Positions 1 through 31,087 of a stretch of 31,087 bases of DNA are shown one piece after another. The translations under genes and the position numbers were made by a program. Under the pieces are notes generated by a model that saw nothing but the letters and a program-made list of their open reading frames with translations, did not search any database and was not told where the DNA came from. This DNA is from a virus (Duplodnaviria; Caudoviricetes), in IMG/VR virus record IMGVR_UViG_3300028586_000059, positions 1 to 31,087 of that record; one strand, given 5' to 3'. Each line of letters starts with the position of its first letter. The stretch's first letter is position 1.

Positions 1-167
1 TAATCGGTTGCCCACCGCTAATACCGCCGCCTCGAGTTAATATCTATCCACTTTCAATACCTTAAAAATTTTTGGCACGTTCCGGCCCTGGAGTCGTGGT
101 ATTGCTAAATACTCCTTCTTAATCTGTGCCGCAACCAGTCAAGCGCAGCCTTTGTCCCCGCTGCGGC

Positions 168-1265
168 TCATGCTGCACCGCCTTCCTGGCGCTCGCTTGG
201 TGTAGATGCTTGGGCCCCTGCAATGTCCTGCTCCGTGATGACGTAGGCACGCACATTCTTCACTTCGTAGAAGGTCGGCGGACACGCCTTCTCGATCCAG
301 GCCCCCAACAGCGCATCGAGCTCGGCTTTATCCTCCGCGCTCACGTCTGGATAACCATCCGCATATTCGCCAGCGATGTCGCCGGCGCGGTCACCCATCT
401 GCACGATCACGTCATCGGAATCGATCAGGCGGCTAAGCGCTGGATGGGTTGCTTCACCGACGAACACGCGTGCGCCCGCCACCAGATCAGGATTATTCTC
501 GAGCAGCTCGCCCAGCGAATCGTGGCTGAAGTTCTCGTAACTGATCGACCAGCACTCTGTCGGTGAGAGTGGCTGTGTTTGCGCTGGTAGAGGCGTGGGT
601 TGTGCTAGCGTTGCGGGCGCAGCGGCGAGCATCGCGGCATAGCACAATTTGGCCCGATGAGCGGCCTTTTGACAGCCGGTCATCGCGGCGTACGCTTCCC
701 ATTCCGCCGTAAGGCTGAAGAACTGGTCTGGTGCCGACTCAAAGCCCTTCGTTACCATTTCGAGGGTAGGTTCGACAGGAACTAACTTGAAGCCCTCCGG
801 CACAGCCACTTGACCGGCTTGTGCCGTGACAGGGGCTGCGAGCGCGAGGATGGCCGCAATGCATTTGGTCTTGGCCGTTTCAGCTCGATCAGACATCGCC
901 GGTTCACCCTTGCCCATGCGGCGCCCACACATATACTCTTCGTTCACCCAAGCCTGCGCAGCCCTCAGCGCGCGATCTACGTCAGCTTGGCCGCCCGCCT
1001 TGGTAACGAGCTGCAGGCTGACCTGGTCGACTGGCGCGCCGGCGTCAGCAGGTACTTCGACCACCAGCACGCGCTCGTGCTTCCCGGGTGCGTGGCTGAA
1101 CGGGTCACCAGCTTTGCCAACGGTACCGTGGTTTTCGCTGGTCATGCACAGCGACCAGTAGCGCGGCGCCACAGTGCGATCAGGGTCCGCCAGCATATGG
1201 GCGGGGACGCCGAAGGCGCGGGCAATTTGCTCCTTGTTGCTCTGGATGGCTTCGGTGATGGTCAT
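168..1265 (-). CDS. Phage early-left hypothetical protein (mosaic, Ea-region type)
   Basis: 365 aa ORF coupled to upstream ORF by ATGA overlap; contains the common phage motif VPEGFKLVPVEPTLEM...YAAMLAAAP. Confidence 0.75.
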   Translation of the reverse strand: MTITEAIQSNKEQIARAFGVPAHMLADPDRTVAPRYWSLCMTSENHGTVGKAGDPFSHAPGKHERVLVVEVPADAGAPVDQVSLQLVTKAGGQADVDRALRAAQAWVNEEYMCGRRMGKGEPAMSDRAETAKTKCIAAILALAAPVTAQAGQVAVPEGFKLVPVEPTLEMVTKGFESAPDQFFSLTAEWEAYAAMTGCQKAAHRAKLCYAAMLAAAPATLAQPTPLPAQTQPLSPTECWSISYENFSHDSLGELLENNPDLVAGARVFVGEATHPALSRLIDSDDVIVQMGDRAGDIAGEYADGYPDVSAEDKAELDALLGAWIEKACPPTFYEVKNVRAYVITEQDIAGAQASTPSERQEGGAA

Positions 1266-1447
1266 CGGTTTCCCTCTCGGTCTCGGTTTATGCGGCGCGG
1301 CATTGCCTGCGCCAGTTTGTTTTCGGCACGTACCCGATGTGCTTGCGCGATCGTGGCTGCTGCTTCTGCGACGACCAGCTGGCGGAACAGGTCGCGCGCC
1401 ATCTGTTCGTCGCTCTCGTAGTTGGGCCGCAATTCTTCATAGGTCAT
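1262..1447 (-). CDS. Small hypothetical phage protein
   Basis: MTYEELRPNY..., start at 1447 chosen because of ATGA coupling to the upstream small ORF. Confidence 0.6.
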   Translation of the reverse strand: MTYEELRPNYESDEQMARDLFRQLVVAEAAATIAQAHRVRAENKLAQAMPRRINRDREGNR

Positions 1448-1557
1448 AGCGGCCACCCGTGAGCAATGGCCGAGGCGCAGAGAGCGCAATACAGCAGCAC
1501 GGCGGCGCACTTCCACTTGATGGCTTGCAGGCGGTGCTCGTTGAACGTAGATTTCAC
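1444..1557 (-). CDS. 37 aa hydrophobic hypothetical peptide
   Basis: Own translation MKSTFNEHRLQAIKWKCAAVLLYCALCASAIAHGWPL; 4-nt overlaps with both neighbours. Confidence 0.5.
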   Translation of the reverse strand: MKSTFNEHRLQAIKWKCAAVLLYCALCASAIAHGWPL

Positions 1558-2258
1558 TGCAGGACCTCCGCCACAGCCTTATTGACGTGCAGGATGCGCA
1601 GCGCGAGCGCGGCGGCTTCGGCCTGGTTGATCGCGTCGTCCAGTGCGTGGTGGTGCGTGCCGCCGCGGCGGTCGACTTTCACGCCTGCCAGGTCGTAAAG
1701 GGTGCGGGTGTCGCGCACGCTCCAGAACTCCCACGGTGCCGGGATGCCGCACGCGCGGTAGGCTGCATCGAGCAGCGGCACGTCGAAAGTCGCGCCGTGG
1801 CACCAGGGATACTTCGCGCTTTGCTCGAGAATCCATTCGCGGAAGCAACCCAGCACCGTGCCGAGCGCCATGGCGTCGGTTGGGAATGCCGCAGCGCGCG
1901 CCTCGTCGCTCTGGCGCATCCACCATTCAACGGTGGCCGGGTCGATGGTCAGGCCAACGTCGGTACACGACGAGAGCCGGATCGGCGCGTAGAACGTGGC
2001 ACCCAGGCCATCCATGCCGAACATCACGGCGCCGACGCTCAGAATCGCGGAGCCGGGCGTGGTACCGAGCGTCTCGGTATCGATCATGACGTCGCTCATC
2101 TTGGCCAAGCCGGGACCAGCGTCACGCCAGTCCAGGTGCTTGACGGGCTGCACTTTGTCGTCCAAGCGCCGCAGCAGCTCGCCATTCACGGTCGACGGAA
2201 TAATCCGCTCGTGCTCTTGGATGGTTGGTACTACATTTGTGGTATCGATCATTGTCAT
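1554..2258 (-). CDS. 3'-5' exonuclease, DEDD family (Rv2179c/exonuclease VIII C-terminal-like)
   Basis: Motifs VMIDTETLG, WCHGATFDVPLL, RDTRTL, HHALDDA. Confidence 0.88.
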   Translation of the reverse strand: MTMIDTTNVVPTIQEHERIIPSTVNGELLRRLDDKVQPVKHLDWRDAGPGLAKMSDVMIDTETLGTTPGSAILSVGAVMFGMDGLGATFYAPIRLSSCTDVGLTIDPATVEWWMRQSDEARAAAFPTDAMALGTVLGCFREWILEQSAKYPWCHGATFDVPLLDAAYRACGIPAPWEFWSVRDTRTLYDLAGVKVDRRGGTHHHALDDAINQAEAAALALRILHVNKAVAEVLQ

Positions 2259-2425
2259 TTCCTCGAATCCGGTGGGCGTGCAGCCGCAAAAGCTTTTTCA
2301 ATGGCGGCTGCTCGCTGATAGCGGCTGGACTGGACGTTAATGCGCGACTGCTGAATGGCTTGGCGGTCGGCAGGCGTTAACGATTGCGAGTCGGCGCTGG
2401 GCGCGCGGCGTGCGCGGTACTTCAT
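2255..2425 (-). CDS. 56 aa basic hypothetical protein
   Basis: Own translation MKYRARRAPSADSQSLTPADRQAIQQSRINVQSSRYQRAAAIEKAFAAARPPDSRK; ATGA overlaps at both ends. Confidence 0.55.
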   Translation of the reverse strand: MKYRARRAPSADSQSLTPADRQAIQQSRINVQSSRYQRAAAIEKAFAAARPPDSRK

Positions 2426-3321
2426 GCCCGCGCCTCGCCGCCCATCGCTTCGACCAGGTCTGCCAGCAGCTTGGCCAGCTCGCCCGACATGAGAGCAAAG
2501 TCGCTGTCGAAGCGCTCGTCGGCGTCATGCACGCCGATAGCGCCTTCCTTGAGCACGTCCAGCGGTTTGATGCTCTTGATAGCCAGCGACTCATCCAGCA
2601 CGAAACTGATGCGGTCGTTCCACGTCAGCGCGAGGCGCGTGCACTGTTTGCCCGCAGCGATGTGGCGGCGGGTGTCTTGTGGGTCCAGCGTGTGGCGCTT
2701 GTATCCGATCTGGGCACGGCTCTCGCCGGTAGCGCGCAGCGTCGCATCCTGGTCGATCGTAAAGCCGTACGGCGCTTCATCGGCTTCGAGCCAGCCAGTC
2801 ATCACGGCCACCGGCGAACGCTGCACGCGTAGCGATTCCAGCGGCATCTTGTCGACCGCCTTGAGCAGCAGCTTGACGACGTCGTCAGCCTTGGCGGGGC
2901 CCGACGCATCGACCACGAGCCAGCCATTGACCGGATCGATCCACACCAGCACGGTCGAGCGAATCGGGAACGCGCGTGGCAGCAGCTCGTCGGCGACGCG
3001 CTCTTTCAACTCGCGCATCGCTTTCTTCCCTAGGCGGAACCCTTGCTGTTCTTCCAGCTCATCGGCGCGCGCCGCGGCGACCTGATTGATCACCTTCGCG
3101 GGCAGTACCTTCTTCTCGGTAACGAGCTGCAGCAGGAACTGGCCGTTCACTGTGTGCACGAGCGACATGCCGGCTCCGCGTGGCGACTGCCACCCTTGAC
3201 GCAGCAGCTCGCTGCTCGACGCCGGCGTGAACGCCTGGATCGTGAGTGCGCCGGCCAGCGCGTCGGCGGTCATCGCGTACGGCGCCGGCAGGCGGTAGAT
3301 CTGGAGGTTTCGGAAAAACAT
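2422..3321 (-). CDS. rdgC: Recombination-associated protein RdgC
   Basis: MFFRNLQIYRL start, EKKVLPAKVI, LLPRAF, LALTWNDRISFVL, FDSDFALMSGEL; 299 aa. Confidence 0.95.
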   Translation of the reverse strand: MFFRNLQIYRLPAPYAMTADALAGALTIQAFTPASSSELLRQGWQSPRGAGMSLVHTVNGQFLLQLVTEKKVLPAKVINQVAAARADELEEQQGFRLGKKAMRELKERVADELLPRAFPIRSTVLVWIDPVNGWLVVDASGPAKADDVVKLLLKAVDKMPLESLRVQRSPVAVMTGWLEADEAPYGFTIDQDATLRATGESRAQIGYKRHTLDPQDTRRHIAAGKQCTRLALTWNDRISFVLDESLAIKSIKPLDVLKEGAIGVHDADERFDSDFALMSGELAKLLADLVEAMGGEARA

Positions 3322-3349
3322 CGTGGTTCCTTCGTTATCGGGAAGTCAG

Positions 3350-3475
3350 TTAAAGGTGTGGCGCGATCGGATCGATTGCGCCGGCCAGGCAGATCAGAAG
3401 AGCCAGCAACGCGAGCATTACGCCCGGGTGGCGCTCGGCCCAGTCCATGCCAAAAAAAAGTAAAAAGCGGATCAT
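3350..3475 (-). CDS. 41 aa small membrane peptide
   Basis: Own translation MIRFLLFFGMDWAERHPGVMLALLALLICLAGAIDPIAPHL; GAGG RBS upstream. Confidence 0.55.
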   Translation of the reverse strand: MIRFLLFFGMDWAERHPGVMLALLALLICLAGAIDPIAPHL

Positions 3476-3482
3476 TGGGACC

Positions 3483-3959
3483 TCAAGTTTTTGATTTGGC
3501 CCGCGCGACGGGCTGACGGCTCGACTTCGAGCGGGTAGGGTTGAGCGCGGCAGCTTCGTCGCGTTCTTCGGTGAGCTTCTGCAGGGAGGCGCGGGTGATC
3601 GCGGCCATCGTCGCGGCGTCCCGGTTTGGATGGGCGCCGTAGTGTTCGGTGACTCCGCGCCGGCCAGGGCCGTATCCCACGGTCACCGAGTACTCGTCAT
3701 GGTCGTGCTTTATGTTCAGCGCGTGCTTGATGGCGAGCGCGCCAGCGGCCCGCGGATCGCGCCGCCACTTCGACATGATTTCGCTTGTGCGAATGCCGCT
3801 GCCGCTGCCGACACGGCCCGTCATCAAGTAGACGTTCGAGTCAATCGATAGACCCAGGCCGCCGGGCATCGAAGTGCGCACGCGCAGGTCAAGCCGCGCA
3901 ATCTCGCGTTCGTCGGCGATCGCCTGCTTCAGGTAATCCTGGTCCCACTTTTGGGTCAT
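3483..3959 (-). CDS. Hypothetical phage protein
   Basis: MTQKWDQ start with ATGA overlap and GAGG RBS; in operon. Confidence 0.7.
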   Translation of the reverse strand: MTQKWDQDYLKQAIADEREIARLDLRVRTSMPGGLGLSIDSNVYLMTGRVGSGSGIRTSEIMSKWRRDPRAAGALAIKHALNIKHDHDEYSVTVGYGPGRRGVTEHYGAHPNRDAATMAAITRASLQKLTEERDEAAALNPTRSKSSRQPVARAKSKT

Positions 3960-4270
3960 GCCGTCACCTCGTCGGCCTGGGCTGGCATAGCGACCGTCTC
4001 GGTTTCGTACTTCGTGCCGCAAAACGGGCAGTAGGTGAAGACCATATTTTGTTGCTGCACCTTGCGCTTGACGCCGCCTTTGCGCAGCGGATGGTCGGCA
4101 GCAGCTTCGATCTTCATGCAGCCTTTCAGCGTCATGTTCATCGCGTCATTGAGGATCAGCGTATAGCCGGTCAACTCCACCTCGTGCTTGGATGCATTAG
4201 GGCTCTGCTCCTTAAAGCGAGCGAGGAGCTTCGCTTCGATGCTGGACTTGCAGCTGCATGCCATGTTCAT
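3956..4270 (-). CDS. Hypothetical Zn-binding phage protein, first gene of PL operon
   Basis: N-terminal CxC and C-terminal YCPFCG; AGGGGA RBS before ATG at 4270. Confidence 0.7.
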   Translation of the reverse strand: MNMACSCKSSIEAKLLARFKEQSPNASKHEVELTGYTLILNDAMNMTLKGCMKIEAAADHPLRKGGVKRKVQQQNMVFTYCPFCGTKYETETVAMPAQADEVTA

Positions 4271-4347
4271 TCCCCTGTTTCGTTTTTCGGCGAAGCCGAA
4301 TGTTTGTGTCACGGCTCGCAATCGCGCAGCTCGTACAATTGATGAAT

Positions 4348-4376
4348 ACTTTAGCGTACTAAATAACTTGGCACAA
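4348..4376 (-). promoter_or_regulatory. PL-like promoter
   Basis: Minus strand TTGTGC-17 bp-TAAAGT; same gcTAAAGTatt -10 context as the cro promoter. Confidence 0.7.
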
Positions 4377-4398
4377 GAACTTTCTTTAGTTTGCTAAA
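4350..4398. promoter_or_regulatory. OL operators (two sites)
   Basis: TTTAGCGTACTAAA (4350-4363) and TTTAGTTTGCTAAA (4385-4398) match the TTTAG-N4-CTAAA palindromes between cI and cro. Confidence 0.85.
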
Positions 4399-4403
4399 GT
4401 TCG

Positions 4404-4412
4404 TGATAAAAT
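4404..4412 (+). promoter_or_regulatory. Extended -10 promoter, divergent from PL
   Basis: TG-A-TAAAAT; predicted start near 4419, which is the first base of a hairpin. Confidence 0.55.
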
Positions 4413-4418
4413 TATTTC

Positions 4419-4700
4419 GTCGCCTAAGGATTGGTGACTGCAGGCTTGGGGAAGGGAGGGGAAACCGCCGACGCTCAGGCTCAAGTGCCAAGGACGACCG
4501 GAAGGGCAACGCGTGGGTGGATCGTAGAGCGCGCCGGGGGACAGGTAGAGATGCCTGGGAAGTCTGCGAACAAGCGAAAGTGTCCGAAGGCGAAAGCATG
4601 GGATGCGGTAGCCCACCACGGAGGTCGATCAACGTCGACCGCTTTAGGGAGGGTTACGCTCTGGAACCGAGACTCTGCTGGGATAAAGCAAAGCCAACAA
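4419..4700 (+). ncRNA. Candidate large structured ncRNA, family unassigned
   Basis: No credible ORF; five GNRA-capped stems and long-range pairings (4512-4520 with 4613-4620; 4443-4447 with 4691-4695); own promoter. Confidence 0.55.
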
Positions 4701-4713
4701 CTTAAAAACACCT

Positions 4714-4744
4714 ACCTGAACAGCCAAGAACAGAACCTGAACAG
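4714..4744 (+). repeat. Direct repeats ACCTGAACAG x2 with an intervening GAACAG
   Basis: ACCTGAACAG at 4714-4723 and 4735-4744 (21 bp period); GAACAG at 4728-4733. Confidence 0.7.
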
Positions 4745-4780
4745 TACCTATAGAGGGTGCGTAGGAAAAAAGGCCCGAAA

Positions 4781-5143
4781 ATGTCGCAAAAATTGACCCT
4801 CGCGGTCTACCTGGAGCAGAAAGGCCAGAAGGCAAAGGCGCTCAAGAGGGTCGAGGCCGAAGCGTTCGGCATCCCGTATCCCCTGCAGGCCGGCTGGCCA
4901 GGTAGACATGGGGGCATGGAAGTCACACCTCAGATGCTCGAACAGATTGCAACGGCGCCGCGCACGAAGGTTCGGTCAGCTGGTCCGGGGCCACAGGATA
5001 ACGAGGCGCGTCAAAATATCCGACCGGGCTGCGATATCAATCACGAGGGCCAGGTCGAAGCAATACGACCATCCCGGTTCCCTGGATTTGTCGTGCGGCC
5101 AGCGCTGCGCCATCGCACGCGGCGACCTGCCCCTTTGACATAA
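4781..5143 (+). CDS. Hypothetical basic protein downstream of candidate ncRNA
   Basis: MSQKLTLAVYLEQK...EAEAFGIPYPLQAGW; followed by hairpin ACCCGC-GCTGG-GCGGGT (5148-5164). Confidence 0.7.
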   Translation: MSQKLTLAVYLEQKGQKAKALKRVEAEAFGIPYPLQAGWPGRHGGMEVTPQMLEQIATAPRTKVRSAGPGPQDNEARQNIRPGCDINHEGQVEAIRPSRFPGFVVRPALRHRTRRPAPLT

Positions 5144-5176
5144 CAATACCCGCGCTGGGCGGGTGAGGAGTTTTAC

Positions 5177-5668
5177 ATGGACAAGATCACGTTTTCACCG
5201 CAAGAATTGGCCGAGAAGATGCTGGCAATCAGTGGCGGCGCTTTGACAGGGGAGGCTGCTACGGAGGTGTTACGCGCCGTGAAGGCCATCCACGAAGGAG
5301 GGCGGAAGGCCCTTCAAACGCTTGGCGATAGTATGAAGGATGCGGAGAATGCGCTGGCTTACGGTCCGCAGCTGCGCTCGATTCAAGAGGTCAGCGGGTC
5401 ATGGGGGCGAAGCGTTGCCACCGATGGTGAGCTCGCTGCTATATTTTCCACCCTTATGGGATGCATCGGCAAGCCCCCTGCGCCCCGAGTTGGTCTGTCG
5501 AGCTTCTCGACTGGTGACAAGCTCATTGCATTGACGCGCGGTCTGGACGCGCTATCCAGGATAGTCGTCCAGCGTAAGATGAGCGTGAAGATGACCAATG
5601 CTGTCGGTGACAGCATATGGATTGATCTCACGCCCGGCGATGGCGGCGAGTACGTCCGCTGGAGTTAG
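5177..5668 (+). CDS. Hypothetical protein
   Basis: 163 aa with strong GAGGAG RBS. Confidence 0.75.
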   Translation: MDKITFSPQELAEKMLAISGGALTGEAATEVLRAVKAIHEGGRKALQTLGDSMKDAENALAYGPQLRSIQEVSGSWGRSVATDGELAAIFSTLMGCIGKPPAPRVGLSSFSTGDKLIALTRGLDALSRIVVQRKMSVKMTNAVGDSIWIDLTPGDGGEYVRWS

Positions 5669-5994
5669 TCTGCAGGCGGCACGATTACGTCCCGCTGTCC
5701 TGCGGGAATCGCATTGTAAGCATTATGCATTGCGGTTTTCGCTTTATGATAATCAGACAATGCCATAGCAAGGTCTTGAGCGCTCACCCATTCGTTCGCA
5801 TCAATCGATGGGGCGAATCGGTTCAAAGCCACCTCGGCGGGGAATCCAGCACTAACGTTCGAAATCATTGTTTTCTTCCAATCCCTCAAGGCGACAGCTG
5901 CGCGATTGACGATCCCGGCGATCTCGATGCATCGCTTGGTGGCTGCTTCAAATCCAGATTTTGCTGCTTGGTATTGCTCGATTTCCGATGACAT
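5665..5994 (-). CDS. Hypothetical helical protein
   Basis: MSSEIEQ start with AAGGA RBS; converges on previous gene. Confidence 0.7.
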   Translation of the reverse strand: MSSEIEQYQAAKSGFEAATKRCIEIAGIVNRAAVALRDWKKTMISNVSAGFPAEVALNRFAPSIDANEWVSAQDLAMALSDYHKAKTAMHNAYNAIPAGQRDVIVPPAD

Positions 5995-6106
5995 TTCGTT
6001 CCTTAGATAACCGGCATCCAGGCGTGCCGTAGCGCCTACATCCGTTGTGCTGTTTGCGCAGGCGTTACGCAATAGCTCTGCGCTCCGCAGGGCCGTCGAG
6101 CTAGAC

Positions 6107-6292
6107 TTAATAAGGAAGTGCAGTTCCTACCTTCGATCCGGCTCCCATAATGCCGACAACCGCAACGAGCGTGATTACAATGGAAATGCTGGCAACGGCT
6201 TTGACCAACGTTTTGGTGTCTTCGCGAGCCAGCATGTCGAGCATCCGCGTGATGGTGTACGCGGCGATGAGTACGCTAAGTGCAGGAATCAT
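6107..6292 (-). CDS. Small two-TM membrane protein
   Basis: 61 aa with two hydrophobic segments. Confidence 0.6.
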   Translation of the reverse strand: MIPALSVLIAAYTITRMLDMLAREDTKTLVKAVASISIVITLVAVVGIMGAGSKVGTALPY

Positions 6293-6418
6293 GACTTCTT
6301 TCAGGGGGAGGCATCTAAGCGTGCCGTTTCGCTCGCGCGAGTATAGCCGGGGTGCAGGCGCCGAAATCTAGCCAATAGTCACCAAAGGTAAGGAGTAGCG
6401 ACCGTGTGTCCGCTGACG

Positions 6419-6943
6419 TCATGACTTGTACGGTTGCAGCACTGTTGTTACGTCTTGGCCGTTCATAAACAGTTCGACGATGCGGCCTGATCGCAGATCG
6501 CCCCTGCATGTCGCAGCGGGAACATTGAGGTCTTTATCAGAGGGTGAATAGTAACGGGTGTCTTTCGGCCAAACAAAATAGAATTCTGGATAAGTACCCT
6601 GATTTTTTGCATCTGGTAGTGGCGGGACCTCTCCGGCAGGCGACAGCGTCTGTATATGGCCTTGGCACGTCGCAAGAGCTTCCTGTGTCCTCCAGGCGTC
6701 ATCCGTTTCTTGATCTGGATTCATTCGGGTGTAGCCGACTGTAATGAGGCAGCCGGCAAAAATTACAGCAACTAAAGCCACGGCCCACTCCTTCCGACCA
6801 AGCCAGATTTTGGATCCACGATCTAAGTCATAAGAGGTTACCGAAGATAATATAGGCAACGTGGACCCGCACCATGGGCAACTGGCGTGATTCTTTCGAC
6901 CGGAAATAGGAGATTTACACGTCGGACATTGAATTTTGAGCAT
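6419..6943 (-). CDS. Zinc-ribbon plus single-TM protein with periplasmic C-terminus
   Basis: CPTC...CPWC followed by hydrophobic WAVALVAVIFAGCLITVGY. Confidence 0.7.
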   Translation of the reverse strand: MLKIQCPTCKSPISGRKNHASCPWCGSTLPILSSVTSYDLDRGSKIWLGRKEWAVALVAVIFAGCLITVGYTRMNPDQETDDAWRTQEALATCQGHIQTLSPAGEVPPLPDAKNQGTYPEFYFVWPKDTRYYSPSDKDLNVPAATCRGDLRSGRIVELFMNGQDVTTVLQPYKS

Positions 6944-7118
6944 GGATACATCTGCGCGCAACGAATAAATCAGCCTTTATAGTACGCGTCATGTTCCTGG
7001 GAAATCTCTTCAATTGTTGCGGCCGAAGTTGTAAACCGTCGAAGTTGCGCGTAAGCTACTTGAAAAATCAGTGGATGCCTCGGCTACCCTAAATTAGAGT
7101 TCCACGTTGAAAGCACTC

Positions 7119-7385
7119 ATGCAAATAGATCAGTTCGACATCTCTAACGGTGCGCACCCTTACCGCTTGGCAGTATTGGACGCTAGTGGCAATCCAATTG
7201 AGTTACTGGCTCTCGAACGCGCCAGTGCTCTGGATGTATTGACCTTCTTCCGTTCGGTTATGGCTCGGATTGACCTGGAGCAGCTGGCGCAGCATGAGGG
7301 GAAAACTTTCAGCCACGCTCTCGGGCCGGCGATCGGCGCGCGGCCTGTCGAAAGCGTCAGCGCATATCCCAAAGCCGAAGAATGA
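7119..7385 (+). CDS. Hypothetical protein
   Basis: ORF of protein-like composition; start uncertain (TTG 7107 or ATG 7119). Confidence 0.45.
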   Translation: MQIDQFDISNGAHPYRLAVLDASGNPIELLALERASALDVLTFFRSVMARIDLEQLAQHEGKTFSHALGPAIGARPVESVSAYPKAEE

Positions 7386-7593
7386 AATTCTCAACATTGA
7401 CATACGAAGGGCTCGGCTCGCCCTTGATCACGTTCTCACACCACTGATCATCCAGCTCGGTATTCCACGCATCTAAGTCACTCCCTAAGTACTTTTCTGC
7501 GAAAGTAATGGCTACAGCGTATTCCGCCTGCTCGAGGTCGAAGCCACCGCGTAGATTTACGAGAAATGTGGCGATTAGAGTGCTCTTCTTCAT
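7357..7593 (-). CDS. Small acidic hypothetical protein, third gene of the cI operon
   Basis: 78 aa ORF 15 nt after the S24 paralogue, GAGAG RBS-like. Confidence 0.55.
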   Translation of the reverse strand: MKKSTLIATFLVNLRGGFDLEQAEYAVAITFAEKYLGSDLDAWNTELDDQWCENVIKGEPSPSYVNVENFILRLWDMR

Positions 7594-7608
7594 GCTGCTC
7601 TCATATGC

Positions 7609-8061
7609 TTAAAGTCGACCAGTCAGCATTCGACCAGGTTGATATACCACGCGGCCAACGATGCTCAGCCACCCGCTTCTCGCATTCAAGGGCTTGAAGT
7701 CTTCATTCAGGAAATTGAGATACCACTGGCCACCGCGCCGCCGCAGCTGTGTAATGCACGCTTCGCCATCCCAGTTCACTGCATATAGCTCGCGATCGCG
7801 GCGCGTAGTGTCAGAGGTGTTGATCACGATCCAGTCGTCCTCGAACATCAAAGGCTCCAGGCCTCGGTCGCGCACCTGAAGCGCAAGAAGATCCGCGCGC
7901 CCTGCGCCAAGTTGCTGGAAATCGCCCGATGGAATTGGCAGCGGGACGCTGGCGGACATATCGGCCTCGGCTTCAAATCTCTCGACGCCGGCACGTAGTC
8001 GCAGTTTGACTCTCCGAACCAGTTCGAAGTCTGGCACTAGCCCTACATGCAGCGGCTTCAC
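7609..8061 (-). CDS. Stand-alone S24 (LexA/CI C-terminal) domain, predicted inactive
   Basis: LRAG...ALQVRDRGLEPLMFEDDWIVINTSD...LYAVNWDGEACITQL...IVGRVV; no HTH; catalytic Ser and Lys positions replaced. Confidence 0.8.
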   Translation of the reverse strand: MKPLHVGLVPDFELVRRVKLRLRAGVERFEAEADMSASVPLPIPSGDFQQLGAGRADLLALQVRDRGLEPLMFEDDWIVINTSDTTRRDRELYAVNWDGEACITQLRRRGGQWYLNFLNEDFKPLNARSGWLSIVGRVVYQPGRMLTGRL

Positions 8062-8735
8062 ACGCTTGGGCGGAAGGCTGATTTCGGGATGTGTCCTAGC
8101 ACCAGGTGCAACGCAGTGATTTCCTCAAGGTCCACAACGATGTTCTGGAAGTCTTTGTTCACGGACTCGAAGCACGCCTGATCGTCCCTTTGCCAGAGCA
8201 GTCGCTTTATCATCCGTCGCCCGTCGCTCAGAAGGACGATTACTTCGTCACTCGGATACACATCTGCACATGGGTCAACCCCGACAAACTCTCCGGGCAG
8301 ATACCGTGGACTCATGCTCTCGCCGCGCACACGCAGCGCATACGCCTCCACGCAGGAGGTGAACCAAACCACGTACCCCTCTGGCTGCTCAGGCGGGAAA
8401 TCGTCGATGTGTAGCAATCCATCCTCGCCCGCTTGGACCCGGCCGGCTACAGGCAATAGTCGCGGTGTTCCGATAATTGCGGGCGCGTCCTCCACGTCAG
8501 AGGTGGCTTCTACTGCAACAGGCCGGTATTTGGGGAGCTTCCCGTCCGTGAGCCAGTCCAGGCTGAACTGGGTGCGGGCGAAGGCCTTTAGTGGTTTCGG
8601 CCCGAGCCTGGTTGTTCCCGAGAACCATTGCGCTACAAGCCCTTGCGATACGTTGCAAAAAGTCGCGAGCTCGACACTGCTCTTGAGTCCCAGCTCTGCC
8701 ATTACTTGTTTAAGTCGTGTTGCCAGATCATCCAT
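8058..8735 (-). CDS. cI: CI-like repressor (HTH plus S24 autoprotease)
   Basis: N-terminal HTH (SSVELATFCNVSQGLVAQWFSG), AG cleavage site (VQAG), RVRGESMSP and MIKRL catalytic motifs. Confidence 0.93.
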   Translation of the reverse strand: MDDLATRLKQVMAELGLKSSVELATFCNVSQGLVAQWFSGTTRLGPKPLKAFARTQFSLDWLTDGKLPKYRPVAVEATSDVEDAPAIIGTPRLLPVAGRVQAGEDGLLHIDDFPPEQPEGYVVWFTSCVEAYALRVRGESMSPRYLPGEFVGVDPCADVYPSDEVIVLLSDGRRMIKRLLWQRDDQACFESVNKDFQNIVVDLEEITALHLVLGHIPKSAFRPSV

Positions 8736-8736
8736 G

Positions 8737-8799
8737 TTTAGCACTCTAAATGTTTTTCGCTTTAGCGTGCTTGCATGTTTAACTTTAGTAAGCTAAAGT
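8737..8799. promoter_or_regulatory. OR operators with PR and PRM
   Basis: TTTAGCACTCTAAA (8737-8750), TTTAGCGTGCTTGC (8761-8774), TTTAGTAAGCTAAA (8784-8797), spaced 24 and 23 bp; PR TTGCAT-17-TAAAGT; PRM -10 TAGAGT on minus strand. Confidence 0.85.
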
Positions 8800-8805
8800 A
8801 TTGTC

Positions 8806-9105
8806 ATGGACAAGAAACCGACGCCTGACGAGATCATTGATGCCTTGGGCGGGACATCAAAAGTTGCAGAGCTCAGCGATGTGACCGATTCCGCCGTATC
8901 GCAGTGGAGGATCAATGGCATCCCGAAGCATCAGCTGAAATTTCTCCGCCTTGCGCGACCAGAGATATTTACCGCGCTCGGTATTGGCGATGTAACTCCG
9001 CAGCGCCGGTCGACTGACAAATCTCCGGCATCTATCCGCGCAGCGCGAAGCCTACCTACTGCCGAGACGGTGCTGAGTTGTGGCGCGCCAGCGCCTCCTG
9101 CGTAA
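8806..9105 (+). CDS. cro: Cro-like repressor
   Basis: IIDALGGTSKVAELSDVTDSAVSQWRINGIP HTH; divergent from cI. Confidence 0.88.
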   Translation: MDKKPTPDEIIDALGGTSKVAELSDVTDSAVSQWRINGIPKHQLKFLRLARPEIFTALGIGDVTPQRRSTDKSPASIRAARSLPTAETVLSCGAPAPPA

Positions 9106-9162
9106 GTCGTGACTGCATAACGTTTTACCCATTCCTGTAACCCGCAACACTAGGAGAAACCC

Positions 9163-9447
9163 ATGAACAACCCGAACGCCAAGACCATCTCGGTCAAAGG
9201 TTACCTTTCGCCGGACGTCTATCTGGCCAACAAGGCCGTTTTCGATCCGGTCGGCCTGTCGATGAGCGCTGCGATTGGCCTGGGCCTTCAGCAGTTGGCA
9301 GCTTCGATCCGCGAACTTGACCCTGCACATCGTACCCGTAGGGAGGCCGCAGGTCGTATGCCCAAAACGGGCCTGCAACGGACCTGGCCGCAGTCGAGCG
9401 CGCGCCGGGCACGCGGCGGCGCACCGAAACCTTTCATGCGGGTTTAA
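9163..9447 (+). CDS. Hypothetical regulator in the cII position
   Basis: AGGAG RBS; N-terminus could be ribbon-helix-helix-like (inference). Confidence 0.6.
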   Translation: MNNPNAKTISVKGYLSPDVYLANKAVFDPVGLSMSAAIGLGLQQLAASIRELDPAHRTRREAAGRMPKTGLQRTWPQSSARRARGGAPKPFMRV

Positions 9448-9498
9448 AGGGTTTCGGGTGCTAGGTGTATCGAAAAGTAAATAAAGAGAGGGGCCGAG

Positions 9499-9687
9499 AT
9501 GGACGATCAGAAGGAGAAAGACAAGGTGCTGGCCAAAGCGAGTAAGTGGGTATCGAGCCGACGCGCCAAGGCTGTCGCTAAGGGGCCAGACAAGGAGCGT
9601 GCGCAGTCTCGCCACCATCAGGACGGAAACGAGCTGGCGGAGGCCGTGGAAAAGCTGGAGAAGAGCTTTCTGCAAGGGTCGACGTAA
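9499..9687 (+). CDS. Small basic hypothetical protein
   Basis: 62 aa with GAGG RBS. Confidence 0.55.
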   Translation: MDDQKEKDKVLAKASKWVSSRRAKAVAKGPDKERAQSRHHQDGNELAEAVEKLEKSFLQGST

Positions 9688-9742
9688 GCAGCACCCAGAC
9701 GGCGGGATGGCGCCGTCACCAACATCACATCAGGGAGCGGAA

Positions 9743-9946
9743 TTGACAAACGTACCAAAGCTGTTGGACACGCTGCGCGAGCGCTTCCAGATCAAGAGCG
9801 ACGCGGCGCTGGCGCGTGAGTTGGAAGTCTCGCCAGCTCAAATCAGCAAGATGCGCGCCGGATCGGCCTTAGGCCCGTCGACGATCTTGAGCATTCACGA
9901 GCACCTGGGCGTACCGGTGAAAGAAATTCGCGAGTTGGCGCAGTAA
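9743..9946 (+). CDS. Small XRE/Cro-like HTH protein
   Basis: KSDAALARELEVSPAQISKMRAG; probable TTG start after GGAG. Confidence 0.8.
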   Translation: MTNVPKLLDTLRERFQIKSDAALARELEVSPAQISKMRAGSALGPSTILSIHEHLGVPVKEIRELAQ

Positions 9947-10035
9947 AGAGAAGTCCAGCGAAGGATCGCTGAACGGCAGAAATGGAAAAGCCCGGGTACG
10001 ACCGGGCTTTGATGAAGCAACTACTTGGAGAACGC

Positions 10036-10287
10036 ATGTTAGCACAATCAAATATCACGCCGGTGCACGCCGGTGAAGACCAGTCTTCGACTGCGTGCTT
10101 CGCACCTGTGCAAGGATACTCGGTCAACCAGGTCGAAACCGACGCCCAGTCGCTGGTAGAGCTTGTCATCGACAACGACTGGCTGCGCGCTGGTGACGTT
10201 GTGTACGTCACCACCACCAGCCGTATCGTGCTCACCGATTCCGACCTGAATGCGGCCGCTCGCGCCGTGATCGGCGGTGCTTCATGA
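10036..10287 (+). CDS. Hypothetical protein
   Basis: GGAG RBS before ATG 10036; ATGA overlap with next gene. Confidence 0.6.
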   Translation: MLAQSNITPVHAGEDQSSTACFAPVQGYSVNQVETDAQSLVELVIDNDWLRAGDVVYVTTTSRIVLTDSDLNAAARAVIGGAS

Positions 10288-10799
10288 GTGTCATTGTCGG
10301 ATTCAGCGCAATGGAGTTCGCACGGCGGGTGCACCAAGGTCAGCAACGCAAATACACCGGCTGCCCGTACTCTGACCACCTGGCCGAGGTCGCTGGCATC
10401 GTAGCAGCTGCGGGCGCGCGCGATGATGCCTGGCTCGATACCGTTGTAGCAGTCGCTTGGCTTCACGACTGCGTCGAAGATCAGGGCGTGACGAAGGTTG
10501 ACCTTATAACGCGCTTCGGGCTGACGGTCGCCCACGGCGTAATGCTCCTTTCCGATCTTGAGGAAGGAAATCGGGCGGCGCGCAAGGCGGCATCGCGAGC
10601 GCGCCTCGCTACGGCGCCAGGCTGGGTTCAGACCATCAAAGTGGCCGATCTGATCAGTAATACCTCCTCGATCGTGCAACACGATCCGAAATTTGCGCGC
10701 ACCTACGTCGAAGAAAAGCGGCTGATGCTTGAAGTTTTGGTCGACGCCGACCAGCGACTGGTGGAATTGGCGCGCCGTCAGATTGGTGGTTCAGTATGA
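10284..10799 (+). CDS. HD-domain hydrolase, RelA/SpoT/Mesh1-like (small alarmone hydrolase type)
   Basis: HQGQQRKYTGCPYSDHL, AWLHDCVED, IKVADLISN match the RSH hydrolase motif order. Confidence 0.85.
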   Translation: MSVIVGFSAMEFARRVHQGQQRKYTGCPYSDHLAEVAGIVAAAGARDDAWLDTVVAVAWLHDCVEDQGVTKVDLITRFGLTVAHGVMLLSDLEEGNRAARKAASRARLATAPGWVQTIKVADLISNTSSIVQHDPKFARTYVEEKRLMLEVLVDADQRLVELARRQIGGSV

Positions 10800-11479
10800 A
10801 CAAGCACGCCAACCTGCGCCTTGCGGCGAAGCTGCTGCCGCTGATTGTGCCGTTCATGGCCAAGGATGATATCCGTTACTACCTGAACGGAATCAACGTA
10901 CGCCCGCACAAGGGTGGCGGTGCCATCATCGTTGCTACGAATGGTCACACCTTGGGCGCCATCCGTGATCCTCGCGCTACCTGCGACCACGAAGTCATTC
11001 TTCGCTTTGACACGCGTATGCAACAAGCCTGCGCAGCCGGCCTCAGTGATGATCGCGAAATCGTCATGATCGGCGATCGCCTTGCCGTCGTCGACAATGC
11101 GGGCCGCGAGATCTACATCCAGGCTGGTGTACCAGAGATCGAGGGTAACTTCCCTCGCTACGAGCGCGTCATTCCCAAGCTGGAAACGCTGCAGCCTGGA
11201 CTCATCGGAACGTACAGCGCCACTGTGCTCGCACCCGTTGAGAATGCCGCATTGGTGATCGCCAAGCGAAGCCGGGGAAGTTACAGCGGAATGCAGTTCT
11301 TCAACGTCAACGGCGACGCAAACTCGTGCGCGGTAGTTCGCCTTCCTGTCGAGCCGGAATTTCTGGCCGTGCTCATGCCAATGCGCGATGACGTTCTCAA
11401 AGCAGCCACTCCGGAGTGGGTATCTGAACTCCATGCCGCAGTCGACGCCGCTGCCAACCAATCCCGGAGCGCAGCATGA
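10796..11479 (+). CDS. Phage beta-sliding-clamp-like protein (truncated DnaN homologue)
   Basis: DDIRYYLNGI, IVATNGHTL, IEGNFPRYERVIP, VLMPMR parallel DnaN central and C-terminal motifs. Confidence 0.8.
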   Translation: MNKHANLRLAAKLLPLIVPFMAKDDIRYYLNGINVRPHKGGGAIIVATNGHTLGAIRDPRATCDHEVILRFDTRMQQACAAGLSDDREIVMIGDRLAVVDNAGREIYIQAGVPEIEGNFPRYERVIPKLETLQPGLIGTYSATVLAPVENAALVIAKRSRGSYSGMQFFNVNGDANSCAVVRLPVEPEFLAVLMPMRDDVLKAATPEWVSELHAAVDAAANQSRSAA

Positions 11480-11925
11480 CACGCGCCAGCTACGTCACCC
11501 CTGGCCAGACCGCCGCGCGCATCGACAACCTGCGCCGCCTGGTGGCTGAACTTATGATCCACCCATTGCGGCGCGACGAGATCGCGAACCTGCTGCAAAT
11601 GGGCCCGTCCGGCGTGCGCAAGTACCTGGTCGATCTCGGCGGCCGGGTCACGACTGCCCGCAGCGACGATGGCTTGATGTGTTTCCTCGCCATCACGACT
11701 GAGCAGGCCCAGGCATATCTTGCTCAACTCGCTACGGCACCGGTGGCACGGCCAACCGGCGTGCCGAAGTGCCCGAGCGATATCGCCAAGATCGGGGCCG
11801 GCCGCCTCGTACATATCATGGAAGACGACGTGCACTACTCGGTGCGCCTGCACTCGGCGGCGCCCGCGCGCGACCCGCTGGTAGCTGCGCTGTTCGGCAC
11901 ACGTGATCCGGAGGTGCGGGCATGA
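11476..11925 (+). CDS. Hypothetical winged-HTH protein
   Basis: RRDEIANLLQMGPSGVRKYLVDL helix-turn-helix pattern; coupled overlaps. Confidence 0.65.
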   Translation: MTRASYVTPGQTAARIDNLRRLVAELMIHPLRRDEIANLLQMGPSGVRKYLVDLGGRVTTARSDDGLMCFLAITTEQAQAYLAQLATAPVARPTGVPKCPSDIAKIGAGRLVHIMEDDVHYSVRLHSAAPARDPLVAALFGTRDPEVRA

Positions 11926-12338
11926 CTGAGCATAGTAACTTCCGCCAGCCGACGCGCGGCACCGCGGCCTTTGCTGCAGGCGAGCACCTGTACAAACATG
12001 GCCCGATGAAGGAACAAGACCTTGAGGCTGCCCTGGATGCCATCGGTGAGGCGAAGCTCAAGGGCGATGCACTGCAGCGCGCGCTGCGCACCGGCTGGCT
12101 GACCGTGCAGCAGGATGGCCGCATTGCCGTCAGCCTGTACGCCCGAATCTCCTACGACCGGCTGGCCGGCATCGTGCATGTCAAGCACGTTGGTCAGGTC
12201 GCAGCGCCGCGTCAGCAACCAGACATCTTCACTCGCCCGGCGCTGAGCAAGAAGTACATCCCGAACTCCCGCGGCATCCGCCAAGACATCCCGGCGTGGT
12301 CGGTCCGATACGGACAGTCTTTTTACACGAAAGCGTAA
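11922..12338 (+). CDS. Hypothetical phage protein
   Basis: ATGA coupled, GGAGG RBS. Confidence 0.7.
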   Translation: MTEHSNFRQPTRGTAAFAAGEHLYKHGPMKEQDLEAALDAIGEAKLKGDALQRALRTGWLTVQQDGRIAVSLYARISYDRLAGIVHVKHVGQVAAPRQQPDIFTRPALSKKYIPNSRGIRQDIPAWSVRYGQSFYTKA

Positions 12339-12370
12339 CTCCGATGACTATTGTTTTTTGCGTTTGCAAA

Positions 12371-12991
12371 TCATCGATGGCGAAGTTGATTAATTTCATC
12401 TTGGCAAAGATTTCCCACCTGCGCCGACAACGACAGAATCTCATTCAGAAGGTCCTCAACCAAGGTGTGCGACGGCCCCTGTGTATTCCTCATGTCATTC
12501 AGATGAACGTTTTGGGTTTCCAACGTAACGCCGAGGCGCTTCATCGCCTGTGGGAGGTTCGTGCAAAAGATGGCGAGTTCGGCGCGTGGCAATTCGAAGA
12601 CAGGAAGGCTTCGAATGGCGGCCTCGCAGTCTTTGAGAAAGGACAGCGTGTCGACTGTCGTGCCAGCGAAGTAAAAGTCGTCGCGCTGTCGATTAATGGC
12701 TTGGGCAATTGTATTCACATTTGCCATCAAAGCCCGGATAGCTTGAAGTCGGCGGACGTCATCACTATCGCGCCGAATCTGCTCAAGCAAAACGTTATCA
12801 GCATGCTGGCGATTGGTGATCAAGAAAGCCGCGATGATGGCTGCCGTCGAACCAACTGCTTGAACCCAAGCAGGCCAGTCGAATCGCTCCGGAGCGATGT
12901 ACAGCCGCGCAACAATAAGGACAGCTACTGCGGAGAGCCCAAGAAAAAGGAAAGGCCAAGCTCGTTTGAGGACTTGAGTCATGATTTTCAT
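12371..12991 (-). CDS. Inverted moron, membrane-anchored hypothetical protein
   Basis: Two N-terminal hydrophobic segments with DWPAWVQAVGS, helical C-terminus; AT-richer than flanks. Confidence 0.75.
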   Translation of the reverse strand: MKIMTQVLKRAWPFLFLGLSAVAVLIVARLYIAPERFDWPAWVQAVGSTAAIIAAFLITNRQHADNVLLEQIRRDSDDVRRLQAIRALMANVNTIAQAINRQRDDFYFAGTTVDTLSFLKDCEAAIRSLPVFELPRAELAIFCTNLPQAMKRLGVTLETQNVHLNDMRNTQGPSHTLVEDLLNEILSLSAQVGNLCQDEINQLRHR

Positions 12992-13005
12992 CAGGCAATC
13001 CTAGC

Positions 13006-13539
13006 ATGATGCGCCGTTCACCCCTCAAGCAGGGCAAGCCCCTTCAGCGTAAGTCGCCCATGGTGCGTGGTAACGGGTTTAAGACGCCAGCCGCTGGCGC
13101 TGGCCTGCTGCGCGTCGCTACAGTGCAGACGAAGGCCCGGGCCCGCGAGCCGAAGCTGCCGAAGCCTATGGCCTCGCGCGGGATGAAGGGACGCCCACCG
13201 ACCGCCGACGAAGCGCGGTTCATGAGCGCGATCGCCGACCTGGGCTGTGTGGCATGCCGTCACGACGGCTGGAGCAACCCTGACGTCAGCGTGCACCACA
13301 TCGACGGCCGCACGAAGCCGGGCGCGCACCTGCTGGTTCTGCCGCTGTGCGCTGGCCATCACCAGGACGGCACCGGCACGAACCCGACGCTGATCGCGGT
13401 CCATCCATACAAAGCGCGCTTCGAAGCCCGCTACGGCGCCCAGCTGGCGCTGCTGGCCCAATGCATGGCCATGCTCACAAATAACGAAGCCGCGACGGTT
13501 GCACCCGACGCGGCCTCTGAACAAATCACAGTGGAGTAA
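13006..13539 (+). CDS. ref: Ref-family RecA-dependent HNH nuclease
   Basis: Basic N-terminus, GCVAC...HHIDGRTKPGAH...LPLCAGHH. Confidence 0.85.
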   Translation: MMRRSPLKQGKPLQRKSPMVRGNGFKTPAAGAGLLRVATVQTKARAREPKLPKPMASRGMKGRPPTADEARFMSAIADLGCVACRHDGWSNPDVSVHHIDGRTKPGAHLLVLPLCAGHHQDGTGTNPTLIAVHPYKARFEARYGAQLALLAQCMAMLTNNEAATVAPDAASEQITVE

Positions 13540-13541
13540 TT

Positions 13542-16157
13542 ATGTCTGCCAATATTTTAAGCGATTACAACGACTTCCTTCGCGCCAAGATCAAGCTGGC
13601 GCAGCGCAAGGGCTTCGACGTGCCCCTCGATCAGATCAATCCAGGCCTCAAGCCGCACACCCGCGACATTGTGCGCTGGGCGCTGCAGGGTGGCCAGCGC
13701 GCGGTCTTCGCCTCGTTCGGCCTGCACAAGACGAGCACGAACCTCGAGGTGATGCGCCAGATCGGCATCCACCGGCCATGCCTGCGCCTGATCGTCCTGC
13801 CACTGGGCGTGCGCCAGGAATTCACTCGAGAGGTGGCGAAGCGTTTCACCGGCGACTGCGCGGTCGACCTGCGCTTCATCCGCACCGATGCAGAGATCGA
13901 CGGCATTGATACGGTCTACATGACGAACTACGAGAGCGTGCGCGACGGGAAGATCGACGTCACCCGCTTCGGCGCCGCGTCGCTCGACGAGGCGAGCATC
14001 CTGCGCAGCTACGGCAGCAAGACCTATCAGGAGTTCCTGCCGCTGTTCGACCGGGTCGAGTTCAAGTTCGTCTACACGGCCACGCCAAGCCCGAACCGCT
14101 TCAAGGAACTGATCCACTACGCGGGTTTCCTGGGCGTGATGGACACTGGCCAGGCGCTGACACGTTTCTTCCAGCGCGACAGTGAAAAGGCCGGCAACCT
14201 GACCCTGTACCCGCACAAGGAAACCGAGTTCTGGCTGTGGGTGGCCAGCTGGGCATGCTTCATCCGGCGCCCGAGCGATTTGGGTCATTCGGACGAAGGC
14301 TACGACCTGCCGCCGCTTGATGTGCACTATCACGAGGTGCCGAGCGACTACGACGCCGCCGGCGCCGAGCGGAACGGCCAGGGCCTGCTGATCCCGAATG
14401 TCGCGATGGGATTATCGGCCGCCGCCGGCGAGAAGCGGCAGAGCATGGCCGCGCGCGTTGCCAAGGTCGCCGAGATCGTCGCGGCGGATCCGGACGACCA
14501 CTTCGTCATCTGGCACGACCTCGAGGACGAGCGCCATTCCATCCAGGCGGCGCTGCCTGGCGCCGTGAGCGTTTGGGGCACGCAGGATCTGGACGAGCGC
14601 GAGCAGCGCATCGCCGACTTCAGTGACGGCAAGTTCCCGATCCTGTCGACCAAGCCGATCATCGCCGGCTCGGGCTGCAACTTCCAGGTGCACTGCCACC
14701 GCGCGATCTTCGCTGGCATCGGCTTCAAGTTCAACGACTTCATCCAGGCAATTCACCGCATCCAGCGCTTCCAGCAGACCAGCCCAGTCCGGATCGACAT
14801 CATCCACACCGAGGTGGAGCGCGCCGTACTGGCTGAGCTGCAAGAGAAGTGGCGCCGGCACGACGAGATGCAGGACACGATGGGCGAGATCATTCGCACC
14901 TACGGGCTGGATCAGCTGTCGATGCAGGACAGCCTGGCGCGCACGATCGGCGTCGAGCGGCATGTCGTCGCCGGTGAGCGGTTCAGCGTGGCCAACAACG
15001 ACTGCGTGCTGGAAGCGCTCGAGCAGCCGGAGAACTCGGTCGGCCTGATCGTCACCAGCGTCCCGTTCGCGAACCACTACGAATACACGCCGAGCTACAA
15101 CGACTTTGGCCACACCCAGGACAACAACCACTTCTGGGAGCAGATGGACTTCCTGACACCGCAGCTGCTCCGGATCCTGCAGCCGGGCCGCATCTACGCC
15201 TGCCACGTGAAGGACCGGATCAACTTCGGCAACGTGACCGGCACCGGCATCCCGACGGTTAGCCCGTTCCATGCGGAGGCGCTGTTTCACGGCATGAAGC
15301 ACGGCTTTGACTACCTGGGCATGATCACCGTGGTTACCGACGTCGTGCGCGAGAACAATCAGACCTACCGGCTAGGCTATTCCGAGGTGTGCAAGGACGG
15401 CACGAAGATGGGCGTCGGCTCGCCAGAGTACATCCTGCTGTTTCACAAGCCGCAGAGCGATCGCAGCCGCGGCTATGCCGACATCCCGGTGACCAAGTTC
15501 AAGCCGCTGTGCCAGACCGATGACGGTGAGCAGGTAGCCTTCGACCGTAAGTTGCCGCCTGTGCCGGGTACCGGCTACAGCGTCGCGCGCTGGCAGGTTG
15601 ACGCCCACGCATTCTGGCGCTCGAGCGGCGACCGGCTGCTGGCCGCCGAGGAGCTGGCCATCTACGGTCCGGCAAAGCTGGCCAAGATGTTCACCCAGCT
15701 GTCGATGACCAATGTCTACGATTACGAATACCACGTGAGGGTGGGCGAGGCCATGCTGGCGAATCGTTCGCTGCCGGCCGACTACCTCAGCCTGGCGCCG
15801 GGCAGCGGCGATCCGATGGTGTGGCACGACATCGTGCGCATGCGCACCCTGAACGGCGACCAGTCGGCGCGCGCCGTCGAGAAGCATGTCTGCCCGTTCC
15901 AGATCGATATCGTTGACCGCCTGATCAACCGCTACAGCAACCCGGGCGACGTCGTCTACGACCCATTCTGCGGCCTGGGCACGGTACCGGTGCGCGCGAT
16001 GAAGCTGGGCCGCCGCGGCGCCGGCTCGGAACTGAACCCAGCGTATTTCAATGACCAGGTGCACTACTGCCGCGCGATGGAGCGCGAGGTCAGCATGCCA
16101 ACACTGTTCGACCTCGAGGCGGTCGACGCCGAACAGCCGGCGCGGGAGGCAGCATGA
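13542..16157 (+). CDS. SNF2-like helicase fused to N4/N6 DNA methyltransferase
   Basis: GLHKTS, LDEAS, TATPSPN, QAIHRIQRFQQ helicase motifs; TSVPF and VYDPFCGLGT methyltransferase motifs in beta-class order. Confidence 0.9.
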   Translation: MSANILSDYNDFLRAKIKLAQRKGFDVPLDQINPGLKPHTRDIVRWALQGGQRAVFASFGLHKTSTNLEVMRQIGIHRPCLRLIVLPLGVRQEFTREVAKRFTGDCAVDLRFIRTDAEIDGIDTVYMTNYESVRDGKIDVTRFGAASLDEASILRSYGSKTYQEFLPLFDRVEFKFVYTATPSPNRFKELIHYAGFLGVMDTGQALTRFFQRDSEKAGNLTLYPHKETEFWLWVASWACFIRRPSDLGHSDEGYDLPPLDVHYHEVPSDYDAAGAERNGQGLLIPNVAMGLSAAAGEKRQSMAARVAKVAEIVAADPDDHFVIWHDLEDERHSIQAALPGAVSVWGTQDLDEREQRIADFSDGKFPILSTKPIIAGSGCNFQVHCHRAIFAGIGFKFNDFIQAIHRIQRFQQTSPVRIDIIHTEVERAVLAELQEKWRRHDEMQDTMGEIIRTYGLDQLSMQDSLARTIGVERHVVAGERFSVANNDCVLEALEQPENSVGLIVTSVPFANHYEYTPSYNDFGHTQDNNHFWEQMDFLTPQLLRILQPGRIYACHVKDRINFGNVTGTGIPTVSPFHAEALFHGMKHGFDYLGMITVVTDVVRENNQTYRLGYSEVCKDGTKMGVGSPEYILLFHKPQSDRSRGYADIPVTKFKPLCQTDDGEQVAFDRKLPPVPGTGYSVARWQVDAHAFWRSSGDRLLAAEELAIYGPAKLAKMFTQLSMTNVYDYEYHVRVGEAMLANRSLPADYLSLAPGSGDPMVWHDIVRMRTLNGDQSARAVEKHVCPFQIDIVDRLINRYSNPGDVVYDPFCGLGTVPVRAMKLGRRGAGSELNPAYFNDQVHYCRAMEREVSMPTLFDLEAVDAEQPAREAA

Positions 16158-16639
16158 AAAAGGCGAGGACGAAGAAGTACCGCCCGCGCCCGGTGGCGCT
16201 GGCTGGCGGCCTGACCGCAATTGCACGGTGTGTCGCGCGCGGGCAGGACGCCGCGCCACTCGCCGAGGATCAGCTGGCCGACCTGGGCCTGGCGTACTGG
16301 CTCAGCCTCGAGCAGCTGCGCACCGGTGCCGCGACCGAAGAAGCCTGGTCTTGCGTTGTCACCGCTCTGAACATCGCCATGGCCATGGCCGAGGCTGATA
16401 TCGGTGCAGAGCACGAGGCGGCGATCATCCGCGCGCTGGACGGTGCTTTCCGCGCCAAGGTGCGCAGCGTCAAGAGCGGCAACTTCCGGCTCGACGGTGA
16501 TGCCATGCGCGACATCGAAACCGTACTTACGATCCACGACGCCCAGTTGGAAGTCGCCACGCGTGCCGAAACCATCGCTGCGCTGCAGCTGGTGTTCCAG
16601 CGCGTCGACGAGGGACACTTGTACAGAGAAGCCGCCTGA
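16154..16639 (+). CDS. Hypothetical phage protein
   Basis: ATGA coupled, GGAGG RBS, 161 aa. Confidence 0.75.
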   Translation: MKKARTKKYRPRPVALAGGLTAIARCVARGQDAAPLAEDQLADLGLAYWLSLEQLRTGAATEEAWSCVVTALNIAMAMAEADIGAEHEAAIIRALDGAFRAKVRSVKSGNFRLDGDAMRDIETVLTIHDAQLEVATRAETIAALQLVFQRVDEGHLYREAA

Positions 16640-16669
16640 CGCGGCGCCAACGGATAGAAAGGAAACATC

Positions 16670-17398
16670 ATGGGAAGCATGCTGAATTTGCAAAATACCG
16701 GCGGCAACGACTTGACGATGTCGAGCCGCGAGATATCCGGTGTGACGGGCGCCCCGCACGAAAGCGTTTTGAAAACGGTACGACGATTGATTGCCGAGGG
16801 TATCGTTTCTGGGAACGAGACCCCCTACCAACACCCGCAGAACGGCCAATGCTATACGGAGTTCTGGCTGTCGTTTCGTGACACGATGGTAGTAGCGTCC
16901 GGCTACAGCGCCGAGCTGCGCGCGCGAATCATCGACCGCTGGCAGGCGCTGGAAGCTGTACCGTCGGCTCCAGCTCCGGCCGTGCCGCAATCGTTCGCCG
17001 CAGCGCTGCGCCTAGCCGCTGAGCAGCAGGATGTCATCGACGCACAGGCCGCCCAGCTCGCTGCTGCAGCGCCGGCTTTGGACTTTGTCGAGCGCTACGC
17101 CGACTCGACCGGCACGAAGAGCTTCCGCCAAGTGGCCAAGCTGCTCGGAGTGAAGGAGCCCGAATTCCGGCGGTTCCTGCACAGCGAGGAGATTATGTAT
17201 CCGCTGGGAGGGGAGTGGACCCCGCACGCCCACCACATCGACGCCGGGCGCTTCTGCGTCAAGGCTGGCACGGCGCAGATCAGCGGCCATGCCTACAACG
17301 CTGCGCGCTTCACTCCGAAAGGCGTGACCTGGGTCGCTGGCGAGTGGGCGAAGCACCAGGTAGTGCAGCGGCAAAAGGAGGTGGGCCATGCCGCGTGA
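16670..17398 (+). CDS. Rha-N / KilAC(ANT)-C phage antirepressor
   Basis: LTMSSREI...GYSAELRARIIDRWQALE, PQSFAAALRLAA, FTPKGVTW. Confidence 0.9.
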   Translation: MGSMLNLQNTGGNDLTMSSREISGVTGAPHESVLKTVRRLIAEGIVSGNETPYQHPQNGQCYTEFWLSFRDTMVVASGYSAELRARIIDRWQALEAVPSAPAPAVPQSFAAALRLAAEQQDVIDAQAAQLAAAAPALDFVERYADSTGTKSFRQVAKLLGVKEPEFRRFLHSEEIMYPLGGEWTPHAHHIDAGRFCVKAGTAQISGHAYNAARFTPKGVTWVAGEWAKHQVVQRQKEVGHAA

Positions 17399-18074
17399 TT
17401 ACTCACCACTGCGCGCGCTCGCCGCCGGTGCCCTGACAGTGCATCTCAAGTCGACCACGGTCATAGAGCTGCTGGACGAGCTTGACCTGCTACGCGCAGG
17501 TGGCCGGCCCGCGAAAGTGGCTCGCAACGACTATCCCGCTGACTTCGAAGTCGTGTGGGAGGTCTATCCTGCGCGCCCAGGCGCGAGCAAGAAGGCGGCG
17601 CACAAGGCATGGGCTGCTCGGATCACGATCGGCGCCACGCTGGCAGAGATGCTCGCTGGGGCGCAGGCGTACGCCCATTACGTCAAGGCGATGAAGATCG
17701 AGCCGCAGTTCATCAAGCAGGCGGCTACGTTCTTCGGGCCCGGGGAGCACTACGCCGCCGATTGGACGCCCCCGGTCAACCAGCCAAAGCCGGCCGGCGG
17801 AAACTGGTGGGCGACCGATGCAACCATTCTGGCTAAAGGTGCGGAGCTGGGCCTGTCGCCGCGGTCGGGTGAATACATGGGTCAGTTCAAGGCCCGCATC
17901 GAGCTGGCGCTGGACCCCGCACTCAAGCAGGCGACAGCGCCGCCCACGTTCACGGCGATTATGCCGACTGTTGCTGCGCTACCCCAGCCGGAGCGGCGTG
18001 CCCCGAAGCCGGAGGGAATTGGCTCGCTCAAGGATCTCGTGCGCCGCGACCTGCCGCCGGCTAGAGCAGCCTGA
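17388..18074 (+). CDS. Replication-initiator-like protein, C-terminal domains only
   Basis: YPADFEVVWEVYP...KKAAHKAW...FIKQAATFFGP resembles the C-terminus of phage replication proteins; only ~45 aa precede it. Confidence 0.6.
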   Translation: MPRDYSPLRALAAGALTVHLKSTTVIELLDELDLLRAGGRPAKVARNDYPADFEVVWEVYPARPGASKKAAHKAWAARITIGATLAEMLAGAQAYAHYVKAMKIEPQFIKQAATFFGPGEHYAADWTPPVNQPKPAGGNWWATDATILAKGAELGLSPRSGEYMGQFKARIELALDPALKQATAPPTFTAIMPTVAALPQPERRAPKPEGIGSLKDLVRRDLPPARAA

Positions 18075-18331
18075 TGGGTGCCGACGTCGAGATATGCGCG
18101 CGCTGCGAGCGGCTCAAAACGGAGGGTTATCCGGACAAGCTCAAGCAAGGGCAGGGGTATTGCCGGGGCCACGAGGATGACAGCCCGTTGCGCGGGCCGT
18201 TCGCTACTTGGAATGACCGTGCTTGCGTGCTGTTCATTCGAGCGAAGGACATGGCGCTGCGTGAGCGCTGGATCGAGCGGCGCCAGGCCAAACAAGAACA
18301 GTTGCAAGTCCAAACCGCAATGAAAGGATGA
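18074..18331 (+). CDS. Small Cys-rich hypothetical protein
   Basis: CARC...C...C pattern; stop/start overlap. Confidence 0.6.
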   Translation: MGADVEICARCERLKTEGYPDKLKQGQGYCRGHEDDSPLRGPFATWNDRACVLFIRAKDMALRERWIERRQAKQEQLQVQTAMKG

Positions 18332-18332
18332 A

Positions 18333-18806
18333 ATGATCGATTCGCATGAGACGCTGTCCCTCCACCACACGGAGGGCGACAAGCCGAGCAACCCGAAAGA
18401 CCTGGTCGGCGTGCGCAAGGCGCCGATGTCGACGGTGCCGGCGACAGTGCTGGCTGAGATTGGAGTGGCGATGCTGGAGGGCGCCAGCAAGTATGGCCGG
18501 CACAATTACCGGGTGGTCGGCGTGCGCGGATCCGTCTACTACGACGGAGTGATGCGGCACCTGATGGCGTGGTGGGAGGGCGAAGACCTCGATCCAGATT
18601 CGGGCATGTCGCACGTGACCAAGGCCATTACGTCGCTGGTGGTGCTGCGCGATGCCATGATGCAGGGGAAGTTCACGGACGACCGGCCGCCGCGCGCGCT
18701 GCCGTTCTATCCGGCCCTGAATGCTGGTGCCGCCGACATCATCGACCGATACGCCGACCGCACCCCGGCTCACTACACCATCAACTTCACCGGGATGCCG
18801 ACATGA
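18333..18806 (+). CDS. DUF5664-like (dATP/dGTP diphosphohydrolase-type domain) protein
   Basis: GASKYGRHNYR...RHLMAWWEGEDLDPDSGMSH motif. Confidence 0.82.
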   Translation: MIDSHETLSLHHTEGDKPSNPKDLVGVRKAPMSTVPATVLAEIGVAMLEGASKYGRHNYRVVGVRGSVYYDGVMRHLMAWWEGEDLDPDSGMSHVTKAITSLVVLRDAMMQGKFTDDRPPRALPFYPALNAGAADIIDRYADRTPAHYTINFTGMPT

Positions 18807-19057
18807 CGCAAACTCGACTCGGCTCCTTCATCGAGGCAATCATCAACGTAGTAATCGGTTTCGGGATCAACTTCACGGCCAATATGTTCATCTTCCCGCT
18901 GTTTGGCTTCCACATTACGCCCGGCGCCAACCTTGTCCTGGGGATGATCTATACGGTGATCAGCGTGGTGCGCTCGTACGCTGTGCGCCGTTGGTTCAAT
19001 GCTCGCCTGCACAAGCTGGCCATCGCAGTGGCATCGTCGCTCGAGGCTCGCCAATGA
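18803..19057 (+). CDS. Small two-TM phage protein
   Basis: MTQTRLGSFIEAIINVVIGF...SVVRSYAVRRWFN, a widespread phage family; ATGA overlaps. Confidence 0.8.
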   Translation: MTQTRLGSFIEAIINVVIGFGINFTANMFIFPLFGFHITPGANLVLGMIYTVISVVRSYAVRRWFNARLHKLAIAVASSLEARQ

Positions 19058-19404
19058 CCGCTCAACGTGCGCTCCAGGCGCTGGGCCGGCTCAAGGTTGG
19101 CACAATGAACAAGACCGAAACCGCATACGCTGCCACGCTCGATGCGCGGCGCCACGCTGGCGAGGTTGCGTGGTTTAAGTTCGAGGGGGTCAAATTGCGA
19201 CTTGCCGACAACACGTTCTACACTCCGGATTTCGCCGTAATGCTGGCCGACGGCGCGCTGGAAATGCATGAGGTGAAAGGGTTCTGGCAGGACGACGCAC
19301 GCGCTAAGATCAAGATTGCTGCAGACCTGTACCCAATGCGTTTCGTTGCCATTCAGGCGAAAGCGAAAAAGCACGGAGGCGGCTGGAGCGAAGAGAATTT
19401 CTAG
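19054..19404 (+). CDS. PD-(D/E)xK endonuclease / resolvase-like protein (DUF1064-like)
   Basis: YTPDF...HEVKG motif. Confidence 0.8.
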   Translation: MTAQRALQALGRLKVGTMNKTETAYAATLDARRHAGEVAWFKFEGVKLRLADNTFYTPDFAVMLADGALEMHEVKGFWQDDARAKIKIAADLYPMRFVAIQAKAKKHGGGWSEENF

Positions 19405-19414
19405 CTGCATCAGA

Positions 19415-19438
19415 AGGAAGGCTTCATGGAGCCTTCCT
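19415..19438. terminator. Hairpin between convergent genes, possible bidirectional terminator
   Basis: AGGAAGGCTT-CATG-GAGCCTTCCT. Confidence 0.55.
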
Positions 19439-19461
19439 CCCTTAACTAGGTAAAATCACTT

Positions 19462-20529
19462 TTATAGCGAAGCAGCTAAATGTTTTATTTCTCGTTTGTA
19501 GCGATCCACGGCAGGGTTAACTTCGAGGCGTTGGCCGTCGATCAAAAACTTTTGACCTGCTTCTAGCCTAGATAAAGGGATGCGTTGTTTTCCGCTGATT
19601 CGTCCACTAGAGTGAAAGTCGTCTAATAAATAGAAGCAATCTTCAGCATCCTCCTCGGAGAAGAGGTGCTCGTATTCCTTCGCTACCTCTAGTGCTTTCT
19701 GGAGAAAAAATTTGGTAGAGCTATCGGGCGTATTTTTCTTTTGACGACTCCAGCCACAGTGTGTCATCGCAATTGCGTGAACCTTGGGGCGATGATTCAA
19801 ACCTGCCTGCGCGTTAAACATGTGAAATTCGCTGTCTGGTTTCGCTAACATTTCCAGCGTTAATCGCATTGCATCGATTGAGTGCTGATCCACACGAACT
19901 GGAATTATCAGAGCTTCCGCGGCGCACCAAGCCAAGTGCGTGGCACCTGCAAAGAAAGGACTTGTGTCGATAATAATCTTTGAAGGCCTAATCTCTTCTT
20001 CAGCGCGCGCAATTATTTTTTTGATAGCCAACAAAACCTTCGCACTCGCAGCTTTTCCGTGATCACCTCGTAACTGTCCATACTGAGCGAGTTGACTATA
20101 AAGAAGTGATGGGAATAGGAAAAGTTCAGATGAGCCTGGAATCATGTAGCTCTTCTTCCGTCCTCGCCCCAAAAAAGACGTGCAGTATGACGAAATTGGA
20201 TTAATTAAATCCTCAATCTCGATTTGCCCTGTGCCAGCGACTTCTGAAATTAGTGCATCATAGATTGTAGTTTCAAAATCCAAAACCGAATCACCGAAAA
20301 TGCTTTGCGATACGTTTCTTTGCGGACATACGTCCATTAAAAGAGTTTTATCATCATGGGATATCTCATACGCGATATTAAAGGTCAGCGTACTTTTACC
20401 GATTCCGCCTCGAAAGTTACTCATTGCATATGTCGAGAATCGTTGAGTTCGCACCGGTAAAACCACTTTGTCATGCACTTGCGCCGAGCGATCAATCACC
20501 GACTGCACGGCTTGTTCAATTGTAGACAT
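19462..20529 (-). CDS. Orphan ParA/Soj-family ATPase (inverted moron)
   Basis: NFRGGIGKSTLT deviant Walker A, MDVCPQRN, IIIDTSP; GGAGG RBS before ATG 20529; AT-richer than flanks. Confidence 0.88.
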   Translation of the reverse strand: MSTIEQAVQSVIDRSAQVHDKVVLPVRTQRFSTYAMSNFRGGIGKSTLTFNIAYEISHDDKTLLMDVCPQRNVSQSIFGDSVLDFETTIYDALISEVAGTGQIEIEDLINPISSYCTSFLGRGRKKSYMIPGSSELFLFPSLLYSQLAQYGQLRGDHGKAASAKVLLAIKKIIARAEEEIRPSKIIIDTSPFFAGATHLAWCAAEALIIPVRVDQHSIDAMRLTLEMLAKPDSEFHMFNAQAGLNHRPKVHAIAMTHCGWSRQKKNTPDSSTKFFLQKALEVAKEYEHLFSEEDAEDCFYLLDDFHSSGRISGKQRIPLSRLEAGQKFLIDGQRLEVNPAVDRYKREIKHLAASL

Positions 20530-20563
20530 AACTCCTCCATGAAAGGCATCGGCCACCCTGACC

Positions 20564-20602
20564 GACGAAGTGTCTATCATACAGCTCGATAGACACTTCG
20601 TC
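20564..20602. repeat. Perfect 15-bp inverted repeat overlapping the parA-like promoter
   Basis: GACGAAGTGTCTATC-ATACAGCTC-GATAGACACTTCGTC; minus-strand TAGACG-17-TATGAT overlaps it. Confidence 0.85.
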
Positions 20603-20735
20603 TAGCAAGATGTGGTCTGCTTGGTTTTTATGTCCTGATCCGAGCTTCGCTTGAAACTTGCAATTTGGAAAATCTCGGACACAACTCATCTATTCGAATG
20701 GGCTGGTAATCTTCATGAATTACCACGGAGAAAAC

Positions 20736-21278
20736 ATGTTCGCCGAACGATACCTGCAAGCGCTGAGCACTTCCAACCTGCAAGATGACGCTCAACACCA
20801 CCAGACGGAGCCTCTCGTCGCTGCTGCGCTCGCCGATCTATCGGGCGGATCGGGCGATCTATTCGGGACCATGCTACTGCGTGCCAGTGTCGCCGGCGTG
20901 CCGCGCCAAGCGATCGAGAGCGGCGCCCGAGATATGGGCGTGCTGCTGCGCGTCTGGACCAGCGAGGTGGCGCGCAAAGGCTTTGAGCGCAAGTGGATGA
21001 ATATTAAGGCCGAGTGGGACATCAAGGCTGCCTACGCCATGTACGCCAAGATCGCGCGCGTCAGCCTGGCACACTGGCTGGGCGGCGAGTGCTCAGTATG
21101 CAACGGTACGAAGGTCGTGGCCAGCCGGGTCTGCACCCACTGCGCCGGCACTGGCCGTGAGCCGGTCCAAGGCGGTGCGATGGAGATTGAGCGCGTCAAA
21201 GACATGGTGTCGGAGTTACAAGGGCTGTACCAGGCGCACAGCGCGCGGGCGGCCGCTAAAATGAGGCGAGCGGCATGA
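20736..21278 (+). CDS. Late antiterminator Q-like protein
   Basis: CxxCxGT...CxxCxGTG zinc finger; last large early gene before pR'-like promoter and terminator. Confidence 0.7.
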   Translation: MFAERYLQALSTSNLQDDAQHHQTEPLVAAALADLSGGSGDLFGTMLLRASVAGVPRQAIESGARDMGVLLRVWTSEVARKGFERKWMNIKAEWDIKAAYAMYAKIARVSLAHWLGGECSVCNGTKVVASRVCTHCAGTGREPVQGGAMEIERVKDMVSELQGLYQAHSARAAAKMRRAA

Positions 21279-21478
21279 GCGCGGCCGAGAGCATCCGCGC
21301 TGCACGCGAAAAGATGGAGAGCGCAATCTTGCTCGCCACCGTCCAGGCAGTAGCCGAATTCAGAAACGTCACCGGTGCGACACCATCGGACATCCACATC
21401 ACGATGAATCGTCGCATGCACTTGGGTGCGGCCGCTGATGACATCGTCCTAGGTGTTGCAGCGCGTATCGAGTTGTAG
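21275..21478 (+). CDS. Small hypothetical protein
   Basis: ATGA coupled to Q-like gene. Confidence 0.55.
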   Translation: MSAAESIRAAREKMESAILLATVQAVAEFRNVTGATPSDIHITMNRRMHLGAAADDIVLGVAARIEL

Positions 21479-21488
21479 TGCAACAGTG

Positions 21489-21517
21489 TTGCAAACTACG
21501 CGAACCGGGCGTAAACT
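21489..21517 (+). promoter_or_regulatory. Late promoter pR'-like
   Basis: TTGCAA-17 bp-TAAACT downstream of Q and upstream of a strong terminator. Confidence 0.7.
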
Positions 21518-21623
21518 ACGTTTCTTCACATATCCCTCGATCCACGTAATGTGCGCTTAGGCGCCAACGTCACCCGAGGCAGTCGAGTACCCGGCCCGCA
21601 ATACAGCCGGCGCTCGTCTAGCG

Positions 21624-21658
21624 AAAAGGCCCGCCATCCCGGTGGGCCTTTTGCATTT
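21624..21658 (+). terminator. tR'-like intrinsic terminator
   Basis: AAAAGGCCCGCC-ATCCC-GGTGGGCCTTTT-GCATTT. Confidence 0.8.
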
Positions 21659-21723
21659 GCGGCCTACCTAGCAGATAGCTCTGAGGCTCGCCGCCTGGCC
21701 CACGCACGGGCCAACCGATCAAT

Positions 21724-21799
21724 GCGGCCGTAGCCTGCCTGGTGATGCGCGAATCGCACACAGCCCAAGCCGCGGGTGAGAGTCCCGCCGTCCGCTCCC
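21724..21799 (+). ncRNA. tRNA-like element / degenerate tRNA
   Basis: Acceptor GCGGCCG/CGTCCGC (one mismatch), T8A9, G18G19, T-stem GCGGG/CCCGC starting at position 49 with 7-nt loop TGAGAGT; anticodon stem does not pair; ends T-CCC. Confidence 0.55.
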
Positions 21800-21829
21800 G
21801 TGTCTCCGGTCCTGCAGAGCAGGATCTTC

Positions 21830-21869
21830 GCCGCCCCTCGCATCAGTGCGCCGGGCGGCTTTTTCTTTT
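21830..21869 (+). terminator. Intrinsic terminator
   Basis: GCCGCCC...GGGCGGC followed by TTTTTCTTTT. Confidence 0.75.
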
Positions 21870-21882
21870 CCCGAGGTATGTC

Positions 21883-22095
21883 ATGTCGCATGAAGTGCTC
21901 ATCAAGCAAAGCTCGTTGCCGCCACGCCCTCCGATCGTATTCGCAATCCTCTTCTGGCTGTTACTGGATCGACTGCATGCGCCGGGCTGGTTGTTCGGCG
22001 CTCTGTGGACGCTGGTCGTGCTGATGGTCATCGTCTTTGTCCGTCGGGTGCATAAGGCGACGTTTAGGGATGTGCCGGGCTTCGGGGAGAAGTAG
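21883..22095 (+). CDS. Small two-TM membrane protein
   Basis: GAGG RBS; two hydrophobic helices and basic C-terminus. Confidence 0.6.
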   Translation: MSHEVLIKQSSLPPRPPIVFAILFWLLLDRLHAPGWLFGALWTLVVLMVIVFVRRVHKATFRDVPGFGEK

Positions 22096-22185
22096 CGTGA
22101 GCATTCACGATGAGCTGGCTTGGCTACGTCGCCGGGTCTACAAGATGCGTGAGCTGGCAATCTTCAGCAACCAACAAGGCAATGC

Positions 22186-22491
22186 ATGAACGACATCGCA
22201 CGCATCTATCGCGCCGAGATCTTGCGCGCCGTGCTCGGACCTGGCGCCCATGCGGCCAAGGCGGCTGACCTTCATCGCCTGAACCAGTTTGCTGAGCATC
22301 TGGCGGCGTGCGAAGAAGCCCAGACCATCCTGCGCGCCAAAGGCCACGGCGGACCAAGCACGAGCATCGTCGAGGCGGCACGTCAGGTCCCTGCCAATGT
22401 GAAGCAGGTCATTCGCGCGCTGTTCTCAGGGCCGCAGGCGCTACGTGAGCCGAGCATTGAGCATGCACACGAGCCATGGAAGGCCAACTGA
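22186..22491 (+). CDS. Hypothetical phage protein
   Basis: 101 aa in late operon orientation. Confidence 0.65.
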   Translation: MNDIARIYRAEILRAVLGPGAHAAKAADLHRLNQFAEHLAACEEAQTILRAKGHGGPSTSIVEAARQVPANVKQVIRALFSGPQALREPSIEHAHEPWKAN

Positions 22492-22646
22492 TGGCAACCG
22501 TATCCCTTGCATTGCGCACCCATGTTGCATGGTGGGTTCGTCCCGCGCTCGCCGTCGCGTTCCTGTGCGCCTCGCTCTGCCCAGCTCGCGCCGATCAGAT
22601 GATCGACGCGATCGTTGATCGCGGAATCAAGATCGAGCTGACGTGA
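22491..22646 (+). CDS. 51 aa hypothetical protein
   Basis: Own translation MATVSLALRTHVAWWVRPALAVAFLCASLCPARADQMIDAIVDRGIKIELT; overlaps at both ends. Confidence 0.5.
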   Translation: MATVSLALRTHVAWWVRPALAVAFLCASLCPARADQMIDAIVDRGIKIELT

Positions 22647-22963
22647 AGCTGCAGCAGCTACGAACACAACTTCGGCCAGCGGCAAGCAAAGTCACCATGC
22701 TGCCGACGCAGCGGCCTGAAACCGTCGAGCGCAAGCGCGGGTCGGCTGGTGTGCGCGACCGTGACCGCATCCGAGCGCGTGACTTCGGCTTGTGCCAGGA
22801 GTGTAAGCGCAAAGGGCGCACCACCATCGGTGGCCCGGTCGACCACATCATCCCGCTCTGGAAGAAGGGCAGCGACGACGAATCGAACAAGGAAGTGCTC
22901 TGCGTTCCATGCCACGACGCCAAGACGGCGCGTGAGGCAGCGGACCGCGCGCGCGGTAGATAG
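22643..22963 (+). CDS. HNH endonuclease, terminase-associated (HK97 gp74-like)
   Basis: RDFGLCQEC...VDHIIPL...N...LCVPCHDAKT upstream of terS. Confidence 0.9.
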   Translation: MKLQQLRTQLRPAASKVTMLPTQRPETVERKRGSAGVRDRDRIRARDFGLCQECKRKGRTTIGGPVDHIIPLWKKGSDDESNKEVLCVPCHDAKTAREAADRARGR

Positions 22964-22971
22964 GACACAGC

Positions 22972-23241
22972 ATGCTCAAGAAGATCACGAACGGCGAAAT
23001 CATTCCACGCTTCTACGGCGTTGCATGGTTCCGGTGGCAGACCGGTGAAGCAGTCTGCCTGCCGCTGGGCTTGAACGTCCTGGCCGCCCTGACGCGCACC
23101 GTGTACTTCAGCATCAAGCATGTCGGCCGCATCGTGCGCTCCAACCCACGCGATGCATACGAGCAGGGCTTACGCGATGGTCGCGCCATCGCCCCGCAGT
23201 CGCCCCACATCGAACCGCGCCACCCTTGGCCCCGCACCTGA
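22972..23241 (+). CDS. Hypothetical protein
   Basis: AGGA RBS, 89 aa. Confidence 0.6.
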   Translation: MLKKITNGEIIPRFYGVAWFRWQTGEAVCLPLGLNVLAALTRTVYFSIKHVGRIVRSNPRDAYEQGLRDGRAIAPQSPHIEPRHPWPRT

Positions 23242-23249
23242 CGCCTGTC

Positions 23250-23335
23250 TGTGCTGGCGGGGAGGGGGTGTTGTAAGTCTACAACGCCTCGGACCCGGAC
23301 ACCGACTAGCAACTCACGCGCAGAAAAAAATCCCC
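23250..23335 (+). other. Probable cos packaging region
   Basis: Non-coding gap between HNH and terS with G-run GGGGAGGGGG, inverted repeat 23265-23290 and CGCGCAGAAAAAAATCCCC; exact nick site not identifiable. Confidence 0.55.
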
Positions 23336-23351
23336 CTGGAGGAAATTGTTA

Positions 23352-23801
23352 ATGGCTTTAACAGGCAAAAAGCGAGCCTTCGCCGATGCCGTTTTGGCCG
23401 GGTTCTCGAATAAGGAAGCGGCGATTCGTGCCGGTTTTAGTGAAAAAACGGCATCAGCAGCCGGGTCCAGAAATGTTAAAGACCCGGATGTTAAAGCCTA
23501 CCTTGATCAGCGGCGTGGCACTGGCGCCACTGGCGGCGCGAACGTCCCCAAACCACCACCGCAGGCTGACGAGGTGGTCGACATCCCGTCGACCACAGAC
23601 CCGATGGAATTCCTCACGAATCTGATGAACGAGCCGGCGGCTGATATCCGCATCCGTGCTGATGTCGCCAAAGCACTGATGCCGTTCAAGCACCAGAAGC
23701 TGGGTGAGGGCGGGAAAAAAGATCAGAAAAACGAAGACGCCAAGAAGGTGGCCAGTCGCTTCGCGGCGGCGGCCCCGCCGCAGCTCAAGGCAGTGAAGTA
23801 A
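23352..23801 (+). CDS. terS: Terminase small subunit
   Basis: KEAAIRAGFSEKTASAAGSR HTH; directly upstream of terL. Confidence 0.9.
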   Translation: MALTGKKRAFADAVLAGFSNKEAAIRAGFSEKTASAAGSRNVKDPDVKAYLDQRRGTGATGGANVPKPPPQADEVVDIPSTTDPMEFLTNLMNEPAADIRIRADVAKALMPFKHQKLGEGGKKDQKNEDAKKVASRFAAAAPPQLKAVK

Positions 23802-23811
23802 GGACGACGAT

Positions 23812-25485
23812 ATGGAATGGTCTACCGCCTGTCCGGATTGGGAAGACAGGATAAAGGCCAAGCTGTCGATCATTCCTCCGCCGATCTTCCCGCAACAGGC
23901 TGAGCAGGCGCTGGCCATCTTCAAAGAATTGAAGGTGACTGACTTGCCTGGCAAGCCGACGTTCGGCGAGTGCAGTGAACAATGGGTGTTTGACTTCGTC
24001 GCTGCGATCTTCGGTGGCTACGACGCCGAAACTGGCAAGCAGATGATCCGCGAGTACTACCTGCTGATCAGTAAGAAAAACACGAAATCGACGATCGCCG
24101 CGGGCATCATGCTGACTGCAGTGATCCTGTGCTGGCGCGACGAAGAAGAGCACCTCATTCTGGCGCCAACCAAGGAAGTGGCCGACAACAGCTTCAAGCC
24201 GGCCGCCGCGATGGTCCGCGCCGACGACGAGCTGCTGGCGCTGTTTCACGTCCAGGACCATGTTCGGACGATCACGCATCGCGTTTCGCGCGCCTCTTTG
24301 AAGGTCGTAGCAGCTGACACTGATACCGTGTCCGGCAAAAAGTCCGGAAAGGTGCTGGTTGACGAGCATTGGCTGTTCGGCAAGCGTGGCAACGCCGAGG
24401 CGATGTTTATGGAGGCGCTGGGTGGCCAGGTATCGCGCGACGAGGGCTGGGTTATCTACCTGACCACCCAGAGCGACGAGCCACCCGCCGGCGTCTACAA
24501 AGACAAGCTGAACTATTTCCGTGATGTACGAGACGGGAAGATCCACGATCAGAAATCGCTGGGCGTGCTCTATGAGTACCCGGCAGCCATGGTAAAGGCC
24601 AAGGCCTACCTCGACTCGTCGACCTACTACATCACCAACCCGAACATTGGTCGCTCTGTCAGCGCCGAATGGCTTGAAGACCAGCTGCGCAAAATGCAGC
24701 ACCGGACGGACGGCAAGTTCCAGCAGTTCCTCGCCAAGCACCTGAACGTCGAAATCGGGTTGAATCTGCGATCTGACCGCTGGGCAGGCGCTGATTTCTG
24801 GGAGCAGCAAGCGAAGGTGCCCGGTTTGACGCTTGAGCAGCTGCTCGAACGGTGTGAAGTGGTCACCGTTGGTATCGACGGCGGCGGCCTGGATGACTTA
24901 TTGGGCCTGGCTGTGGTCGGCCGCGAGCGGTCAACTCGAAAGTGGCTGGGATGGACGCGGGCATGGGCGCACCCAATTGCACTCGACCGGCGTAAAAGCG
25001 AAGAGAGCCGGTACGAAGATTTCAAGGAGCAGGGTGATCTGATCATCATCGAGCAGTTGCCCGGCGACGTGGCCGCAGTGGCCGCTGTCGTCAAGCAGAT
25101 CAACGAGTCGGGTTTGCTTGCATCGGTCGGCCTGGATCCGGAAAAGACGCACAAGGTGATGTTCCAGGCCCTGATCGATGCTGGCATTGACGAAGCCATG
25201 TGCTTCGGCGTTCCTCAAGGCTGGAAGCTCGTTGGCCCTATCAGCGTTACTGAGCGAAAGCTGGCAGAAGGTGTGCTGGTGCACGGTGGCCAGCCTCTGA
25301 TGAACTGGTGCGTCGGTAATGCAAAGGTCGAGCCCCGCGGAAACGCGCTCATTATCACCAAGCAGGCATCGGGCATCGCGAAGATTGACCCGCTGATGGC
25401 GCTTTTCAATGCCGTCTCACTTATGGCACTAGACCCAGTACCAAACCAGGCCACATCAATTTACGACGAGGGCGTTTGCATATGA
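23812..25485 (+). CDS. terL: Terminase large subunit
   Basis: ISKKNTKST Walker A, LVDEHW Walker B, GIDGGGLDDL and KIDPLMA nuclease motifs. Confidence 0.96.
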   Translation: MEWSTACPDWEDRIKAKLSIIPPPIFPQQAEQALAIFKELKVTDLPGKPTFGECSEQWVFDFVAAIFGGYDAETGKQMIREYYLLISKKNTKSTIAAGIMLTAVILCWRDEEEHLILAPTKEVADNSFKPAAAMVRADDELLALFHVQDHVRTITHRVSRASLKVVAADTDTVSGKKSGKVLVDEHWLFGKRGNAEAMFMEALGGQVSRDEGWVIYLTTQSDEPPAGVYKDKLNYFRDVRDGKIHDQKSLGVLYEYPAAMVKAKAYLDSSTYYITNPNIGRSVSAEWLEDQLRKMQHRTDGKFQQFLAKHLNVEIGLNLRSDRWAGADFWEQQAKVPGLTLEQLLERCEVVTVGIDGGGLDDLLGLAVVGRERSTRKWLGWTRAWAHPIALDRRKSEESRYEDFKEQGDLIIIEQLPGDVAAVAAVVKQINESGLLASVGLDPEKTHKVMFQALIDAGIDEAMCFGVPQGWKLVGPISVTERKLAEGVLVHGGQPLMNWCVGNAKVEPRGNALIITKQASGIAKIDPLMALFNAVSLMALDPVPNQATSIYDEGVCI

Positions 25486-25655
25486 GCTTCATCGACTGGG
25501 CGACCCTCGTCGCCGGCATCATCGGCCTGCTTTCGATTACCGTCGGCGCCGGGATGATCTTCCTCCCAGCAGGCTTCATCGTCGCTGGCGCTGGCCTGCT
25601 GTTCTGGTCGTACACCGTTGCCCGCGCCATGGCGCGCGGTGGCATCAAGGAATAA
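25482..25655 (+). CDS. Small membrane protein between terL and portal
   Basis: Own translation MSFIDWATLVAGIIGLLSITVGAGMIFLPAGFIVAGAGLLFWSYTVARAMARGGIKE; typical position in HK97-like phages. Confidence 0.75.
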   Translation: MSFIDWATLVAGIIGLLSITVGAGMIFLPAGFIVAGAGLLFWSYTVARAMARGGIKE

Positions 25656-25658
25656 CGG

Positions 25659-26903
25659 ATGTTCGCCAAACAGTTTTTTAGCCCGCAGGTTAGCGCCGGC
25701 GGCGGCAGCTGGCTTTCCGGCCTGGGTGGGGCACGCTCCGATGCGGGACCGCTGGTAACTGTCGAGTCGGCCCTCACGCTGACATCGCTCCAGGCCTGCG
25801 TTACTTTGATCGCAGAAAGTATCGCGCAGCTTAAGCTTGAGTTGTTCCGTCGCACCGAAGGGGGCGGGCGCGAGTCGGCTAAGGACCACACGCTATACAG
25901 GATCCTGGCATACGCTCCAAATCCCTGGCAGACGCCATTCGAGTTCTTGGAGAACAGCCAGCTGAAGGCCGGTACCCGGGGCAACTCGATCAGCCTGATC
26001 GGCCGCGACGGCGATGGCACGGTCACCGGACTGTACCCAGTCGATACGGAAAGCGTACAGGTGCTCAAGGGGCCTGACTTGCTGCCGTACTACCGCATCG
26101 ATGGCCAGGAGCCGATCCCGCAGCGGATGGTGCACCATGTCCGGTGGTGGAGCCTGAACAACTACGTCGGCATGTCGCCGATCATGCTGCACGCGAACGC
26201 CATCGGCCATGCGCAGGCGATCCAGCAATACGCAGGCAAGTCGTTCCTGAACGGAACTGCGCTGTCGGGTGTGATCGAGCGGCCGCGAGAGTCGTCGCCG
26301 ATCAAGGACCAGAGCGTCATCGATCGAATCACCGACCGCTGGCAGCAGATGTACGGTGGCAGCACCAACGCCAAGCGCGTGGCGATGCTGCAGGAGGGGA
26401 TGACGTTCAAGCCTCTCTCGATGACCAACGTCGATGCGGAGCTGATCCCGGCCCTGAAGCTGACTTCGCTCGACATTGCTCGCATCTACAAGGTGCCGCC
26501 GCACATGATCGGCGAGCTAGACAAGGCCACGTTCTCGAACATCGAGCACCAGGCGATCCAGTTCGTGATTTACACGCTGCTGCCTTGGATCAAGCGACAC
26601 GAGCAGGCGATGATGCGCGACCTGCTGCTCCCGAGCGAGCGGGATGAGTATTACATCGAGTTCAACGTCTCCGGCCTGTTGCGCGGCGATCAAGGATCGC
26701 GCTATGCCGCATACGCGGTCGCCCGCCAGTGGGGATGGCTGTCTGTGAACGACATTCGCCGCCTGGAAAACCTGCCCCCTATCATGGGTGGCAACACCTA
26801 CCTGCAGCCGCTCAACATGGTCGACGCGGCTAAGCCACTGCCGGTTACGCCCGTGAAGGCGAGCGCCGAGCAAGTCGCTGAAATTGAAGGAATCCTCGCA
26901 TGA
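25659..26903 (+). CDS. Portal protein, HK97 family
   Basis: ACVTLIAESIAQL, GMSPI, IARIYKVPPHMIG, FSNIEHQ, NDIRRLENLPP. Confidence 0.96.
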   Translation: MFAKQFFSPQVSAGGGSWLSGLGGARSDAGPLVTVESALTLTSLQACVTLIAESIAQLKLELFRRTEGGGRESAKDHTLYRILAYAPNPWQTPFEFLENSQLKAGTRGNSISLIGRDGDGTVTGLYPVDTESVQVLKGPDLLPYYRIDGQEPIPQRMVHHVRWWSLNNYVGMSPIMLHANAIGHAQAIQQYAGKSFLNGTALSGVIERPRESSPIKDQSVIDRITDRWQQMYGGSTNAKRVAMLQEGMTFKPLSMTNVDAELIPALKLTSLDIARIYKVPPHMIGELDKATFSNIEHQAIQFVIYTLLPWIKRHEQAMMRDLLLPSERDEYYIEFNVSGLLRGDQGSRYAAYAVARQWGWLSVNDIRRLENLPPIMGGNTYLQPLNMVDAAKPLPVTPVKASAEQVAEIEGILA

Positions 26904-27859
26904 AGAACCGTTTTCGCATCGCCGGCATGATTTTCAATCAGCCGCTCATGGTCACCGAGGCCATGCTCGACCAGGCTGCTGCCTGGGCGAACCAGCAGAT
27001 GAGCCTGAACATCGTCAACCTGAGCATCAATGGCGCGCAGCCGCAGATGATGGAGGACAACGACGGTCCATACGAGACAGCGGCGATGCGCGCTGAGTCG
27101 GCGCGCCGCCAGTCCATTGCTGACACCGGAGTGGCGATTATCCCGGTGCATGGCGTGCTGGTCAGCCGCAGCATGCAAATGAACCCCTGCGAGACAATGA
27201 CTAGCTACGAACAGGTCCGCGCGCAAGTGAGTGCCGCGCTGGCCGATCCGTCGGTGGAGCAGATCGCCTTCGATATCGACAGCCCGGGCGGCAGCACCAC
27301 TGGCTGCTACGAGCTGGCTGACTTCCTCTTCGAGGCACGCGCCGTCAAGCCCATGACTGCGATTATTCACTACAACGGCTTCTCTGCGGCGTACCTCATC
27401 GCCGCCGCCGTCGGGAATATCTCCATGTCCCGCACGTCGGGCGTCGGCTCAGTTGGTATCATCGCCAAGCACCTGGACATCTCGGCGCGCAATGAGCAGA
27501 TGGGCGTCAAGGTGACAACTGTCGCCGCCGGCGCACACAAAAATGATCTCAGCCCGCACGAGCCCATCACCGAGCAGTCGATGAAATTCTTAGTCGACAT
27601 GGTGCAGGGCTATTACACCCAGTTCGTGGAGGCCGTCGCCAAGTACCGTGGAATCGGTGCCGACGCGGTACGCGCCACCGAGGCCGGCGTCTTCTTCGGA
27701 CAAAAGGGTGTGGACATCGGTTTTGCCGATCGCATTGAGACCCCTCAAGCGGCAATTGATCGCGTTGCGATGCAGGCGCGCGAGTCGCGCGCTGCGCGCA
27801 GTACCAAACCTTCCATCGGAGCCCGCGCGCAAGCGATGGCCATCCAATCCCAAATTTGA
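26900..27859 (+). CDS. Prohead protease, S49 (SppA/ClpP-like) family
   Basis: DIDSPGG, SAAYLIA, GVGSVG, GFADRI. Confidence 0.93.
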   Translation: MKNRFRIAGMIFNQPLMVTEAMLDQAAAWANQQMSLNIVNLSINGAQPQMMEDNDGPYETAAMRAESARRQSIADTGVAIIPVHGVLVSRSMQMNPCETMTSYEQVRAQVSAALADPSVEQIAFDIDSPGGSTTGCYELADFLFEARAVKPMTAIIHYNGFSAAYLIAAAVGNISMSRTSGVGSVGIIAKHLDISARNEQMGVKVTTVAAGAHKNDLSPHEPITEQSMKFLVDMVQGYYTQFVEAVAKYRGIGADAVRATEAGVFFGQKGVDIGFADRIETPQAAIDRVAMQARESRAARSTKPSIGARAQAMAIQSQI

Positions 27860-27882
27860 CCGCGTTCGCGGGACAAGCAACC

Positions 27883-27906
27883 AAGCCGCCCCCGAGGCGG
27901 TTTTTT
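27883..27906 (+). terminator. Terminator-like hairpin before capsid gene
   Basis: AAGCCGCC-CCCGA-GGCGG-TTTTTT. Confidence 0.6.
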
Positions 27907-27925
27907 CCATTTTAGGAGAGGCAAT

Positions 27926-29251
27926 ATGCCAACCATTAACGAACTCCGCAGCGAACGCGCCAAGGTCAACGCCAGCGTGCAAGCCCTGGCCCTGATCGAA
28001 GCCGGCGGTGGTCAACTGACCGCCGAGCAGCTGGTCGAGTTCACCGGTCTGCAAACCAAATTCGGCGAGCTGACCGCGCAAATTACCCGCATGGAAGCAT
28101 CCGAGAGCATGGCCGCTGCGGCCGCCGTGCCTGTCGATCGCGCCCTGTCGGCGATCCACCAACCCGCAGCACCGCCTGCAGCCGCTGCAAGCATGCCGGC
28201 GACGCCGCGCATGCCAAGCGTTCCCGGTACCGGCATGTCGCGCATGGTGCGCGCACTGGTCGTCGCTCAAGGCAACCAGCAGGTGGCCGCCAAGTTCGCG
28301 ATGGACAATCACTTCGGTGAAGACGTCGCGATGGCACTGAACACCCTGACGCCTGGCGCCGGCGGCGTGCTCGTCCCGCAAAACATGGCCCGTGAAGTAA
28401 TCGAGCTGTGGCGTCCGCAGTCGGTTGTCCGCCGGCTCGGCGCGCGCACGCTGCCGCTCACGAACGGCAACATCACCCTGCCGCGCCTGAAGGGTGGTGC
28501 AGTCGTTGGCTACACCGGCAGCGATTCGGATATCGGTGTGACTGGCCAGACCTTCGACAACCTGAAGCTGTCGGCGAAGAAGCTGACCGGCCTGGTCCCG
28601 ATTTCGAACGACCTGTTGGCCTACGCCGGTACGAGCCCGAACGTCGACAAGCTGGTGGTGGATGACCTGACTGGCGCCATGAGCTCGCGCGAAGACAAGG
28701 CGTTTATCCGCGACGACGGCACCCTGGAAACCCCGAAAGGCCTGCTGGCCTGGGCGCTGGCCGGCTTCAAATTCGCGGCATCCGCGGGTGACACGCTGCA
28801 GAAGATCGAAAACGATCTGAACAAGCTGATTCTGGCTCTGGAAAACGTGAACGCCAACATGGGCGCGCCCGGCTGGATCATGTCGCCGCGTTCGTTCCGC
28901 TTCCTGGAAGGTCTGCGCGACGGCAACGGCAACAAGGTCTATCCCGAAATGAAGGACGGGAACCTGAAGGGCTATCCAGTCGGCAAGACGACCCAGATCC
29001 CGAACAACCTGGGCGCCAGCTCGAACCAGTCGGAAATCTACTTCGTGGACTTCAACGACTGCTTCATCGGCGAAGACGAAACGCTTCTGATCGATTACTC
29101 GAAGGAAGCGACGTACAAGGACGAAGGCGGCAATCTCGTGAGCGCCTTCCAGCGTGATCAAACGCTGGTGCGCGTCATCGCGAAGCACGACTTCGGCCCG
29201 CGCCACGTCGAATCGATCGCGATCCTGACCGCGGTTACCTGGGGCGCGTAA
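27926..29251 (+). CDS. Major capsid protein, HK97 fold with N-terminal delta domain
   Basis: Coiled-coil N-terminus, GGVLVPQ, KKLTGLVPISNDLL, AFQRDQTLVR. Confidence 0.96.
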   Translation: MPTINELRSERAKVNASVQALALIEAGGGQLTAEQLVEFTGLQTKFGELTAQITRMEASESMAAAAAVPVDRALSAIHQPAAPPAAAASMPATPRMPSVPGTGMSRMVRALVVAQGNQQVAAKFAMDNHFGEDVAMALNTLTPGAGGVLVPQNMAREVIELWRPQSVVRRLGARTLPLTNGNITLPRLKGGAVVGYTGSDSDIGVTGQTFDNLKLSAKKLTGLVPISNDLLAYAGTSPNVDKLVVDDLTGAMSSREDKAFIRDDGTLETPKGLLAWALAGFKFAASAGDTLQKIENDLNKLILALENVNANMGAPGWIMSPRSFRFLEGLRDGNGNKVYPEMKDGNLKGYPVGKTTQIPNNLGASSNQSEIYFVDFNDCFIGEDETLLIDYSKEATYKDEGGNLVSAFQRDQTLVRVIAKHDFGPRHVESIAILTAVTWGA

Positions 29252-29312
29252 AGCGGCCTGAATGCCGGCCTGCTACCGCAGGTCGGCCAACCCTTCATTA
29301 AGGAACTCCATC

Positions 29313-29462
29313 GTGGAAACTGTCGAATTCATCAAGCCTTGGAAAATTTACAGTCCAGGCGACGTCGCCGGCTTCGAGGCCGATCAGGCCAAGATCCTGA
29401 CCGACGGCAAGGTGGCAAAGCCGTACGAGGTAGACGCAAAAGCTGCAAAACCAGCGAAGTAA
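29313..29462 (+). CDS. Small post-capsid head-associated protein
   Basis: GTG start after AAGGA; VEFIKPWKIYSPGDVAGF...AKPAK. Confidence 0.65.
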   Translation: METVEFIKPWKIYSPGDVAGFEADQAKILTDGKVAKPYEVDAKAAKPAK

Positions 29463-29539
29463 TCTTCCGCATGGCCTGCGCCAGGTCGGTGCGCACCGCG
29501 CGCGCCAGCCTGGCACAGCGTTAAGAGAAAGCTACCGTT

Positions 29540-29806
29540 ATGGCCCACCTTCACATGGTAACGACCGTCTCGACCATCCGTGCGTACGACGAGCCGGGGG
29601 GGTACGAGGCACGCCGGCCGTACGGCGGCATCATCACGGTCGACCACCTGACAAGCAGCACTGTGTACATGCACGGCGCCGTCGGCAAGATCGACCGCGC
29701 CACGCATGCGGACGCACTCAACATGCTTCGCGAGCGCGGCATCACCACGGTGATGTACGAGCGGCGCGGGCAAATGAAAACCATCAAGCTGGAAACGAAG
29801 ACCTGA
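29540..29806 (+). CDS. Hypothetical protein
   Basis: 88 aa ORF in operon orientation. Confidence 0.6.
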   Translation: MAHLHMVTTVSTIRAYDEPGGYEARRPYGGIITVDHLTSSTVYMHGAVGKIDRATHADALNMLRERGITTVMYERRGQMKTIKLETKT

Positions 29807-29883
29807 CCGCCGAGCACTTGGCCACGATGCCAGCCACCGAAGTCGACGCCATCCTCGAAACCCTCAGCAAAGCAGAATAAAAT

Positions 29884-31087
29884 ATGGCGAATCCTACTAT
29901 CACAATTCTGCCATCCAAAATGGCAGTCAGCACCGGTTCGCCATATACCGCCAACGACGTCGACGGGGCGGCCACCTACGCTTTCCCGAACGCGCAGGGA
30001 CAAATCCATTTCACCGCAGATACTGCGGTCGTGGGGCAGAAGTACGACGTCTATATGCTGTGGTCGATGGCCGGCACGCCGGGTCAGCCATCGCCTGCAT
30101 CGGTTAGATTCTACGGCGCCTATGAGCCGTGGACTGATTCGTCAAAGCCTGTCTATGCGAACAAGGTGATCAATCTGGTTCCGCCGCAAGGGTCTGGCAT
30201 TGTCGAGCGGTCGCAGCTGCCGTTTTCGTTCACCCGAGAAGATGCCGGACGTATTTCGCACTTCAAGATTGGCCGCCAGCAGGACAGCGTCGGCGGCACG
30301 ATGCGTATCCGCGGGTTCGAGCTTGTGCCAACCCCCGATCTGGTCGAAGCCAGCGTCACACCTGCCGGTAACCTGTCGCCAACGAGCTTCAACACGCCGT
30401 ACTCGGGCACCAAAGTGATCTCGCTGCTGTCGCTGTACACGCCGATCTGGACTACGGCCAACGCGGTCTATGTCGTCGCCCCCGTGACCGTTGGTGGCGT
30501 GCAGCAATCGCGCCTGGCGAAGCTGAACAAGAACACGTACGAGATGATCCAGGACGTGCAGATCGGCACCGGGACGCACGATACGACCATCGGGCACCGG
30601 GACGGCAGCGTGTGCGTTACTGACGACGGTAAGGTCATCACCTATGGCGAAGCGCACCACACACCATGGAAGGGCCTGTCGGCGCCTACCGAAGACATTT
30701 CGGCACTGGCGGCAACGACCGCACCTGCGGGCCTCGACGTAAACTGTTCCTACCGCCGCTTCTTCCGGAACCAGTTCGACGGCAGCATGTGGATGGGCGC
30801 ACGCGGGAATGGCTACTTGGCCGGCATCTACAAATGGAACGGCGCCACGTTCGACCGCAAAGGCACTGACTTCCTCGCTGGCAATGCGGCCTCGTACCTT
30901 GGCTCTTACGGCATGGAGATTGCCTTTGCGAGCGTCGACACGCTGTACGTAACGACCGAGTTCCTGCAGGGCGATGGCCCGTTCACGATGTCTGGCTACC
31001 CGCGCCAGAACATCAATCTGATCAAGTCGACGGACGGCGGTACGACCTTCACGACCATGCGTGGCAAGGCGCTGAATCTTCCACTGG
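29884..31087 (+). CDS. Large BNR/Asp-box beta-propeller protein (runs off window end)
   Basis: Own translation, open for ~401 codons: MANPTITILPSK...GHRDGSVCVTDDGKVITYGEAHH...SYRRFF...KSTDGGTTF. Confidence 0.75.
   Translation, partial: MANPTITILPSKMAVSTGSPYTANDVDGAATYAFPNAQGQIHFTADTAVVGQKYDVYMLWSMAGTPGQPSPASVRFYGAYEPWTDSSKPVYANKVINLVPPQGSGIVERSQLPFSFTREDAGRISHFKIGRQQDSVGGTMRIRGFELVPTPDLVEASVTPAGNLSPTSFNTPYSGTKVISLLSLYTPIWTTANAVYVVAPVTVGGVQQSRLAKLNKNTYEMIQDVQIGTGTHDTTIGHRDGSVCVTDDGKVITYGEAHHTPWKGLSAPTEDISALAATTAPAGLDVNCSYRRFFRNQFDGSMWMGARGNGYLAGIYKWNGATFDRKGTDFLAGNAASYLGSYGMEIAFASVDTLYVTTEFLQGDGPFTMSGYPRQNINLIKSTDGGTTFTTMRGKALNLPL

Follow-up and report, generated by a model that had tools for sequence, protein, structure and literature searches.

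In lambda-type origins, the O initiator has an N-terminal DNA-binding domain and an iteron-bearing linker, and the iterons are intragenic. Other replicons start from a transcript. Ceduovirus phages hold three unrelated promoter-driven non-coding origins in one slot (PMC7150918), and for ColE1 RNA II and the MRB plasmids, replication has been described that starts without Rep and requires a structured transcript close to the origin (PMC3035462). Among large structured RNAs, ROOL has an average length of 581 nt, and the main text of the same source does not name the Betaproteobacteria-1 motif (PMC5737381). The latter is an Rfam family (RF02932) of unknown function, typed as an sRNA by Rfam.

The window (the whole stretch of 31,087 nucleotides analysed here) is a 31-kb lambdoid phage contig with a leftward early operon that includes rdgC-like and exonuclease genes, cI, cro, a rightward early operon, terminase and head genes. 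The phage is temperate, its hosts are soil bacteria, and its named relatives are Massilia prophages. The start of the element described below is marked by two divergent promoters, which lie 4 kb away from cI. The genes and control sites of the locus are as follows.

4348-4376, minus strand: leftward pL-like promoter (-35 TTGTGC, 17 nt, -10 TAAAGT), read from the sequence and facing the leftward early operon
4350-4363, no strand: operator copy 1, over the leftward -10
4385-4398, no strand: operator copy 2, overlapping the rightward promoter in its -35 zone
4404-4412, plus strand: extended -10 (TGA TAAAAT) of the rightward promoter, with a predicted +1 near 4419
4781-5143, plus strand: small basic ORF with 53 homologues, usually, not always, directly 3' of the element
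8058-8744, minus strand: CI-type repressor, by protein family match
8737-8750 and 8784-8797: operator copies 3 and 4, at the cI/cro switch
8806-9105: cro-like gene, at the cI/cro switch
17388-18074, plus strand: O-type replication initiator, C-terminal domain only, by profile match

Directly after cI lies a second, stand-alone gene for an S24-type repressor C-terminal domain (7609-8061, minus strand). Low-G+C accessory genes at 19462-20580 and 12371-12991 (both minus strand), which encode a ParA-like ATPase and an uncharacterised membrane protein, run against the direction of the early operon.

A previous reading of the window, made from its letters alone (hereafter the sequence-only reading), had proposed a multi-domain structured RNA behind a repressor-controlled promoter, and every motif that it listed is present where it was placed. 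The operator TTTAG-N4-CTAAA occurs four times in the window (4350, 4385, 8737 and 8784) against 0.17 expected. For the rightward promoter, the -10 hexamer falls in the same 10-nt bin in 51/51 relatives; the extended TG that had also been noted is kept in only 17/48. This -10 sits 5-7 nt before the 5' hairpin (P1, or hairpin 1) in 48/48 homologues, and at exactly 6 nt in 39/48. At the leftward promoter, a minus-strand -10-like hexamer is found in the corresponding bin in 41/51 relatives. The palindrome over the -35 zone differs between phages, varying with immunity type, while the -10 box is constant. In 7 of the 18 relatives tested, a different palindrome at the place of operator 2 recurs at one site 3.5-10.7 kb downstream, which is the cI/cro switch wherever a switch was called; in the other 11 the recurrence was not demonstrable by script. 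The geometry of operator and promoter, together with the recurrence at the cI/cro switch, suggests that CI represses the rightward promoter.

Related loci were gathered from viral, genome and metagenome collections through the downstream ORF and conserved motifs, leaving out the window's own record (L037). The 107 profile matches, many of them duplicates, yielded 48 distinct homologues, which with the window form an alignment of 49 sequences (A2). Pattern-scan matches at L002, L229 and most of L097-L215 were discarded as chance matches. The element had been delimited at 4404-4700; it stands, but its end does not, since the conserved unit reaches 4780. Conservation sets in at about 4435 and reaches as far as the ORF start (4780), and the layout consists of the promoter (4404-4412), a folded core (4419-4682) and an A-rich tail to 4780. 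The purine richness that had been remarked on is confirmed (63% purine, reached by 11 of 1541 windows compared). The claim that there is no credible ORF needs qualification: open frames do overlap the element (4391-4705 and 4431-4796), but they are not conserved. Length differs by a non-multiple of 3 in 29/48 homologues, which breaks the reading frame, and conservation is flat over codon positions. Set against the 5' part of the ORF that follows, the element is the better conserved of the two in 37/38 comparisons (medians 0.89 vs 0.68). Single-sequence folding of the stretch is unremarkable (z -0.55), so the case rests on the relatives, and these establish a real conserved structured element, larger than the one flagged. 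Its parts are listed here.

4419-4438, plus strand: P1, the 5' hairpin, with a variable loop and double changes in 4 of 6 pairs
4444-4480, plus strand: P2 domain, with outer stem 4444-4450/4474-4480 around a near-invariant GGGAGGGGAAACCGCCGAC with a GAAA-capped stem
4487-4507, plus strand: small GNRA-capped element (4498-4505), with alternative outer pairs 4487-4489/4505-4507
4522-4569, plus strand: helix 4522-4528/4563-4569, with a G-rich strand and hairpin 4542-4557 inside it
4590-4597, plus strand: GC-GAAA-GC cap
4601-4662, plus strand: 3' domain, with helix 4608-4614/4651-4657 and extension 4601-4603/4660-4662
4683-4780, plus strand: A-rich unstructured tail, with short direct repeats, an AGTACC box (4743-4748) and an A6GG tract (4766-4773)

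A curated structure of 54 pairs has 96.6% paired cells and 16 compensatory (double-change) pairs over the 49 sequences, values to be read with the fact that the structure was partly derived from the same sequences, which are related. None of 500 shuffles attains them, and slid controls drop to 32-44%; the covariation among homologues by which the fold was to be checked thus lies above all shuffled and slid controls. G-U cells outnumber A-C cells (404 vs 73), which favours the plus strand.

Several of the proposed helices were upheld, and others had to be redrawn. The hairpin at the predicted +1 (P1) covaries, with 4 double-change pairs, and is absent from the primase-adjacent distant relatives described below, while P2 is common to the window family (type A), most members of a second type (type B, see below) and the distant relatives. 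A long-range pairing GGCTT/AAGCC (4443-4447/4691-4695) is paired in only 60.8% of cells and falls; 4444-4450 pairs instead with 4474-4480 (91.8%, 4 double-change pairs). From the second long-range pairing, CGTGGGTGG/CCACCACG, a near-invariant 4-bp helix remains (4512-4515/4617-4620), but the rest gives way because 4608-4614 covaries with 4651-4657. This 3' domain helix (98.2% paired, 2 double-change pairs) encloses hairpin 4623-4640 and an invariant GGGAGGG; the hairpin slot is variable in sequence and folds better than shuffles in 46/49 sequences, in agreement with the hairpin drawn there. Stem 4542-4557 is likewise supported (99.7% paired, 4 double-change pairs). The helix around it, 4522-4528/4563-4569, had been overlooked; it is the second-ranked pair by mutual information, has 2 double-change pairs, and is kept with other pairs in the 3/3 distant relatives examined.

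The density of GNRA-capped stems, which had been stressed, is modest: 2-bp stems are enriched (6 vs 2.3, p 0.02), and 3-bp stems are not far from expectation (1 vs 0.8). Individually, CC-GGAA-GG has a GNRA loop at 4500-4503 in 46/49; GC-GAAA-GC (4590-4597) keeps GAAA in 46/49 and is 96.9% paired, but shows no double change; GG-GAAA-CC (4459-4466) is also kept without double change; and GC-GAAA-GT (4574-4581) is weaker, with GAAA at 4576-4579 in 37/49. The region 4487-4507 has two candidate structures. The outer GCC/GGC pairs of the local element are present in 45 of 47 type A rows matched, and a rival closing helix, 4498-4506/4673-4681, is 98.8% paired with no double changes; in three distant relatives its scripted register gives a G-G mismatch, which a one-base shift made by eye turns into a pair. 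The region may form either the local GNRA hairpin or the long-range closing helix, two structures that the alignment does not separate.

No Rfam family matched the window at gathering threshold, in line with the lack of a recognised family in the sequence-only reading. With E up to 10, only three chance snoRNA matches appeared and RF02932, which has a gathering threshold of 49.4 bits that the window does not reach, was not among them. In an alignment, twelve sister phages share the 5' end and the tail with the window but differ in the core between them (type B), and RF02932 was found in the equivalent slot in 8 of 14 loci scanned, including all 7 scanned of the 12 sister phages. In these Massilia phages it shares with the window element the slot, the promoter arrangement, P1, mostly P2, the tail and the ORF, whereas the helices of the core differ. 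A profile of 67 RF02932-like sequences matches 12/12 type B and 0/49 type A cores, and the type A model (R1) matches only the shared 5' domain of type B. A motif-by-motif alignment of the two cores was tried and was not upheld by these profile searches, by which the cores have no detectable homology. Since there is no Rfam match, RF02932 occupies the same slot and the cores are not homologous, the window is taken from these comparisons to hold a family that is not catalogued (type A) and that can be exchanged for a catalogued orphan (type B). In other phages, helicase-primase genes lie next to members of both families. Because the cores are not detectably homologous, the shared slot is the only link by which the context of Betaproteobacteria-1 is informative for the window.

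The two types were also looked for elsewhere. By blastn against phage or plasmid records, the window element, a type B element, L253 and L449 gave no match, and the plasmid collection gave none for the first three; L284 gave one megaplasmid match without annotation. A set of 151 genomes drawn from the whole class contained no RF02932, a sample that says nothing about its absence. RF02932-like loci L261-L380 remain conserved for about 70-90 nt beyond the 3' end of the Rfam model, with GGCTCC, GAAGG, a stem around AGGATGG-like letters and CCACCA; the Rfam family appears, from this alignment, to be a fragment of a larger RNA. In L457 (G266), a locus whose context does not resemble the Massilia phage slot, the RF02932 match is followed on its 3' side by a palindromic A+T-rich repeat in several copies, similar to an iteron array. 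RF02932 in L253, L255-L258 and L260 lies in chromosomal settings without adjacent phage replication genes, one of them, seen by eye, beside a HipA-like gene pair. The leftward operon of one type B phage also contains an Rfam RT-15 RNA match (L004:388-579, minus strand, 173 bits).

The tail is conserved outside the fold, with the AGTACC box in 49/51 and A5+GG in 51/51 relatives. It is richer in A+T than its own locus in 47/47 type A and 45/49 Betaproteobacteria-1-like loci (background 250/530), and G exceeds C in the core in 47/47 and 49/49, respectively. Repeats in the tail were considered as iterons and rejected, the counts being too weak (type A 14/47, RF02932-like 8/49, background 46/530). 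No terminator-like site was found after the element in a sequence scan. The tail persists where the homologue of ORF 4781 is not directly 3', as in L061, L069, L232, L236 and L250; in L232 and L236 there is no same-strand gene 3' of the element, and in the window itself only two short ORFs follow before convergent genes. ORF 4781-5143 belongs to no PHROG or Pfam family, and its structural model (pLDDT 68) gave only non-significant helix-turn-helix matches (E above 2) and Atlas matches under 0.8; as there is no significant fold match, the idea that this ORF supplies a lost DNA-binding domain is unsupported. In L021 and L040 an extra gene lies between the element and the ORF 4781 homologue, with an ORF 4781-like N-terminus and, by eye, an apparent HNH domain.

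Four RNA libraries, selected for holding the element, have contigs that cover it. In two (X6 and X8) a single contig lies inside the element (4479-4670 and 4448-4695; depth 3-4), and in two others (X2 and X3) the contigs continue into the ORF. Because the runs were preselected, the ends differ and strand information is absent, these contigs are not counted as evidence for a discrete RNA.

The relatives point to replication. Model R1 gave four full-length distant matches in 3 of 151 genomes, all without hairpin 1 and all starting at the stop codon of a Toprim primase gene that is preceded by an SF2 helicase gene. A motif scan for Betaproteobacteria-1-like sequences returned 120 viral loci, of which 53 distinct ones with flanks passed the motif filter; 50 were annotated, after removal of two type B Massilia loci and one false positive. 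The gene directly upstream is a primase in 15/50, the gene directly downstream is a helicase in 1/50, and a gene for an initiator C-terminal domain is first or second downstream in 4/50. Taken together, a replication neighbour (primase, helicase or truncated initiator) is present in 20/50 and no scored one in 30/50; three further truncated initiators were seen by eye. The cultured phage AP1 has the order helicase-primase-element. Some chromosomal matches fall outside phage replication modules.

The initiator of the window (17388-18074) has about 40 residues before its C-terminal domain and no N-terminal DNA-binding domain. Its residues 41-140 match only positions 167-272 of the 383 of phrog_270 and, in five further initiator or loader families, the C-terminal part. 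Among 37 carrier phage records, 26 were scored, the other 11 being fragments or not examined. The initiator lacks the N-terminal domain in 22/26, with two different C-terminal families represented, and is full-length in 4/26 (G558, G559, G566 and G582); in these four the element is not simply a replacement, since the full-length initiators are kept. The proteins of the window and of L428 (13724-14221) belong to different O-type C-terminal families; where the DNA-binding domain would be, both start with a similar short, helix-like leader of about 40 residues.

In 110 genomes of the genus Massilia, phrog_270 matched 15, five of them by the C-terminal part only, all short ORFs. Four of these five genomes carry the element 13.5-16 kb away, and the fifth match lies on a 7.4-kb contig. 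None of the ten genomes with an N-terminal match carries it (Fisher p 0.004, not corrected for kinship; the value overstates independence because the genomes are related, and not all ten genes are phage genes). Nine control stretches of 20 kb had no element match, only four of them being clearly lambdoid prophages, and a complete control phage with a full initiator has neither type A nor type B. Neither type is found either in G586, a complete 38-kb phage with a truncated initiator. In G586 a 620-nt non-coding gap (L443:7766-8386) lies directly before the truncated O-type gene, with a promoter-like start, a G+C-rich and possibly folded part, and no match to Rfam, type A or RF02932; the gap may represent a third type of RNA for this slot. 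The cumulative GC skew minimum lies 3 and 6 kb from the element in two complete phages, which gene orientation could explain as well, so that it does not discriminate.

Because relatives sit at replication genes and occur with an initiator that lacks its DNA-binding half, an origin role is likely. Our reading, to which we give a probability of roughly 0.55, is that 4419-4780 is a non-coding RNA element that acts in cis as the replication origin, a stand-in for the lost DNA-binding domain of the initiator and for the iterons. In the lysogen, CI would keep the rightward promoter shut; on induction, CI would be lifted and the G-rich transcript made and folded. Its 3' part would stay hybridised to the template at the A+T-rich tail, forming an R-loop, and the opened DNA would be taken up by the C-terminal domain of the initiator and the helicase-loading machinery. 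In relatives that encode a phage helicase and primase, these proteins would take the opened DNA; there the element lacks a separate promoter, and transcription coming from the early operon would pass through it. Types A and B would be origin RNAs that can replace each other within a single slot. In lambdoid phages, a primer for the origin needs an operator over its promoter in the lysogen, and an RNA that serves the lysogen would not be repressed; because of this, the operator over the rightward promoter fits the former and not the latter.

The same facts were weighed against other explanations. The element might be an early RNA that acts in trans after induction, on its own or in a complex with the ORF 4781 protein or with replication proteins of host or phage, in which case the replication link would reflect co-expression or a scaffold. 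A long conserved fold with tertiary-type loops also fits such an RNA, as do its own promoter, the protective 5' hairpin, the invariant purine-rich loops of the several domains, the sRNA typing of its slot-mate RF02932, and two observations that count as limits on the origin reading itself: the 13 kb between element and initiator in the window and the full initiators of four scored carriers. A further limit is set by the 30 Betaproteobacteria-1-like loci that have no scored replication neighbour. We nevertheless consider a trans-acting RNA rather unlikely, as no terminator-like site lies 3' of the element, the conserved A+T-rich tail is outside the fold, and adjacency to primase stop codons and to the starts of truncated initiators is the position of an origin; a partnership with ORF 4781 is further weakened by the five carriers seen in which that ORF is not directly 3'. 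An origin could also work as single-stranded DNA, a primase or primosome assembly signal for which transcription only opens the duplex and the RNA fold is irrelevant. G-T pairs and GAAA loops are possible in DNA too, primases adjoin the elements, and the link to truncated initiators would be the same. This version appears improbable given the dedicated promoter, fixed at 5-7 nt from the 5' hairpin where the element has left the operon, the GNRA loops kept despite variation, and the lack of a phage primase among the early genes examined in the carriers closest to the window.

A position directly behind a repressor-type operator and promoter would suit a cis-acting leader or a put-type antiterminator for the downstream early genes or ORF 4781, and among Betaproteobacteria-1-like loci the first downstream gene is on the same strand in 49/49 scored, with several loci following a cro-like gene. 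This role is weakened by carriers with no gene for it to serve on that strand (L232 and L236), by the convergent genes that follow the two short ORFs of the window, and by the exchange of the downstream gene while the element is kept, and we hold it to be quite improbable. Hardly credible is a small protein gene (4431-4796 or 4391-4705) or a chance structure: the two overlapping frames exceed 100 codons and the folding z is ordinary, but the frame-breaking lengths and flat codon-position conservation speak against a gene, and covariation above every shuffle and slid control speaks against chance.

The cis-acting origin reading may extend beyond this phage. In many temperate phages, interchangeable, movable origin modules made of an RNA fold (type A, Betaproteobacteria-1 and perhaps the G586 gap) may have taken the place of the iterons and of the DNA-binding half of the O initiator; these modules would open DNA in cis for a truncated initiator or a helicase-primase and be switched by the repressor. 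We put this forward tentatively, at somewhat less than even odds. The origin reading itself assigns both an uncatalogued RNA family and the Rfam orphan Betaproteobacteria-1 a function that can be tested, and would explain how replication starts in phages whose initiator lacks the origin-binding domain. New are the structure as corrected above, the interchange with RF02932 and the connection to initiators without a DNA-binding half. In the literature searched, which leaves out most subscription papers, we found neither a discussion of the Betaproteobacteria-1 motif nor an origin under the direct control of a lambdoid repressor and combined with only half of an O protein.

Of the proposal of a multi-domain structured RNA with an operator-overlapped promoter, the RNA and promoter are supported by covariation, strand asymmetry and promoter conservation, but GOLLD and ROOL are not the best analogy. 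Like the element, they are structured, prophage-borne and of unknown function (PMC5737381). The element differs in its core of about 265 nt, under half the size of ROOL, in having neither an Rfam match nor tRNA genes in the window, in the slot, 5' domain and tail that it has in common with Betaproteobacteria-1 carriers, in the missing terminator-like site and in its replication context.

The lambda-type origin with O and iterons is closer, sharing the slot logic, the O-type C-terminal domain and an A+T-rich tract beside short repeats. In the window, by contrast, the initiator lacks the N-terminal domain and the iteron-bearing linker, and the candidate origin, a structured non-coding sequence, does not lie within the gene. 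ColE1 and MRB replicons are controlled by an antisense RNA I, whereas the window element is apparently controlled by a protein repressor. The best minus-strand hexamer inside it is present in 27/51, not a conserved antisense -10, and a promoter scan, which also missed the forward promoter, found no antisense promoter-like site there. The promoter directed into a non-coding structured region, a mark of RNA-dependent origins, is seen here as sequence conservation.

In Ceduovirus, as in lactococcal phage c2 with its PE1 non-coding transcript, a promoter-driven non-coding transcript lies in the phage origin slot (PMC7150918), an arrangement like that of the present candidate, which is known from sequence alone. 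Ceduovirus phages are lytic phages of Lactococcus, and their origin has shown activity on a plasmid without phage proteins (PMC7150918). The window phage is instead temperate and lambdoid, its promoter is overlapped by an operator, its O-type protein is truncated, and its origin activity is predicted; the two are likened by arrangement and not by sequence comparison. By analogy, the element would work most like the Ceduovirus origin and the primer RNAs of ColE1 and MRB plasmids, yet as a member of none of these groups.
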